Origin: a virus
Direction: 5' to 3' (one strand)
DNA length: 64,000 nucleotides
IMG/VR virus record: IMGVR_UViG_3300050821_006280
Span: 32,001-96,000 of that record
In this document: in pieces, positions 1-64,000 of the stretch
Layout: every line of letters begins with the position of its first letter
How positions within the stretch are numbered: the stretch's first letter is position 1
Notes under the pieces: model-generated
Databases searched by the model: none
Told to the model about the DNA's origin: nothing
Seen by the model: only the letters and a program-made list of their open reading frames with translations
Made by a program: the position numbers and the translations under genes

Positions 1-37
1 GGCGGGCCTCGGTCAGCTGGATGTCTCTCGCTTCCAT
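1..37 (-). CDS. 5' start of a gene truncated by the window edge (MEARDIQLTEAR...), probably the major capsid protein
   Basis: GGAGG RBS 8 nt before ATG at 37; lies directly downstream of the protease/scaffold gene as T4 gp23 does; product identity is inferred from position only. Confidence 0.5.
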   Translation of the reverse strand, partial: MEARDIQLTEAR

Positions 38-56
38 TGAAATTTCCTCCGTGTTC

Positions 57-1721
57 CTAGTTTGTGATCCCCGAGAGAGCACGGAGCTGCTCTAGCGAGA
101 GCCCGAGCCCGTGGTAATCTTGGGAGTTGCCGTTCTTCGCAGAACCGTTCTGGTTTCCGCGTTCCTCGTGTTCGAGGACTGCTTCACGCGTCTGAGCCGA
201 TCCGGCTAGCTTGCGCACGCGTTCACGTGCTTCTTCGATCGTCACCGGATCGCGACGCGGCTCTCTGAACTTCGAGAGAAGCGTGTCAACATCCTCTTTC
301 GAGCCGATGTTGGCGTTTTCCAGGAGAACGCGGACTTCGCCAGCGCGAGGGTGATTCGCCAAGCGCTGCTCGACGTAGGTCTGGAGGCTGAGCTGCTTCG
401 TTGCCTCCAAAGCCTTTTCTGTCGCGAGGCGGAGTTTCTTGTTCTCCTCCTCCAGCCGCATGATCTCGGAATCACGCTCCTCCTTCTGCGAAGCGGTCTT
501 CTGGATTTCCTCAACGATCGCTTCAACCTTGGCGTTGATCGCCTCGACCGACTCGTAGACCTTCACGTCACCGACGAGCTTGCGAATCAGCTCTGCCTGT
601 GGAATCCCATGGAGCAGACCTTCGAGATGGAAGCGGTAGCCGGCTTCCTTGGCAATAGCGGCGAGCTTTTCGTTCTCCTCTGCCAGCTTCACCATCTTCA
701 GCTCTTGCTCGGCAAGCTTCGACTGAAGGGCCTCGATCTGCTGTTCTTTGGTCTTCACCACCGACTCGACATCCGATGGGATCACGAACGGCCGGAGCAT
801 CTCCTTGACCTGCTCCAACGCTGCCTTGGCACCTGCAACAGCTGGATCGCTGAGAAGCTTGTTGCGCTCCTCTTGGGCAATCTGCTCGCGTGCATCGGCA
901 AGAGCCTGCTGGAGTTGCTCAGCAAAGGTTCCACGAAGATCGCTTGCAGCTTCCTGACGTGCTGCTGTGATCTTTTTCGCCCAGATATCCGCGCCCTTCT
1001 TCTCGTACTCACGCTCCGCGTCGTGCATGAACGACTCGTACAGCGCGGGATTCTCCTTGCGGAGCTTCTCCAGGGTCAGATCCTTGCTCATCACTGCCTC
1101 CACCTGGACCGTTTCCGGCCGCGGCTTAGTCGTCGTCTTGGTGATCGTCACGGGTGCTGACGGCTTTGCTTCCACCACGTTTGCAGGCTCAGACTTCTTC
1201 GCTTCCGCGTGAATCGTCGGATACGAAGTGACATTGGCCGGCTCAGCCACGAAATCGAAAGTCATGAGCCGGTAGTCTTCCTGCACTACATCCTCACCCT
1301 TCATGTTCGGGCGAGTTGTTCCAAAACCACGCGAAGACACACCGACCTGTCCACTCGCGTCAAGGATCGCTTTCAGGTTTCGACCTTCAGCGGTATCGAG
1401 GATCTCTGCCTCGCCCACCACCACGCCGTTCTCCATATGGAGACCAGTAATGATGTGCGAGACACGCTTGAGCTGGGTACGTCCGTCCATCGGGTGATCC
1501 AGCTCGCCATAAACTTTGCGTTCTTGGATCGACTTCGAGAGACGAGAGAGTTCACGCTCCCAGAGCTTCAGTGGGTAGACACGCTTGTTCTCAGTAGCGA
1601 GATCCGCCCGCGCGAATTCACCTCGGGCGACGATCCTTGGACGACCGCCTCCCTTGCTACTGTTGTCCTCAAGGAGCTGCACCTTGAAGTTCAGCGTGTC
1701 GACGAGAAGTTTCTTTTCCAT
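57..1721 (-). CDS. T4 gp21-like prohead core protease fused to a coiled-coil scaffold (gp22-like) region
   Basis: Motifs NKRVY, YGELDHP, VGVSSRGFG and TFDFVAEPA; C-terminal ~350 aa is an E/K/A-rich coiled coil; ATG at 1721 preferred over the start at 1736. Confidence 0.9.
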   Translation of the reverse strand: MEKKLLVDTLNFKVQLLEDNSSKGGGRPRIVARGEFARADLATENKRVYPLKLWERELSRLSKSIQERKVYGELDHPMDGRTQLKRVSHIITGLHMENGVVVGEAEILDTAEGRNLKAILDASGQVGVSSRGFGTTRPNMKGEDVVQEDYRLMTFDFVAEPANVTSYPTIHAEAKKSEPANVVEAKPSAPVTITKTTTKPRPETVQVEAVMSKDLTLEKLRKENPALYESFMHDAEREYEKKGADIWAKKITAARQEAASDLRGTFAEQLQQALADAREQIAQEERNKLLSDPAVAGAKAALEQVKEMLRPFVIPSDVESVVKTKEQQIEALQSKLAEQELKMVKLAEENEKLAAIAKEAGYRFHLEGLLHGIPQAELIRKLVGDVKVYESVEAINAKVEAIVEEIQKTASQKEERDSEIMRLEEENKKLRLATEKALEATKQLSLQTYVEQRLANHPRAGEVRVLLENANIGSKEDVDTLLSKFREPRRDPVTIEEARERVRKLAGSAQTREAVLEHEERGNQNGSAKNGNSQDYHGLGLSLEQLRALSGITN

Positions 1722-1886
1722 CAGTCCTTCCGCCACCTGAATCGCCCACGCATCTGAAGTCTCGCGATTGGCGATTTGCTCTGATTCGTTACCCGACGCT
1801 TTACTTGTCCAACGTCAGGCTTCTCGTACCCGATCAACTCCTGGCGACCGGAGGAGTACTGAGTTCTCCTCCCGCGCTGCCATTCG

Positions 1887-3353
1887 TTAGTAGGCTCCTT
1901 CTTCCTCGCCTTTCCGAAAGGGCGCTTTGTGGCCCCCCATCATCGAATCGCGCTTGGACTTGAGGGCATGCATCTTCGCCATCATGTCCTGACGATCACC
2001 ATCGGTATCACCCTCTGGTGATGTGTCATCGTCGCCATCGTGATCGGGATCGCGGTCATCCATCCCGTCATCGTCGCCACCGGCAGCCATTCCATCCTCG
2101 CCGCCATCCTCACCGTCGCCTTCGGCTCCATCGCCCTCGGCATGGTGATGGTGATGAACATCGGAATGGTGATGGATATGGACGTGCGCTCCACCCTCTT
2201 CTCCATCCTGACCATCTTCATCGCCCTGGCCGTCGTCGGCCATGCGCGGATCTTCTTCGTCCTCGTCGTCTGTCGCTGCGTGACCTAGGGCGCCACCTGC
2301 GGCAGCTCCGACTGGACCACCAGCCATTGCTCCGAGCCCAGCGCCGACAGCTGTTCCGAGTGCGCCTTCTTCCTGCTCGCCCTCGTCAAGAGCGGAGTCG
2401 TACGCCTCAAGCGCATCCATGAGCTTGTCGACCATTGCCGAGAAGACCTTCTCCGCCTGCTCCTTGAATGCCGGTGACGGAATGTCATATGGCTTCTCTG
2501 GATCATGGTCCTTGGCCGACTCTTCCTCGGTCTCGTCCATGTCCTCGACGTGCTCATACTCGTCGGCAGCCGAATTCTTGATGGCAGCGTTCTCGTCACC
2601 GTCATCGCCGACATGAGTCATCTCGGTTTCGACGATATCGATCGCCTCAGCGGCAGCCCGCGAAAGCTCCTCCATCTCCGAAACGAGCTTCTCGACGTGA
2701 TAAACGTCAGCCATCTCCGTAAGGCGATCGGCGAGGAGAGCCGCGTCTTCACTGACAAGACGGAAACCGCGCATCAGGTTGTCTACGGCTTCGTCGATCT
2801 GGACTCCGCGAAGCAGCCCGGTGACCTCTTCGATCAGCGTCGCAGCCTTACCCAGAGTACCTACGCTCTCCATCCGAGAGCTGGTCTTGCTCATGCCACC
2901 AATCTTCTTGGCCGGCTTGAGACCCTGAGCAACCGCAGGTGCTTGTCCCTTTCCCTTACCCTTGGGATGGACATTCTTCTTGGCGAGCATGTAGCCCTTG
3001 TTCTCGCCCTTGATCGAAGCTTCCTTCCCTCCAGGAACCTTGTGATAGCTGCCCTTGGACTTGTGAGCGCCCTTCGAGCCACCATCCTCGATCGGATCCA
3101 TGACTGCCGAATCGTCGTCGTCAGGACCCATCGCCGGCTTCGGCTGCTTTGCCGTCTTGTGGTTCGCAGACTTGTCTCCGCCGCTGGTATCCAGACCAGG
3201 AAGCGTCGATGGTTCGGGTGATGGGATGTCTCTCGGCTTGGCCGGATCATCCACTTCGGACAGCTGCTTGCCCTCATTCAAAGGCGGAAGCAATCCGATC
3301 TTGCGGAAGTCTTCTTCGACGGTGGTGAGAATTCTTGGATATCTGTGGATCAT
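1887..3353 (-). CDS. Acidic, low-complexity, His-rich putative head/core protein; candidate +1 frameshift extension
   Basis: 488-aa ORF between portal and protease; D/E/G/H-rich; L-x-E motifs near the N-terminus. Confidence 0.7.
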   Translation of the reverse strand: MIHRYPRILTTVEEDFRKIGLLPPLNEGKQLSEVDDPAKPRDIPSPEPSTLPGLDTSGGDKSANHKTAKQPKPAMGPDDDDSAVMDPIEDGGSKGAHKSKGSYHKVPGGKEASIKGENKGYMLAKKNVHPKGKGKGQAPAVAQGLKPAKKIGGMSKTSSRMESVGTLGKAATLIEEVTGLLRGVQIDEAVDNLMRGFRLVSEDAALLADRLTEMADVYHVEKLVSEMEELSRAAAEAIDIVETEMTHVGDDGDENAAIKNSAADEYEHVEDMDETEEESAKDHDPEKPYDIPSPAFKEQAEKVFSAMVDKLMDALEAYDSALDEGEQEEGALGTAVGAGLGAMAGGPVGAAAGGALGHAATDDEDEEDPRMADDGQGDEDGQDGEEGGAHVHIHHHSDVHHHHHAEGDGAEGDGEDGGEDGMAAGGDDDGMDDRDPDHDGDDDTSPEGDTDGDRQDMMAKMHALKSKRDSMMGGHKAPFRKGEEEGAY

Positions 3354-3389
3354 TTGGCGATTCCTCTCCTGTTTCCGTCGCTTGGTGGA

Positions 3390-4358
3390 CTACTTGGCCT
3401 CAGTGAAACGCTTTGACATATGCTCGACAAATGTCCCAGCGATCTCGTAGTCAGTCAGCGCTTCAGCAAGCGCGTCATGGATCTGTCCGAGGCACATGAC
3501 GCACTGCTCATTCTTGAGAGCGAAGGCCAGATGTTCCCGGGCCTCCTGAAGATCCTCGAAGTAGTCATTTGCAAAGCTCTCGAACTGCTGAAGAACCTGA
3601 TCGTCCTCCGCGGTCCGAGTCACGTTCGCAATCGACTCCGCAAACGGGAGGAATGCCGTCTCTGCTCCCGTTTGAACCTTATCAAGACGGTCGGCAATCA
3701 CGCCGAGATCCATCCCAACAGCATCACGATAGGACTCGAACTTCTCTTCTGGGATCGTTCCGTCGTAGAGGGGGACGTACTTCGCATCAACCTTCCGAGC
3801 GACAAAAGCCTCAGCAAGATCTTTGATCTCTGCCGAGATTGCTTCCTTCTGCTCGGAATAGATGGAACGCCATTGCCGGCTTGTCTGATTCAGGTGATTG
3901 CGGATGATGTCGGTGAGACTCTCTTCTCCCGTCTCAACTGCCTCCTCTAGCTTAACCAGCGCCAGCAAGCGCTCACGCGACTCTGTCTTGTTCCCAGCGA
4001 GAATCGCGTCAACTGCACCAAGGGCATACTCACGGATGTAGTCTCCCGCGTTGCTGCTCTCAACAACCGGAACATCGAGTCTCTCTGGGAGACCCATCTT
4101 GATCCGACCGTTCACATCTTCGTACTTCGCTTTGAAGTATTGGCCGTCCTCAGTGCCAACCAATACGTGACTCTGAAACGTTGCCAGGCGCGCAACATCA
4201 ACTTCGCGCTTGCCGACGAACATGTGTCGGTTCTCTGCAATCGTATCGTCGAGTCGGAAAGAGAGATGCTCGAATGAGCCACGCGACAACTCGCGGAGCA
4301 CATCCACCGGCACCATCTTCTGTGACCCTGAAGTTGCCGCTCTCGTTTTATCGCCCAT
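3390..4358 (-). CDS. Hypothetical head-module protein
   Basis: 322-aa ORF downstream of the portal, with its own promoter-like box. Confidence 0.7.
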   Translation of the reverse strand: MGDKTRAATSGSQKMVPVDVLRELSRGSFEHLSFRLDDTIAENRHMFVGKREVDVARLATFQSHVLVGTEDGQYFKAKYEDVNGRIKMGLPERLDVPVVESSNAGDYIREYALGAVDAILAGNKTESRERLLALVKLEEAVETGEESLTDIIRNHLNQTSRQWRSIYSEQKEAISAEIKDLAEAFVARKVDAKYVPLYDGTIPEEKFESYRDAVGMDLGVIADRLDKVQTGAETAFLPFAESIANVTRTAEDDQVLQQFESFANDYFEDLQEAREHLAFALKNEQCVMCLGQIHDALAEALTDYEIAGTFVEHMSKRFTEAK

Positions 4359-4371
4359 CGATGTGATGGCG

Positions 4372-4401
4372 ATACTATTGGAACGATCAAAACACTGTCA
4401 A
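4372..4401 (-). promoter_or_regulatory. sigma70-type promoter TTGACA-N18-TAGTAT
   Basis: Hexamers read directly upstream of 3390..4358. Confidence 0.55.
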
Positions 4402-4411
4402 ACTAACGATA

Positions 4412-6241
4412 TCATCGATTATTCGAGTAACCGTTACGCGGCATCGAGTGGCGAAGCTCGTGTACTAATTCGCCCAACTCGCCGAGTCTATTAGCCATTC
4501 CACGATTGGACTTCAACACTTTTTCCATGTTGTCCTCCATCCGTTTCTCGTGATCTCGATTCCCGGCCATCAAATCTTTCTCAGTGATTGGCTGATAACC
4601 GGCCAATTGTCTCTTTAGTGGCCACATACGGGACAAAGAGCCTGCTTCGCGCATGTAGGCGCGTGCTTCTTCGGCCTGAACCGTTCCCGGCTTTGCAGTC
4701 ATCGCGTTTTGCAGCGGACCCATGCCGGCCATCTGTGCTTGTTGCTGCGCCTGGACAGCACCCTGAACCTGCAACTGCATGCCTCCAGCCTTCGCTTGGA
4801 TCTCGGCATCAGCGAGCATTTCTTCATGCCGTTGCTTGATGATGTATTCAATCTCGTGATCGCTAAGTCCGAATATCTTCTGGAGAATCCAATGCAGAGA
4901 AACAAACTGAGACATACGCCCTGCGAAGTCTGCCTTGGCGTTCCGAACCTCCAGCTGAGCCAGCTCAAAGATCGAGCTAGGCACGGTCATATAGATGTTG
5001 TAGTCGACCGCCGCGGGGTTGATATTCAGTGCTGCAAGGTGAACTCGCGCGACCTTAGAAAGTCCATTCCGTAGTTCTCGCTGTAAACGCAGGACTGTGC
5101 GAGCAAACCGAACGTCCTCCTGCGAAAGAACTCCTTTGCCGGTGGACTCTGCAAATCCGAGATATGTCTTCGGTACCTTGATCGCCGCGAAAAGCTTGAG
5201 ACGAAAATACTCGATGTCGTCCATGTGCTGCCAGGACGGTGATCCGAGCACGTCGATTCGTGTTCCCTGAACTCCCTTTCGGATTGGCAAGAAGAAGTCT
5301 TCATCTTGCGAAAGGGGATTGAATTTCAGGTCCAGCTTCCCCGTGGACGGATTGTAGAACTTCGTCTTCTTGTATTGCTGGCGAACCTTGTTGAGATACG
5401 CGAAGGCTTCCTTCGGAGGGAGATCGCCAACATCAACATAGAAGGCATACCGCTCAGGAGCGCGCTGAAGGCGATAGACCATGGCCGCGTCTTCGAGCAG
5501 CATCAGGCGCTTCCAAATCCATCGTGCAGGCTCTAAAACCGAGTGCCCGTAGATAGACCGCCGATGCTTGGATCGCATACGCATGTGGACAACTTCCCAG
5601 TCCTCAAGCGCAGCCATTTTCTCCCAGCCTTGGCCAGTTTCTCCGTACGCAGTACGCTGCGCCAAAATCTGCTTGAACTCATCTGGCGAGTATCCAAACC
5701 GACCTTTGAAGTCCTGGATAAAGCCAAACAGCTCTCCTCTGCGACCCTCAATACGTCGCATCGTTGGAGGAGGCAGAAAGTTGAGTCCTACGACACCATC
5801 ATTCGCAACGAGCAATTCCTCATAGTCGTTCCCGTACTTCACCAACGTGCGCGCCATCGACCAGATTTCTTCGTCGATGCGGAGCCGACGCTCCATTAAG
5901 TCGGTAATGATGGTCTCGATGGTCTTGTCTTGTGAATCACACCAGACAGTGCGGTTCTGAAGCGATTCATTCTGTGTGGCGTCGTCGGCGTAGATGTCGA
6001 TCGCAGATGCTAGTTCTGGATAGTCATCCATCTCCTCGTAGTCGACGAACCTCGCCATGAGGTCATGTTCGAGCTTGAGGTAATCAGAAAGTACGTCATA
6101 GCCATAGGCCTGAAGAAGATCGAAACCTGTCTGTGGATATGTAGAAGCCGTACCACCCTTAGCGAGCTGGAGAACAACCTTCTCTTTGTCCCATTGGAGA
6201 AGACTGCGAACCCGACCTGATACAGTTCCCCAGAAGCCCAT
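4412..6241 (-). CDS. Portal protein, T4 gp20-like
   Basis: Motifs LEDAAMVYRLQRAPERYAFYVDVGDLP, EDFFLPIRKG, DDIEYF and EDVRFARTVLRLQ. Confidence 0.93.
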   Translation of the reverse strand: MGFWGTVSGRVRSLLQWDKEKVVLQLAKGGTASTYPQTGFDLLQAYGYDVLSDYLKLEHDLMARFVDYEEMDDYPELASAIDIYADDATQNESLQNRTVWCDSQDKTIETIITDLMERRLRIDEEIWSMARTLVKYGNDYEELLVANDGVVGLNFLPPPTMRRIEGRRGELFGFIQDFKGRFGYSPDEFKQILAQRTAYGETGQGWEKMAALEDWEVVHMRMRSKHRRSIYGHSVLEPARWIWKRLMLLEDAAMVYRLQRAPERYAFYVDVGDLPPKEAFAYLNKVRQQYKKTKFYNPSTGKLDLKFNPLSQDEDFFLPIRKGVQGTRIDVLGSPSWQHMDDIEYFRLKLFAAIKVPKTYLGFAESTGKGVLSQEDVRFARTVLRLQRELRNGLSKVARVHLAALNINPAAVDYNIYMTVPSSIFELAQLEVRNAKADFAGRMSQFVSLHWILQKIFGLSDHEIEYIIKQRHEEMLADAEIQAKAGGMQLQVQGAVQAQQQAQMAGMGPLQNAMTAKPGTVQAEEARAYMREAGSLSRMWPLKRQLAGYQPITEKDLMAGNRDHEKRMEDNMEKVLKSNRGMANRLGELGELVHELRHSMPRNGYSNNR

Positions 6242-6252
6242 CTATGGTGTCC

Positions 6253-6558
6253 TCACAGTGCATCCTCGCCGAGCCGTGCTAAAACAACTCTCGCGATCCA
6301 GCACCAGCCACTCGCCACGGTCCCTGCGACCGCAACGTCCATCCATCGAGACAGGTGGCTGCCAGGACCAAGCCCCAACAGGCACCAAACGGTTCCGACC
6401 CAGAGGCCCATACACATGGGACACTTGATCCAGTAGCCGAGAACCTTCGATCTCCGATCGAGTAACTTCCTAAGCCACTCGAAGATCTTACCTGAGGTTA
6501 CAATATTCGTAACCCCGTATGACGCTAGAAGAAAGATCAGAAGCTGCATTTGATTCAA
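6253..6558 (-). CDS. DUF1360-like small membrane protein
   Basis: Hydrophobic segments plus IFEWLR...CPMCMGLWVG. Confidence 0.6.
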   Translation of the reverse strand: MNQMQLLIFLLASYGVTNIVTSGKIFEWLRKLLDRRSKVLGYWIKCPMCMGLWVGTVWCLLGLGPGSHLSRWMDVAVAGTVASGWCWIARVVLARLGEDAL

Positions 6559-6588
6559 TAGATAAGCCGACCCGAATTAACGGATCGG

Positions 6589-6663
6589 CTATCGTATGCA
6601 ACCGTTCTTGCAGCGGCGGACTGGTCGGAGCAAGCGTTTGCGCGGAGTCGAGTACTGATTCAT
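6589..6663 (-). CDS. Possible 24-aa basic peptide MNQYSTPRKRLLRPVRRCKNGCIR
   Basis: ATGA overlap with the upstream stop codon and a GAAGGAG RBS. Confidence 0.3.
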   Translation of the reverse strand: MNQYSTPRKRLLRPVRRCKNGCIR

Positions 6664-6965
6664 TTTTTGTCGTCTCCTTCAGCGACGGAAACGATACTAA
6701 CCGCCTCGACGGGAATCGGCTCGTGATTACCGAAATCGGCTGGCTTTGGCGAGTCAAGCAATGCGCGCTGATCGCGTTCCGTAACTGGCTTCATCGCTAG
6801 CTTGATCGTATTTGGATCCAATGCTGCTCGTAAGATAGAGCCACTGGAATCTCTAGGACTTTTTTCGACAGTCGTCTGCGGATCTACGGAGCAATATGCC
6901 TCCGTGCGCACGTTCTCCACTGTCTTGTGCTTAAACTCGTCGTTCGATACTGGTTTGTCCATCAA
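6660..6965 (-). CDS. Hypothetical protein
   Basis: ORF in operon context. Confidence 0.55.
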   Translation of the reverse strand: MMDKPVSNDEFKHKTVENVRTEAYCSVDPQTTVEKSPRDSSGSILRAALDPNTIKLAMKPVTERDQRALLDSPKPADFGNHEPIPVEAVSIVSVAEGDDKK

Positions 6966-6992
6966 TCGGACAATACCATTGAGAGGATCTAA

Positions 6993-7313
6993 CTACCAGG
7001 CTTCGATCTCAAAGGCGCCGTTTCCACCAGAGCCCCGAACTGAAATCCCACCCTCGTGACGATCGAAATAGAAGTATTCGTTTCCTGCTGGCACACGGCC
7101 ATGGACGTTTTGTCCATCAAACGAGAACTCAATATCGGCCGTTGTTGCAACGATACGAAGACCCTGAGACCACGCCTGACCACCGCTTCCATTCGGATGA
7201 ACGAACAGGAACGCATTATCAGTAAAGTTTGCTGTCGTCGTCCCGGTCGCCGCGAACCGAAGCGAGTACATATTGGTTGGGATTGGCGGCGGCCAACCAG
7301 TGGGGAATGGCAT
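6993..7313 (-). CDS. Hypothetical beta-rich (possibly structural) protein
   Basis: AGGAG RBS; 106 aa. Confidence 0.65.
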   Translation of the reverse strand: MPFPTGWPPPIPTNMYSLRFAATGTTTANFTDNAFLFVHPNGSGGQAWSQGLRIVATTADIEFSFDGQNVHGRVPAGNEYFYFDRHEGGISVRGSGGNGAFEIEAW

Positions 7314-7326
7314 CGGTCAGTGCTCC

Positions 7327-7713
7327 TTAGCCGTTGAGCGCAGAAGGAACAGCTGTCGGTGGAGTCACAAGCTTCGACAGAGTTGCATCGACCAGCTTCG
7401 ACAACGAATCGCCAGCCTTCTGCTCTAGGTTGTGCTGCGCCAGTTCAGTGTTGACGAAGTCAATGACGGACTTCAGCTTCTGCTCACTTGGAGTTTTCGG
7501 TTTTCCAGCCTTGACTGCATTCTGCGATGCTTTCTCGGCAGCGAGGATTCCCTTCGTCACGAGATCCTGCACCTTGTCTTCGTAGGCCATCGCAGCGTCG
7601 AGATGGAACTTCTTGGCCAGCGCCGTGAATAGATCACGGGCAAGCACCAGAACTACTGGCGTTGCGATGGTGAATACGATCGGAATCAAGTTCTCCAGAA
7701 TCATCTTGAGCAT
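7327..7713 (-). CDS. Putative holin, LL-H family-like
   Basis: N-terminal TM helix, then the GILAAEK...SEQKLKSVIDFVNTEL pattern. Confidence 0.55.
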   Translation of the reverse strand: MLKMILENLIPIVFTIATPVVLVLARDLFTALAKKFHLDAAMAYEDKVQDLVTKGILAAEKASQNAVKAGKPKTPSEQKLKSVIDFVNTELAQHNLEQKAGDSLSKLVDATLSKLVTPPTAVPSALNG

Positions 7714-7725
7714 GAACAGCTCCTC

Positions 7726-7992
7726 TTATGACTTTCGTCGTCTCACCACAAGCGCTGGCTGAATCCGAGGTCTTTGTTCAGAAACCGGCTCTTTCTTCGC
7801 TTGATCGGCATTGCGAAGATACTGCAAAAGTGCCGTTTGGAAAACCTGGGCTGCCGTGCATCCCTCTTTTGCCGCCTGATCAGATATCAATCTATAAGTC
7901 GAAGCTGGAAGCACAAGAAACATGAATTCTGTCTCGGGTGCTTCACCAAGAATTTGGCTAGCCTCTCGAAGCGGCTCGCCTTTCACCTTCAC
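7726..7992 (-). CDS. Ribbon-helix-helix (CopG-like) DNA-binding protein
   Basis: FLVLPASTYRLISDQAAKEGCTAAQVFQTALLQYL; GTG start overlaps the upstream stop. Confidence 0.5.
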   Translation of the reverse strand: MKVKGEPLREASQILGEAPETEFMFLVLPASTYRLISDQAAKEGCTAAQVFQTALLQYLRNADQAKKEPVSEQRPRIQPALVVRRRKS

Positions 7993-8822
7993 GATCCGCC
8001 TCCGACCGGAGCTGGTGTCCCAATAGCTCCAGAACCACCATCTCGTTTTGCTGCAAATGGAACGGGGTCGCTCATGTACCACTGGATGCCCATCTCCAAT
8101 AGACGGACTTCTGCCGGATCCATTTGCGGCATCTTTACTGCCGCACGCTGGAAAGCTGCCTGGAGGATTGCTCCGGTCGGAATCGTTTTGTCTTTCGACA
8201 TGATCTCTAGCGCAGCCTTCCAAACCCGCCACGCCCCTTCACTCCGAAAGCCGAGGCCAGGAGATTTCGCCGGATCGTAAATTCCGCCCTGAGGCTGTCC
8301 ATCGCTATTATTCGAGAACCCAGGACCACCAATCGTTGGACCACCCTGGCGAATATTGACGCTGAGCGGATTCGGGACGGCAAATCCTGTCCATGCTACT
8401 GCACCTGCGCCGCTGCCCCCGGAAAACTCCAATAATCCCAACGAACGCCTCATCTCATGAATGACCCTGACCTTAGACGGCGGCACCCAGGAGGAACCCA
8501 TAGCTCCGCCACCAGGCCCAGCCCCAGCTCCGCCGGCTCCAGCTCCGCTGCCAGATGGAGATGCGCCACCAGCCGCTGGCGCATCGTCAGCGTCATGATC
8601 TCCGTCGTTGCCCGAATACGATCCAGGAGTCTTCGGGGTTCCAAGGCTTCCGCGATAGAACAGAGGAGCAAATGCCGCCGTATAGTGTTTTCTCTTCTTT
8701 TTCTTTGACTTAGTCTCTTCCTTCTTCTCTTCTTGGAAATCTGGCTCGAACACTTGGGCCTGCCGCGCTGATCTTGCAGCGCGATTAAGAACGCTTCCGA
8801 GGTTGTCGAATGAAATCGCCAT
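7989..8822 (-). CDS. Hypothetical Gly-rich protein
   Basis: 277-aa ORF directly after terL. Confidence 0.65.
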   Translation of the reverse strand: MAISFDNLGSVLNRAARSARQAQVFEPDFQEEKKEETKSKKKKRKHYTAAFAPLFYRGSLGTPKTPGSYSGNDGDHDADDAPAAGGASPSGSGAGAGGAGAGPGGGAMGSSWVPPSKVRVIHEMRRSLGLLEFSGGSGAGAVAWTGFAVPNPLSVNIRQGGPTIGGPGFSNNSDGQPQGGIYDPAKSPGLGFRSEGAWRVWKAALEIMSKDKTIPTGAILQAAFQRAAVKMPQMDPAEVRLLEMGIQWYMSDPVPFAAKRDGGSGAIGTPAPVGGGS

Positions 8823-8825
8823 TGT

Positions 8826-10856
8826 TTACCCCGTGAGAAACGGCATAAAAAAGTTCGATGGCTCTACAATTTCGCGCTGTTGATCAACCATCGGATCTCC
8901 ATACTGAGAGATGCCTCTAACGATACCCATAGGTGCACCACGATATTTCGTCGTCAGAGAATACACGACGCCAGCGAGCGCATCGGACACGTCCTTAGAT
9001 CCGAGTCTCGGGTGATCGACCTTGTTCCGTATCCTGTCATGTTGCAGAGCGCGAAGTTCTTTGAGAACAGGCTCATATCTGTACATCATCAATCTATTTT
9101 CGTAGATAGCAGCCTTGAGTGTGTCATAGGCATCCATCGGCTTATCGACAGACACCCGTTCTGCTTCGATCCCTTGTGTTGTAAAAATCTGGAGAGACGC
9201 AGCCGAGTTATATTGATCCATAGAGAGATATCCGACCGCGAATCCGTGTTGCCTCATCTGATGGACCAGTCCTCTAACTTGCGCCTGATCGATTTCCCCG
9301 CCAATGGGCGGAATGATTCTCAACATCAGGTCGATCCAAATGATCGGAGCAGGCTCCGTATATGTCTCGCCAGTCTCCATGTTCCGTCGCTGAACATTTT
9401 TGAATCCCACCACGCAGCCACAGCAAAAACCAGTTGCGTCACTTGTAAGAGATGGGTCGATATGGACATGCCGCGTAGTGCCAGGATGGAATTTCGGAGC
9501 CCACCCATCGAATAATTCGGCCCCATCGCGTACCCTTACCTGGCTTGCAACCCGGTCCCACAGGAACTTGCCACTACCTTTCTGATCCCATTCCTCTACT
9601 GAAAATGGATGTTGATGTGGCGAATCGCTAAGCGAAAGACACTTTTCGAGAAGATCACGCTGCTGAATGAACGGGCTGATCGATACGGTTTCAACACCAG
9701 CAACGTCTCGAATGGACCCTTCTAGATCTGCCTCGAAGTCTTTGCGAAAGTCTTCTGGTACCGAGATGATGATGACACTGTCAAACTGACCGCTCTCCTT
9801 CAGCTTTTCACGGACTGGCTCGACTTCCTCGTCCTTCAAAATGCGTGATGGAACCGTCTCGTTACCGACCAATACGTGGAATGTCTTCTGCCCGTAAGCT
9901 TCCCGCTTTACGTCCCACATAGCGTAATCGCGGACAAAGACCTCGGGGTCATCCTTTGAGTCCCGAATCCTCTTCGCAGTAAAGTCTTCTTTCGTGCGCT
10001 TCGATGACACTACGATCATGAGGCCCGGCATACGGCCGCCTCTCATGAAGCGGGACTTCATACGTCGGACTAGCTGATCGTATAGCGCTTGTGCTTTATC
10101 TCTGTTGCCCCATCTTTCGTTTGCTGACGCTCCACGCTTGAGATTCTCGAAAAAGTTACCTTCGTCCATGATGCCGCCAAAGACGTTCAAACCCAGGGCA
10201 GCCGTATCAGTGGATGCTCGCGGAGCGACCCAGACGTTGTGCGGGAATCGAATTTCGCGTTTCGTTACCTCGAACGGGAAATTCTCCATAAAATATGGGG
10301 ACTGCTTGATTTTCGTGACAATATTCTCGAACACAACCTTCATCGCCAGCTGTTCACTGACGGAGATTGCGATCAGAGCAATGTTGGTGTCTTTAGCAAT
10401 ACCAAAGCTACGGTGTGGATCGCGAAGACAAGAGATCTCGTACAACACTCGGATCAATGCGATCGATGCAAAGAAGGTTTTTCCCCAACCGATCGATCCA
10501 GTGAGAATAGCCTCCCTGTAGCCACCATCAAAAAGCTCTTTAAGATCCTCGACTAACTGAGGATACAGGTTGTCGCATGTGGTGCCGAGGTAATAGGGGT
10601 CCTTGATGAAAGTCTCGATATCCACCATTGGGCGGAGGTATTCTCCGTCGCTGAGCGCATCGTAGATGCGAACTGGACCACCCCCGGTCTGAGCCTCAAT
10701 CGGACTTCGCATCGCAGGATCGCCCATCTCTCGAATCGTGAGAACAAGCGCCTCCTGCTCGGACGGAGATAGCTTCTGAAACTCCTTGAGAAGCATCGAA
10801 AGATACTCCTCGTTTGTCCTCTCAGAATGTACCCGGCCCCCTTTGTCCTTGATCAC
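8826..10856 (-). CDS. terL: Terminase large subunit
   Basis: Walker A ILTGSIGWGKT, Walker B GGIMDEG, nuclease motifs HVHIDPS and KVDHPRLGSKDVSDA. Confidence 0.93.
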   Translation of the reverse strand: MIKDKGGRVHSERTNEEYLSMLLKEFQKLSPSEQEALVLTIREMGDPAMRSPIEAQTGGGPVRIYDALSDGEYLRPMVDIETFIKDPYYLGTTCDNLYPQLVEDLKELFDGGYREAILTGSIGWGKTFFASIALIRVLYEISCLRDPHRSFGIAKDTNIALIAISVSEQLAMKVVFENIVTKIKQSPYFMENFPFEVTKREIRFPHNVWVAPRASTDTAALGLNVFGGIMDEGNFFENLKRGASANERWGNRDKAQALYDQLVRRMKSRFMRGGRMPGLMIVVSSKRTKEDFTAKRIRDSKDDPEVFVRDYAMWDVKREAYGQKTFHVLVGNETVPSRILKDEEVEPVREKLKESGQFDSVIIISVPEDFRKDFEADLEGSIRDVAGVETVSISPFIQQRDLLEKCLSLSDSPHQHPFSVEEWDQKGSGKFLWDRVASQVRVRDGAELFDGWAPKFHPGTTRHVHIDPSLTSDATGFCCGCVVGFKNVQRRNMETGETYTEPAPIIWIDLMLRIIPPIGGEIDQAQVRGLVHQMRQHGFAVGYLSMDQYNSAASLQIFTTQGIEAERVSVDKPMDAYDTLKAAIYENRLMMYRYEPVLKELRALQHDRIRNKVDHPRLGSKDVSDALAGVVYSLTTKYRGAPMGIVRGISQYGDPMVDQQREIVEPSNFFMPFLTG

Positions 10857-11632
10857 GGCGCACCAGGCGGCAACACCGGTGCAGATCCACCTTCGTTCTC
10901 GTTCCCCTCCGCATCGTCTATTGGCTTCGCATCGATCACGTCAGGTTGCTGAACGTCGCTAACTCTCCCCAGCACATCGACGACATCCAAGCTGGCCTTT
11001 GCTCCGAGCTGAAACAGACGCTCTGCAAGACCTAAGACCTTACGCCGCGAGTCTGGATCGGAAATGACCTTCCCAATGGAATCCTTGCCGTAACGCTCAG
11101 TAACTTCTGCGGCGACCTGGCCGGTGACTTCCATCGTTCCAAGCTGTCGTTTTACAAGCCCAAGGTCCATCTTCAGCTCAGCTGATTGCCGCAGGATCTT
11201 CATTGCAACGAAGACTTCTCTGCCCGTCGTCGCAAACAGCTTGCCCAGCTTTTTTTCGTTCTGAAAGTCGATCTGGATACGTTCTTCCTGAAGTTTGTAG
11301 AGCTTCTCTAGCTCATCCAGCTCGCTGATCCCGTCAGCTAGCTTTCTCGTAGCGTTACGAGCCACCAAAGAATTTGCCGAGACCATCGACAGCTCAGCTG
11401 CTGGAATCGTACCGCGGTAAGTATCAATGAGCTTCTTGATGTACGTGGCCGATAGGTCGGTCCACTCGCCAAACTCTTGCTGAATCGCCTTCGTCAAGGC
11501 TGGCGTCGTCCATCCAAGACGAAGCCTACGATCAATCTCGCTAAAACACTCAAGATCACCAAGCCGTCCCATCCCACCGCCGCCGCCACGGCTGATCGGA
11601 GTGATCCTTGGCTTTCTCGGCTCATCATTCAT
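10853..11632 (-). CDS. Putative terminase small subunit
   Basis: Helical 259-aa ORF with an N-terminal HTH-like segment, coupled to terL. Confidence 0.55.
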   Translation of the reverse strand: MNDEPRKPRITPISRGGGGGMGRLGDLECFSEIDRRLRLGWTTPALTKAIQQEFGEWTDLSATYIKKLIDTYRGTIPAAELSMVSANSLVARNATRKLADGISELDELEKLYKLQEERIQIDFQNEKKLGKLFATTGREVFVAMKILRQSAELKMDLGLVKRQLGTMEVTGQVAAEVTERYGKDSIGKVISDPDSRRKVLGLAERLFQLGAKASLDVVDVLGRVSDVQQPDVIDAKPIDDAEGNENEGGSAPVLPPGAP

Positions 11633-11755
11633 CAGGAATGTCCTTACCCGATATAAATCGATCGGGTTATATAGACAATCCTATATCAATAACGAGACTT
11701 ATCGCAACCTGGCGCTAGGTAGGGGAGATCTTCGACGCAAGTGTCTGCGCGGAAG

Positions 11756-13108
11756 CTACTGCTGGGGAGGCATATCATCCGCGGGCTGTTCTTGGATGAT
11801 CGAAAGAAAATCAAATCCTTCATCGCTGATTTGGCCAATCATCGCATTGACATATTCGATGATATTGACGTTCGTAGGGCCATCTGCACCATACCCTCGA
11901 CGCAGAGGTACAAGGACATTGGATACAAACTCGATCGGTCTCTCCAAAACAGAACGAGATTCCATCTGGAGGTATGCCATCCTTGCATAGAAACCTGCGA
12001 TGCCCTGAAGAGGGATATCCAGAGCCGCCAGGACACGTCCAGCATGGAGGGCAATGTCGTCGCTAAGAGCTTCGCATACTTGATCAAACGTTACGAGTGC
12101 CTCCTGGACGTTTATCGGCGAAAGACTCTCTAGCAAAAAAGGAAGATCCCACGAGCTTGCTGGCTGAGCTGACGCAGCCCTGTCCAGTCCTGAGTAATTC
12201 TTCCTGCCCCAGCCCTTAGCCCGTTGGTTCGCATAGGCCTCAGCTGTCATTCCAGGATGCGGAAACGATAGCTGAAGATTCGGAATCACTAAACGATCGG
12301 TATTCATGTTGTACATGTAACTACTGAGCGGGCGCTCTTGTACGCCGAGTACGAAATCGATTGCATAGGCGCGATAGATGCTGTGGCGCAGCCGATCGCT
12401 TGACCGCGCCCACCTCTCTTGGTCTGAGACTCCAAGAGTTCCCCAGTATTCAACAAAATCATCCGCATCCGTGGGACAGAGCTGGAGTATTGCTGCCATC
12501 CCTAAACGCTCATCAATTTCGATAGGAGAAGTGCGCAGCTGGCGAGCCATGCGTTCACGAACCGCATCCGAAATAAGCGGGACGGGATCGATATCCCTCA
12601 CCACCAGTGGTGGTACTAGATCTTCGGACCCGAGGGCCTTTACAACCTCGTATGCAGCCTGCTCGCGACGTAGCAAGGCATAGTCTTCATCGAGCTGGTA
12701 CTCCTCACCCCACCGCTTCTGAAGGCCGTCTGATGGGTCCTCGAACTTGAGCCAACAGCTTCTGAGAGCTTCCCCGAGCCGCACGCGTGCCCAGAAGACA
12801 CCACCAGAGCCATCTAGCACCCTCTCTTCGACAAGCTCGATAGGAGCCTCTAGAAGCATCTCCCAGAGATCAGCCTCCGGCTGATTCCACGGAGGTGCTC
12901 CTGCGTCGCCATCGAACCGAACAGCTGGGAAAAGAACCATACCCGTGTGCGGCGAAATCGTTGGGTGCTCCGGTAGCTCAACTATGCCCTCCGCAGGAGG
13001 TTCCTGGCTTTGAGCTTCGATCTCGGTTGGGATTGGAGCTGGCGGGGAGTGGCTGAGAGTGCCGAAGACGTTGCTCAGCTCAGACAGCGGTCTCTTGCTC
13101 TGCGACAA
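11756..13108 (-). CDS. PI3/4-kinase/HipA-like fold protein K3, probably a pseudokinase
   Basis: CWLKFE, RREQAAYEV, LVPPLVVRD and AIDFVLGVQER; catalytic Asp and DxG/DN motifs are degenerate; paralog of 14880..16559. Confidence 0.7.
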   Translation of the reverse strand: MSQSKRPLSELSNVFGTLSHSPPAPIPTEIEAQSQEPPAEGIVELPEHPTISPHTGMVLFPAVRFDGDAGAPPWNQPEADLWEMLLEAPIELVEERVLDGSGGVFWARVRLGEALRSCWLKFEDPSDGLQKRWGEEYQLDEDYALLRREQAAYEVVKALGSEDLVPPLVVRDIDPVPLISDAVRERMARQLRTSPIEIDERLGMAAILQLCPTDADDFVEYWGTLGVSDQERWARSSDRLRHSIYRAYAIDFVLGVQERPLSSYMYNMNTDRLVIPNLQLSFPHPGMTAEAYANQRAKGWGRKNYSGLDRAASAQPASSWDLPFLLESLSPINVQEALVTFDQVCEALSDDIALHAGRVLAALDIPLQGIAGFYARMAYLQMESRSVLERPIEFVSNVLVPLRRGYGADGPTNVNIIEYVNAMIGQISDEGFDFLSIIQEQPADDMPPQQ

Positions 13109-13379
13109 GTTCAGCCTCCGGGAGAAGTTCGATCAGTTCCGACGACTTCCCAAGGTACTTGAAAGCGGTGCGCACGTCATTCACCTGAGCAACGTACAAA
13201 GGGTTCATCGACGACCGAAGATCGTCATGAGCCGCCTGGAGAGAATCATATGGCAGCTCCTCCTGCGCGATCTTCCCGTCCGACATCAACCGCCTAACAG
13301 CGACCATCCCTTCGTCGTCGATGTAATAGACAGCCGAAACCTTTGAAAAATCCCCTGAATATCCAAACATCACCGTCAT
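13080..13379 (-). CDS. Small partner protein A3 of the kinase cassette
   Basis: 99-aa ORF overlapping the K3 start; GGAG RBS and TATAAT upstream. Confidence 0.6.
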   Translation of the reverse strand: MTVMFGYSGDFSKVSAVYYIDDEGMVAVRRLMSDGKIAQEELPYDSLQAAHDDLRSSMNPLYVAQVNDVRTAFKYLGKSSELIELLPEAELVAEQETAV

Positions 13380-13425
13380 CTGTTACCAGTCTCCTGGCCT
13401 ATTATACGAACGATAATCACACGGA

Positions 13426-14637
13426 TTACCGGCTTTGGTTCCCATGATCTGTCTGTGTTGCATCGTTCTGCCGGAATCTATCTGGTTGATTTATTGCGCG
13501 ATTGGCAAGCGTGCCTTCCAATCCATGAGTTAAAAGCTCATGCGCATTTCGTTGGATCAACGAGGCGTCATCGGGATGGATGCCATGTTGCCCAAAATGC
13601 TCTCCACGCACGTAGGAGTGTAGTTGAGCTTGGACCTCGGGAGGGAAATTCGTCCCCCACTGCATCCCGTTCTTGTCATACGCCAGCTTTCCCCCTGGCA
13701 AGAAGTGAGAACGGACGCTCTCCTTGCCATGCATCTCTCTCCACGCACGCTGCGCATGCGATTCGCCGCCGATATCGTTGTCGAAGAGAACTGGGTGCAC
13801 CTTCCCATTCTGTCCGCGGGACAAACGAATATTCCCACCGTGACCATCTGTCTGACTGTGAAGAACATGAGCGACGGCGCCGATCATTCGATGCTGATCA
13901 TCAACCGCATCAATATCCCCCTGGCTCGAATGAGAGAGATTTTCGCCTGGAGAAAATTCGACAACATGCGCCGGCTGGCCTGCATGCGACCTTGCCATCT
14001 TCAACTGCTTTTCAGGCGTATCACTCTCGTCGGGATATGGGTGGCGCTTCGTCAACTGTCCGTGACCATGAAACGTACCGACGAAATTCGGCGTACCCAT
14101 GTGATGAGCACCGACCGCAGATAGGAAGTCATAGAGATGGGCGTTCTTAGCCCCGATTCTCTCGGGCTGATGAGTTGGATCAATCGTGGCCAACGGCTTC
14201 AAGATGGCCTGGTGACCGTTGCTCATTCGGGAATGAAAAACAGCATTCCGTGAGTCACCGAGATGTCGGACATTTTCAGCACTGGCTTGCTGATCGTTAT
14301 ATCGCTCCATGTGCTGCTGCTGGCGGATATGGCCATGCGGCAAATCTGGGCGCGTCTGCTGTGCAAGCGTCGGCTGCCCCGTGTCATGAGCCATAAATGG
14401 CTGTCGGACAGGCTGAATAGGTGATGCCATAGGCTCAACAGCAGGCGCTCCTCCCGGAACTCCCGTCGCAATTGCCTTCTTCCTAGCCTTTGGAGCCGCG
14501 GCATTTGTTCTAAAATCCGCCATTGGCGGTGCTGGCGCCTTTGGCTCTTTCCTTGGCATGTCCCGCAAATAGGAGAGATCTGGTGTTTCCTCGAACAATG
14601 CCGATACAGGCATTAGCGGCAACTTAGGCGCGCGCAT
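13426..14637 (-). CDS. PI3/4-kinase/HipA-like kinase K2 with intact-looking catalytic motifs
   Basis: AILKP, catalytic loop QTDGHGGNIRL, metal-binding VLFDND. Confidence 0.7.
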   Translation of the reverse strand: MRAPKLPLMPVSALFEETPDLSYLRDMPRKEPKAPAPPMADFRTNAAAPKARKKAIATGVPGGAPAVEPMASPIQPVRQPFMAHDTGQPTLAQQTRPDLPHGHIRQQQHMERYNDQQASAENVRHLGDSRNAVFHSRMSNGHQAILKPLATIDPTHQPERIGAKNAHLYDFLSAVGAHHMGTPNFVGTFHGHGQLTKRHPYPDESDTPEKQLKMARSHAGQPAHVVEFSPGENLSHSSQGDIDAVDDQHRMIGAVAHVLHSQTDGHGGNIRLSRGQNGKVHPVLFDNDIGGESHAQRAWREMHGKESVRSHFLPGGKLAYDKNGMQWGTNFPPEVQAQLHSYVRGEHFGQHGIHPDDASLIQRNAHELLTHGLEGTLANRAINQPDRFRQNDATQTDHGNQSR

Positions 14638-14896
14638 ACCCCATAACCTCGACGGACACACCAGGGCAGCAAGCCAGTTTTTGGCGTAGTAGCTCTAGTG
14701 GGGAGACAAGCATCTCCCTGGCCTTAATCTCTAGATCTTCTTGCGAAGGTACCAGCAACCCTTCCCAGACGCTGGATACAGCAATCTTGCCATCGAGCGT
14801 CTGCCAAGCATCGCAACCTTGATCCAGTATCATCTCGCCTCTGACGAGCTTCGCCCTGAATATACGAAGGCGTCTCGTATCACTGATCGCTGGCAT
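14624..14896 (-). CDS. Small partner protein A2 (paralog of A1)
   Basis: DAWQTLDGKI...SPLELLRQKLA aligns with A1 DAWQDDAGQI...SPLAILEKRLA. Confidence 0.65.
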   Translation of the reverse strand: MPAISDTRRLRIFRAKLVRGEMILDQGCDAWQTLDGKIAVSSVWEGLLVPSQEDLEIKAREMLVSPLELLRQKLACCPGVSVEVMGYARA

Positions 14897-16559
14897 CTTC
14901 TTCCTTGTCTTCCGCACGCATTTCAGCTGAGAAGTCGAACGTTCGGCCTACCACGTTCGACATCACCTCGTTCACATAGTCCTCAACTTCCATGAACTCA
15001 GCTTCAATCGGCGTTGGATCTATGCTTTCTGCCAGGGCGGTAAAGTAGTCGAGCACCAAGAATGGATTCCTCGCGAGCTGCTGGTGATGAGTCCACAGCA
15101 TCCCGACACGAGCAAGCATGCCAGCAATGCTCAGCAATGGAATCTGATGTTCCATAAGCGACCGCACAAGCTCTGGCGATCGGTCATTACGGAGGTGACG
15201 GACAGCTGTTACAGCGATCTCCTCATAGTCACGAAGCTCTTGGTCACCACCACGAGTAGCAACCATCATCACCGGATCGCTCCATAAGAGCGGAAACGCA
15301 TTGGCCTCCACTGGTGGATCAAGATAGGTCTGACCATACTTCGATCGCAGAAGCACAAGACCATGCGGATTGGGCAGCGACAGCTCGTTGTCTCTCAAGA
15401 CAATGGCATGTCGATTATTGATCCCACCTCCCCACCCAATGCTGCCGAATGTTCGATCTCCAGTCCAAAGGATGAAATCGAATACAGCAGCCCGCAAAAT
15501 CGCCATGCGTCGTTCTGTCGGCATCACTTCAAAAAGACGATTCAGAGCGTCGTTTTCTACCCCTTCTGGCTCCTCGAATAATTCATGGAACCACTTTTCT
15601 CCATCTATGCCATGAATTCCATCTACATAGAACTGCACAGCGGCATAGCCCTGGAGATGGCGGCGAATCTTGTCAGGCTGATCGCCAACCACACGAGAAA
15701 TTGACTCCTCGAAGCGTTGCTTCCTCTCGATCAGCTCGTCAGACATAATGGCATCGAGACCACCGAACTCATCATGACGGAGCACTGTCGGTGGCACGAT
15801 ATCGTCAAATCCAGATGCCTTGGCGATCTCATACGCTGCTGCGGCCCGACGAGCAAAACCACCTTCTTTTTGCTCAGCGTCATACAGGTCACCCCAGACA
15901 TCATAAAGGTACGGGTCGTTGAGACCTTCGATCTTCAGATATCCTTTATGGATGTACCCATCACCACCTTCGATCTTGACGAGCATACAACCCGTTGAGC
16001 TGCCAGCCACCCGGAACTGAGTCATCCTTCCCGTACGTAGCCGTCCAACTAATTCTGGCTCTGTAACGCCCCACAGCATCTGCTCGCCAGCAGTTACAGT
16101 GTTTGCAGGGACGTACATCGACAGCGGATTCGTTGCCCGCGCCGTCTTGTTATTTACATCGTAGCGACGACGGACCTCCGGCGGGACTGGGTCTTCTGCG
16201 TCTTTGCCGTCACCAAGCTCCCAGGCTAGGTCCAAAACCTTCACGCTCACGCGAGATGGTAGAGGCGCTTGAATCTGCTCCTGAGGAGACTGCGCAGCTG
16301 CTTGGTCAGAGGCAATCTGATCTGCCGGCTGTGGTTCCTCGTCAGGAACCTGTGACTGTTGAGTTGCTGGCCCACTCGCCGCCGGAAGCTCATGTTCCTT
16401 CCGTTGAGCATAACGATCGCCGGGAGCAGCCTTCTTCACGTGGAATGACTGCTCATACTCATACGTCTTGCCGTCAGGTCCCTTGCGCTTCAGCTTGCGA
16501 ATGACACGGTGAAGCCCTGCGGCCAGATCCTCAGACACCACCTTCTCACTCTGGCTCAT
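14880..16559 (-). CDS. PI3/4-kinase/HipA-like fold protein K1
   Basis: KGYLKIEG, RRAAAAYEIAK, IVPPTVLRH, AVFDFILWTGDR and IVLRDNELS; ATG at 16559 (MSQSEK). Confidence 0.75.
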   Translation of the reverse strand: MSQSEKVVSEDLAAGLHRVIRKLKRKGPDGKTYEYEQSFHVKKAAPGDRYAQRKEHELPAASGPATQQSQVPDEEPQPADQIASDQAAAQSPQEQIQAPLPSRVSVKVLDLAWELGDGKDAEDPVPPEVRRRYDVNNKTARATNPLSMYVPANTVTAGEQMLWGVTEPELVGRLRTGRMTQFRVAGSSTGCMLVKIEGGDGYIHKGYLKIEGLNDPYLYDVWGDLYDAEQKEGGFARRAAAAYEIAKASGFDDIVPPTVLRHDEFGGLDAIMSDELIERKQRFEESISRVVGDQPDKIRRHLQGYAAVQFYVDGIHGIDGEKWFHELFEEPEGVENDALNRLFEVMPTERRMAILRAAVFDFILWTGDRTFGSIGWGGGINNRHAIVLRDNELSLPNPHGLVLLRSKYGQTYLDPPVEANAFPLLWSDPVMMVATRGGDQELRDYEEIAVTAVRHLRNDRSPELVRSLMEHQIPLLSIAGMLARVGMLWTHHQQLARNPFLVLDYFTALAESIDPTPIEAEFMEVEDYVNEVMSNVVGRTFDFSAEMRAEDKEEDASDQ

Positions 16560-17016
16560 TTTCGCCTTCCAGAAGTTCCGTCCTGAACCAGCTTGCACGA
16601 GCCAATCGCTTCTCCAAGATTGCCAATGGAGAAAGATCCCTGGCCAGTGACGCATTCAAATATCGCTGCTTTGCTTGGGGCTCAAATAGCATCACAGCAA
16701 CCATCCCAGAGCCCTGGATCTGGCCAGCGTCATCCTGCCATGCGTCACCAAGGGGTGCTTCACCGGGCTCGTAATCTGGCCGGAGAGCGTAGACCATCAG
16801 GTGTCGACTATCGCCTACTGCCTGATCTTCTGTTGGTCCCGAATATTCATCCGGCTCTTGTTCCTCATCGGGCACGCTTTGCGGCTCTTGAGGCTGTTCC
16901 GATTGGTCTTGATCCTCTGGAGGCAAATCCTCAGGACCAGGCTCTTGCGGCGTGTCTGCCATTGCAGGATCCTGAGCTTCCCCCGAAGAATCAGCCGGCG
17001 CATCCATGTTAGCCAT
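16546..17016 (-). CDS. Small partner protein A1 with an acidic N-terminal extension
   Basis: Paralogy with A2; overlaps the K1 start. Confidence 0.65.
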   Translation of the reverse strand: MANMDAPADSSGEAQDPAMADTPQEPGPEDLPPEDQDQSEQPQEPQSVPDEEQEPDEYSGPTEDQAVGDSRHLMVYALRPDYEPGEAPLGDAWQDDAGQIQGSGMVAVMLFEPQAKQRYLNASLARDLSPLAILEKRLARASWFRTELLEGENEPE

Positions 17017-17871
17017 TTACGCCCTCGCTGCGCCTGTCTTTCCGTTCGCCTTCTTCTCATCGAACGAATCAGCTGCCTTCTGAATCGCTTCTCCAATCAA
17101 TTCATTGATATCGACATTCGCCGTTCGGCACTTAGTCATGATCTTCTTCATTGCATCATGAACTTTCTTGGACATGGCGATATAGGTGTGTTCCTTGCCG
17201 CCCCATGCAAAGACCATGAAGTTGAACCTGATTGAATCCCCATGCTCCTGGAAGAGGTGCTGAATGATACGCTCCAGGTCATTGATGGTACGGGCTTCCT
17301 TGGCTTGTGCCTCAAACTGCTGAGCCATCTCAGGGGGAAGCGTCGCCTTCATCTCTTTCGAGATTTGCTTGATGATCTTCTTCAGCGGCGCATCGCTGGT
17401 ATATCCCATCATTCCAGCGACTTTATCCTTCCCGTACTTGTCCGCCATCTCTGTGTAGAGTTTGGCCATTTTTTCCGGGTTCATCTCGCCATGGATGATA
17501 TTGAGACGCAGGTTCTGGAGTTTTTGATAGTCGAGATCCTTCCACTTCGCGTTCTTGGGGACATCGACTGGAATCTTTTTTAGACCCAGCTCCTTAGCAG
17601 CCTGCCAACGATGATGTCCGCCGATGATGATGTGATGTTCCCCATCCTCGTGAGGGACAGCGATAACTGGATCGATGAAACCGCATTCTGCGATGTTATC
17701 TTTGAGCTTCGCATACTTATCTGGCTTCATTTCATTTGGGTTATATTCCGTAGGGATCAGCTCATCTGGAGAGAGAATGATCCTGTAAGTATCCAGAAGA
17801 TCCTCTGCCTTGATCTCTGCTTCCCCGTTCTCGTCTCCCGCGGCGCGCTTTTGGTCATCCTGCTTATTCAT
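17017..17871 (-). CDS. ParB/Srx N-terminal domain protein
   Basis: YNPNEM, GFIDPVIAVP, IIGGHHRWQAAKELG. Confidence 0.85.
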   Translation of the reverse strand: MNKQDDQKRAAGDENGEAEIKAEDLLDTYRIILSPDELIPTEYNPNEMKPDKYAKLKDNIAECGFIDPVIAVPHEDGEHHIIIGGHHRWQAAKELGLKKIPVDVPKNAKWKDLDYQKLQNLRLNIIHGEMNPEKMAKLYTEMADKYGKDKVAGMMGYTSDAPLKKIIKQISKEMKATLPPEMAQQFEAQAKEARTINDLERIIQHLFQEHGDSIRFNFMVFAWGGKEHTYIAMSKKVHDAMKKIMTKCRTANVDINELIGEAIQKAADSFDEKKANGKTGAARA

Positions 17872-18088
17872 CCAACACCTCGACGATCGATGTAAGACGA
17901 TTCGCCGCTAGCATCAGCTCGCCGCGCAGCTGCATCTCGAAGACCTCCGCATCCAAGTCATTGGCCGGAAGATCTTCGCCGGGGATTCCCTCTTCAAGTC
18001 TCTCTTTCCATTTGGAAATGATGTCAAGGATCTGTGACATCTCTGATCGAAGGGTCTCCGCCCGCAGCTTCATCGCCATGACGGCCAT
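17864..18088 (-). CDS. Hypothetical protein
   Basis: Short ORF overlapping the parB-like start. Confidence 0.5.
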   Translation of the reverse strand: MAVMAMKLRAETLRSEMSQILDIISKWKERLEEGIPGEDLPANDLDAEVFEMQLRGELMLAANRLTSIVEVLDE

Positions 18089-18138
18089 CCTATCCCAAAA
18101 TCTGATCGCTGTTGTCCAGTAAAGAGAAATCGTCGGTA

Positions 18139-18939
18139 TTACTTGGCGATTTCTCCCACGCTAACAAACAAGATCGGTTCTTCGATGTGGATTTCTACGA
18201 CTTCAGAAGTATCCGAAGATATCGTTCTCCAGATATCCTCGGTCAAAAGCACTGGTCGATTTTTGGAAAATGCAGCAACGATCCAAGACCTGGTATGACG
18301 ACGACGATCCCAACAGCGCTTGCACAGCCCATCTCCAGAATGCCGCTCGCGCTCGCCAGTGCCACTAGCACTGCACTGAATGCACCTGTCGATGTCGTAT
18401 TGGCGAGACCACTTCCTCTTCTCGTTCTTTAGATACTCGATGATTTCATGAACCTGGTCATCGGTAATCATGTACTTCCGTAGGCCATAGCGTTTCCAGG
18501 TCTGACCTATCGCATCGCGCGCCCGACGAATCTGACGCCAGTCATAACCAGTTTCTCGCTCGATACGACCACGTGTAAATGTCCCCTGCGTCGGTGAGAA
18601 CCCAAGTTCATAACAACGACGTTCGATTGCTACGCGGTTCCGCCGAGGAAGAAGATCCATCAATTCAAAAATCGACAGATGCCCAACATTCTTGACAAGT
18701 ACTAGATCTTCCTCTCGGCTCCACGGATAGGTTACACGCCCTGGCCTACAACCGGCGCGACGACCCTTTTCCTCTCTCAGCTTGAGAACACTTGCTTTGA
18801 ACCGAACCACGGACACGGTCTTGTTCAACGCCTTGGCCACGTCGGCATCACGCATCGTGCCCCATAGCTCTCTAAGCTTGGTCAGCTCATCCTCCGTCCA
18901 GGTGCTGCGCCTACCAGAAGCCCGGAGTTTGAATCTCAT
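18139..18939 (-). CDS. DNA-binding protein with two Myb/SANT-like repeats and a C-terminal Zn finger
   Basis: WTEDELTKLRELW and WSREEDLVLVKN repeats; CIQC...H.GDGLCKRC. Confidence 0.65.
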   Translation of the reverse strand: MRFKLRASGRRSTWTEDELTKLRELWGTMRDADVAKALNKTVSVVRFKASVLKLREEKGRRAGCRPGRVTYPWSREEDLVLVKNVGHLSIFELMDLLPRRNRVAIERRCYELGFSPTQGTFTRGRIERETGYDWRQIRRARDAIGQTWKRYGLRKYMITDDQVHEIIEYLKNEKRKWSRQYDIDRCIQCSASGTGERERHSGDGLCKRCWDRRRHTRSWIVAAFSKNRPVLLTEDIWRTISSDTSEVVEIHIEEPILFVSVGEIAK

Positions 18940-19056
18940 CTTGTCGCCGATCCTATACCAGCATATCGGTGAGCGCAAATACTAGCGTATCGCCGTTAAA
19001 CTACCACGGACGAACTTCTGATCGTTTTATCTGTAAAAGAGGAAGGGTTGTGGTGA

Positions 19057-19632
19057 TTAAGGAAGCTGATCTTGATACGAGTCGAGAAGATCTTTTGTTG
19101 ATAATGGCTCGCCAGCCATGACCGCAAGACAAGCCTTCCATGCCCATTCAGCCTGAAAAGCTAGAGGCGCAAATTGGACATGCCAGAAATCGGCAACCTC
19201 CCTCTCCTGGTCCGTGGCGAATGCCAGGAGCGCTGCATCTTCCGTAGTCGGCCAGTGGTCGCCCATTATCTTCAGCGCCTCAAGTGCCATCAGATTGCAC
19301 TGAGCAATGAATGGCGCCTTATTTGGCTTTGCCGTGATTTTCGGATCGCCTAGCTCATAGGCTTCGATTCCGTTCAGGCAGCGTCCATCCTTCTGTTCTG
19401 AGAAGTAGACCTTCTTCCAGAATTGGATAGCTCGATCGACCTTATCCCACGGCGTCGGGACTCGTTGAGCGATGACCTTACGGGTCTCAGAGTCTTTTTG
19501 ACGTTGGATGTTTTCGAGGATCTTGGCGACATCATCAGGCGTCTGTACGTCGACCTTGTATTGCGGCTTTAACTTCTCCAGTCGCTGAGCAATCTTCTCC
19601 TGGGTGAGCGAATCTGTTTCCTGATCCTTCAT
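19057..19632 (-). CDS. Hypothetical protein
   Basis: 191-aa ORF with an ATGA overlap. Confidence 0.65.
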   Translation of the reverse strand: MKDQETDSLTQEKIAQRLEKLKPQYKVDVQTPDDVAKILENIQRQKDSETRKVIAQRVPTPWDKVDRAIQFWKKVYFSEQKDGRCLNGIEAYELGDPKITAKPNKAPFIAQCNLMALEALKIMGDHWPTTEDAALLAFATDQEREVADFWHVQFAPLAFQAEWAWKACLAVMAGEPLSTKDLLDSYQDQLP

Positions 19633-20123
19633 GACGTTCGTTTCTCCTCTTGCTCAGGCGCCTGCGATTCGCCATGAAGTGAGCACGGAGCAGCCGGCGC
19701 CACGCCGTCAAGGCCGTTTTGGATGTTCTCGAACTGCCCGCAGACGTAGTGATCGACCATATCTGCAATCCGAAGCTTCTTTAGCGTGCGCCTGATCTCA
19801 GCGGTGCCAGGAATCTGCCGACTCTCAGCAATCTGCATCGCGACCCCGACTGATCGAACAACCGGCCGACCCAGCTTGTCAGCTACCTGAGCAGCCTGAT
19901 GAACTACATGGGCGACAGCTGGGAACCGAGAATCCATCCGGCCATGGTGAGTCTTCCTGCATTCTTGCGACTTCTGGCAGATATCGAGACAGACAGACCT
20001 ATTATGGAGTGGCTTTTCGGTGAATTCACGGATGGCACGTCCATGCCCATAGCCAAAATATCCGTTGCACTGCCAGCTCGGAATCTTATCCTTGATCCGA
20101 TTCCGCTCCTTGCCGAAGCCCAT
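19629..20123 (-). CDS. Hypothetical Cys-containing protein
   Basis: ORF in operon. Confidence 0.6.
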   Translation of the reverse strand: MGFGKERNRIKDKIPSWQCNGYFGYGHGRAIREFTEKPLHNRSVCLDICQKSQECRKTHHGRMDSRFPAVAHVVHQAAQVADKLGRPVVRSVGVAMQIAESRQIPGTAEIRRTLKKLRIADMVDHYVCGQFENIQNGLDGVAPAAPCSLHGESQAPEQEEKRTS

Positions 20124-20126
20124 CGT

Positions 20127-21314
20127 CTACTCCTCGTCGTTGTCCTCTGGAGCCTCGACAAACCCGGGATCTTCGACCAGCTCTACATCGCCGTGAGCTT
20201 CTAGGATCTCGTCCGCTTTAGCTTCCAGGACATTTTCCTTCTTCTTTCGCTTCTTGCCGCGGATCGGAGTGACATTGCTCGGTTCCTCAGCAATCTCACC
20301 GGCACCATTTTTCTCTGCCATCACTCGCTCCTGGACTAACTTCCAGAGCAGATCTCCGCCGTATACCGGCTTGCCAGCCTTGAGGTCTACCGCCACCAGC
20401 TTGAGACCCAGCAGCTTCTCCATCTTGTGGATGTACTGCTTGAGATCTGTTTCTGGCTTCTTACCAAACTCATTGTTCGACAAGAAATCAGTGCAGATCA
20501 TCTCCAGATTGTGACCGATCTTGTCGGAGTGAGACATCCCTTTGGCGCGGTCGAGCGCTGCCTGAACCGTATCCCACTGGCCTTTGTAGAGACTCGTATG
20601 GAACTGGTGCATCTCCTCTGGCTTTGGCGGTGCATTGGGCTCGTCGTCATTGCCATCGCTCCCACCCGTGGCACTTCCGCCAGGGCGCGTCCCGCCCGCA
20701 AGAGCAAGGTCGGTATCACCCTCCATCTCATTGCGATCTGCTTTCGCAGCCTTGGCAACCCTGATCGCCTTCTTCAGCTCGTCATGCGTCATCTCCTGGG
20801 CCTTCTCTAGCCACGACATAACATCGTCTTCGCCGACGAACCCAGAAAGGAGGTAACACTTCGAGCGACCTAGAGCCTTGATCCGCTCTTTGACTTCCTT
20901 CGGCAAGTGCAACTTGATCTCGAACCAGTAGTAGGCATAGCGCATATTCTCTGCCGAACGCTTCAGGATGCCGATCTCCTGTTCGCAATACTCGGCAAAC
21001 GACTTGAATCCCCACTTGTCGAACAGCGCCTTCCTTGTCGCCCGCGCACCTTCGCCATTCATGAGAGCACGATAGCCACCGGGCACGCCGTCAAACACAT
21101 CGTAGAGACACTGGCCCAAATCCCAGTAGCTCTCCTCGATATCCTTGAACAGCTTCTTGGCCTTGGCCCTTAGCTCGTTCTCCGCTCGCTCTAGCTCCTC
21201 GACGGAGACTTCTCGCTTGGGAACAACGACGATCGAGCCATTCATAGCCTTCGGCTTGTTCTTGTCGTCATCGTCGCCAGTGAGAATTGCCAGACCCGTT
21301 GTGTCCGTGCTCAT
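20127..21314 (-). CDS. Hypothetical helical DNA-binding protein (DUF3102-like N-terminal region)
   Basis: YWDLGQCLYDV...FKSFAEYCEQEIGILKRSA; AGGAG RBS. Confidence 0.6.
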   Translation of the reverse strand: MSTDTTGLAILTGDDDDKNKPKAMNGSIVVVPKREVSVEELERAENELRAKAKKLFKDIEESYWDLGQCLYDVFDGVPGGYRALMNGEGARATRKALFDKWGFKSFAEYCEQEIGILKRSAENMRYAYYWFEIKLHLPKEVKERIKALGRSKCYLLSGFVGEDDVMSWLEKAQEMTHDELKKAIRVAKAAKADRNEMEGDTDLALAGGTRPGGSATGGSDGNDDEPNAPPKPEEMHQFHTSLYKGQWDTVQAALDRAKGMSHSDKIGHNLEMICTDFLSNNEFGKKPETDLKQYIHKMEKLLGLKLVAVDLKAGKPVYGGDLLWKLVQERVMAEKNGAGEIAEEPSNVTPIRGKKRKKKENVLEAKADEILEAHGDVELVEDPGFVEAPEDNDEE

Positions 21315-21338
21315 CGAATTGATCTCCTATTAGGAAGA

Positions 21339-21367
21339 AGCGTTGCTGGCTACCAGGCGATTGTCTA
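21339..21367 (-). promoter_or_regulatory. Promoter TAGACA(ATC)-N17-AACGCT; the -35 box overlaps the upstream TAG stop
   Basis: Recurrent TAGACAATC motif. Confidence 0.5.
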
Positions 21368-21562
21368 CTTCTCTTCAGGCTTTTTTTCGATCGGAAGCAG
21401 ACTGTCGCGTCGACCATGAACGATGAAGTCCGCCTGTTCGATGCTATGGCCCTGCGCCTTCAAAAGCTCGATAAACTTCTTAGTCGCGAGATCCGCATCG
21501 ATATCCTCACGACTGTTGTGATGGCAGCCCTGTCCATTGATCAAAATTGTCCAGTTTCCCAT
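21365..21562 (-). CDS. Hypothetical protein (MGNWTILINGQG...)
   Basis: AAGGAG RBS before the ATG at 21562. Confidence 0.6.
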   Translation of the reverse strand: MGNWTILINGQGCHHNSREDIDADLATKKFIELLKAQGHSIEQADFIVHGRRDSLLPIEKKPEEK

Positions 21563-21569
21563 GTTCGGA

Positions 21570-21728
21570 TTACTCCTTGGCTGGAAGGACGAAGTCCTCA
21601 GGTTCGGAAAGCGGATTGCACTTGGTGCTGCCGCAGCCCGCACAGCGCTTCGGCGCATTCATGTCCTCGGTCAGCATCTCCTGCTCTGATCCGCACTTTG
21701 TGCATTTACGTGTCCGCTGGTCCATCAT
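21570..21728 (-). CDS. 52-aa zinc-ribbon protein, not in the ORF track
   Basis: AGGAGG RBS; CTKC...CAGCGS. Confidence 0.6.
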   Translation of the reverse strand: MMDQRTRKCTKCGSEQEMLTEDMNAPKRCAGCGSTKCNPLSEPEDFVLPAKE

Positions 21729-22041
21729 TTGCCTCCTTTGAATCTGAGGATAGGGTCGGAAAAAAGAGAATATCTCTTGCCCGAACCTCGGTCAGCTCGC
21801 CATGTTTCCCCTGCCTGTTCATCAACTCGCCGATGATCGATACGTAGAGACCCTTGGAGACATTTTGCTGACACTTCTGCGCAAGCGCTCCATAGACATT
21901 GATGCGGACCCACGTTGTACCTCGCCCCAGCTCCTCAGCAGCAAGAGAGAACGAACACGCAGGGTTATTGTCTCGCGTCTGACCAGCAACGATCGGCCCA
22001 CCAACATTCCCGCTTACGAGGACGATATTGTGTCCTCTCAC
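21706..22041 (-). CDS. ssb: Single-stranded DNA-binding protein (bacterial SSB OB-fold, no acidic tail)
   Basis: NIVLVSGNVG, TTWVRINVYG, KGLYVSIIGEL. Confidence 0.8.
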   Translation of the reverse strand: MRGHNIVLVSGNVGGPIVAGQTRDNNPACSFSLAAEELGRGTTWVRINVYGALAQKCQQNVSKGLYVSIIGELMNRQGKHGELTEVRARDILFFPTLSSDSKEANDGPADT

Positions 22042-22613
22042 GATCCACCTGCTAGCTGATCCCAGCCGAAACGAGCACAGACATACGCATCCATTTCATC
22101 CTGGCTTTGAAAGGTAAGGCCTTGATCCTTTAACCTCATCCCGATCACATCTTTCACGGTAGCCGGTCGCATCTTTCCATTCTTCCCGGCAATCTTCCCG
22201 TAATCCCTCTTCTTCTTCGCTTTGCCCTTCGCGTCCAACACCTGATCGACCTTGAACGAGATCGAACCTACCACATGACTTCGCAGTTTTGTGGCCTGCT
22301 CAACCGACGGGACGATGCCACATGCCAGATATAGCTGCATCCTTACGCAGTAATGGAGGCCTCCTATCCTTGCCATTTGCCATACTTGGTTCATGGCTGG
22401 CGCCTCGATTACAACTAGATTTGGTGGATGATCTTTTACAACGCGAATGATCCTTGAGCAGATCGAGACAAGCCGATCTAGCTCCGCCTTCTCTCCCTTG
22501 ACCTGCACTTGTTCAACGAGGAAGGTGTTGACCACCGGCGAAGCATTACTATCACCTTGAAGAATACAGATCCCGGTCGAAAGCAGACTGAGATCAATAC
22601 CAATGACAATCAT
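22038..22613 (-). CDS. RuvC-like Holliday junction resolvase
   Basis: VIGIDLSLLSTG, VVIEAP, DEMDAY. Confidence 0.8.
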   Translation of the reverse strand: MIVIGIDLSLLSTGICILQGDSNASPVVNTFLVEQVQVKGEKAELDRLVSICSRIIRVVKDHPPNLVVIEAPAMNQVWQMARIGGLHYCVRMQLYLACGIVPSVEQATKLRSHVVGSISFKVDQVLDAKGKAKKKRDYGKIAGKNGKMRPATVKDVIGMRLKDQGLTFQSQDEMDAYVCARFGWDQLAGGS

Positions 22614-22614
22614 T

Positions 22615-22959
22615 TCAGCGATTACGTAGCTTCTCGAAAACTATCTTGGCAGCGGAAGTCTGTCTGATTGCCACCAGAATACGATCAGCTTCCTCCTCTA
22701 AAACGAGTCCGTCCTCATCAGAGATTTTTCGGCCAAGCTCCTGCTCAACCGCAGCCACAAGCTTCATGATCGAGAATTTGTTCTGCCGTCCCCATTCAGT
22801 CTTCCTGAGGATGCAAAATGAGCACTCGGTCTGGATATACGGACCATCCTGACCCACTCGCCACCGCGCTCTCTTTTGAAGACAGCGCATGCAGATCTCC
22901 GGCTCTTTGCCTTCTAGCGGAGTTAAATGCCTAGGATCAATAAACAAAACCATGGTCAC
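22615..22959 (-). CDS. Hypothetical Zn-finger protein
   Basis: CMRC...CSFC. Confidence 0.55.
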   Translation of the reverse strand: MTMVLFIDPRHLTPLEGKEPEICMRCLQKRARWRVGQDGPYIQTECSFCILRKTEWGRQNKFSIMKLVAAVEQELGRKISDEDGLVLEEEADRILVAIRQTSAAKIVFEKLRNR

Positions 22960-23831
22960 GTCTTGATCTCAAAGCAATAATCCCGCGCCTTGCAGCCGAT
23001 CGCACGCGGGCAGCTGTAATCAGCGCAGACCATCCGCTCGGGAGCTATCCCGCCGACAATACCCCCTCTGATCTGCTTAATCGCCTGGTGAACACGCTCG
23101 ATCACCTCTGGATCGAAATTCATATCGTGCTCAACGATGAAGGTCCCCTTCGCGCCGTTTTTGTTGAAGTAGACGATCTTCGCCTTCTTCAGACCCGTCA
23201 GCCACAGATAACACTGAGCTTGGATCACATGTACGAAGTCTGGAGAATCTTTGTACTTATAGAAATTCCTGTCATTGGCGCTCTTGAACTCCAAGAGCCA
23301 CACGTCCTCGCCGACCGCAAGGTATCCATCTGGGTGACCGCCGATCTTCCACTCGTCATTGCCAACAAATTCTTCGACATACAAGAAGGCGTTCGGATGT
23401 GATCCTTGCTCAGGACGGCCATTGACCCGAGGCGCATCTCCAGCAACGGCACCACAGCGGATGCATCGCGTTGGCATCGCCACTAGGCCACGTTCTCTTC
23501 CCCCGTAGATCTCGCCGCACCATGTGCACCGCCAAGCCCCCACGAGCAGCCCGGTTGGTCCTACGGCGCGATTCTGCATCATCCAATGGACTGCATGGCC
23601 GAGAGCGAAGTTGATCCCCTGATCGCCAGTGATGTCTTCCTCGCGCATGATGTCGTGCTTAGCCACGAGCACTTCTTCGCGAGGACACATAGAACCGATT
23701 CCCGAGACGCGTATCCAGTCATCTTCCCGAAGCGGATGTTTGACCCGGTGCTCAGCCAACGCCCCATGGATCAGAGCTACAAGGCTGACATCCGTTTCGT
23801 TCTTCCGACGAATAACCGTGACAAGCGCCAT
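22956..23831 (-). CDS. Cas4-like PD-(D/E)XK exonuclease
   Basis: GGHPDG, LLEFKS, QAQCY and a C-terminal Cys cluster. Confidence 0.8.
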   Translation of the reverse strand: MALVTVIRRKNETDVSLVALIHGALAEHRVKHPLREDDWIRVSGIGSMCPREEVLVAKHDIMREEDITGDQGINFALGHAVHWMMQNRAVGPTGLLVGAWRCTWCGEIYGGRERGLVAMPTRCIRCGAVAGDAPRVNGRPEQGSHPNAFLYVEEFVGNDEWKIGGHPDGYLAVGEDVWLLEFKSANDRNFYKYKDSPDFVHVIQAQCYLWLTGLKKAKIVYFNKNGAKGTFIVEHDMNFDPEVIERVHQAIKQIRGGIVGGIAPERMVCADYSCPRAIGCKARDYCFEIKT

Positions 23832-24130
23832 AGGAACCCTCTCTTTTTCCTCGTGATCGAAGCAAGTGTCTGGACACTTCGGATCGTGTCATCGCAGAGG
23901 ATCGTCGCCTCCTCTGCGGTCAGCTGGTATCCACAGCTCAGGCACTCAAAGAATCGCTCGCTCTCTCGCCACTCCAGCCGATCAGCACATGTCACGCACT
24001 GGTACCATGGCGCAAGGCCAGGATTACCCTCCTCGGGTGGCAAATAGGTCACACGGATCTCGACAGCCGCGTGCGGCTTGACCATGAATCTCTCTCGGTA
24101 CTTCACGAGATCAGCCACTGACGGCTCCAT
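23777..24130 (-). CDS. Zn-ribbon hypothetical protein
   Basis: CVTC...CLSCG. Confidence 0.55.
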   Translation of the reverse strand: MEPSVADLVKYRERFMVKPHAAVEIRVTYLPPEEGNPGLAPWYQCVTCADRLEWRESERFFECLSCGYQLTAEEATILCDDTIRSVQTLASITRKKRGFLWRLSRLFVGRTKRMSAL

Positions 24131-24968
24131 TGAACAACCCGAGCTGTCGACGATCCTGCATTGGTGGGATCGCGGTGATAATCACCTCGTCAACATCTTT
24201 TCGACTCTCTGCGGTTTTCCCGATCTTATGTCTGACCTTGATGATATCGATCTGAGACCAGCTGCTATACAGGCCACGGATACTCTCGCAGTCGATGTTG
24301 GATGAGAACACGCTCACGCCTCTCTTCACGGCGGACTGAAGACGACGTGCTAGCTGACGCTGATCTTTCTCCGTAAAGCTACGACCAGCGTATCTGTCAT
24401 ACGTCCCCCAGTATGGAGGATCAGCAAAAACCACATCGCCCTTGTGCGTTGCACGGAGTACTAAGCTGTACCCGTTGGAATACAGCGAAGCGCGCCCGAG
24501 CAAATCAGAAGCCCGACGTAGCTCCTCGCGAGGAGGAAACGTCGGCATCTTCTCCATCTTGCCCCAGGCGGCGTTGAACCACAGCTCCTCGTTCAACCGG
24601 AACAAGCCGTTGAAACAAGTGCGATTAAGATACAGCAGTCGAGCCGCAAACTTCACTCCGTAGTCGTGACCGTTCCACTCCTTCTTGAGAGCGTCATAGG
24701 TCTCTTTACAGAAAGGCAACTCCTGTAAGCGATCTAGCTCGTCACTTACCGCGTCTGGCTCACGACGAAGCGCCTCATAAAACGCCATAAGAGGCTTGCA
24801 GATATCAACCAAGACTGCCTTCTTAGGTTCCAGGTGAAAGAAGACAGCTGCCCCGCCAGCAAAGCACTCGACATATCGTCCCCTGTCGTCCATATAGGGA
24901 CGAATACGTTGTGCAATATTCTCAGCAATTCGGCGCTTACCGCCAGGCCATTTCAACAGCGGATTCAT
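24111..24968 (-). CDS. dam: DNA adenine methyltransferase, Dam (D12) family
   Basis: LKWPGGK, YVECFAGG, LYLNRTCFNGLFR and DPPY. Confidence 0.92.
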   Translation of the reverse strand: MNPLLKWPGGKRRIAENIAQRIRPYMDDRGRYVECFAGGAAVFFHLEPKKAVLVDICKPLMAFYEALRREPDAVSDELDRLQELPFCKETYDALKKEWNGHDYGVKFAARLLYLNRTCFNGLFRLNEELWFNAAWGKMEKMPTFPPREELRRASDLLGRASLYSNGYSLVLRATHKGDVVFADPPYWGTYDRYAGRSFTEKDQRQLARRLQSAVKRGVSVFSSNIDCESIRGLYSSWSQIDIIKVRHKIGKTAESRKDVDEVIITAIPPMQDRRQLGLFNGAVSG

Positions 24969-25246
24969 CGTTTGATCCCCATCATCGTGAACTGAGTCGG
25001 TGCAGACTCGGCTCCATCTGGATAAACGAAACACATGCCTGACCACACACTGGCGCGAATGTGATCCCCGGCGAGATTTGTCAGTTGCTCGATGAAATAC
25101 TGGATATCGTCGGCCGTTCCGATCATCTCAACGGGTACTCCGAATCCTTCTCCGGCCTGAAGCGCGATCAGAGCTTCCTGTTGAAGACGCTTGAGAATAC
25201 GAAGCTTCTTCCCTGCTGCCCACCATCGCTTCAGACCGGAGAACAT
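24965..25246 (-). CDS. Hypothetical protein
   Basis: Coupled ORF. Confidence 0.5.
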   Translation of the reverse strand: MFSGLKRWWAAGKKLRILKRLQQEALIALQAGEGFGVPVEMIGTADDIQYFIEQLTNLAGDHIRASVWSGMCFVYPDGAESAPTQFTMMGIKR

Positions 25247-25485
25247 TAGCCAGCCTTGATCCTTCCTGTAGGGCCAATGGGAATCACGAACAGCGTCTGC
25301 CACATCTCGCTGGAATTGAAATGCACCGCGATCTGGCTCACCGTGTACGCGATCACTTCCCCGTTCTCGCTCGTCTCATCGAGAACGCGCGTCCCAGGAT
25401 TGTCAACGAGCGGCAGATCTCCGCTCCATATTACCTTGCCCTCTTCTCCATAGCTCCCGCCAGCAACTCTGATCTTTGTCTTCAT
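25246..25485 (-). CDS. Hypothetical protein
   Basis: Coupled ORF. Confidence 0.5.
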   Translation of the reverse strand: MKTKIRVAGGSYGEEGKVIWSGDLPLVDNPGTRVLDETSENGEVIAYTVSQIAVHFNSSEMWQTLFVIPIGPTGRIKAG

Positions 25486-25853
25486 TCGCCTTGTTCCTTG
25501 TACCAGTCGATCAGCTCTTTGAGAAATGGAGCTGGAACAGCAACCCAGTCCTTCTCAATCAGCGGCGGCATGGCATTAAATTCTAGAGACAATGCCGGAA
25601 CACGACCAGAACCCATAGCCTCACGGCTGATCTTGATCAGCCACTTCTTGTCTACTCGAATAGTCTCTTGTTCCGTTCTCTTGCACTCAGTCAGCAGCTC
25701 AGTCGTCTTCACATCGCCCTTATGGAAGACAAGCGCACCCGAGCCTTTTTGGACCTTGCCTCCCAGTTTCTTCGCGACCCGCTTTTCCTGAAACTTTGAT
25801 TTCTTTCGTTTCTGGTAGTTCGGATCATCCTTCATGTATGTCGGCAAGCCCAT
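25482..25853 (-). CDS. PD-(D/E)XK resolvase-like nuclease
   Basis: QEKRVAK...GSGA...KGDV...LTECK. Confidence 0.7.
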   Translation of the reverse strand: MGLPTYMKDDPNYQKRKKSKFQEKRVAKKLGGKVQKGSGALVFHKGDVKTTELLTECKRTEQETIRVDKKWLIKISREAMGSGRVPALSLEFNAMPPLIEKDWVAVPAPFLKELIDWYKEQGE

Positions 25854-25854
25854 G

Positions 25855-27006
25855 TTAAACTGCCAACAGCACGGGCATCAGCTCATTGCGAAACTCTTCG
25901 TAGGCTCCACGATTCTGCATGAAGTGCTTCGCGAGCGCAGATCCACCTCGATAGGGCTCTCCCTTCCACGACCTCATGGAACCATTGACATCGACGAGAC
26001 CAGCCTTCTCGCCCATATCAATTGCCCACTCTTCGTCAAGGACATCACCAACGTTCTTTACCTCTGTCTTCGACAGGACGAGCTTGTATTCGCCTTCCAT
26101 CTTGGCTGGCGCTGTCTTGTTCTTTTCGATCTTGAAGCGCATCTCAGCAGAAAGCGGCTTCCCTGTGATCTCATCCATCACGTACTTGCCAGATGAGCAG
26201 CGCACCTCAACAGACGTGGCGAAGCCTTGGGCCATTCCGCCAGGCACCGTCTCCGGGTTCCCAAACATAACGCCCACCTTCATGCGTAGCTGATTCGTCA
26301 GCCAGATCGTTGGGCGACGCCCTTCCTGTTGGGCAATCAGGTTTACACCACTGACAAACTTGCGGAACATGACGCCATTCAATCGAGCCTGTGTTCCGAC
26401 GGTCTGCTCGGTCGACGACTTCTCCGTCTCGACGAACGGTGTCATAAAAGCAATGGAATCAATCACGATGATATCGACCTCGCCAGTACGCAGCATTGAA
26501 TCAGCTGTGTCGATCGTCTGCTCAGCCGTCGATGGCTGTGTGAGGATCACATCTTCGGCCTTGAGAAATTTTGCCGCCCATTGGTGATCCCACACTCCTT
26601 CGACATCGAGCCAGCCGATGACAACCTTTCGATTATCGCCGCACTTGCACTTCGGCTTGCCACCTTCGACATCGGCTTTGGGGAACGTCCAGCACAGCGA
26701 ACACAGCCGCTGGGCGATCCCTCCTGCGCGAAGATACTTCGTGCTCTTGGATGAGGATTTCGGACCAAAAAGAAGGCTGACGCGGCCAACAGGTAGGCCA
26801 CCGCCGAGCGCATAGTCGACCTGAAAGATGCCGGTCGGGATCCGCGCCAGCTCCTTCACGTCGAAATCATTGGCCTGGTAGATGGCGCGCTCACCGAACT
26901 TCTTGGTAGTTGCTTTGATCAGCTCCGAGAGCTTCGCCTCTCGTGCCTTGATCGGGTCAAGCGCCTCTGTTCCCTGGTCTACTTCTGCCGCCTTCTTCTT
27001 CGCCAT
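25855..27006 (-). CDS. recA: RecA/UvsX-like recombinase with a Cys-rich insertion
   Basis: IPTGIFQVDYALGGGLPVGR, IIVIDSIA, TNQLRMKVGVMFGNPETVPGG, KIEKNK. Confidence 0.92.
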   Translation of the reverse strand: MAKKKAAEVDQGTEALDPIKAREAKLSELIKATTKKFGERAIYQANDFDVKELARIPTGIFQVDYALGGGLPVGRVSLLFGPKSSSKSTKYLRAGGIAQRLCSLCWTFPKADVEGGKPKCKCGDNRKVVIGWLDVEGVWDHQWAAKFLKAEDVILTQPSTAEQTIDTADSMLRTGEVDIIVIDSIAFMTPFVETEKSSTEQTVGTQARLNGVMFRKFVSGVNLIAQQEGRRPTIWLTNQLRMKVGVMFGNPETVPGGMAQGFATSVEVRCSSGKYVMDEITGKPLSAEMRFKIEKNKTAPAKMEGEYKLVLSKTEVKNVGDVLDEEWAIDMGEKAGLVDVNGSMRSWKGEPYRGGSALAKHFMQNRGAYEEFRNELMPVLLAV

Positions 27007-27015
27007 ACTATCCCC

Positions 27016-27387
27016 TTACAGAGGGTTGACTTTCTTGGACTTGTCCTGAAATGTCCTGATGAGCGACTTCTCGTGCTCGATCTTTTTCTCAACCCAGGAC
27101 TGCACAAATTTCGCAGTCTCTTCCACCTCTTCTTTGTAACAAGGCATCGTGAGCTGAATGTTGATCTTCGCTGACTCCCAATTACCCAGGTTGATGGTCA
27201 GCCCAACAGCAACACTGACCTTCGCCGGCTCAGTGACGAACCTATGGACCGCCAGCATTTCCTCTTCGGCTGTGGATTCTGGATCGGCAGCTTTGTCTCC
27301 ATTTCGAGAGACAGTCCTATTGACAATAGCCGTCGAAGCACGAGCGATTAGCTCATCCATTGGCGACTTTTCCATCGTTCTCTCCAA
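27016..27387 (-). CDS. Hypothetical protein
   Basis: TINLGNWESAKINI pattern, common in phage ORFs. Confidence 0.6.
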   Translation of the reverse strand: MERTMEKSPMDELIARASTAIVNRTVSRNGDKAADPESTAEEEMLAVHRFVTEPAKVSVAVGLTINLGNWESAKINIQLTMPCYKEEVEETAKFVQSWVEKKIEHEKSLIRTFQDKSKKVNPL

Positions 27388-27940
27388 TCTCTAAAGTTGC
27401 GTCGATATCAACGCCTATACCCTTCCATCCATTTACGATCTCTTCGTGGAAGGTACGGTCGGAGATCGAAATGGTGCCACTCCTTGCTTCCATCGCAGAT
27501 CGGACCACTGCGATCATTTCAGACGTATAGAGGCGCTCCTGCTTGTTCCTTCCAACCAGCGTAAACGGTGTCCTTGGCAGAACCCCTGATCTTTCCCATT
27601 GATGTACAGTTGGAACGCTTCTGCTGATTGCACGAGCAAAATAGCCCACGTGCACGAGTTGCTTTAGCGTTAGTACACCGTTGATCGGCACATTGATAGC
27701 GACTGGCTTCCGATGGCGTGGGATACGCACCCTCGGCTTAGGGATCTTCTTGGCCTCAGCCGACTTCTTCTCGCGATAAGCACGATTTTGTTCGAGAACT
27801 TTCTGTTTGTATTCAGGATCGTTCTCATACCGCTGACGACGCTTCTCGGCCAACTCGGCGGCATGCTTTGCATACCAATCCTTGTAACTCCAAGTCGTCT
27901 GATCGTCCTTACCGTTTTTCATCACATACTCCGCGATCAA
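27353..27940 (-). CDS. MerR-like HTH DNA-binding protein
   Basis: VGYFARAISRSVPTVHQWERSGVLP...RLYT. Confidence 0.65.
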   Translation of the reverse strand: MIAEYVMKNGKDDQTTWSYKDWYAKHAAELAEKRRQRYENDPEYKQKVLEQNRAYREKKSAEAKKIPKPRVRIPRHRKPVAINVPINGVLTLKQLVHVGYFARAISRSVPTVHQWERSGVLPRTPFTLVGRNKQERLYTSEMIAVVRSAMEARSGTISISDRTFHEEIVNGWKGIGVDIDATLEIGENDGKVANG

Positions 27941-27987
27941 CCTTTGCGGGGCGCTCTCCTGTTGTCAAGAAAGACTCCGTATCCACT

Positions 27988-29334
27988 TCACCCATTAACA
28001 GCCACTGCTTGCTGAGGATAGAACCTCGCATATGCGCGATCTCTACACTCGGCATATTCCTTACAGAGCGGGATCTGGTCTGCTCGGATATCAACGATCA
28101 CTGGGTCCTTCTTGCCTGGATAGGCCGTCAGTGCCCAGCCGACAGGAGCTTCTGGAGTCTTTATTGGAGACGCCAGCACAACTGTGTCAATCGCCGGGAT
28201 GTCGAGAGTCTTCGCCGAAGTCTTGTAGGACGCAAAGATCACATCTGCCACTGAAGCTGCCTCAATGTCAGAGTCAAGCATGTCTTCAGTGATATGATCC
28301 GTTTTGATAATCCGATCCTTAAACTGCGTCTCTACCTCAGTCCTGAGACGCTTCAGATGATCGAACGTCTCCGAAAACACGACAATCTTCCGACGGGCTG
28401 CTAGTGCCTGAACAATCTGATTTGTAACCTCTTGGTTGTAATTAGTGTTCTTAGAGACCACTTCAACCACAAGCTCACGCGACGCCAGCTGCGGATTGAA
28501 GTATGGATGCGTGATCCTAAACGACGTGAAAACCCTTCTGATTTTCGGCGTCAGTCGCTGCACTTGGCTCGTATATAGACGACGGCCAAGGTGATACTCA
28601 AAGACCTTGTCTGCCTTGTCATCGCGTGCAGGCTTGGAAGATAAGCCCAGGCGCTTCCCCGCGTGGAAGAAGCCAATAGCCCTTGAAAAGTTGGCTGGGT
28701 CTACGGAGTGACACTGGTCGACCACGACTAATCCAAAGCTTCGCTCTATCGACTCGGGCATCGTTTCCTTGACGACTTGCGACGCCACGCCATCAATCGG
28801 CGCCACGACCACATGACATCCATCAATCTCCCACTTACGATTTGCGAGCTGGCCGACCTTCATTGTTGGGCAACGCTCGTTCAATCGCTTTTTCCACAAC
28901 GCAAGTCGCTGAGTGCTATTGACCAGAATCACCGTCGTTGTCTTCAGGCGTGTGATTGCTTCGATGGTGGTGTTAATCTTCCCCCAGCCCGGCGGGGCGT
29001 AGACGATTCCTCCCGTGACCTCACGAGATGCAAGCGACGCAATCAGCATTCGCAAAGCAGTCTCGTTCTCATCTACAACCTTTAGTGCCGGCTCTACATC
29101 AGCGAACTCGGTTCCGGTGCTATGAGCCAATCGGATCTCGTGCTTGCGCGTGAGCTTACTGTAGAAGAATTCACGAGCGATCCCGAGTCGACCTTCCTGT
29201 TCAAGGAAGCAGTTGACGAGAGAGCAATCCTGCCCGACGCGGGGTACGGCCAGTTGACTCTTGAGCCAGCCAAGCTGAACAGGCTCAAGCTCCGATGTCG
29301 AGATCCATGCATATCCAGCGATGACGACTTCCAT
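27988..29334 (-). CDS. SF2 (UvsW/DEAD-like) helicase-fold protein with degenerate motifs
   Basis: APPGWGKI, VVVDQCH, LGLSSKPARDD, LDIPAIDTVVLASP; motif VI degenerate; ATG at 29334. Confidence 0.75.
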   Translation of the reverse strand: MEVVIAGYAWISTSELEPVQLGWLKSQLAVPRVGQDCSLVNCFLEQEGRLGIAREFFYSKLTRKHEIRLAHSTGTEFADVEPALKVVDENETALRMLIASLASREVTGGIVYAPPGWGKINTTIEAITRLKTTTVILVNSTQRLALWKKRLNERCPTMKVGQLANRKWEIDGCHVVVAPIDGVASQVVKETMPESIERSFGLVVVDQCHSVDPANFSRAIGFFHAGKRLGLSSKPARDDKADKVFEYHLGRRLYTSQVQRLTPKIRRVFTSFRITHPYFNPQLASRELVVEVVSKNTNYNQEVTNQIVQALAARRKIVVFSETFDHLKRLRTEVETQFKDRIIKTDHITEDMLDSDIEAASVADVIFASYKTSAKTLDIPAIDTVVLASPIKTPEAPVGWALTAYPGKKDPVIVDIRADQIPLCKEYAECRDRAYARFYPQQAVAVNG

Positions 29335-29428
29335 AGCCTGAGGCCTCACCAAAAAGGAACAAGGCCTCAGGCCTCTGGCGGCAACGCAAAGCCTTGACTC
29401 GACCAATCCGCTCAGAAGGCCTGAGGCC
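29335..29428 (-). promoter_or_regulatory. Three-copy inverted repeat element (A-B-A) able to form mutually exclusive hairpins over the RBS
   Basis: On the mRNA strand: GGCCTCAGGCCT, then AGGCCTGAGGCCT, then AGGCCTCAGGCT-ATG. Confidence 0.55.
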
Positions 29429-29448
29429 CAGTTTCAGCCCAACAGGGC

Positions 29449-30249
29449 CTAGAACGGAACGTCGTCCGTCTGCGTGCCGCCCGAGCTGCCGCCGGACGAG
29501 CCATTTGCCTGGAACCCACGGGCGCCAGACATAGCTGCCCTCATTGCAGCCGGCTCCATCGGGGCATGAACGTTGGCATAGTTGAATGGCGGAACGGAAG
29601 CTGGGATCTCTCCCGTCTCTGGGATCTGGAAGTGATGAGCAAGATAGCGGCGAACTCGTGCCGAGGTTGGGTCCGACGGGTTGTTCGCTGCGTCGATCAT
29701 GTCCTTCAGCTTCTTGCCCTTGTACGAAACGACTTCGTAGAGCTTGACCATATCGACTTCACGCTTGTGCTCGAAGTCATCGCCGGTGCTCGCCGAGTTG
29801 TCGTCCGTACGAAGAACCTGGAACAGCTGTCCGACCAAGCTTCCTTTTGCTTCCTTCTTGGCCTTGAGCTTGTTCAAGACCTTGGTCTTCGGCGACAGCT
29901 CGACCAGCTCGTACTTGTGTTCCTTGCCGTCCTTCGAGACGTATCCGGTCACGTCCACGATCGTGTAGTGACCGATATACTCAGCCTTTTGAACACCCTT
30001 GGCGGCATCGCCTGGACAACCTTCGGGATTGATCTTGGAGATGCAGGTCGCGTATTGGAAGTTCTTGTCATCACCAACGCGCCAGCTGTGCTCCCAGATG
30101 CAGAACGGAGAATCGTCGATGAATACGATCTCCTTGGAGGCACCAACCTTCAACCAGAAGCGACGCGGAGCGGCACCAAGATCTCTTCGCTCCTGTTCCT
30201 TCTCTGCGCCGGCATATCCGGTTTCGTACCACGACTTGTTTGCACTCAT
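29449..30249 (-). CDS. Phage-type ssDNA-binding protein (gp32-like)
   Basis: RRFWLK, metal-site H/C residues, acidic C-terminus ending DDVPF. Confidence 0.7.
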   Translation of the reverse strand: MSANKSWYETGYAGAEKEQERRDLGAAPRRFWLKVGASKEIVFIDDSPFCIWEHSWRVGDDKNFQYATCISKINPEGCPGDAAKGVQKAEYIGHYTIVDVTGYVSKDGKEHKYELVELSPKTKVLNKLKAKKEAKGSLVGQLFQVLRTDDNSASTGDDFEHKREVDMVKLYEVVSYKGKKLKDMIDAANNPSDPTSARVRRYLAHHFQIPETGEIPASVPPFNYANVHAPMEPAAMRAAMSGARGFQANGSSGGSSGGTQTDDVPF

Positions 30250-30355
30250 ATGCGCCCTCCGCGCTGTAGGGGGTCCCTTATGGTGACCCGTGGTAAAGCC
30301 CAAGATCAGATCTTAGGCGAAACGAATTCCATTAAGCGCGTATGACGATCGAATG

Positions 30356-31468
30356 TCAACCGACAAACTTAGATCGGATCTCGTCTAGATGATGGTCACT
30401 TAGCTGATCTGGATCGAGCCCATCAGGTGTCGGAAAAATCTGGGTGTTTATTCGTTTTCCTAACGAATCCGCGATCTGATTTGCGACCTTCCTGCCAGCT
30501 GCGTCTCCGTCGGGAATTATCACCAGACGATCAAACCATCGTACTATCTTCTCACGCTGGTACCTACCAAGGTCTGATCCGAGCATTCCGGTTACATTCT
30601 GTATCCCTCGGTCATCGAGCCAAATCACATCGAACATCCCCTCCACCAAAAACACTGTTCCACGACCTGAGCCATCATACGTGAGATGGTCCTCACCGAA
30701 GAGATACACCTCCTTCTTGAAGCCGGTAGCGTGCATCCATGGCGGTGGCTCCCAGTTATCAAGGGAACACGGCAGAAATCGTCCGCCAATATTCACCAGC
30801 CTCCCGTTACGATCATACTGCGGGATCGCTATGCGTTTAGCGACTGGATGCCAACCAAGCTTCCATTTCTGTATCGCAGCGAGAGAGAGATTTCGGCCCT
30901 TCTCCAAATATAGAAGAGGGTCCACTCCAGTTGCTTCGACCCAGCTACGATCAACGAGCATCGCACGCATATCATCCATGGCTTTGACATGCGTATCTGG
31001 TAAGCTCGGCAATGCATCAGCTACTGAAAGAACGTCACCGTAGTCGCGCCCCTGCGTGTAGAGCTTTGAAATGCTATCATTCGGATCTGGCATCGCGTAG
31101 ATACCGGATCCGTGTTTCAAACGTTCCAGCTGTGGAAGTGGATTGCGCTGGTCCCCGTCCTGAAGTTCATTGATGAGACGATCAATCTTATCTTTCGATT
31201 TCCTTTCAGTGTGCTGTCGTTTGATTCGATAAAGCAGGTCTTTCATCGTCCCGCGGAACATGCATGTTCCCGACAGGCACTTGCATTTGCTCTCATCGTT
31301 ATCGACGGCAAATACAGCGAACGACGGCCTCTTGTCCCGCCCCATCTTATGAGTCCATGGTGCCAAAGGACAAGACGAACGAACGATCTGCCCCGTTGCC
31401 GTGGCTGTCGTGGTGATCCGATCCACATGCAGAGCACGTAGAATTCGTTCGATTTTATCAGCCTTCAC
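30356..31468 (-). CDS. DNA primase (Zn finger + TOPRIM)
   Basis: CPLAPWTH, FLVEGMFD, PDGDAAG, DPD. Confidence 0.88.
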   Translation of the reverse strand: MKADKIERILRALHVDRITTTATATGQIVRSSCPLAPWTHKMGRDKRPSFAVFAVDNDESKCKCLSGTCMFRGTMKDLLYRIKRQHTERKSKDKIDRLINELQDGDQRNPLPQLERLKHGSGIYAMPDPNDSISKLYTQGRDYGDVLSVADALPSLPDTHVKAMDDMRAMLVDRSWVEATGVDPLLYLEKGRNLSLAAIQKWKLGWHPVAKRIAIPQYDRNGRLVNIGGRFLPCSLDNWEPPPWMHATGFKKEVYLFGEDHLTYDGSGRGTVFLVEGMFDVIWLDDRGIQNVTGMLGSDLGRYQREKIVRWFDRLVIIPDGDAAGRKVANQIADSLGKRINTQIFPTPDGLDPDQLSDHHLDEIRSKFVG

Positions 31469-31476
31469 CGACGATC

Positions 31477-31505
31477 AGTGTCGCGTTCGTCGACGAGATT
31501 GTCTA
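31477..31505 (-). promoter_or_regulatory. Promoter TAGACA(ATC)-N17-GACACT
   Basis: Recurrent motif; overlaps the upstream TAG stop. Confidence 0.5.
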
Positions 31506-31922
31506 CTTCTTAGAAGGTGATTGTGGCTGCGGCGCGGCTGGATTGATCCCCGCTCGTTCTTGATCTTGACTGTCCTTGGCGTTGGCTGGCTTTGGTGGCT
31601 GCCGTCCACCAGGCCCATCCAGCTCATAAAGCTTGGGCTCGATCATTTTGAACAAGCGCTCAAACTGGAGATCTTTATTCGAGCCCTGAAAGCCTTCACG
31701 AATATGCTGCTGGTTCCGGGTCCAGCCTTTGCCAGTAAGCCTGATACCTTCAAGAACCTCTTGCCCGGCGGCCGGATAGAGGTATCCCTGCTTACCCAGC
31801 TGAGCACGAGCAATTTTCATTGCCCGGACTACCCCGTCGGCCCCACCGCCGGTGACACCTTTGTTGAAGATCGCTACGACGCAATGCCGAAAGAGAGGAG
31901 GGATGTCACGCCAGCCCGGCAT
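31503..31922 (-). CDS. Hypothetical protein
   Basis: ORF; start uncertain (31922 or 32000). Confidence 0.55.
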   Translation of the reverse strand: MPGWRDIPPLFRHCVVAIFNKGVTGGGADGVVRAMKIARAQLGKQGYLYPAAGQEVLEGIRLTGKGWTRNQQHIREGFQGSNKDLQFERLFKMIEPKLYELDGPGGRQPPKPANAKDSQDQERAGINPAAPQPQSPSKK

Positions 31923-31947
31923 GACTCGATCGTAGCACGAGTAACAG

Positions 31948-32346
31948 CTAGCTGGCCGCGGAGGCGCTCTTTTCTTTCTTCGGGTTCGCCTTCTTGGCAT
32001 TGGCCTTCTTCGTGCTCTCCTTCTTCACACCGGGGTTCCACTTGCCACCCGGCTGTCTCGCGCGATCCCGCAAGACCAACTTCTGCTCGTGGGTATAGGA
32101 CCCGTCGTGAGCCGCGCAGCACATGCCATAGCGAGGAGCCCCAGGCTCCTTGCAGTCCGGCGCAATGCACGGCTTGCGCGGCCTCGGCTTCCGGGCCAAC
32201 GGGACGCTGCCCACGCCCTGGGCGAGCCTGGAGAGGCGCTTCTGCACCTCCACAGCGACCACCGAGTCCACGACTTCCGTGAACATCTTGGCCACGCTGT
32301 CCGCGAGCTGCTTGGCTGCCTGCTTCCGATCCATCTCGTCCTCCAT
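31948..32346 (-). CDS. Small basic C-C-C-H zinc-finger protein, possibly nucleoid-associated
   Basis: N-terminal helix, CIAPDC...YGMCCAAH, Lys/Ala tail; own promoter; GC-rich codons. Confidence 0.6.
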   Translation of the reverse strand: MEDEMDRKQAAKQLADSVAKMFTEVVDSVVAVEVQKRLSRLAQGVGSVPLARKPRPRKPCIAPDCKEPGAPRYGMCCAAHDGSYTHEQKLVLRDRARQPGGKWNPGVKKESTKKANAKKANPKKEKSASAAS

Positions 32347-32419
32347 CTCGCCGGATAGTCCGGCCGTTGTCTCACCCAGTTCTACGAATGAATTAGGCAG
32401 ACATTACAAAACAATCTGG

Positions 32420-32448
32420 AGATTATTTAGAGATGAACCAAGTGTCAA
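32420..32448 (-). promoter_or_regulatory. Promoter TTGACA-N17-TAATCT in an AT-rich gap
   Basis: Hexamers read directly. Confidence 0.55.
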
Positions 32449-32449
32449 G

Positions 32450-32704
32450 CTAGACGTAATCTAGAAACTCGGTATCTACTTCGTCAGATAACCCTAAAGA
32501 TTTAAGCAGTTGCAACCTAAACCCGGACACTTCCTTGCCGCATTGCGGATCTCCGTTGAGATGAATTACGTAGATATCCGCTTGGGCTTTCGCAGCTCTC
32601 TCGATCCTGTATTCGAGCTTGCCAGCACGTTTGTCGAGCAATGCGATGTAGGCACTCTCGTTAGGATTGATCTTTTGCCTGCACCTAACACATCTGCCCA
32701 TCAT
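32450..32704 (-). CDS. Hypothetical protein
   Basis: CVRC motif; AGGAG RBS. Confidence 0.55.
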   Translation of the reverse strand: MMGRCVRCRQKINPNESAYIALLDKRAGKLEYRIERAAKAQADIYVIHLNGDPQCGKEVSGFRLQLLKSLGLSDEVDTEFLDYV

Positions 32705-32715
32705 CCGTACTCCTG

Positions 32716-34065
32716 TCAGAAAGGAAGATCGTCTAGCTTATCTGGATCGTTCTGCACAGCGGTTGGCGCCACATCGTCATCGGCTCCTGGCTCGCGCGGC
32801 TCAAAACTTCCACTGGGTGAAACCGCCCCACCGCTAGACGAGCTGACATCCATGCCAGATTCATCGACCTCGGAAAAGTCCATACGATCAAGATCCCAAC
32901 GGATTCTGATATTTCCTGGCTTCCCCTCACGGATTTTCATCGAGACGATTTCCATCTTTGCATCGGTACGCATCTCGTCAGACTGATGGATTCCGTACAT
33001 GATGTCCGAGTTCCAGCCTGCTACGTCGGTGATTCCAACGTTATCCGCGGTGATAGTCGAGGACTCCCCCTTCTTCGCAGAACGGTTGAATTGCGTGTTT
33101 GCGACAGTTGTCAACTTCCCACGCTTCGCTATTCTCTTGAGGTCATCGAACGTATTCGACACCCTCTCGTGGCGATCCTTCCCGGTATTCTTGATCAGGT
33201 AGGCACCGTCGACGGCTGCAAGTTGACACTCTGAGTCCTCAATTGCAGTTCCAACGTTGTCGATAGAGAAATCGAAATCGCCACCGACGATGTAGATCCC
33301 CTGCTCGTTGAGTATAGACGCAATACCTGAGCGCAGTTTCTGCTCTGCAAATTCGCCAAGCTTCCCCCTGCGAACATCATCGTACGGAAGCCGGAAGTGC
33401 AATGCAAAAAAGCGCATTGCCATCTTGATCTTGTTCATTTCTGTCGAGACGATCATGACTCTCGCCCCGTCCTTCCAAGCTGCATGCGTCACAACAAGCA
33501 GTGTCCAGGTCTTTCCGGTTCCAAGTCTACCGGCGAACAAGACGAGATCTTCGGGCCACCACCCCATGGTCTGGTCGTCCATGGTCGGCCATGGAGTTGC
33601 AATCCCCCGTTTTCCAGCTTTGATGTTGTCGTATTGCTGGAGCACTTCCTTGCCAAGTGCGAAGAGTGATTCGATCTTCGAGACCGAGTTGCACTCACGC
33701 ATAATCTTTCGGTTGATCTCTCGCCAGACCTCTGCTGCCGCCTGAGGATCACGTCCCTCTAGCTTCTCTGTGACCTTGGCAGCACCTTCACGTAAACCCT
33801 GAAATAGCCGTCTGCTGATAACTTCGTTGATCCAGAATACTGGCGTCTCGCTTGTAATGACAGGCAAGTCGACACCCGTCTTCTGCAAGATCACATCTGG
33901 CGTCGGCAGAGACCCATATTCCTTGCGATGGAGCAGCAAATACTCGAACGCGTTGCGCCCATCCCCAAACAAATGATCTGGGGTAATGCCCTTATCAAGC
34001 GCCTGCGACAGCGCTTTGGCTCCGCCCAATGAAACGGAGAGAACAAATTCCTTATCCAGATCCAC
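32716..34065 (-). CDS. dnaB: DnaB-like replicative helicase
   Basis: FAGRLGTGKT, VSTEM, AVDGAYL, NTQFNR, KIREG. Confidence 0.92.
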   Translation of the reverse strand: MDLDKEFVLSVSLGGAKALSQALDKGITPDHLFGDGRNAFEYLLLHRKEYGSLPTPDVILQKTGVDLPVITSETPVFWINEVISRRLFQGLREGAAKVTEKLEGRDPQAAAEVWREINRKIMRECNSVSKIESLFALGKEVLQQYDNIKAGKRGIATPWPTMDDQTMGWWPEDLVLFAGRLGTGKTWTLLVVTHAAWKDGARVMIVSTEMNKIKMAMRFFALHFRLPYDDVRRGKLGEFAEQKLRSGIASILNEQGIYIVGGDFDFSIDNVGTAIEDSECQLAAVDGAYLIKNTGKDRHERVSNTFDDLKRIAKRGKLTTVANTQFNRSAKKGESSTITADNVGITDVAGWNSDIMYGIHQSDEMRTDAKMEIVSMKIREGKPGNIRIRWDLDRMDFSEVDESGMDVSSSSGGAVSPSGSFEPREPGADDDVAPTAVQNDPDKLDDLPF

Positions 34066-34071
34066 GGCTGC

Positions 34072-34422
34072 TTACCGAATCCCGCCCCGGATAACCTTCA
34101 GGTGCAGATGAGACCGACGATCAATTTTCTTCTTAGAAGAAGCTTCGCGACGCGCTTCCTCTCCGATATCTCGTAGCTCCTCCAGCAGAGCGCGGGCTTC
34201 CCAGATGTACGGCACATCATCCATGAGAGGATCGCCTTCTGCCGCCTCAAGGCACGAGCAATGAAATGACGCGAAGATCAAAACCTTGTTCTGGATCAGG
34301 GAGTTGTATTCAGCCGGCCCGTTAGCGATCATGGCATCAGCAACAACCCGAATCTGCGGAACGCCAAAGACAATCTCTTCCTGGCAGATCTCGCAGATAT
34401 CCCTGACCTCCTCGCCAACCAT
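34072..34422 (-). CDS. Hypothetical protein
   Basis: CEIC...FHCSC. Confidence 0.55.
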   Translation of the reverse strand: MVGEEVRDICEICQEEIVFGVPQIRVVADAMIANGPAEYNSLIQNKVLIFASFHCSCLEAAEGDPLMDDVPYIWEARALLEELRDIGEEARREASSKKKIDRRSHLHLKVIRGGIR

Positions 34423-35124
34423 CTACTTGTTCTCCCTTGATTTGATCCGAGCCTGAAATGCGTCCGATGATTTCTGTCTGAGATTCTCTCCCTCGATCGT
34501 GACGCCAATATTCGTTCCCTGGAAGACTCCCCACAGGCTCTTGAGCCGCCGATCGTTCCCCCATGATGATCCCGGGATTCTTGTGGTGAGCATCGTGACC
34601 TTCCCGTCCGCCTGGCGTCGAGTGACCAGCTTCTCCATATGCTTCGGACCGAACCGATTGTCTTCGATAAAGTCCTCGTTGAAGTTGTCGAGAACGAGCA
34701 AGTCTACGGCGCGGATGCGTTCCATCATCGACATGGAGTCATCGAACGGACGATCATTGAATTGAAGCTCTTGCAGCTCCTCGTGGAAGGTGACGCGAAC
34801 AGTGAAGGTCCACCGCCGCGCTTCCATTGCGATGATCGCAGCAGCAGCTGATTTTCCTACGCCAGGCTCACCCGTGAAGACGAAACCATTTCCACTTTGC
34901 ACATACTTGACGATATCGTGACAGTAATTGATGACAGTATTCCTAGCGTCTTCGTCCTGTATGCCCTTCGCCTTTACTCCCCGATAGAGCCTGCCGAGGT
35001 TCATTAGCTTGAAATCGAACTCGACAAGCTGATCCCGCCTCTGCCATCTCGACACGACAGCTTGCGTGACTGGCTGGGTGTCTGGGTCATCGCGGGAAAT
35101 CAGCGGCTTTTTCTCATCACTCAT
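34423..35124 (-). CDS. DnaC/IstB-like helicase loader ATPase
   Basis: GEPGVGKS and DLLVLDN; sits between the initiator and DnaB. Confidence 0.85.
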   Translation of the reverse strand: MSDEKKPLISRDDPDTQPVTQAVVSRWQRRDQLVEFDFKLMNLGRLYRGVKAKGIQDEDARNTVINYCHDIVKYVQSGNGFVFTGEPGVGKSAAAAIIAMEARRWTFTVRVTFHEELQELQFNDRPFDDSMSMMERIRAVDLLVLDNFNEDFIEDNRFGPKHMEKLVTRRQADGKVTMLTTRIPGSSWGNDRRLKSLWGVFQGTNIGVTIEGENLRQKSSDAFQARIKSRENK

Positions 35125-35152
35125 CGATCAACGCAGACGCTTGCGCGGCTCC

Positions 35153-36421
35153 TCAGAAGAACTTCGGCTCTGGCTTCTTATTGGCCGGCGAGGAATCGTT
35201 GCGCGAGATCTTGCCGAGCACCTCGGAGCGCTTGTAGTAGAGCAACGAGATCTCCGGCAAGCCCTCCGCCTTATACTTGCGGCTCCACTTGCTTTCCCAG
35301 CTTGAGATGAAATCCCGAACCCCTTCCTCAACAAGCTCCGGCCCAAAATCCTCCAGCATACGCTTGACTAGGACCATCTCCTGCTTCGTCCAACGTGGAT
35401 TCGGACGCCCATTGAACGAGTCGCGATAGGCCTCATCCCACCAGCTGCGCACGTTGCCAGCATTGACCACGCCAGCAGCGTCCTTCTGCTCCTGGTAGCT
35501 CGAACGGCGCTCAACGGACCCGCCAGCCTCTTCACGGCGGCGGCGCTTCTCCTCAGCCTTGGCAGCCTTCGCGCGCGATTTGGCATCGGTCTGCTCCATC
35601 GTCTGGCGTGACAGGTTTCTTAGCCGTTCAGCTCTCTCGTCGACCAGTTTCTTCTTCTGATCAACGACGCTAGTCCCTTCCCCTTGTGTTTCGCTGGGAT
35701 TTATAGAATCCCTAGTGTTTTCGTCTACCTTTGTCATCTGCTCTTGTACTAGAACATCGTCGATCCGATCCTGATTGTCATCTGCAATCTTCTGATCTTG
35801 AGTTGGTAAATCACCTGTAGGGGCAGCTGCCGGCGAAGCCGGACAATCCTTTATTTCTTTTTCATTAAATTCTTTTCTTTCTTTTCTTTTCATTTGTCCG
35901 AAATTCGCCACGGGTCGACCCGAAGCTTGTTTCGGTCCGACCCGAAATTTCTCACGGATCGACCCGTCGTTTATTTCGGTAGGAGGAATCTCGGTCCTCA
36001 GTATTTTCAAGTCGAGGTCATCACGATCAGCTTCGAGTAGCTTCCATCCGAATAGCTGAGCATGTCCGTATACATCAGACGCTGCGACAACCCACTTTTT
36101 GTCTGCTTTCAAAGCCTTATCAGCCTCGGTCCTGACCAGTCCCAATCTTATAAGTCGAGCTGCAAGCTGCTCTACCCGTCGGAGCGACTTGCCCATGTCA
36201 GCGGCAATTGTCGCCCACGAGGCGAAGGTATAGCCATGCTTGACAGACCGCACAGAAATGACGGCCAGCAGCACCTTCTCCGAGTCGCCGAGACGGCTGT
36301 CAGTCATATGGAGCAGACTTATGGGAGCCCAAGGCCCTGGAATAACCTCGGCAGCCCGCTGCGGAGCAGCAGGCCATTGCAAGACCTTGTGTTCGTCCTC
36401 TAGGCTGTCAGGCGGCATCAA
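35153..36421 (-). CDS. Replication initiator (N-terminal winged HTH), lambda O-like organisation
   Basis: FASWATIAADMGKSLRRVEQLAARLIRLGLV; internal iterons; upstream of dnaC and dnaB. Confidence 0.75.
   Translation of the reverse strand: MMPPDSLEDEHKVLQWPAAPQRAAEVIPGPWAPISLLHMTDSRLGDSEKVLLAVISVRSVKHGYTFASWATIAADMGKSLRRVEQLAARLIRLGLVRTEADKALKADKKWVVAASDVYGHAQLFGWKLLEADRDDLDLKILRTEIPPTEINDGSIREKFRVGPKQASGRPVANFGQMKRKERKEFNEKEIKDCPASPAAAPTGDLPTQDQKIADDNQDRIDDVLVQEQMTKVDENTRDSINPSETQGEGTSVVDQKKKLVDERAERLRNLSRQTMEQTDAKSRAKAAKAEEKRRRREEAGGSVERRSSYQEQKDAAGVVNAGNVRSWWDEAYRDSFNGRPNPRWTKQEMVLVKRMLEDFGPELVEEGVRDFISSWESKWSRKYKAEGLPEISLLYYKRSEVLGKISRNDSSPANKKPEPKFF
35850..35985. repeat. Putative replication origin: AT-rich tract plus four 22-bp iterons
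   Basis: Units starting CCG at 35898, 35920, 35942 and 35964, next to a T-rich tract at 35850-35895. Confidence 0.7.
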
Positions 36422-36693
36422 TCTGTCTCCATCTTGCTGCGAACTTCCAAAACGAACTTCATCAGCTTTTCGTCATCCTTGAACCATTCCCCGAACATCC
36501 TGTTCATACCGAAGCGACGGTGGATCTCGCGTTCCTGAACACGACCACCAGGCATGATCGCGAGGATCATCAGCTCGCGAGGATAGCCAGTTTGGATCTC
36601 GGAAAGACGTTTTTGGGGATCTTTGGAAAAGCCGATCTTGATCGGGCCGCCGGCTTTTTCTTGAATGAAATATACGTACGTCGTCGTCGCCAT
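36418..36693 (-). CDS. GIY-YIG-like (T5orf172/MUG113) nuclease
   Basis: YVYFIQ...IKIGFSKDPQKRL..QTG...EREIHRRF...GEWF. Confidence 0.85.
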   Translation of the reverse strand: MATTTYVYFIQEKAGGPIKIGFSKDPQKRLSEIQTGYPRELMILAIMPGGRVQEREIHRRFGMNRMFGEWFKDDEKLMKFVLEVRSKMETD

Positions 36694-36706
36694 GAGGGAC
36701 GATCAA

Positions 36707-36735
36707 ACGCTAGAAGCTAGATACCTGATTGTCTA
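36707..36735 (-). promoter_or_regulatory. Promoter TAGACA(ATC)-N17-TAGCGT
   Basis: Recurrent motif. Confidence 0.5.
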
Positions 36736-36741
36736 GGAGAT

Positions 36742-37353
36742 CTACTTTTTGAAGCGAGGACCGAAGTCGCGTATCATCGATCGGACGAGATGTGGATGTG
36801 GATTTGCCTGTGGCCTTCCCTTGCGGATCAATCCGAGAGCTTCGACGAAGCCCATCCCTTCGTACAGCATGAGGTACGAAATCGTCGCGGCAACCGAGCG
36901 CGAAATACCAGCTGCGCAGTGAACGATCAGATTGAGCCCCTTCTTCTTCGCTAGATGGATCTCCAGAGCCGCCTTCTCGAAGGCTCCGACGGGAGATAGC
37001 TCGCCATCCTCGATACCCACCTTGGCAAGAAAGATACCTGGCCAAGGCTCATAATCGATCTCCTTGGCCATATTCAAAATCGATTTGACCTCGTCATCGA
37101 CGAAGAAGATGGGCATGAAGACCGCCGCGTGTTCTCCTACCCAGATCCCTGGAAAGACCAGATTTGCTACCTGCTCTGTACGCATCCCATTCTTCCTGTG
37201 AGCCTCGAAGTCCGAATGCACCTTATCGAGGAATGCACGAAGCCCTGGAGGCAGTGCCCTTGCAGTCTGCTGCTTGTACTCCGTTAGCTTGTCAGTGTGG
37301 TCGCGGAAGTTCAAGGTGCCTCGTTCTACGCCAGAACGTCTCCGACCTTTCAC
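36742..37353 (-). CDS. Dual-specificity protein phosphatase
   Basis: CX5R motif LIVHCAAGISRS, acid loop IEDG, RPQANP. Confidence 0.88.
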   Translation of the reverse strand: MKGRRRSGVERGTLNFRDHTDKLTEYKQQTARALPPGLRAFLDKVHSDFEAHRKNGMRTEQVANLVFPGIWVGEHAAVFMPIFFVDDEVKSILNMAKEIDYEPWPGIFLAKVGIEDGELSPVGAFEKAALEIHLAKKKGLNLIVHCAAGISRSVAATISYLMLYEGMGFVEALGLIRKGRPQANPHPHLVRSMIRDFGPRFKK

Positions 37354-37697
37354 GAGAGGATGACGTACCAGGTCTGTGAATTACAAGTTGCACAGGAGAT
37401 GACATAGTACGGCGGCGCTGGAGGCGTCGGCGGCAATGCGTCAGACAGGTCAGATGTAGTGGCTGAAATATCTGACTCGACGACCATGATCTTGTCAGCT
37501 GGCGCAGTGCAGGTCGGACAGGAAATAGCAAGCTCTGGATCTAGGCTGACGATATCTTCCTGGATAAGCTGTACGCGTTTTACTGGAGAAAATATATCCA
37601 GAACACGCAGTCTCTTCTTTGAGAAGGGATGCTTCGTATACTCAGTACGCTTTACTTGCTTAGTCGCCAATTCTATCAATTCCAATTTCGGCATCAT
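37350..37697 (-). CDS. Zn-ribbon hypothetical protein
   Basis: CPTC...CATC. Confidence 0.55.
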   Translation of the reverse strand: MMPKLELIELATKQVKRTEYTKHPFSKKRLRVLDIFSPVKRVQLIQEDIVSLDPELAISCPTCTAPADKIMVVESDISATTSDLSDALPPTPPAPPYYVISCATCNSQTWYVILS

Positions 37698-38071
37698 CCT
37701 TTCCGTATCGCCTTCTTGACTTTGTCGGAGACTGCTTCCTCTCCAATCTGGAGGGCCAGCGTCTCGATCTCCGAGCAGAAGACATCGACGTAAAGTTTGA
37801 TCCGATTGTCAATACCTAGCTTACTCAGAACCCTTTCAGCAAGCAATTGCGATTCCTTATCGGAGAGGATCTCTCCGGGATCTCCATCATTAACCTTTCC
37901 TGCTGCGTACTTGGTGAGAGCCGTGGTGATGATGGTTGTAACATTATCCCGGATCGGGCTCTTGTCCACTAATGCTCCGTCCATCGATCGAAAGGATTTA
38001 CGGGTTCTGGGGCTTGCATGGCCAGCGGGTGGTTCGACTCCCATTGATGATGGCAGAGCCTGCATTTGCAC
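37694..38071 (-). CDS. Hypothetical protein
   Basis: Coupled ORF. Confidence 0.55.
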   Translation of the reverse strand: MQMQALPSSMGVEPPAGHASPRTRKSFRSMDGALVDKSPIRDNVTTIITTALTKYAAGKVNDGDPGEILSDKESQLLAERVLSKLGIDNRIKLYVDVFCSEIETLALQIGEEAVSDKVKKAIRKG

Positions 38072-38190
38072 TCACGTCGCTCGCGTGCAACAGCGCCGCG
38101 GAGATGCTCAGGAAGAAACGTGCTGAAGTTGTACATCGTCCCGACGCGGATGTTGCGAGACTTGCACTTCGGGCAAACGAATGCCTTCAT
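37969..38190 (-). CDS. Zn-ribbon hypothetical protein
   Basis: AGGAGG RBS; CPKC...CRLC. Confidence 0.5.
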   Translation of the reverse strand: MKAFVCPKCKSRNIRVGTMYNFSTFLPEHLRGAVARERRECKCRLCHHQWESNHPLAMQAPEPVNPFDRWTEH

Positions 38191-38200
38191 CGCGTGCCTC

Positions 38201-38560
38201 CTACGGCATGAGATTGGCCAAGGTCTCCAGCGCTCGAATAGCAGCTTCGACCCAGGCTCGGTCGGACATCCCGTCCACCGCGGCGCCTGTCCTTACTTGC
38301 TGGGCAACTTTACGAAGTCCATCAGCTGTCGGTCGTCGAGCGCCAATTAAACAAGCTTTCACTGCCAGAATGCGGTCTGCGACCACTTCCCAAACCGTCG
38401 AGCCCTGCTTGGCTTCGTTGATCATTTGGAGCAGAATTGCCTGGTGCTGTTCAGGCGCTAATCCGCCGACGGCGAAGATTGCCTTGATTCGTTCGTCGTT
38501 GATTTCCCATTGACCGGAGTAACTGTTGAGCATTCGCGCGAGGACTTCAGATGGGGTCAT
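38201..38560 (-). CDS. Hypothetical protein
   Basis: Coupled ORF. Confidence 0.6.
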   Translation of the reverse strand: MTPSEVLARMLNSYSGQWEINDERIKAIFAVGGLAPEQHQAILLQMINEAKQGSTVWEVVADRILAVKACLIGARRPTADGLRKVAQQVRTGAAVDGMSDRAWVEAAIRALETLANLMP

Positions 38561-38790
38561 GGCTCTTCATCGTATCCCTGGTTGTGCCGCATGACGCGCT
38601 TCACCAGCTCGCAGAAATCAAACACCTCGCAGTCCGAGCAAACTGGATGACCCCGCATCTCGCGGCATTTGATGACTTTCAGCTGGTCGAGACGATGTTG
38701 GAACTGCGGAGATGAAGGATCATGGCCTTCTTGAGTGACCGAGGCTTCTAACTGACTAAGCAGGGAGGCTGGTTCTTCTTCGTCGGCCAT
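38557..38790 (-). CDS. Hypothetical Cys-cluster protein
   Basis: CSDCEVFDFC. Confidence 0.55.
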   Translation of the reverse strand: MADEEEPASLLSQLEASVTQEGHDPSSPQFQHRLDQLKVIKCREMRGHPVCSDCEVFDFCELVKRVMRHNQGYDEEP

Positions 38791-39056
38791 CAGGATTCCA
38801 AGATAGATTCTAGATCTTCGAGTAGATCAATACCACCAATAGCTCGACGAAAACACGAGAGATGCATCCTACCCCAAACACGGCGCTTGTGGAATGGAGC
38901 CTTCTCTTTGCCTTCATCGGGCATGAGCAAACCTATTTGGATCTCGACGACTTCATCTCCAGGCTTCCTACGAGATGACGATCGGATAATCGGCTTCGGA
39001 CAGCCGAGGCATTGCGTCGGATCATTTTTCTTTTGATTGGCCATATCTTGATCCAC
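38790..39056 (-). CDS. Hypothetical protein
   Basis: CLGC...HLSC. Confidence 0.55.
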   Translation of the reverse strand: MDQDMANQKKNDPTQCLGCPKPIIRSSSRRKPGDEVVEIQIGLLMPDEGKEKAPFHKRRVWGRMHLSCFRRAIGGIDLLEDLESILES

Positions 39057-39079
39057 GCAAGCGTCTGCGCGGTAAAATC

Positions 39080-39108
39080 AGACTATCGGCCGATCACTTG
39101 ATTGTCAA
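39080..39108 (-). promoter_or_regulatory. Promoter TTGACA(ATC)-N17-TAGTCT
   Basis: Near-consensus hexamers with a 17-nt spacer. Confidence 0.65.
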
Positions 39109-39175
39109 ACGATGGCGCAATAACATGCCAAATCCCATAGAGAATGGGACAGAGACGAAAGCTGGCGGCTAAGAC

Positions 39176-39418
39176 CTAAGAGACGGCGAGCCGTTTCGCG
39201 GTGGCTACTACGTGAGCAGCCTCCAGGGCGCGACGTGCAGCGTCCCGAAACTTATTCTTCATCTCCTCTGGAATGGCTTCCCACGGGCTCTCCCTCTTTG
39301 GGAATTGCCACTCGACGATAGCCCGTGCTGCGGCTTCGATTTCATCGTCGCATGGCTCATGGCGATGCGTTGCCATTTGGGCCTTCCTTTCACGTCTCAT
39401 GAATCTCGGCAGTACCAT
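39176..39418 (-). CDS. Hypothetical protein
   Basis: EAAARAI...WEAIPEEMKNKFRDAARRALEAA. Confidence 0.55.
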   Translation of the reverse strand: MVLPRFMRRERKAQMATHRHEPCDDEIEAAARAIVEWQFPKRESPWEAIPEEMKNKFRDAARRALEAAHVVATAKRLAVS

Positions 39419-39423
39419 CGTTG

Positions 39424-39843
39424 CTAGTCGTCTCCCATCGTCGGATCGTGTTCAACTTCGTGATCTTCGGCCTCAGCCAGAATTCTGGTGATTAAGGCTT
39501 CCCGCTCCTCAACAGTCTGATTCTTGGCAAAGAGCAAGAAGTCCTCGGTCCGACGAGAACCAGTAACGGTCCGGCTGCCAAGCTGGATCGTGTAGTGCTG
39601 CTCGAATACGTAGGACACCTTCTCAAGCGGACCGTGGTTCTGGCAGACGAACACATCGAAATCGTCCACTGCTCTCAAGGTCTGATCTTTCGGCTGCGAT
39701 GACTCCACGCATTGTACGCAGCCAGCAGGCATCCATATCCATAGCCGGCCGTTGTGCATGAGGTGCGCGTTGCGGTCGAGACCCTCCCACTGACTGGGAT
39801 CTTCGGCCAGCTCAATGATTCTCTTCGGTCCACCCATTGCCAT
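39424..39843 (-). CDS. Hypothetical protein
   Basis: 139-aa ORF with AGGA RBS. Confidence 0.6.
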   Translation of the reverse strand: MAMGGPKRIIELAEDPSQWEGLDRNAHLMHNGRLWIWMPAGCVQCVESSQPKDQTLRAVDDFDVFVCQNHGPLEKVSYVFEQHYTIQLGSRTVTGSRRTEDFLLFAKNQTVEEREALITRILAEAEDHEVEHDPTMGDD

Positions 39844-40011
39844 GTCCTGTTGTACGAAGCATTAAGCAGGCGATTACCGCTGCCATAGCTACTGGACTAA
39901 CAGTTAGCTACCAGATTGTAAACACGTTGAATGTACGATTTTTCTTACATGAAAACCATGGCCATGGCATGACTTAGCCCACATTCGACTGACTGTACGG
40001 AAAGCTTAGGA

Positions 40012-40182
40012 CTATTCAGGACGTGGAGCGGTGAGATCTTCGGCACGAACGCAATCGATACGAGCTTTGATGACAGCCATGGCTGTTTCCACGCCAGCGA
40101 TTCCATGCTCTGCCTCCAGGATCTCCAGGAAGCGCAGAGTCATCTTCTCCGCGGGCAGCTCCTTTTGCTCAGATGGAGTCAT
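40012..40182 (-). CDS. 56-aa hypothetical protein (MTPSEQKELPAEK...), not in the ORF track
   Basis: Open frame overlapping the ihfA end and filling the gap. Confidence 0.45.
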   Translation of the reverse strand: MTPSEQKELPAEKMTLRFLEILEAEHGIAGVETAMAVIKARIDCVRAEDLTAPRPE

Positions 40183-40486
40183 TCAGGATGCTCTTGAGTA
40201 CGTCCGATGGTTTGAACTTCAGAACTCGTCGAGCCGAGATATGGACGGGTTCGCCAGTCTGTGGGTTACGCCCGACACGCGCGTTCTTGGCTTTCACGAC
40301 GAACTTCCCGAAGCCTGAGATCTTGACCTCCTCGCCCTTGGCCAAGGTATCTCGCATGGTGTCGATGATGCTGTCGACCACAGCATTGGCATCCTTCTGT
40401 GTCAGTCCCGGAAGCTGATCTAGAAGACGCTTGGTGATGTCCTGTCTCGTGATGTTCTGGTCGTCGGTGGTTGCTTCCGTCGTCAT
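40169..40486 (-). CDS. ihfA: Integration host factor alpha-like subunit
   Basis: EEVKISGFGKF...RVGRNPQTGE..ISARRVLKFKPS. Confidence 0.85.
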   Translation of the reverse strand: MTTEATTDDQNITRQDITKRLLDQLPGLTQKDANAVVDSIIDTMRDTLAKGEEVKISGFGKFVVKAKNARVGRNPQTGEPVHISARRVLKFKPSDVLKSILNDSI

Positions 40487-40770
40487 GGAGTTACTCCGTC
40501 GTTGAGAGCTTTCTTGGCTTCCTTGCCTGGCTTGAAGAACGGAAGACGCTTGGGCGCGATAGGCACGTTCTCGCCAGTGCGCGGATTCCGTCCCATGTAT
40601 CCATCGTAGTCCCGAATCTGAAAGCTTCCGAACCCGCGCAGCTCGACGCGGCGACCAGATTTCAGACCAAGCGACAAGGTCTCGAAGAAGCCGTTTACCG
40701 CGGCCTCCGCCTTGTCGATCGCCAACCCATTCTTCACCGAAATGACGCGAATCAAATCCGACTTCGTCAT
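40483..40770 (-). CDS. ihfB: Integration host factor beta-like subunit
   Basis: MTKSDLI...RVELRGFGSF...GRNPRTGE...PKRLPFFKPGKE. Confidence 0.85.
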   Translation of the reverse strand: MTKSDLIRVISVKNGLAIDKAEAAVNGFFETLSLGLKSGRRVELRGFGSFQIRDYDGYMGRNPRTGENVPIAPKRLPFFKPGKEAKKALNDGVTP

Positions 40771-40783
40771 GCTGTCCCCTTTC

Positions 40784-41410
40784 TTATATGAGTATCGACA
40801 CTTGTCCGTTTTCAATGAAATCAAGAACCGGCTTTGGGATTTGATGAACAGCGCGCTTCGCGCTCGCCACTAGCTTGTCCAAAGCCACGCGATCCTTGAT
40901 CTTTAGCTTCGTGATGTCAGTCTGCGCGTCATCTGTTGCAACCAGTTTCCCATCAGCGAAGATCAGTCTGGATGGTGATATTGACTCACCGGATAGGTAC
41001 TTCAGTGCCTTGCCGGTGAGATGGAACGCTCTATGGCGACCATCTTGTACAACCTGTAGCAGCCCAGCATTCACAGCGTAGTCGATGGAGAGCGGATCTA
41101 ACTCAACACATCGGGGATGCTCGTGCTCGATGATCGATGAGAGAGGCGTCTTCGAGTTGTAGAGGAGGACCGAACGGGTGATTTTCATCGTCTCGGCAAT
41201 AGCCACGAGCTTCTCGACTAGCTTCCCCGAGATCGGTAATGCCTTCTCTTCGGAGAATGGTTTCAAGCAAGCTGGACATTTACCCAGACGCTGCCGTTCC
41301 TCGCGGTCTAGATTCACTACCTGGAGATAGCTCCGCTTCCCGAGCGCGGAGATCAGCTCGTCTGCCCGGTTCTCCTCGACATTAATGACAATGAATCGGC
41401 GACCAGACAT
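40784..41410 (-). CDS. Hypothetical protein (CxxC plus possible winged helix)
   Basis: 208-aa ORF with GAGG RBS. Confidence 0.6.
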   Translation of the reverse strand: MSGRRFIVINVEENRADELISALGKRSYLQVVNLDREERQRLGKCPACLKPFSEEKALPISGKLVEKLVAIAETMKITRSVLLYNSKTPLSSIIEHEHPRCVELDPLSIDYAVNAGLLQVVQDGRHRAFHLTGKALKYLSGESISPSRLIFADGKLVATDDAQTDITKLKIKDRVALDKLVASAKRAVHQIPKPVLDFIENGQVSILI

Positions 41411-41440
41411 AAGACCAGCTGTTTCCTCGTGTTATGAGGA

Positions 41441-41469
41441 ACCGTACGCGTGTTGATCCTGATTGTCTA
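41441..41469 (-). promoter_or_regulatory. Promoter TAGACA(ATC)-N17-TACGGT
   Basis: Recurrent motif. Confidence 0.5.
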
Positions 41470-41520
41470 GGGACGCTTGAAGTTTTTGAGAAAGCGAAGA
41501 TCTGATCGTATGTTAGACGA

Positions 41521-41835
41521 TCAGGATAGCGAGATCAAACCGTTGTCTTCTGTAGAGGGAAGATGGAAGATGGTGAATCCGATTTCAGAGCAGCGCCGAC
41601 ATGAACGTAGGTGCTCATCTTCTTCGTCGGACACGACGGGAGCCTCGGCGGATCGGAGAAGATCTTCCTTCGACATGCAGAATGGACCGGCGACGGCGGT
41701 AGCGGCCTCGGTCAATTTCTGGATCTTCTCCCGACAGCCCACGCACGTCAGAGCGTGAGCACGCACCCTGGACACTTCGTCCTGGGAGGCGATACCGAGA
41801 GCCACACGGGCTGTAATGATCTTACTGAAGCACAT
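41521..41835 (-). CDS. Protein with two HxxxCxxC (ZAS/zf-HC2 anti-sigma-like) motifs
   Basis: RAHALTCVGC and DEHLRSCRRC. Confidence 0.6.
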   Translation of the reverse strand: MCFSKIITARVALGIASQDEVSRVRAHALTCVGCREKIQKLTEAATAVAGPFCMSKEDLLRSAEAPVVSDEEDEHLRSCRRCSEIGFTIFHLPSTEDNGLISLS

Positions 41836-41850
41836 AGATGATGTGCTCTG

Positions 41851-41879
41851 ATCCTAAGGGCGACGACCACGCTTGTCAA
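41851..41879 (-). promoter_or_regulatory. Leftward promoter TTGACA-N17-TAGGAT
   Basis: Divergent control region. Confidence 0.65.
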
Positions 41880-41972
41880 GCATGACTATCGCAAGAGATC
41901 GAATGAGTACGCCGATCTACGATCTTTATCACCTGGTGACATTGTCGTAACCAGTGCGTGTCTCTCCCGTCT

Positions 41973-42001
41973 TTGACACCATAAACTTTGATCGGTAAAC
42001 T
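41973..42001 (+). promoter_or_regulatory. Rightward promoter TTGACA-N17-TAAACT
   Basis: Divergent control region upstream of the structural operon. Confidence 0.7.
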
Positions 42002-42037
42002 CAAATATCGAAATAAGTATATGCGGTCAAAGACGAA

Positions 42038-42559
42038 ATGGCATGCATAATCACTGACTTGGTATTCAACTTCAATTCGTTGAATGCCCCGATCCCGGTC
42101 CCTCTGGTAACGGTATTTGCCGAACCAGCGACGACTCCTTTGTTTTTGTCTTCGTCTAGCTTGTTTCACGAGCAAAGCTTTACGAAGCGGGCCACGTCCA
42201 CTGATCAGACGGGTCAGTGGTCTTTCACTTTGCCGTGGCCAAGCGAGCAAGATCCGGCGTTGACTCAGTGGATCATCACTCTGCCCGACAACTCAAGATG
42301 GATGGGGCTGATTCCACAGGGGGTAAATGGACCGCTGTCACTTCATACGCTGAAGAATACATATGGCTGGGGCCTGATCTCGGCGACTAACCTCAACTTG
42401 CTCCCCGTCGCAGTCCAAGGGCCTCCTGGTCCACTCGGCCCTTATACGCCATCGGCTCCTTTGCAATGGCAGTCGCCTGTGCCGTCGACACCACAAGAAG
42501 CACTTGATCGGCTTGCTGCTGCTGTTTATGCGCTCCGCGGCAATACTCCGATTCCGTAA
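42038..42559 (+). CDS. Putative tail/fibre-associated protein; shares its N-terminal domain with the next gene
   Basis: WPSEQDPAL.WIITLPD.SRWMGL domain; short collagen-like GPPGPLGP. Confidence 0.7.
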   Translation: MACIITDLVFNFNSLNAPIPVPLVTVFAEPATTPLFLSSSSLFHEQSFTKRATSTDQTGQWSFTLPWPSEQDPALTQWIITLPDNSRWMGLIPQGVNGPLSLHTLKNTYGWGLISATNLNLLPVAVQGPPGPLGPYTPSAPLQWQSPVPSTPQEALDRLAAAVYALRGNTPIP

Positions 42560-42587
42560 CTGATCTTCGATTCCCTAGAGGGCAGCG

Positions 42588-43895
42588 ATGGCATGTCAAA
42601 TTGTGGATCTGGTTGCGAAGTTTGATCCTGGCAATATTCCGCAGCCAATTCCTTATGTTTCGGTCTTTGCCGAGCCATCGGTAATTCCTGTCTTCATCCT
42701 AAGCAGCAGCATTTTTCGCGAACCCTTCATGGGTCGACGTGTTGCTTCGACGGACGTGAATGGACAATTCACATTCCTTCTTCCATGGCCAAGCGAGCAG
42801 GACCCTGCGCTAGCTAATTGGATCATCACTCTTCCAGATGGTTCTCGGTGGATGGGTCTTGTTCCTCAGGGAGTCAGCGGCCCTCTAACGATCCACGATC
42901 TAAAAATTCATTATGGCTGGGGGCTGATCGACAACAACGGTGTAATTCCCGTTGCCATTGAAGGAGATCCAGGCCTCAACTGGGTTGGAACTTGGTCGTC
43001 CAGTGTCCCATACGAGGCAAACGATGCAGTCTCATTCCTAGATCCGACCGGCGGCGGCATTCCGCTTATATCGAGCTTCCGTTGCCTTATTGCCAATCTG
43101 AATGTTCCTCCCATTACAGGAGGCGTCCTTTCTCCAGATTGGGCTTATATCGCACAGCATGGCGGATCGCCTGTTCCTGATTTTAGTTCTAGTCCCGATC
43201 AGTTTCTGAGAGTAAATGACGCAGCAACCGCTCTGAACTGGGTCACTCTCACAGCGGATATGATCGCAGCGGCGTTCATCCCAACTCTGAGCGGGCCGGC
43301 TTCTCCTGTCGAAGTCGGATCGACGGTCGTCAATCCAGCGTTCACAGCCTCATACAATCGTCCGGCAGCGGCAGCAACGTTAAACGATGGGACTGGAGCT
43401 ATTGGCCTTACGTCGCCATTCACGGCATTTGCGTATGGATCTGGAACGCTACCGCCGCGGAGTTACACCAGAACAGGGATCAATGCCGTTGTTACTTGGA
43501 CGCTAACCGCAAACGAGACGGGTGGTCCCAGCAAAACCTCGTCAGCTAGTGTCCAATGGGAAGCCCGAGCATATTGGGATACCGCAGTTGATCCAGGCAT
43601 TGGAGGATATACAGCAGCCTTCATTACCTCGCTGACAGGAAACGCATTAGAGCCTGGCTTCGCCCGAACGATTGCTTTTGGAGCTGGCGGTGGCACCAAG
43701 AAGATGTACTACGCGTTTCCTACGTCCTTTGGAACACCTGCACGCTTTTTGAACATCGATACGGGCTTCGCGATCCCGTTCTCCAAAGTGGGGTCAGCTG
43801 TTTCTGTCACTAGTACCTTTGGCGTCACGATCAATTACGATTTGTGGGGCAGTGACTTTGCCGTTGTCGGCGCAGTCAACGCGGGAGTTTCATAA
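42588..43895 (+). CDS. Putative tail/fibre protein (shared N-domain, carbohydrate-binding-like W...Y...D motif, Ig-like C-terminus)
   Basis: Paralogous N-terminus; GTWSSSVPYEANDAV. Confidence 0.7.
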   Translation: MACQIVDLVAKFDPGNIPQPIPYVSVFAEPSVIPVFILSSSIFREPFMGRRVASTDVNGQFTFLLPWPSEQDPALANWIITLPDGSRWMGLVPQGVSGPLTIHDLKIHYGWGLIDNNGVIPVAIEGDPGLNWVGTWSSSVPYEANDAVSFLDPTGGGIPLISSFRCLIANLNVPPITGGVLSPDWAYIAQHGGSPVPDFSSSPDQFLRVNDAATALNWVTLTADMIAAAFIPTLSGPASPVEVGSTVVNPAFTASYNRPAAAATLNDGTGAIGLTSPFTAFAYGSGTLPPRSYTRTGINAVVTWTLTANETGGPSKTSSASVQWEARAYWDTAVDPGIGGYTAAFITSLTGNALEPGFARTIAFGAGGGTKKMYYAFPTSFGTPARFLNIDTGFAIPFSKVGSAVSVTSTFGVTINYDLWGSDFAVVGAVNAGVS

Positions 43896-46800
43896 TGAAC
43901 GGCAAGATCCCTATTCAGGGTACGCTCACTGCTGACGGAACCTTTCCGATCGCCAACGGAGCTATTCAGGTTCCTTCTCAGGCTGGATCACGCCAAGTCA
44001 TCTACGTCCGCCCCACTGGAAATGACACCACTGGAGATGGCAAAACACCAGGAACCGCCTTCCGCACTGTACAATTTGCGCTCGACACGATCCCCGTTCT
44101 CCAACGTAGCGTTAGCTACGTCGTTGATATCACCGGAATCAATGACGCGAACCAGGCGATCAAGGTTCCCCCTTATGCATCTGATAAGCAGATCTCCTTC
44201 AATTTCTCGCCTCCGTCACCAATGCAGCTATATGAGGGATACGTCACCCTCTTAGCTCAGCCAACGGTTGCTGCGACGCTTAATACTGGGACAACCACGA
44301 TCTCCAGCGATCCTATTACTGGGATGAGTATCGTCACCGATACATCGCAGTCATGGACTGTAGATCAATGGAAGAATTCGCTCGTTGCTGGAGGTAGCCT
44401 TTTCGAGGGCGGCATCGTTGAGCACAATACGGCTACCCAGCTCTTTATAGCTGGGTCTGTGTTCTCAACTCCGGTACACCTCTTGACTCCAGGAGCGACG
44501 CTTACCGGAGCAAGCAATGTTCCGACGATATCAATCACCAATGTCCATGCACCATTCGTCATTAGCGGCATAAGTGTACAGAACGCAAACGCCAACACTG
44601 GAGCCATTCAAGCAAACAGCTGTGACTTCGTTGTTCTAGACGCATGCATCACCAACGAACTGATCATTGGCTTGAACGGCGCCTGTGACAGTATTCTCAT
44701 ATTTGGATCATTCATTCTTGGGGCAAGCGGCACCAGCCTCACGGATATGATCATTACGTCTGGAACTATCGATATTCAACGGAGCTATATTCGGAACTCG
44801 ACTCCATCGTTTACGTGTCAATCAGTAAATTTCACATTTTGCGGCCTAGAGAATGTCCGGTTCGCTGACGCAACAACAAGCTCGCCGCCATTCGTCGACA
44901 TTTTTGGTCTTCATATGGTCGGACAGGGCCTGTTGGTTATGGGCCAATGTTCGATCGCTGATATCAAAGTCGACAATGCGACTAATGGCGGGTCTCCGCA
45001 CCAAAATCCAAACGGAAGCGGAATCATAGTCTTTGGCGGCGGCGTTCTTGATATTGCAGGCGATGGCGGCAACGTTGGTGGCAGTGGCAATCAGGGTTAT
45101 GGACTCGAAATCCAGGCGGGTGGTTCTGCCTTTTTTCAATCCGGTCATGTTCCAACCACTGGGACCCTGACGATCACTGGAACACTTGGAGATTGGGCTG
45201 TAGGCCGGCGCGCTGGAACCTGGACCACCCTTGCTGCCAATCACCCGGTTTGGACTGTTTTCGATCCATCAACTAGATCATCTATGGCGCCCAATGCTGG
45301 TGCCGAGATTACTCCTCTGTTCGAGTCGTATGCGACTTCTGGCCGACCCGCAGCTACTACAGTTGCAATCGGCGTCGTCATTCGTGATACGACAAAGAAT
45401 ACTTTCAGCTTTTCGGACGGAACCGGCTGGAACGATCTCGCTGTAAGTCCTGCTGGAGGATATTTGCCGCTTGCAGGCGGCACGATGACTGGTGCGATCG
45501 ATTCAGCCTCTAATCTCCAGCTCGGTACCACCACTGCTACAAACATTTCAATCGGTAACTCTTCGTCCTCGACGACGCTCAGTGGAGTGATCGCAAGCGA
45601 CCTCTCTTTCGTCAAGGAGACTGCACGCAATCTCGGAATTGCCACATCAACCACGATCGGCGCCGCCGGCCCGACGCTATCAATCAATGGCGCTACTTCA
45701 GCCGCTGCTAGCGCAGGAGCCGCAGCTGGACAAGCTGGCTTGCTCGCGCTGGTTGGTGGCGTCGGCGGCACTTCAAGTTCAACGCAGGCTGCGGGTTCTG
45801 GTGGTGACATCAGCATTATTGCGGGCGCAGCCGGATTGAACGCGCTCGGAGGTGGTGCTGCGGCCCGAGGCGGAAATCTCGTACTCGACTCGGGTGCTGG
45901 TGGGACTGTCAATGGCAGTATAACGATAGGTGCAACCAACGCCCTCTCTATTGGTGTTGGGCGCAGTGGTAGTACCACGACCTTCTCTGGTGCCATCACT
46001 TTTCCTGCGGGGTCGATTGCGATTGCTGCTCTGACAGCAGATACAATCGTCATTGCAGCTGGAACAGGATTGTCAGGTGGTGGGTCAGGTACTTTGGGCG
46101 GCAGCGCTCCAGCTCTTAGTGTTGTTTACGGCACTGCAACTAATACAGCGACACAAGGTAACGACTCACGTCTCCCACCTGCTCCTTCTCAGCTTGGAAA
46201 TTTGATCTACGATACGGGATCTGCATACGCAACCGTTGCCCGCGGCGCTGCAAACACTGTCCTATTAGGTCAGGGTGCTGCTTCGCCGTCTTTTGGCGCA
46301 GTGCCTAACGCTGCACTTCAAAATAGCTCTATCACCGTTTCTGGTAGCACTGGACTATCTGTAACAGGATCTCCAGTCTCCCTTGGCGGAACGCTCACGC
46401 TCACTAACTCGGGCGTGACGTCCAATGTTGCCGGTGCGGGCATTGCTGTCTCTGGTGCAACAGGTGCAGTGACGATCTCGATTCCGAGCGGCGCTGTCAC
46501 TACAGGGATGCTCGCTAACGGTGCCTACGTCCAGCTCAGTCCAGGATCACAGCAGACCGGCAGTAGCAACATCAGTTCAACGAGCGAGGCCGATGGAGGG
46601 TTCCTCGGGCCATCGCTGACCGCTTTGTCTGGCAGCAACTTGACGATGTCGAGCGCAGGTGCACAGACCACAACAGTACAAGGCGGTGCAGCTGGCGGAA
46701 TATTGGATCTGTTTTCACCGACTGGGACGATCAATATAGGCACTGGAACCGAAGCAACAATTAACGTAGGCAACGCTGCCGCAAAGCTGTCGATACTTGG

Positions 46801-49800
46801 AACTAATACCCAGGGCGCTGCCCTTAGAATTGGAACCTACGATGCCGATGGAACCGGCACGTCGATGGCGTCGGTACAACCAACAGAAGTCGGGTCATCT
46901 CAGTGGGTCGAGTATTTCAGAGGGTTTGCCAACTCATTAACGTCTCGCTTAGATCAAGTATACGCGATGGGTTGGAACATCAACTCCAACGGGTACAATC
47001 TCAATAGCGGTGATACTGCTCTCCAGGATATCTGGGAAGCCTACTATGAACCTGGTCAGGTCGGCGCCTCCCAGATGGAGCGCCATCTTCAGTTTGTCAA
47101 TCTAGCCGGAACCGCTTTTAGGCCTTTCTCGTTTTTGATGAGACGGGATATCGATTTCATTACGTCCCTCTCGCAGGTCTCGTCAGCTACGTGGTCCGAT
47201 CTGTTCGGGAACACTCTCTTGAGCGTTGTTGGGCAAGGCCTTGCTGCAACGAATGCAGCGCCTGGACAGTCAGGCGGAGCTGCCCTTCTTAATGGTGGCC
47301 CAGGCGGTGCTGGATCGGCCACTCAGCTTGGCGGAAACGGCGGCACTGTTACCATCACAGGCGGCCCCGCAGGTGCAAATTCTGGCGCCGGTACGAACGC
47401 ACCTGGTTATATCCTGATCGTGCCCGGTGCGGGCACCGGGGCGGTTGGCAGTAATAGCCTCGGAGTCAATGCAGGTCAGGTCCAGATAAGGGGTATCGCT
47501 GGCGGTGCGGGGACAGCGACTGCTCCAGGAGGACAGGGCAGTGGAGTCTTCGTCAATGGTGGTAATGCCGGCACAAACAATGGTGGCGGATCATCCCTCG
47601 GTGGGCAGATCCAGCTTCAAACAGGACCGGGCGCGGCTGCTAACGGCTCCAGCGGTGGCACACAAGGCGGAGCGCTTGGTCTAACTGGTGGCGCAGGCGG
47701 TGCGGGCTCCGCGACAGGAAGCGCTTCTGTTGGTGCTTATCTAACATTTACTGGAGGGGTGGGCGGTGCGTCTGGTGGCTTTTCAGCTGGTGGTCAGGGT
47801 GGTGCCGTTATTAGCAAAGGCGGCGCGGGTGGACTTGCGTCTGGATCACAGTCTGGAGGTCGAGGTGGTGAAGTTGATCTAATCGCTGGCACCGGTGGCG
47901 CAGCAGCGATAGGGGCTGGCGCTGGAGGTACGGGAGGTCCAGCCTTCGCCGAAGGTGGAGTTGGTGGAGCTGGCACAGCAAGCGGTGCGGCAGGAAGTGG
48001 CGGCGCCATCACCGTTCTCGGTGGTTCGGCTGGGGCGAATGGCGGAGCAGGTGGTGCAAACGGAGGGAATGCAACTTTCGATGCAGGTGCTGGATCTGGT
48101 GCTGGAATTGGCGGGGTTGTCCAGATAGCTAATGCCAACGCAAGTAGCTTTACTATCGGCGGTACCAATGTAACAGCTAGTTCGACCGTCAGCACTGGAA
48201 GTACATCTACTCTGACGATTCAAGGCGGGGTTTCTGGAGGCATACTCGATCTCCGTGCTCCGCTCGGTACCGTTAATGTTGGTGATATCTCAGCAACGAC
48301 CCTGAATCTAGGAAACGGCACAACCACCGTTTCTCAAAATGGCGCGACTTACACAGGAACGCTGACTGCCCCTTCAACGGTTGGGACTGTTGGTGGAGCA
48401 TGGGCGGAAACTGCTGCAACAGGAGGAGCTGGATCTAGCGTCACAGCTGGCGGTACTGGTGGCACATGGACTGCTACGTCTGGCGCGGGTGGTGCTGGAG
48501 GCACTTCTGGAAATGGTGGCAACGCTGGAAACGCGACTGTTACGGGAGGAACTGGTGGTGCGGCCGGGACAGTCTCTGGTACGGGCGGAGCTGGCGGGCA
48601 AGTCTCTCTTCTTAGTGGTGTTGGAGGTGCCGCATCTACTGGTACAGGTGCGGGTGGTGCGGGTGGTCTTGTTCAACTTATTGCCAACACCGGTGGAGCC
48701 TCTTCAGCGACCGGAAACGGTGGGGCGGGCGGTGGAGTTACGATTCTGTCTGGTTCTGGTGCCAACGCTACAGCGAATGGTGGAACTGGCGGAGGTGCGG
48801 GAAGTATCACGCTGACAGCGGGAACAGCGGGAACTGGCAACGCGACCGGCAATGTTTCAGGTGGCAACGCCGGCAATATCAACTTCAACGCCTCGGCAGC
48901 AGCTAATGCCGCTGGCAGCGCGAACGCAACCATTGCGGGATCTGTATTCGCTACAGCCGGCGCGGGTGGAAATGCAGCAGCCAGTGGTGGTGCCGCAACT
49001 GGCGGAGGATCATTTACTGGGACTGCTGGCGCTGGTGGCACTGGCGCTGTTTCAGTCAATGCTGGTGTCGGTGGAGTAGCCTCTGTCATTGGTGGTGTTG
49101 GTGGTAACTCTGGCAGCTCTGCGTCGTCGCCTGGTACGGGAGGAAATGCCAACGTCACTGGTGGCAACGGTGGGAGTGCCAATACCGGCGGCGGTGCCGT
49201 CGGTGGTACGGGAGGGACGATCAACGTCACGGCCGGTATTGGTGGACTTGGCGATGCTGCAAACAACACAGCGGCTGGAGTTGGTGGTCCAGCAAATGTT
49301 AAGTCTGGTGCAGGTGGAGCGGCTGGAACTGGAACTGGCGCCGCTGGCGCTGGTGGTCTTCTAACTGTTCAAGGTGGTATTGGTGGGGCCTCTTCAGCGA
49401 CTGGTGCTGGCGGTGCTGGTGGTGGTGTAGTCGTACAAGGCGGCACTGGTGCCAATGCAACAGCAAGCGGTGGAGCTGGAGGAGCCGCAGGCTCCGTCAC
49501 AATTACAGCCGGAAATCCCGGTAACGGAAATGCGACGGGCAATGTCGCTGGTGGTGTCGGCGGAAATCTAAATCTAAAAAGCAGCCCCGGAGCAAATGCA
49601 GCTGGCGCTGCCAACGCTACTGCTCCTGGTGCGCTTTCAGCTACGGCAGGAGCTGGCGGTAACGCGTCGACGACTAGTGGAACGGCGTCGATCGGAGGAA
49701 CTTTCTCTGCCACAGGTGGAGCTGGTGGCGCTGGCTCAACAGCACTTATTGGCGCAGCCGGTGGTACTGCTTCTGTTACAGCAGGAGCTGGCGGAGCTTC

Positions 49801-52800
49801 TGGCGCTTCGGGTGGTTTTGGATCTGGTGCTGGTGGTGCTGTCTCACTGGTGAGTGGAGCTGGAGGCACGAACACCTCTGGTCCTGGCGGGGCCGGTGGT
49901 GCCGTCAACATTACTGGTGGTGCGCCAGCAGCTGGTGACGCTTCGAGTGCTGCTGGTGCAACTGGGACGATCACCATTCAGAGCGCTAGTGGTGGAACCA
50001 ACAACGGTGGCGGTGGCTCTGCTGGTGGTGCAATCAATATCCTTTCAGGGAACGGTTCTGCGGCAAACGGAGCAAGTGTTGCTCAAGCCGCCGGCACAAT
50101 CCAAATCTTGCCAGGTGTCGGCGGTGCAGGTTCTGCGAGTGTCGGCGGAGGTACTGGCGGCAATGGTCTGCTTAAAGGCGGCGCTGGTGGTGTGGCTTCA
50201 AGTGGTGGTGTCGGCGGAACAGGTGGTCAAGCAAACGTCCAAGCTGGCGCAGGTGGTGCCGCTGGAACTAGTAATGGTGGTGTTGGTGGTCAGGTAAGTA
50301 TCAATTCTGGTGCGGGTGGCGCTGCATCAGCAAGTGGTGGTGTTGGTGGTGCGGGGGGAATCGTACTTATCCAATCGGGTGCTGGCGGCGCCGGAGTTGC
50401 TGGCTCCAACATCGCCGGTGGACTCGGTGGAAACCTAACCGTTGTTGGTGGTACTGGCGCTGCTGTTGCTGGAAGCGCTGCTGCTAAGAATGGTGGCTCA
50501 TTCCAAGCACAGGGTGGAACTGGCGGCGCCGGTAACACAGGAAGCGCCGCAGCTGGAACAGGTGGTCCCGCTACACTTCTTGGCGGTGCGGGCGGCGTAT
50601 CAAGTGCGACCAGTGCCGGAGGTTCAGGAGGAGGCACATTCGTCACTGGTGGCCCTGGCGCGAATGCGACTGCGTCTGGCGGTGGGGCAGGTAATGGTGG
50701 TGGTGTAGCCATAGTAGGTGGCGGATCCGGTGCAGGAAACGCCACCGGCAACGTCGGCGGCGGGGCAGGCGGTGTCGTTACGATCAACGGCGGAGCCAGT
50801 GCTGCTGCGGCTGGTAGCGCTAATGCGATAACTGGATCCACTGTATCTTTGACGGGCGGTACCGGTGGAGCTGCTGGTGCTGGCACGGGCACTGGTGCAC
50901 CTGGTGGTGGAACAACCGTTGCTTCAGGCGCGGGTGGCGCAGGCAGCGCGACGGCCACTGGTGGTGCGGGTGGTGAGCTTCTTCTCAATTCGGCAGCAGG
51001 AGGTACTAACAGTGGATCAGGAGGCGGTGCAGCTGGGCAAGTAACAATCAGTGCGTCAAACGGTACAGCCGCTAGCAGTGCCTCTGCTGCGACAGCCGGT
51101 GGTGCTATCGTCTTCAATTCCAGCCTGCACGCGGCACTACAGGGAACGGGCGGGGCCGGAGGGACCACTACTGGCGGCGGAGCTGGTGGTGCTGTCACCG
51201 TCAATACTGGTGTCGGTGGCGTAGCAGGATCGACCTCTGGTAACGCGGGAGCTGGTGGCGCCTTCAGTGTCGTCTCGGGCAATGGCGGCGCCGCTGCGGC
51301 TGGAACAGGAACGAGCGGAGCTGGCGGTATCATCTCTCTCAATGCCGGCAACGCAGGCGCTGCTTCTTCAACTGGCGCTGGTGGTCTTGGTGGATCTATC
51401 ACGATCCAGTCTGGTGCTGGTGCTGCGGCAAGTGGGACCAGCAACGGCAGTGCCGCGGGTGGAATCTCCATCCAAGCGAATAACAGCGGCGCTGCGGCAT
51501 CTGGTGGAGGTACCGCTGGTGCTGGTCCCACACTGACTGTTCAGTCCGGCAATGGCGGTGCCGGCGCTGGTGCTGTTGGCGGCGGTAACGGCGGCGTCGT
51601 TGCAATCACTGGCGGCAACGGCGGTGCTGGTGGCACTACCGTTGCTGGCGCTCCTGGTGGTGCAGTTCAATCAATCGGCGGTATCGGTGGAACCGCGGGA
51701 ACCACGTCGGGTACTGGCGGTCTTGGTGGCACAGGTCTAGTCAGAGGTGGTGTTGGCGGGGCGGCTGCTGCTGGCAGCGGGGCGGCAGGCAATGGCGGTC
51801 CTGCGAACATTCAAGGCGGAGCCGGCGGAGCTTCCTCGACAACAGGAGCTGGAGGCAATGGCGGCGCTGCAACGCTCACTGGCGGTGCTGGCGCAGCGGG
51901 TACATCAGGAAGCAACATTTCTGGAGGTATCGGCGGAGACATCACTCTTACGACCGGTGCAGGTGCTGCGGCAGCCGGTACTGCCGTCGGTACCTCTTCT
52001 GGAAACGTAAACGTCAGCATCGGAACAGCAGGAGCTGCTGGCGCAAGTGCTGGTGGCGGAGCTGCCGGTACGATCACTCTGACAGCTGGCACTGGTGCCG
52101 CGGCTGGCAGTGGATCATCTAACGCAACAGCTGGTGGTGTTGCTCAAATGTTTGGTGGTTCGGGCGGGGCTGCATCAACAGGAACTGGTGTAGGTGCTAT
52201 TGGAGGTACAGCTTCACTTATAGGCGGCGCTGGTGGCGCTGCATCAACAGGAACTGGAGCGGCTGGCACCGGCGGCCAAGCAAGAGTAACCGGCGGTGCT
52301 GGTGGTGCATCAACTTCAACTGGTTCTGGTGGTTCTGGTGGTTCTGTCTTAATAAGCGGCGGCGCTGGCGCAGCAGGTAGTGCTGGAACTAATATTTCTG
52401 GCGGTGTAGGCGGTGGCGTAACTATTCAAACAGGAGCTGGAGCTGCCGCAGCTGGTACTGCTGTAGGTACAGCGCCTGGATCTGTTACGATTGCAATTGG
52501 AACTGCCGGTGCTTCAGGTGCCAGTGCTGCTGGTGGTGCAGCCGGAACGGTCTCGATCACCGCTGGGACTGGTGCAGCAGCTGGGACAGGATCAAGCAAC
52601 GCCACTGCGGGCGGTACACTAACAGAGGCAGCCGGCGCAGGTGGAGCAGCGAACGCGACAGGAACTGGTACGGCAGCAGCAGGTGGTGCCTGGTCTGCGA
52701 GTGGTGGAGCTGGAGGCGCAGGAGCTGCTGGAAATACTGCTGGCGCAACAGGTGGCGCTGCATCTGTCATTGGCGGGGCTGGTGGCGCTGGGTCTGGAGC

Positions 52801-53329
52801 TGGCAATCCAGGTGGCGGCGGTCAAGTAAACATTACTGGCGGCGCTGCCGGGACTGGCGGCAGTGGCAATGCGAGCGGTGCCAATGTTGTGATCCGTGGT
52901 GGTCTCAAGGCTGGGACTGGTGCCAATGGCACCGTGACCATCGGTGACACGAATACTGCTGCCGTGAATATTGGTGCCACTGGCATCACGGCCACGATTC
53001 TCGGTGCTCTAAAAGTCAATCAGGGCTTTGGCGGAAATCTTCGCACTGCTGCCTCGACGGTCTCTATCGCCAACACCGATGGCTTTGTCGGAGTAACAGG
53101 AAGCGGGGCTCGCACCGTCAATTTGCCAGCCGCGAACACCGTCATTGTTGGCTTTGAACTTATTATCCAGGAAGTCGGGAATAGCTCTGGTACAATTACG
53201 ATCAATCCATCCGGGGCTGATAATATCAATGGTGCAAATGCGGCCATCACCATTGCGGCTGCGTTCGGGAGAAAGACGTTGGTCAGCGACGGTGCTTCCA
53301 ACTGGTATGTGAATACTGGAGTTGCATGA
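43895..53329 (+). CDS. Giant (3144 aa) Gly/Ala/Thr-rich fibre-like protein
   Basis: N-terminal IYVRPTGNDTTGDG..PFRT-type beta-helix head; ~2000 aa of GGxGG-xVxIx-GG repeats; fibre-type C-terminus VNLPAA...LVSDGASNW. Confidence 0.8.
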   Translation: MNGKIPIQGTLTADGTFPIANGAIQVPSQAGSRQVIYVRPTGNDTTGDGKTPGTAFRTVQFALDTIPVLQRSVSYVVDITGINDANQAIKVPPYASDKQISFNFSPPSPMQLYEGYVTLLAQPTVAATLNTGTTTISSDPITGMSIVTDTSQSWTVDQWKNSLVAGGSLFEGGIVEHNTATQLFIAGSVFSTPVHLLTPGATLTGASNVPTISITNVHAPFVISGISVQNANANTGAIQANSCDFVVLDACITNELIIGLNGACDSILIFGSFILGASGTSLTDMIITSGTIDIQRSYIRNSTPSFTCQSVNFTFCGLENVRFADATTSSPPFVDIFGLHMVGQGLLVMGQCSIADIKVDNATNGGSPHQNPNGSGIIVFGGGVLDIAGDGGNVGGSGNQGYGLEIQAGGSAFFQSGHVPTTGTLTITGTLGDWAVGRRAGTWTTLAANHPVWTVFDPSTRSSMAPNAGAEITPLFESYATSGRPAATTVAIGVVIRDTTKNTFSFSDGTGWNDLAVSPAGGYLPLAGGTMTGAIDSASNLQLGTTTATNISIGNSSSSTTLSGVIASDLSFVKETARNLGIATSTTIGAAGPTLSINGATSAAASAGAAAGQAGLLALVGGVGGTSSSTQAAGSGGDISIIAGAAGLNALGGGAAARGGNLVLDSGAGGTVNGSITIGATNALSIGVGRSGSTTTFSGAITFPAGSIAIAALTADTIVIAAGTGLSGGGSGTLGGSAPALSVVYGTATNTATQGNDSRLPPAPSQLGNLIYDTGSAYATVARGAANTVLLGQGAASPSFGAVPNAALQNSSITVSGSTGLSVTGSPVSLGGTLTLTNSGVTSNVAGAGIAVSGATGAVTISIPSGAVTTGMLANGAYVQLSPGSQQTGSSNISSTSEADGGFLGPSLTALSGSNLTMSSAGAQTTTVQGGAAGGILDLFSPTGTINIGTGTEATINVGNAAAKLSILGTNTQGAALRIGTYDADGTGTSMASVQPTEVGSSQWVEYFRGFANSLTSRLDQVYAMGWNINSNGYNLNSGDTALQDIWEAYYEPGQVGASQMERHLQFVNLAGTAFRPFSFLMRRDIDFITSLSQVSSATWSDLFGNTLLSVVGQGLAATNAAPGQSGGAALLNGGPGGAGSATQLGGNGGTVTITGGPAGANSGAGTNAPGYILIVPGAGTGAVGSNSLGVNAGQVQIRGIAGGAGTATAPGGQGSGVFVNGGNAGTNNGGGSSLGGQIQLQTGPGAAANGSSGGTQGGALGLTGGAGGAGSATGSASVGAYLTFTGGVGGASGGFSAGGQGGAVISKGGAGGLASGSQSGGRGGEVDLIAGTGGAAAIGAGAGGTGGPAFAEGGVGGAGTASGAAGSGGAITVLGGSAGANGGAGGANGGNATFDAGAGSGAGIGGVVQIANANASSFTIGGTNVTASSTVSTGSTSTLTIQGGVSGGILDLRAPLGTVNVGDISATTLNLGNGTTTVSQNGATYTGTLTAPSTVGTVGGAWAETAATGGAGSSVTAGGTGGTWTATSGAGGAGGTSGNGGNAGNATVTGGTGGAAGTVSGTGGAGGQVSLLSGVGGAASTGTGAGGAGGLVQLIANTGGASSATGNGGAGGGVTILSGSGANATANGGTGGGAGSITLTAGTAGTGNATGNVSGGNAGNINFNASAAANAAGSANATIAGSVFATAGAGGNAAASGGAATGGGSFTGTAGAGGTGAVSVNAGVGGVASVIGGVGGNSGSSASSPGTGGNANVTGGNGGSANTGGGAVGGTGGTINVTAGIGGLGDAANNTAAGVGGPANVKSGAGGAAGTGTGAAGAGGLLTVQGGIGGASSATGAGGAGGGVVVQGGTGANATASGGAGGAAGSVTITAGNPGNGNATGNVAGGVGGNLNLKSSPGANAAGAANATAPGALSATAGAGGNASTTSGTASIGGTFSATGGAGGAGSTALIGAAGGTASVTAGAGGASGASGGFGSGAGGAVSLVSGAGGTNTSGPGGAGGAVNITGGAPAAGDASSAAGATGTITIQSASGGTNNGGGGSAGGAINILSGNGSAANGASVAQAAGTIQILPGVGGAGSASVGGGTGGNGLLKGGAGGVASSGGVGGTGGQANVQAGAGGAAGTSNGGVGGQVSINSGAGGAASASGGVGGAGGIVLIQSGAGGAGVAGSNIAGGLGGNLTVVGGTGAAVAGSAAAKNGGSFQAQGGTGGAGNTGSAAAGTGGPATLLGGAGGVSSATSAGGSGGGTFVTGGPGANATASGGGAGNGGGVAIVGGGSGAGNATGNVGGGAGGVVTINGGASAAAAGSANAITGSTVSLTGGTGGAAGAGTGTGAPGGGTTVASGAGGAGSATATGGAGGELLLNSAAGGTNSGSGGGAAGQVTISASNGTAASSASAATAGGAIVFNSSLHAALQGTGGAGGTTTGGGAGGAVTVNTGVGGVAGSTSGNAGAGGAFSVVSGNGGAAAAGTGTSGAGGIISLNAGNAGAASSTGAGGLGGSITIQSGAGAAASGTSNGSAAGGISIQANNSGAAASGGGTAGAGPTLTVQSGNGGAGAGAVGGGNGGVVAITGGNGGAGGTTVAGAPGGAVQSIGGIGGTAGTTSGTGGLGGTGLVRGGVGGAAAAGSGAAGNGGPANIQGGAGGASSTTGAGGNGGAATLTGGAGAAGTSGSNISGGIGGDITLTTGAGAAAAGTAVGTSSGNVNVSIGTAGAAGASAGGGAAGTITLTAGTGAAAGSGSSNATAGGVAQMFGGSGGAASTGTGVGAIGGTASLIGGAGGAASTGTGAAGTGGQARVTGGAGGASTSTGSGGSGGSVLISGGAGAAGSAGTNISGGVGGGVTIQTGAGAAAAGTAVGTAPGSVTIAIGTAGASGASAAGGAAGTVSITAGTGAAAGTGSSNATAGGTLTEAAGAGGAANATGTGTAAAGGAWSASGGAGGAGAAGNTAGATGGAASVIGGAGGAGSGAGNPGGGGQVNITGGAAGTGGSGNASGANVVIRGGLKAGTGANGTVTIGDTNTAAVNIGATGITATILGALKVNQGFGGNLRTAASTVSIANTDGFVGVTGSGARTVNLPAANTVIVGFELIIQEVGNSSGTITINPSGADNINGANAAITIAAAFGRKTLVSDGASNWYVNTGVA

Positions 53330-53379
53330 TCCCACGTCATCAATTTGCATTCAGGCTGATCACCCTCAGGAGAGCCTTC

Positions 53380-55137
53380 ATGATGAAGTTTCTTTATACC
53401 TCTTTCGTCTTCGTGGTCTTTGGATGCACCTCTGGTTACGCGCCAAGTAACAATCCGCGATTATTGAATATCGATGTCACGAAGAGTCCGTATCTTGCTG
53501 TTGCAGATGGAATGACCCACGACTCGGCCGCCATCCAGGCTGCTATCAACGCAGCGTGTGCCACACCGCCCCTTGGCAATCTCTTAACTCCGCCGCCAAT
53601 CGATTTCCCGGAAGGTGAATATTTAGAGGATATGCCACTGATCGTTCCTTGTGACAACATGACCCTTCAGGGTACTGGTGGAGCTAATAACTCCCATATA
53701 CGAGATGTCTTTGGATGGGGTCCGATGATTGCGGTTCTACCTCATAACTACCCCGGAGTGCCAACAGTTCCAAGTTTTCTCCCAGACGGTGGCAATTCTC
53801 TCGCACTTCCGGCCGATGATACTATGTGGTTCAACTTGCGCGCCGATATGATGCCTGTAGCCATCGAGACAAATGGGCTACCCAGCCTGACTGTCGAGGC
53901 GTACATCAAGCCGAAGGCGCTGCCTGGCGGTCCGGCCAGCATCATCACATCAAGCGGGCGTTCAGCACTATCTAAGCCAGTCTCCTTCGCCTTCTCGCTT
54001 TACACGTCGGGGGCATTCATCGGTGCGCTCATGACTGTCGGTGGCCACCAGTATCAGCTCATGGGCCCAACAAGCAATCTTGTTGTTGGCGTTCCTGCCC
54101 ACGTGGCTGTCGACTACGACGGCGCGATGATCCGCCTCTACGCGAATGGTGTGGTGGTCGCAAGCCAGGCCGCGACTGGCACCATCACGCAGGGACCGTT
54201 CGAGGACGTTACCCTCGGTCCCGCTATGCAGGACAGTGAGACGACCTTCCTTTGGGAAGCCTTTCAGGGCTACATCGACTCGGTCCGCATCAGCAACACC
54301 GCGCTCTACGCGGGTACATGCGCGCCCACTTTTCACAAACTCGGCGCCAGTTCCAGCACGATGGTGCTCTTGAATTGGGGGAATCAGGTTGGCGCTCTGG
54401 CGCAGGGTCTCAGCGCGCTCGGCGGCTGGGGCTGGCTCCAGATGCGCGCGAACGGAAATTACGCGCAGTCATCGGTTACGATCCAGCACCTGAAGATAGA
54501 TGGCGTGACCTACGGAACCCCCTTGTTTATGTCGTTCAATCACAACTACACCCTCTCGGATCTCGAGTTGGATTGCGGTGGAGAGGACTGTTTGGTCCTC
54601 GCGAACAACGACTATGAGGGGAAAATAGATAACGTGAGGATCTTAGGTGGTCCGCGAATTGGCTTGCTGGCGGCCATCGCGGCGGGAGTGATCCAAATCG
54701 ATGCGCTTCGATTTGTCGGCGGCATGTATCAGCTGGTCATCACAAATGGGTCAGTACTGTTGAATCAGCCGTACTTCGGTGGTTCCGCGAATACACAGAT
54801 CAGTGCCGTTTTGAAGAGCATCAACATCAGCGTGCAGATGGATCAACCACTATTCGATGCTGAGTCTGCTGGCGGTCCGACCTATCGACCGATGTTGCTG
54901 TCAGGCACCGCAGGTGCTGAGCTGAACATGATTACCTCTGATATGACATCCCACAACAATCTGCCGCCGATCGAAGTCGATATGTGGGACAACGCAACCT
55001 TCATCGGTAGCGCTTTCACTCTGTCTGGCCAGGAGCCAGAAGTCTTTCAGCTGGACTCGCCACATGCGCTCTCGATGCCCCTGACTCTGATAAGCACATG
55101 GCAAAAGAATGGAATGCATGTTCCCTGGACCAACTAA
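53380..55137 (+). CDS. Predicted lipoprotein with pectate-lyase-like beta-helix and LamG domains
   Basis: Signal peptide ending VVFGC; YLAVADGMTHDSAAIQAAINAA..IDFPEGEY; HVAVDYDGAMIRLYANG...FQGYIDSVRIS. Confidence 0.75.
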   Translation: MMKFLYTSFVFVVFGCTSGYAPSNNPRLLNIDVTKSPYLAVADGMTHDSAAIQAAINAACATPPLGNLLTPPPIDFPEGEYLEDMPLIVPCDNMTLQGTGGANNSHIRDVFGWGPMIAVLPHNYPGVPTVPSFLPDGGNSLALPADDTMWFNLRADMMPVAIETNGLPSLTVEAYIKPKALPGGPASIITSSGRSALSKPVSFAFSLYTSGAFIGALMTVGGHQYQLMGPTSNLVVGVPAHVAVDYDGAMIRLYANGVVVASQAATGTITQGPFEDVTLGPAMQDSETTFLWEAFQGYIDSVRISNTALYAGTCAPTFHKLGASSSTMVLLNWGNQVGALAQGLSALGGWGWLQMRANGNYAQSSVTIQHLKIDGVTYGTPLFMSFNHNYTLSDLELDCGGEDCLVLANNDYEGKIDNVRILGGPRIGLLAAIAAGVIQIDALRFVGGMYQLVITNGSVLLNQPYFGGSANTQISAVLKSINISVQMDQPLFDAESAGGPTYRPMLLSGTAGAELNMITSDMTSHNNLPPIEVDMWDNATFIGSAFTLSGQEPEVFQLDSPHALSMPLTLISTWQKNGMHVPWTN

Positions 55138-55147
55138 AGGCGAAACC

Positions 55148-55522
55148 ATGAAACGCGCACTATTAGCCGTATTGATTTTCTCGGCATGTTCGAGTAACCG
55201 ACCAAATACGATCACTCAGCCATGGGTATGTGGCTCTTATACGATGCGTGCCGAATGGGCAAAACACGGCGTCTGTTTATCTGCGTGTAAGATCATGTAC
55301 AGGCAACGCGGAGCGCCCCTCTTCAATGATCCAGTGGCATTCCGTAAGGAGGGAACCGAGAGAGACAGGTGCACGTGTATGTCAATGTTTGCTTCCGATC
55401 CGATCGCCAAGGCAGTCTACGGAGGCTCTCCGCCGTCAGGCTGGATCGACGGAGCGTCTCTGACTATCGCTCACGTTGATACTCCTCCGACACCGCCTCG
55501 TTCACCCGAATGCGCCTTCTAG
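55148..55522 (+). CDS. Predicted lipoprotein, Cys-rich
   Basis: MKRALLAVLIFSAC lipobox. Confidence 0.6.
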   Translation: MKRALLAVLIFSACSSNRPNTITQPWVCGSYTMRAEWAKHGVCLSACKIMYRQRGAPLFNDPVAFRKEGTERDRCTCMSMFASDPIAKAVYGGSPPSGWIDGASLTIAHVDTPPTPPRSPECAF

Positions 55523-55905
55523 CCCTGATCTTTCTCCTAGGATGTACGCAGGCGTTTGCGCCACAGCACGCCGCTGAAGCGGTTTCAATAGTATGGACTT
55601 CATATAAGGCCGTCGGAGAACCACCGTCGATCAACTGGCTCTTGCCGGAATGCGTGGCTCCAAAGGGCCAACATGGAATTCCATTACCTGGCACTGACGA
55701 ATGCGTGGCGAGCTATTATGAGTTCCCGCCGGAAGAATTAGCTGTCATCGCGTGGGTTGGTCAATTTCACAATACAGGTCTAGCTCATGAGCTGATGAAT
55801 TCGGTCGATTGCAGGTCGAATCCAAACTGTCTCGATGAGCAATTTATGATGAGGCAGTATCTCGTAGATAAAGCCAACGCTTCCTTGGCCGCTGCCGGGT
55901 ACTGA
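55510..55905 (+). CDS. Predicted lipoprotein with a degenerate HExxH (HELMN) motif
   Basis: MRLLALIFLLGC lipobox; GLAHELMN. Confidence 0.6.
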   Translation: MRLLALIFLLGCTQAFAPQHAAEAVSIVWTSYKAVGEPPSINWLLPECVAPKGQHGIPLPGTDECVASYYEFPPEELAVIAWVGQFHNTGLAHELMNSVDCRSNPNCLDEQFMMRQYLVDKANASLAAAGY

Positions 55906-56022
55906 TCTCTTTCGAGATTTCTGATCGTTTCCTTGTAAATTAAACATACGCGGTGCTAGCATGCCGTCGTGTCCACCCGTCGAAAACGTCGACGACCAGA
56001 TTACTGGCAAAGGAGAGGAAAG

Positions 56023-56433
56023 ATGAAGTACGTGATGATTCCAAGTCCGGTCAAGCTCGTAGAGCCAAGGACTGGAAAACCCATCAAGCAGCAGAACGAA
56101 GCCGGCGTGCTCGAAGATATTCCACCAGTGACAATGCCTGGTTGGAACAACGATTTCATCATTTCCAACCAGATGATCGGAAAGGGCGGTGACGGCATTC
56201 GTCGTGTGATCCGCCTGGAGAAAGCCTTCAAGGAAGAGAATCTGAAGGTAGCCAACGGCGTCAAGTATGCCGCGGTTGAATCTGACGATCATAAGATGGT
56301 GATGAACATCGTCAACGAGCTGACATGGCAGAATATGCTCGTTGGCAAGCAGTACTTCGTGTTCATGGAGGCCTGGGAGAAGGCGCTCGATGAGCTTCCA
56401 AAGGAAGAAGCCAAGCCAGCTGCCCAGGCCTGA
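56023..56433 (+). CDS. Hypothetical protein
   Basis: Strong AGGAGAGG RBS; 136 aa. Confidence 0.7.
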   Translation: MKYVMIPSPVKLVEPRTGKPIKQQNEAGVLEDIPPVTMPGWNNDFIISNQMIGKGGDGIRRVIRLEKAFKEENLKVANGVKYAAVESDDHKMVMNIVNELTWQNMLVGKQYFVFMEAWEKALDELPKEEAKPAAQA

Positions 56434-56476
56434 AGAAACGCCCATATATAATGGGCCGAGAGCACCTCCCGAAGTT

Positions 56477-56522
56477 TTGTCAAGAACCAACCTTGACAAA
56501 CACCCCCAGCCGACCGTAGACT
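56477..56522 (+). promoter_or_regulatory. tRNA-array promoter TTGACA-N18-TAGACT, with the -35 box inside a 9-bp inverted repeat
   Basis: TTTGTCAAG-N7-CTTGACAAA; -10 box ends ~6 nt before the first tRNA. Confidence 0.65.
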
Positions 56523-56528
56523 CTCTTT

Positions 56529-56602
56529 TGCGGACAAGAGAAACGGCAACTCACTTGGCTCATAACCAAGAGAATCAGGTTCAATTCCTGGGTCCGCAAC
56601 CA
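56529..56602 (+). tRNA. tRNA with CAT anticodon (Met; Ile2 not excluded)
   Basis: TGCGGAC/GTCCGCA acceptor, CTTGG-CTCATAA-CCAAG, encoded CCA. Confidence 0.85.
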
Positions 56603-56625
56603 AGGTAGTTTACAAGAGGAGTCTC

Positions 56626-56862
56626 GCTAGAGAGCTGAACATCATGTTGACCCTGAATTTACATAGGACCATAGGCGAAGCTGCCCTAGCCTCCGGTATC
56701 CAAACCGGACGGTCATGGTCCATCGTGGGTTCGGGATCGCTCTTTAGCTCGGATTGCGTCATGGGCCTGGAGCGCGGTCATAAGTATATCCAGACCCCGG
56801 CGACGACCACAAATCCCGGAGGCCCTTTCAGATAAACCTGCACCAAGGGAACTGAAAGGGCC
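56626..56862 (+). ncRNA. Unassigned structured RNA
   Basis: Nested stems GCTAGAGAGC/GCTCTTTAGC, CCCTGAATTTAC/GTGGGTTCGGG and GGACCAT/ATGGTCC, then GGCCCTTTCAG/CTGAAAGGGCC. Confidence 0.5.
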
Positions 56863-56890
56863 GCCAGGAGAGATCCTAGGCGGCTTTTTT
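56860..56890 (+). terminator. Intrinsic terminator inside the tRNA array
   Basis: GCCGCC-AGGA-GAGA-TCCT-A-GGCGGC followed by T6. Confidence 0.7.
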
Positions 56891-56919
56891 ATTTTCCGGG
56901 GTCAAAAAGGATCAAATAT

Positions 56920-57004
56920 GCGGGCGTTGAGCAGCGTGGTGGGCTCACCTGACTGTAAATCAGGCGCTTCGGCCGTGAAGGTTCGATTCCTTCCGTCCGC
57001 ACCA
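56920..57004 (+). tRNA. trnY: tRNA-Tyr(GTA)
   Basis: Cloverleaf with long variable arm and CCA. Confidence 0.9.
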
Positions 57005-57065
57005 GGAGAAGTAAATGGATCTGATCTACGAGCGAAAACGCGGGCGAACGGAAGGGCATACCTAC

Positions 57066-57138
57066 GCCTCCGTAGCCAAGCGGATAAGGCAGCGAACTTT
57101 TAATTCGTTGATCGCAGGTTCAAATCCTGCCGGGGGCA
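57066..57138 (+). tRNA. trnK: tRNA-Lys(TTT)
   Basis: GCGAA-CTTTTAA-TTCGT; T-loop TTCAAAT. Confidence 0.88.
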
Positions 57139-57155
57139 CCTGAAGGAGAGAAGTC

Positions 57156-57386
57156 ATGAAGGTCTACATGATGCACGCAGGCGGCATGAAGGAAGTCGAG
57201 ATGGAGTTCAAGAGCGCAGAGGGCGCTCTGGATCGTCTCGGTGTCCTCGGGCGTGGCGTGGAGACCATCAAGGATGACACGGGCACGGTGTTCCGTGTCG
57301 ACCTTGGACGTGGCTTCTCGACAAAAAAGGGAGAAGTGATCCGTAAGACCTCGCTGGCCGCTTCTTTGTATCGGCAGGCGGGGTAG
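57156..57386 (+). CDS. Hypothetical protein
   Basis: AAGGAG RBS; 76 aa. Confidence 0.65.
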   Translation: MKVYMMHAGGMKEVEMEFKSAEGALDRLGVLGRGVETIKDDTGTVFRVDLGRGFSTKKGEVIRKTSLAASLYRQAG

Positions 57387-57428
57387 ATAGAAATAACCGA
57401 TCCCCCTCCTAACGGCCGGGGATCGTAT

Positions 57429-57500
57429 TCGGGGATAGGTCAATGGTAGACCAGCAGCCTCTGGAGCTGCGTGTTGGGGGTTCGAGTCCCTCTCCCCGAA
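57429..57500 (+). tRNA. trnQ: tRNA-Gln(CTG)
   Basis: GCAGC-CTCTGGA-GCTGC. Confidence 0.88.
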
Positions 57501-57501
57501 C

Positions 57502-57596
57502 TAGGGTTGTCGTGACTGTGCTGTACGCGACGTGAGTGTCTGATCTTCGGATCCAGGCCAGGGCGAGCGACAGGACGGCGAAACGTCGACAACCTA
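57502..57596 (+). ncRNA. Unassigned structured RNA
   Basis: Closing stem GGGTTGTCG/CGACAACCT, a UUCG hairpin and a GACG-GCGAAA-CGTC hairpin. Confidence 0.45.
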
Positions 57597-57646
57597 TTGA
57601 TAATTTAATAGTTGACGACGCGGGGGCGCACCATCGCCCCCAATAT

Positions 57647-57718
57647 GTCCCCTTAGCTTAATTGGTAGAGCGCTGCGCTGAAGACGCGGAGACCTCGGTT
57701 CGATCCCGAGGGGGGACA
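57647..57718 (+). tRNA. trnF: tRNA-Phe(GAA)
   Basis: CTGCG-CTGAAGA-CGCGG. Confidence 0.88.
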
Positions 57719-57724
57719 CAATAT

Positions 57725-57856
57725 GCACCTGATGGTCAACGGTAGACCACCATCCTGAACAGATGGCAAATCAAATACCAGGATTGCACCTCGGCTCCTT
57801 ACGGAGCCAACTAGTGATCCTCACAAGCAGAGAAGGTTCGACTCCTTCCAGGTGCG
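57725..57856 (+). ncRNA. tRNA-like RNA (anticodon GAA, C37, G73) with a conserved domain inserted in the variable arm
   Basis: Acceptor GCACCTG/CAGGTGC; D, anticodon and T arms intact; insert at 57778-57828. Confidence 0.85.
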
Positions 57857-57862
57857 CAACAT

Positions 57863-57992
57863 GGCGCGTATGGGGATGGTCCCCAGCTCTCTTCCAAAGA
57901 GTGCAATATCCAGGATGGCACCTCGGCTTGAATAACAAGCCAACCAGCGATCCTCACAAGCTTTGTCGGTTCGATTCCGGCACGCGCCTCCA
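57863..57992 (+). ncRNA. tRNA-Gly(TCC)-like RNA (U73, CCA) with the same inserted domain
   Basis: Acceptor GGCGCGT/ACGCGCC; insert at 57910-57961. Confidence 0.85.
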
Positions 57993-58004
57993 CAGTAGCA
58001 ACAT

Positions 58005-58140
58005 GGGTGAACACAGAGGGAGGGTCCCTCGCCAGCCTTGATAGCTGGAGCCAAAAGCTCCCAGAATCACACCTCGATCTCAGCAATGGGATCAACTCGT
58101 GGTTCTTACACGCCATCCGGTTCGACTCCGGGTTCATCCA
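58005..58140 (+). ncRNA. tRNA-like RNA (anticodon TGA, U37) with a covarying copy of the inserted domain
   Basis: Acceptor GGGTGAA(C)/(G)TTCATCC; insert at 58061-58113. Confidence 0.82.
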
Positions 58141-58153
58141 CTGATTTGTTTTT

Positions 58154-58225
58154 GGGTGCGTAGCACAATGGAAGTGCAGTTGATTCTTAATCAATTGGTT
58201 CCGAGTTCGAGTCTCGGCGCACCCA
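58154..58225 (+). tRNA. trnK: tRNA-Lys(CTT)
   Basis: GTTGA-TTCTTAA-TCAAT. Confidence 0.88.
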
Positions 58226-58235
58226 CTATTGAACG

Positions 58236-58336
58236 GGTTCGATTCCCTCCCTGGGCACTATCCTGTGGTAAGATCAAATGGAGCGCAGATGCAGGTAATC
58301 GCCTCGACGTTCTCCAGTCTGATCTTTACCCCAGGG
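58236..58336 (+). ncRNA. Orphan T-arm fragment followed by a rod-shaped hairpin
   Basis: GGG-TTCGATT-CCC, then CCTG.GGTAA.GATCA..TGGAG pairing with CTCCA..TGATC.TTACC.CAGG. Confidence 0.4.
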
Positions 58337-58348
58337 CTTTCTTCCGAT

Positions 58349-58437
58349 GGAAGGGTTTGCACATTGGCAAGTCAGCACCGCTCGAAACGGTGTGGGCCGG
58401 GTAACTGGCTCTGGGAGTTCGACTCTCTCCCCTTCCG
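58349..58437 (+). tRNA. trnS: tRNA-Ser(CGA)
   Basis: CACCG-CTCGAAA-CGGTG, long variable arm, G73. Confidence 0.88.
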
Positions 58438-58463
58438 CTCTCAATACCAGCAAGGAGTACTGC

Positions 58464-58682
58464 ATGCGGACGTGCCCCGAGTGCGCGACATGGCGTGGCG
58501 CTACGAGCGAGATCAACGTTCATAAGCGCGGGACGTACTGTCCGACATGCGGTGCTACCAGGGCATTTGACGATCCTCTCTCAGAAGAGGATAACGAGAT
58601 CCAGCACCACACCATGAAGCGGAAGTTGCGCAAGGTGGACTCTTTGAGTGAGGGAGCGCGCAAGCGTTTGCGCCTCGCATGA
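58464..58682 (+). CDS. Small Zn-ribbon protein
   Basis: AAGGAG RBS; CPEC...CPTC. Confidence 0.6.
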   Translation: MRTCPECATWRGATSEINVHKRGTYCPTCGATRAFDDPLSEEDNEIQHHTMKRKLRKVDSLSEGARKRLRLA

Positions 58683-58813
58683 CCAGCTGGTGGATCTTGC
58701 GCAATATCGTAATCATGTGCAAGATCCACGTTCCAACGCTGTTTCGGTGGATCGGTCCGTTTTTGTTGTAACCGGATTGATCGACCTCCGTATGGATGAT
58801 ACTGTGCTCTGTA

Positions 58814-59248
58814 ATGCGAGAGCTTAGTCACCACACGAAGGATAAAGGCGATCAAGGAGTCGGGTTCGTGATCGCTTCGCTTCTTTCCCACAATATCAAG
58901 ATTGCTCTTCCGCTAAGTGAACATCTTCCGTTTGATCTGATTGCAATTTCTACTTCAGGACAAATGCGAAAGGTGTCAGTTAAGTATCGTGCGGAAAGAG
59001 ATAGCAAAATTGAGGTAAGACCAGAAAGTAATTGGTCGAACGCAAAACAGTTCTGCACTCGCAAATACGAGCCAGGCGAAGTCGATGCATATGCCATCTA
59101 CTGTCCTAATACAAAGACGTGCTATTTTGTTCGGGAGTCAGATGCACTTCATGGAATCATTCTTCGCATGGAACCGCCAGGCAACGGCCAGACAAAGGGC
59201 ATACGAATGGCGAAGGATTTCGTAGATCCAAATTCGATATTTGTATAG
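58814..59248 (+). CDS. Group I intron-associated-type PD-(D/E)XK homing endonuclease (free-standing)
   Basis: TKDKGDQG...PLSEHLPFDLI...KVSVKY...Y...VDAYAIYCP. Confidence 0.8.
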   Translation: MRELSHHTKDKGDQGVGFVIASLLSHNIKIALPLSEHLPFDLIAISTSGQMRKVSVKYRAERDSKIEVRPESNWSNAKQFCTRKYEPGEVDAYAIYCPNTKTCYFVRESDALHGIILRMEPPGNGQTKGIRMAKDFVDPNSIFV

Positions 59249-59255
59249 ATTTCAC

Positions 59256-59344
59256 GGAAGGATGGCAGAGAGGCTTAATGCGGCGGCTTGCTAAGCCGTT
59301 GTGCTGGGTAACCGGTACCGCGGGTTCAAATCCCGCTCCTTCCG
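59256..59344 (+). tRNA. trnS: tRNA-Ser(GCT)
   Basis: GCGGC-TTGCTAA-GCCGT, long variable arm. Confidence 0.9.
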
Positions 59345-59346
59345 CC

Positions 59347-59454
59347 GGTCAGTGAAAGGCCTAGTAGCTGACCAAATAAAACGCTCGCACCCAACGTGAG
59401 TTCCTCGGCATCGGCCGAAGCGTAAAAAGGAATCCCTGCGAAGGGTCTGGGTGT
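59347..59454 (+). ncRNA. Unassigned structured, possibly pseudoknotted RNA
   Basis: GGTCAGT/GCTGACC; GCACCCA/TGGGTGT enclosing TTCCT/AGGAA, TCGGC/GCCGA and CCCT-GCGA-AGGG; ACGCT/AGCGT crossing pair. Confidence 0.45.
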
Positions 59455-59457
59455 TTT

Positions 59458-59531
59458 CCGGGTGTAGCTCAGTTTGGAAGAGCATCCGCTTTGGGAGCGG
59501 AGGGTCACTGGTTCAAATCCAGTCTCCCGGA
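59458..59531 (+). tRNA. trnP: tRNA-Pro(TGG)
   Basis: TCCGC-TTTGGGA-GCGGA. Confidence 0.88.
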
Positions 59532-59550
59532 CTACTGTAGTATTCGAGCC

Positions 59551-59772
59551 ATGAGCCGGCTTCTCTCCGTCGAAATGGCACTGACCATCTTCGTCATGAG
59601 CGCCGCCGGTTGCTATGTCGCTCTCACGCTTCGTGATCTATGGCGTCAGTACAGGCGCTATCGACGATTGAAAAAAGAAGGACCTTCCCCTGGTACCCCG
59701 GTGTACTTCGTCTCGAAGCAGGATAGAGCCAAAGACGATACCCCAGTCACGAAGAAGACGATCAAACACTAA
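59551..59772 (+). CDS. Small membrane protein
   Basis: One TM helix followed by a basic tail. Confidence 0.55.
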   Translation: MSRLLSVEMALTIFVMSAAGCYVALTLRDLWRQYRRYRRLKKEGPSPGTPVYFVSKQDRAKDDTPVTKKTIKH

Positions 59773-59774
59773 AT

Positions 59775-59849
<75 letters not shown>

Positions 59850-59895
59850 GCTTGCAATTCAGGACATGTAACAGTACGCTGTTTAAGATCCAAAT

Positions 59896-59971
59896 GCGGG
59901 TGTAGCTCAATTGGTAGAGCGCTAGCCTTCCAAGCTGGATGCTGTCGGTTCGAGTCCGATCGCCCGCTCCA
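59896..59971 (+). tRNA. trnG: tRNA-Gly(TCC)
   Basis: CTAGC-CTTCCAA-GCTGG, U73, CCA. Confidence 0.92.
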
Positions 59972-60213
59972 TGAGAATCACGAGAGTAATTATCGAAGCT
60001 GAAGGCGATATTTCTGGATCAGCTTATCCGCCAACAGAAATACCGGGCTGCGGCCATGGATATCATGCCAAAGTCACGTATTCAGTCGACATGGAAACTG
60101 GCAAATGCGAAGCGGATGTTGACCTTCCAGGACTTGCAATGATTTCGAGTGACAAGTGGGAGCTTCATCTTCAAGAGGTCGCTGAACGCTGCAAGCGACT
60201 CATCAATCAGTAA
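59971..60213 (+). CDS. Hypothetical protein whose ATG overlaps the tRNA CCA end
   Basis: 80-aa ORF exactly filling the inter-tRNA gap. Confidence 0.5.
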   Translation: MRITRVIIEAEGDISGSAYPPTEIPGCGHGYHAKVTYSVDMETGKCEADVDLPGLAMISSDKWELHLQEVAERCKRLINQ

Positions 60214-60214
60214 T

Positions 60215-60287
60215 GCCCTCATAGCTCATTTGGTAGAGCACCGCTTTCGTAAAGCGGGGGTGGTCAGTTCGATCCTGACTGGGGGCT
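60215..60287 (+). tRNA. trnT: tRNA-Thr(CGT)
   Basis: CCGCT-TTCGTAA-AGCGG. Confidence 0.9.
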
Positions 60288-60291
60288 CCGT

Positions 60292-60364
60292 GCCGGTGTA
60301 GCTCAATTGGCAGAGCGCCTCCCCTGTAAGGAGGATGTTGCGGGTTCGATGCCTGTCGCCGGCT
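60292..60364 (+). tRNA. trnT: tRNA-Thr(TGT), C33 variant
   Basis: CCTCC-CCTGTAA-GGAGG. Confidence 0.85.
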
Positions 60365-60379
60365 CTAAGGAGAGAAACG

Positions 60380-60538
60380 ATGCCGTGTTGGCCATGCGCA
60401 AAAGAGATCGAAGTTGGCAGTCTATGCGCTAGCTGCGAGCGCGGCGGAGATGATGACTGCGTACGAAAGCAGTCCATTTTCATCAAAAAACGTCGAAGCA
60501 ATAAGAAGAAACCTCGGTCTCCAGTCACCGGAAAGTGA
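60380..60538 (+). CDS. Small Cys-rich basic protein
   Basis: AAGGAG RBS; CWPC...CASC. Confidence 0.5.
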   Translation: MPCWPCAKEIEVGSLCASCERGGDDDCVRKQSIFIKKRRSNKKKPRSPVTGK

Positions 60539-60544
60539 TCTTAT

Positions 60545-60566
60545 TCCAGTGTAGCTCAGTCTGGAC
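60545..60566 (+). pseudogene. Orphan 5' fragment of tRNA-Asn left by the endonuclease insertion
   Basis: TCCAGTGTAGCTCAGTCTGG versus TCCAGCGTAACTCAGT-TGG at 61004. Confidence 0.7.
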
Positions 60567-60596
60567 AATTACCCAACTGTCTCGTAGTTTTGCTGC

Positions 60597-61013
60597 ATGA
60601 AAAACGATCCAAAAGCCAAAGGGGAGCGATCGGAGGCTATGGTTCTAGCGGCACTTCTGCGAAGTGGCAAGTCCGTTCTGCGACCGTTCGGTGATAACGA
60701 GCGATACGATCTAGTCATTGACGACGGCGAAAAATTCTCCAGAGTTCAATGCAAAACAGCACGTCGGGTTGGAAACGTCCTTAAATTCGACACGTGTTCA
60801 TCGTATTCGCACCGCGGTGGGAAGAAAAAAGACTACCGCGGCCAGGTTGAGTTCTTTGGCATCTACAGTCCAGATGTCGATCGTGTATTCCTTGTTCCAG
60901 TCAGTCATGTTGGTACCACGAGCGCATCGCTTAGACTTACTCCGACTGTTAATGGCCAGCATGTCAACGTTAGGCTTGCTAGCGATTATGAATTGTCTTT
61001 CATTCCAGCGTAA
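60597..61013 (+). mobile_element. Free-standing PD-(D/E)XK homing endonuclease gene inserted into tRNA-Asn
   Basis: PKAKGERSEAMV...PFGDNERYDLVID...RVQCKT...YRGQVEFFGIY; last codons and stop form the 5' end of tRNA-Asn. Confidence 0.82.
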
Positions 61014-61076
61014 CTCAGTTGGCAGAGTGCCTCACTGTTAATGAGGAGGTCACAGGTTCGAGTCCTGTCGCTGGAG
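61004..61076 (+). tRNA. trnN: tRNA-Asn(GTT)
   Basis: CCTCA-CTGTTAA-TGAGG, G73. Confidence 0.9.
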
Positions 61077-61078
61077 CT

Positions 61079-61205
61079 GTCATTCCTGAGATCGTCACCA
61101 GACGACGCCAGGCGGACGTGGTGAAAGTCCACGTGATCTCACAGCCGCTACGGGGCCGGCAGAAGCACCATCTCCCGCCGCCGTTTGCTCGGTCTTTGGG
61201 ATGAC
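61079..61205 (+). ncRNA. Unassigned rod-like structured RNA
   Basis: GTCATTCC.GAGATCG pairing with CGGTCTT.GGGATGAC; internal ACGTGG/CCACGT hairpin. Confidence 0.5.
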
Positions 61206-61208
61206 AAT

Positions 61209-61282
61209 GAACCGCGCGCCGGACTGGGATGGCACTGGCCTGTTAAGCCAGGATAAGCAGGGTTCGATTCCCTGGCGGTTCG
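61209..61282 (+). tRNA. Second, atypical tRNA-Asn(GTT)
   Basis: GAACCGC/GCGGTTC, CTGGC-CTGTTAA-GCCAG; G8 and unusual D-arm. Confidence 0.75.
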
Positions 61283-61293
61283 CAGACTAGATT

Positions 61294-61366
61294 GCGAGAG
61301 TAGCTCAGCTGGTAGAGCGCATCCTTCCCAAGGATGATGTCGTGGGTTCAAATCCCATCTCTTGCT
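61294..61366 (+). tRNA. trnG: tRNA-Gly(CCC)
   Basis: CATCC-TTCCCAA-GGATG, U73. Confidence 0.9.
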
Positions 61367-61368
61367 CC

Positions 61369-61458
61369 GACGGCAGTTGGTGTTTGGAGCTTCCCCCGAG
61401 CGGAGACGTTCGGAGGATGACGAGCTAGCGGAAGCAGTTCGTCGCCACCTGCCGTCCA
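61369..61458 (+). ncRNA. Unassigned structured RNA ending in CCA
   Basis: GACGGCAG.TGGTG pairing with CGCCA.CTGCCGTC; GAGA and GGAA tetraloop hairpins. Confidence 0.5.
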
Positions 61459-61465
61459 TTTCCAC

Positions 61466-61541
61466 GGCGCCATCGTCTACTGGTTAGGACCCGGGCCTTT
61501 CACGTCCGAGAAGTGGGGTTCAATTCCCCCTGGCGCCACCA
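61466..61541 (+). tRNA. trnE: tRNA-Glu(TTC)
   Basis: CGGGC-CTTTCAC-GTCCG, CCA. Confidence 0.9.
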
Positions 61542-61544
61542 TCT

Positions 61545-61619
61545 GGTCCCATAGTCTAATGGTTAGGACGCCGGCCTCTCACGTCGGAATTCCGAGTTCA
61601 AATCTCGGTGGGATCACCA
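61545..61619 (+). tRNA. trnE: tRNA-Glu(CTC)
   Basis: CCGGC-CTCTCAC-GTCGG, CCA. Confidence 0.9.
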
Positions 61620-61624
61620 TGCAC

Positions 61625-61702
61625 GTCCCATTCGTCTAGCTGGCCTAGGACGCTGCCCTCTCAAGGCGGAAACGGCGAGTTCAAATCTCCCATGGGACAC
61701 CA
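61625..61702 (+). tRNA. trnE: tRNA-Glu(CTC), second copy
   Basis: CTGCC-CTCTCAA-GGCGG, CCA. Confidence 0.88.
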
Positions 61703-61753
61703 CTTCCAAATTGATCAATGGACGGGTAGATTGCTCGATCAAAGGAGATCCAA

Positions 61754-62134
61754 ATGATCAAACCTTCTACCCTGTTCATGATCTTGTTTCCCGTCCTGCT
61801 TTCTGGCTGCCCTGCCCACACCGATATCAAGGCAACGTTGAAGGATTTCGGTATCGGTGAGCTGGACTGTGGCAAGGCTGCTGTGGCGAATGAAATGCCG
61901 ACCATCACTCCCGCAGTTGGGGCTCTCCTCGGTGGCTCCTCGCCAAATGGTCAGTCGCTTCTCGATGCACTGTTTCGCCAGGCGCCAGAGCTGATTGCGT
62001 GTTCGGTGAAGAACTTGATCGCCACCGCTGAGCACCCTGTCATCGGTCAAGAGGTCAATCGCATGATGGCTGAGAAGAGTGCAGTCGTCGTGAAGAATGG
62101 AAAGGACGCACTTTCTCGTTGGGGTGCGCAATAG
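61754..62134 (+). CDS. Predicted lipoprotein
   Basis: AAGGAG RBS; lipobox LLSGC. Confidence 0.7.
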   Translation: MIKPSTLFMILFPVLLSGCPAHTDIKATLKDFGIGELDCGKAAVANEMPTITPAVGALLGGSSPNGQSLLDALFRQAPELIACSVKNLIATAEHPVIGQEVNRMMAEKSAVVVKNGKDALSRWGAQ

Positions 62135-62138
62135 GCTG

Positions 62139-62375
62139 ATGTCGAAGAAAGCTCATATACCAGTGATTGAACGGTTGTTGTCTGGCTGGACTCATCCGCA
62201 AGGCCCGGACATGGCGTTCAATGATGCCCTTGCCGAATGGCACTCTGACAAGGTGTTCACTGGTTCGATCTATGAGTATATGGGCTTGACCTGGGAAGAG
62301 TATCGTCGGTGGGCCGGTGATGCGAAGGCAGCCGCGGTCATCCTTCAAGAGAGACGGAGCCTACGGGCTCAATGA
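62139..62375 (+). CDS. Hypothetical protein
   Basis: EWH...IYEYMGLTWEEYRRW pattern. Confidence 0.6.
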   Translation: MSKKAHIPVIERLLSGWTHPQGPDMAFNDALAEWHSDKVFTGSIYEYMGLTWEEYRRWAGDAKAAAVILQERRSLRAQ

Positions 62376-62414
62376 AACCTCCCCTGGGCTCTGCGAAAGC
62401 AACCTGGGGTTTTT

Positions 62415-62487
62415 GAGACCATAGCTCAGCTGGTAGAGCGTCGCCTCGACACGGCGAAGGTCGCAGGTTCGATCCCTGTTGGTCTCA
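62415..62487 (+). tRNA. trnV: tRNA-Val(GAC), C33 variant
   Basis: TCGCC-TCGACAC-GGCGA. Confidence 0.88.
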
Positions 62488-62489
62488 CC

Positions 62490-62659
62490 GCTCCCGTTGT
62501 CTCAATAGGTAGACCCTATGGGTTCCTGAGAGGGAATGCGTGGGTCGCGCCGAAGTAAGCAGTGGCCTATTCGCGGTAAGCCACTGACGAACGGCATCCG
62601 TAAAGACAGCCATCCTTACGCATGGTGGATGCAGGTACCCAATCCTGCCGGGAGCGCCA
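62490..62659 (+). ncRNA. 170-nt tRNA-shaped RNA with a ~100-nt structured domain in the D-loop
   Basis: Acceptor GCTCCCG/CGGGAGC-G-CCA; D-stem GTCT/AGAC; 8-nt anticodon-like and T-like loops. Confidence 0.75.
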
Positions 62660-62664
62660 ATTCC

Positions 62665-62776
62665 GCTCGCGGAGCGTGTTAAACCGGGTTGATCACCGGC
62701 GAAGACCTAGATCCGCCCGCTACGGCAGGAGGCATCCTGCCAGGGATCAGACACGAAAGAACGTGCTGGCGAGCCA
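62665..62776 (+). ncRNA. Unassigned multi-hairpin RNA
   Basis: Closing GCTCGC/GCGAGC-CA; hairpins CCGG/CCGG, GGCAGGA-GGCA-TCCTGCC and CACG/CGTG. Confidence 0.5.
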
Positions 62777-62779
62777 AAT

Positions 62780-62855
<76 letters not shown>

Positions 62856-62904
62856 GGAACATAAAAGTCGATTCTGGTATTGTTGATCGCATAGGAGGTC
62901 AACG

Positions 62905-63129
62905 ATGACGACCCGAACGACCAAAGAAATGGCCGAGGAAGTCCTTGAATCGTTGAAGTCTGCTCACGAGGACAAGCCTTGGTTCAAAAAGGCAGTACTC
63001 GAAACGAGTGACTTGGGCTATGGCGTTGACCTTTGGGTTGATCGCGAGAAGTTCAGGGCTCGGACCGACAAGTTCATGCCGCCCGGTGCCATCAATCATG
63101 TCGTTGTATGCGTAATGGTGCAGGGCTAA
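62905..63129 (+). CDS. Hypothetical protein
   Basis: AGGAGG RBS; 74 aa. Confidence 0.65.
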   Translation: MTTRTTKEMAEEVLESLKSAHEDKPWFKKAVLETSDLGYGVDLWVDREKFRARTDKFMPPGAINHVVVCVMVQG

Positions 63130-63133
63130 TCGC

Positions 63134-63209
63134 GCCCGTGTAGCTCAGCCTGGACAGAGCACCGGTTTACGAAGCCGGGTTTGCGGGGGTTCAAATCCCT
63201 CCTCGGGCA
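63134..63209 (+). tRNA. trnR: tRNA-Arg(ACG)
   Basis: CCGGT-TTACGAA-GCCGG. Confidence 0.88.
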
Positions 63210-63350
63210 CTTCGCCTCTAGCAATTTGAATGACAGTAGATCAGGATTGGTGTCGTGCACCGGAGTGCTGGACCCGTAATGCGCGTTGGTGGCCACCGAC
63301 GAGTCAAGCCAGCCGGGGATTGATCACGCCCGTTATCACAGTGATCATTT

Positions 63351-63425
63351 GGGCTGGTAGCTCAACGGGAGAGCAGCGGCTTTGCAAGCCGAAGGTTGTG
63401 GGTTCGATCCCCATCCGGTCCACCA
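63351..63425 (+). tRNA. trnA: tRNA-Ala(TGC)
   Basis: G3-U70 pair, TTTGCAA loop, CCA. Confidence 0.9.
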
Positions 63426-63435
63426 CGAGGTCTAG

Positions 63436-63702
63436 ATGTTCGAGATGATCATCGATGGCGTGTATTGTATCTCGGGGCGAGGAATTGTTGTAACAGGCCA
63501 CCCGAACCGAGAATCAATCCGTGTTGGAGAATCCGTCGAAATTTGGAATCCAGATGGATCTGCACTCGACACGGTAATCACGGGGGTGGAGATGGTTTCC
63601 CCTCGTCGGCCGAATGACAATATCGGTCTTCTTCTGCGAACGACAGAAACCTTGAAAACCAAGGACAACATCCACCCCGGCGCAGTCATGCGGCGCAAGT
63701 AA
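63436..63702 (+). CDS. Stand-alone EF-Tu domain II-like protein
   Basis: IDGVYCISGRGIVVTG...IRVGESVEI...TVITGVEM...DNIGLLLR matches the EF-Tu domain II pattern; GAGG RBS. Confidence 0.85.
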   Translation: MFEMIIDGVYCISGRGIVVTGHPNRESIRVGESVEIWNPDGSALDTVITGVEMVSPRRPNDNIGLLLRTTETLKTKDNIHPGAVMRRK

Positions 63703-63710
63703 GGTGACCC

Positions 63711-63893
63711 ATGGAACGCAAGCTGACGATGATCCAAGTCGACCTGGAGCAGTGCCGTTGTGGTGTCGGTGCCCATGGTGATGGCAATGGACCAACCGTG
63801 TTCATCACCATGTTCCACAACGAGTTCGACGAACCGATCGTTGACGACGAAGCACGCCGTCAGATCAAGACAATCTTCCCGCAATTCGAGTAG
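63711..63893 (+). CDS. Hypothetical protein
   Basis: AAGG RBS; 60 aa. Confidence 0.5.
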   Translation: MERKLTMIQVDLEQCRCGVGAHGDGNGPTVFITMFHNEFDEPIVDDEARRQIKTIFPQFE

Positions 63894-63900
63894 TTCAAAT

Positions 63901-63970
63901 GGGCAGCGGTCTGGGACCAAGCGAGTCTCCAAAACTTGCTAGCGCATGGGTTCGATCCCCCGGCGGCCCG
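63901..63970 (+). tRNA. Atypical tRNA-Trp(CCA) with a reduced D-arm and 6-bp anticodon stem
   Basis: GCGAGT-CTCCAAA-ACTTGC; D-arm GGT-CTGGG-ACC; G73. Confidence 0.65.
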
Positions 63971-64000
63971 CTAATGGATGGAGCAGTAGATGAGCGATCC

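Follow-up and report, generated by a model that had tools for sequence, protein, structure and literature searches.

A free-standing EF-Tu domain II barrel encoded in the tRNA array of a T4-like phage, a possible docking-surface mimic

The stretch of DNA analysed here (the window, 64,000 nucleotides) runs from base 32001 to base 96000 of an IMG/VR virus record, a linear sequence of 109,558 bp with a GC content of 54% and an estimated completeness of 68% (CheckV). Judged from its gene content, the source is a large, uncultured, distant T4-type myovirus. Its portal protein matches phrog_213, and shares 34-36% identity with the portals of Flavobacterium phage immuto and Microcystis phage Mel-JY01, and ~27% with those of T4-like cyanophages. 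A gp23-type major head protein, a prohead protease, a tail sheath protein, a UvsX-like recombinase, and a DnaB-like helicase are also encoded. Residues 81-119 of the head protein also match, in their own right, phrog_12830, a short PHROG annotated as "major head protein", and this segment probably lies at about the same place as the EF-Tu-binding Gol stretch of T4 gp23. A giant ORF of the window codes for 3144 amino acids (26% Gly, 17% Ala, 11% Thr, and 10% Ser), contains long GGAGG/TGG-type repeats, and has an unusual GC2 of 0.69; its product is probably a fibre-like structural protein. No relatives of the source phage were found in IMG/VR when the 603-aa gene adjoining the tRNA array was used as a query.

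Between 88.5 and 108.5 kb of the contig lies an array of 43 tRNA genes and a tmRNA gene, every one on the + strand, with small ORFs and homing-type endonuclease genes scattered between the tRNA genes (Table 1). A PD-(D/E)XK endonuclease ORF overlaps a tRNA-Asn gene with its 3' end, and two HNH endonuclease genes are located farther along the array. A gene for a PTH2-type peptidyl-tRNA hydrolase, an enzyme of the archaeal/eukaryotic type, sits within the array and crosses the edge of the window; it is followed on its 3' side by a 63-aa HTH-like ORF and by tRNA-Ile(TAT). The one-piece tmRNA, whose predicted tag is ANDNMYPAASLRAAA, is located ~10 kb beyond the PTH2 gene. A gene for SmpB was not found across the 109.6-kb contig.

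Table 1. Features at and around the mini-gene. Positions are those of the window unless a prefix or the word contig indicates otherwise.
Feature	Position	Strand	Evidence and remarks
CDS, solo EF-Tu domain II protein, 88 aa (mini-gene)	63436-63702, stop included	+	ORF list, EF-Tu homology, fold, relatives
Shine-Dalgarno-like GAGG	63427..63430	+	Read from sequence; 5 nt 5' of ATG
tRNA-Ala(TGC) with encoded CCA	63351..63425	+	ARAGORN; Rfam tRNA, 63.6 bits; directly 5' of mini-gene
ORF, 60 aa, acidic	63711..63893	+	Co-oriented; starts 8 nt past mini-gene stop
ORF, 166 aa, antisense	63432-63932	-	Rejected as a true gene; shadow of two + strand genes
PTH2-type peptidyl-tRNA hydrolase, 133 aa	starts 63990..64000, to 64391 equivalent (L001:2055-2456; contig 95990-96391)	+	PF01981, E 6.5e-28, 97.7 bits; begins 290 nt 3' of mini-gene
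PD-(D/E)XK endonuclease ORF	60597-61013	+	PF11645, E 8e-34
tRNA-Asn	61004-61077	+	Overlapped by the 3' end of the PD-(D/E)XK ORF
tmRNA, one-piece, phage-encoded	L004:10238-10637 (contig 106238-106635)	+	RF00023, 112 bits
HNH endonuclease gene	L004:7750-8394		
HNH endonuclease gene	L004:11698-12282		
Giant ORF, 3144 aa	43895-53329	+	
T4 gp23-type major head protein	L005:10565-12082 (contig 30565-32082)	-	phrog_138, E 2e-70

The subject of this study is a small gene within the array, referred to below as the mini-gene, whose ATG is 10 nt past the encoded CCA of tRNA-Ala(TGC). An earlier, sequence-only reading of the window had described it as an 88-aa ORF with its own ribosome-binding site and stop codon, and both signals are indeed present. 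The GC content at the three codon positions (GC1/2/3 = 0.57/0.43/0.57) follows the same pattern as that of the long genes of the source phage. The mini-gene and the tRNA array probably share a transcript. The 60-aa ORF that follows it is strongly coding-like (GC1/2/3 = 0.62/0.33/0.68), and its product has no match in Pfam, PHROG, or PADLOC.

The product of the mini-gene is related to EF-Tu. A phmmer search of the PDB returned ~59 EF-Tu sequences with E-values of 1e-8 to 4e-5, in which residues 2-72 of the query were aligned with EF-Tu residues 211-284, while the next family, SelB, was matched with an E-value of 0.13. The NCBIfam models of EF-Tu were matched with an E-value of 3e-12, residues 2-85 corresponding to positions 213-295 of 396; in the case of TIGR00485, the score of 43.3 bits, compared to the curated cut-off of 522 bits, reflects a local match to positions 211-293 only. 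The EF-Tu domain II motifs quoted in the sequence-only reading are present. A structure predicted by AlphaFold2 had a pLDDT of 74 when a single sequence was used, and a pLDDT of 91.9 and a pTM of 0.82 when an alignment of 48 sequences was supplied. Residues 1-88 of the model were superposed by VIA-align on residues 209-295 of E. coli EF-Tu (Z 13.2, rmsd 1.5 Å over 79 residues), and the top 50 structural matches to the model were all EF-Tu or EF-1alpha. Since the entire model superposes on this segment, the 88-aa protein begins and stops at the borders of domain II, and the end-to-end match to domain II claimed earlier thus holds at the levels of both profile and modelled fold.

One check proposed earlier gave a different result. 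The Pfam model of the domain, PF03144 (GTP_EFTU_D2), does not detect the 88-aa protein at E <= 1, nor anything on the contig at E <= 10; the gathering threshold of this model is 30.3 bits, and one relative of the protein, P0152 (see below), scores 15 bits. The homology to domain II and the translation-factor β-barrel fold are nevertheless established by the phmmer, NCBIfam, and modelling results. The protein belongs to a divergent branch that is too far removed for the PF03144 model. The absence of the rest of EF-Tu, which had also been claimed, was confirmed: neither the G domain (PF00009) nor domain III (PF03143) was matched in six frames of the 109.6-kb contig, and the ORF ends at the domain II/III border. 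A tblastn search of the contig with Salmonella EF-Tu detected residues 211-280 only, at the mini-gene ORF, i.e., no relics of a tuf gene.

Relatives of the 88-aa protein were sought with HMMER among 1.84 billion cluster representatives, in an exhaustive scan without a length filter. Three short proteins outranked every true EF-Tu. These are P0002 (88 aa, 58% identity, E 1.5e-22, encoded on a 14.7-kb contig), P0003 (89 aa, 46% identity), and P0004, a 60-aa call whose cluster contains a full form of 90 aa, P0152, encoded on a 39-kb contig. A profile search added P0161 (91 aa). The resulting five family members (88-91 aa) all start with MF[EK]M, share a common end point, and are 45-58% identical to each other. 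They group together, with an SH-aLRT support of 87, in a maximum-likelihood tree that was built quickly from 152 domain II segments and is poorly resolved elsewhere. Two marks of the family are without counterpart in EF-Tu, an invariant WNPDG[ST] turn and a four-residue xSETL insert after the LLR motif. In addition, the loop corresponding to EF-Tu residues 261-264 is four residues shorter in the family and contains two invariant prolines, with the exception of P0161.

The family is small. When IMG/VR was scanned for patterns derived from the protein and from the family alignment, no other members were revealed, and a pattern scan of 185,579 GTDB species genomes of prokaryotes did not detect the family. 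Megablast of positions 63000-64000 against GenBank phages yielded no match. A tblastn search of GenBank phages with the 88-aa protein returned 15 records, all with less than 60% identity and without a phage relative among them: the matches are partial and fall in or next to tuf genes or in unannotated stretches, and several of the records are bacterial. The 88-aa protein has no match in PHROGs or PADLOC, neither the mini-protein family nor the tested canonical solo domain II proteins are represented by a PHROG family, and only full-length GTPases of giant viruses were returned from the BFVD structures. The family has so far been seen only on metagenomic, virus-like contigs.

One relative could be studied in its genomic context. 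It is encoded at positions 8069-8338 of L002, which covers 18.3 kb of a 23-kb metagenome contig of soil type and represents a phage-like replication module, with genes for a DNA helicase, a family A polymerase (PolA), an exonuclease subunit, and a methyltransferase. The start of this copy overlaps the stop of the upstream gene via a TGATG junction, which suggests that the two are translationally coupled. There are no tRNA genes in the 18 kb, no PTH2 gene near the copy, no matches to PF00009 or PF03143, and no further gene detectably in common with the source phage. Since the two share only the mini-gene, members of the family occur in no fewer than two phages that are unrelated, and their gene neighbourhoods differ. 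The occurrence of related copies in an unrelated phage makes the mini-gene a horizontally mobile phage accessory gene. In a survey of the kind proposed earlier, which covered this one relative, synteny with a tRNA array is thus not conserved, and the suggested link of the protein to the array, or to the unusual tRNA-like RNAs nearby, is weakened both by this result and by the loss of most aminoacyl-CCA contacts described below. A conserved pairing with the downstream 60-aa ORF or with PTH2 was rejected on the same grounds, neither being present near the L002 copy.

A comparison of the mini-gene with the DNA of this single relative (L002:8069-8338) gave a saturated pS of 0.78 and a pN of 0.34, a divergence at which a formal dN/dS is not computable. 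Because pN is well below the saturated pS, the mini-gene is under purifying selection. The sequence-only reading had named variable ends and relaxed selection as the signs of a decaying tuf fragment; the fixed ends in five lineages and the low pN point the other way. With its own translation signals, its fixed ends, and no tuf relics around it, the stand-alone domain II protein proposed earlier stands, and we consider it very probable that the mini-gene is a real, selected gene.

To evaluate the aminoacyl-tRNA acceptor-end pocket, the family was aligned to Salmonella EF-Tu, whose numbering is the same as that of the E. coli protein, and the contacts E215, D216, F218, T228, E259, R262, N273, and R288, together with His66 of domain I, were inspected. 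The five family members agree without exception at R223, G224, E259, L278, and R279, and they all have an aromatic residue (Y/F) at position 218. Position 215 reads D/E/E/T/E across the members, while D216 reads G/E/S/R/D, T228 reads T/T/A/V/T, N273 reads N/S/I/Q/P, and R288 reads P/A/G/I/R; R262 is deleted in four of the five. Thus, the family has kept the GRG loop, E259, and the LLR motif, and has lost most of the canonical aminoacyl-tRNA contacts (D216, T228, R262, N273, and R288), all five of which are near-invariant in full-length EF-Tu and in most other short domain II matches. His66, the residue that closes the amino-acid pocket of EF-Tu, is without a counterpart. A pocket of the EF-Tu type is therefore absent from the family. 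The predicted isoelectric points of the members, 5.0-7.9, are acidic to neutral, unlike those of small RNA-binding proteins. The lost contacts and the pI values argue against binding of the aminoacyl-CCA end in the manner of EF-Tu, and also against a generic basic RNA binder. Another mode of acceptor-end binding may be compatible with the family residues.

The interpretation that we favour, with a probability of roughly 0.4 for the statement as a whole, is that the mini-gene is a mobile accessory gene for a remodelled, free-standing domain II barrel that acts as a docking-surface mimic. The mimic mechanism itself is tentative, and we would rate it at somewhat below an even chance. The 88-aa protein would not carry aminoacyl-tRNA as EF-Tu does, since it has lost most of the contacts and is without the G domain, which completes the pocket. 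It would mimic the docking surface of EF-Tu domain II, and would occupy a partner that normally engages this surface. The candidate partner is a host immune sensor or toxin that employs EF-Tu domains II/III as a cofactor (Avs7-type, Gol/Lit-type, or CdiA-type) or, alternatively, the site on the 30S shoulder where domain II lands; in either case, its occupation would tilt the infected cell to the advantage of the phage. We favour the mimic because the canonical contacts to tRNA are eroded in a protein that is not basic, because the gene moves between unrelated phages as an accessory gene, and also because immune and toxin proteins are documented to dock on domain II, together with domain III. 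In the case of the Avs7 capsid sensor, EF-Tu serves as a structural cofactor that is recruited via its domains II and III, and the authors of that work recall that the T4 capsid protein binds EF-Tu (PMC13581612). The source phage is itself T4-like by its portal and gp23-type capsid protein. The decoy role put forward in the sequence-only reading is plausible, and gains context from the Avs7 work.

Several considerations weigh against the mimic. EF-Tu is among the most abundant proteins of the cell, so a competitive decoy would need a much higher affinity or very high expression. The identity of the family to EF-Tu domain II is ~40-48% (compared to 45-58% internally), which means that the EF-Tu surface is not closely preserved. 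Domain III is part of every published domain II-binding interface that we found, and the mini-protein is without it. Finally, the setting among 43 tRNA genes, a tmRNA, and PTH2 suits a tRNA-directed role instead. EF-Tu domain I is where both Lit and the type IV Thoeris caspase cut, the latter after R45 and R59 and in a promiscuous manner (bioRxiv 10.1101/2024.10.24.620036). For such systems, docking is thus the only role in which domain II could be of importance. The type IV Thoeris caspase was rejected as a domain II-directed target because of its domain I sites and its promiscuity.

A stronger version of the docking-surface mimic would make the family a new counter-defence class, i.e., high-affinity domain II mimics that block immune systems recruiting or monitoring EF-Tu via domains II/III. 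We regard this version as unlikely. Two routes can be envisaged. In one, the mimic could take the place of EF-Tu on Avs7-type capsid sensors; in the other, its target could be the Gol-like EF-Tu-binding stretch of the phage's own T4-type capsid protein, whose capture would leave Lit-type suicide proteases untriggered.

The best-surviving alternative, which we also consider improbable, is that the barrel binds tRNA acceptor ends. According to this explanation, it would grip tRNAs or the tmRNA of the phage by their 3' CCA end, whether aminoacyl or peptidyl, and would protect or channel these RNAs as part of a phage translation toolkit that includes the tRNA array, the tmRNA, and PTH2. The location of the mini-gene, immediately past a tRNA-Ala gene and shortly before PTH2 in a phage that also encodes a tmRNA, speaks for such a role, as do the invariance of E259, which contacts the tRNA end, and the retention of an aromatic residue at position 218. 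There are also precedents for isolated barrels. The C2 domain of IF2, a related β-barrel and, like the mini-protein, an autonomous module, can on its own hold the tRNA acceptor end (PMC4611024); unlike the mini-protein, it is part of a large factor, and it showed no detectable sequence similarity to the 88-aa protein and was absent from the top structural matches. Pbp11 of Thermococcales (PDB 7ANU), the only characterised solo domain II analogue that we found in the literature, is an archaeal domain II-like protein that binds tRNA and the proteasome activator PAN, and its tRNA binding requires a flexible N-terminal tail (PMC9540759). Pbp11 is likewise a free-standing EF-Tu domain II barrel of ~11 kDa, and the equivalent of E259 is kept in it. 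However, it also keeps the equivalent of R288, which the phage protein does not, and the phage protein is without the tail, since it begins with MFEM at the first β-strand (E3-12 in the model). The NCBIfam model of Pbp11, NF041207, was not matched at E <= 1 by the 88-aa protein or its four relatives. Together with the loss of D216, T228, R262, N273, and R288, the absence of His66 of domain I, the pI values, and the existence of the L002 relative with neither tRNA genes within 18 kb nor PTH2, these differences argue against acceptor-end binding.

Less probable still is a modulator of the ribosome. The 30S shoulder (16S h5/h15 and S12) is the landing site of domain II of all translational GTPases, and the barrel could dock there during infection, tuning or blocking factor binding. 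The GRG turn (EF-Tu 222-224) is the best-kept loop of the family; in EF-Tu on the ribosome, this turn lies opposite 16S h5, and the G222D defect maps to it. The conservation of GRG is ambiguous, though, because it is also a structural turn of the barrel, and P0152 has D at position 222. Moreover, weak binding is expected from a lone domain, and the phage itself needs translation.

The notion that the mini-gene is a decaying or recently captured fragment of tuf without a function of its own is already largely refuted, and we consider it very improbable. The gene does have a host-type origin, and the region is full of mobile endonuclease genes. On the other hand, the borders coincide exactly with those of the domain, the start and the stop are common to five lineages that are only 45-58% identical, the gene has its own ribosome-binding site and its L002 copy is translationally coupled, and the mini-gene is present in two unrelated phages; the low pN at a saturated pS, the fixed ends, and the absence of neighbouring tuf relics in the contig led us to reject it. 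A split EF-Tu, for which the phage would have to encode the G domain and domain III at other loci, is the least credible of all, since, even though the contig is an estimated 68% complete, PF00009 and PF03143 are absent from its 109.6 kb as well as from the 18 kb around the L002 copy, and the G-domain-facing residues that form the aminoacyl pocket are not kept.

Relative to EF-Tu domain II (TIGR00485; TufA ~209-295; PF03144), to which it is 40-45% identical, the mini-protein thus retains the six-stranded barrel, the GRG turn, and the GVEM (E259) and GLLLR motifs; it differs in the missing G domain and domain III, in falling below the Pfam domain threshold, and in the shortened 261-264 loop, the xSETL insert, the new WNPDG[ST] turn, and the lost aminoacyl-tRNA contacts.

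EF-Tu is central to translation, and phage-host conflict returns to it again and again, as exemplified by Lit/Gol, the type IV Thoeris caspase, the Avs7 cofactor, the CdiA and Tse6 toxins, and Qbeta replicase. A phage family that has copied and remodelled domain II only is a ready-made probe of the role of this surface during infection. No such family was found in the catalogued phage resources (PHROGs, BFVD, and GenBank phages), and since its members escape the Pfam model, routine annotation will call them hypothetical. If the anti-defence mimic is true, it would represent a new principle, the copying of a host cofactor domain; if tRNA-end binding is true, tRNA-rich phages would possess, in this family, a minimal factor of a new kind for the handling of tRNA.

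There are precedents for solo domain II proteins, and the 88-aa family is a divergent, phage-borne variant of a little-studied group. Bacteria encode uncharacterised proteins of ~90-140 aa that are annotated as "EF-Tu/IF-2/RF-3 family GTPase" or "EF-Tu domain 2 domain-containing protein" (ESM Atlas and the matches obtained here); they too consist of solo or repeated domain II, and often begin at the same residue (P0033, P0037, and P0042). The phage family falls within this group in a tree whose resolution is weak. Unlike the phage family, the bacterial proteins pass the PF03144 threshold and keep EF-Tu-like contact residues; they are cellular, and many contain N-terminal extensions, lipoprotein-like leaders, or tandem repeats. 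Two canonical representatives, P0033 and P0025, match the Pbp11 model NF041207 weakly, below its cut-off. No function has been described for the bacterial solo domain II proteins in searchable papers. The architectures are varied: P0005 contains three tandem copies of domain II behind an unrelated N-terminal region, P0006 contains three copies behind a membrane or signal segment, and P0019 contains one copy behind a lipoprotein-like leader. These three proteins point to a wider, unstudied cellular radiation of domain II-only proteins.
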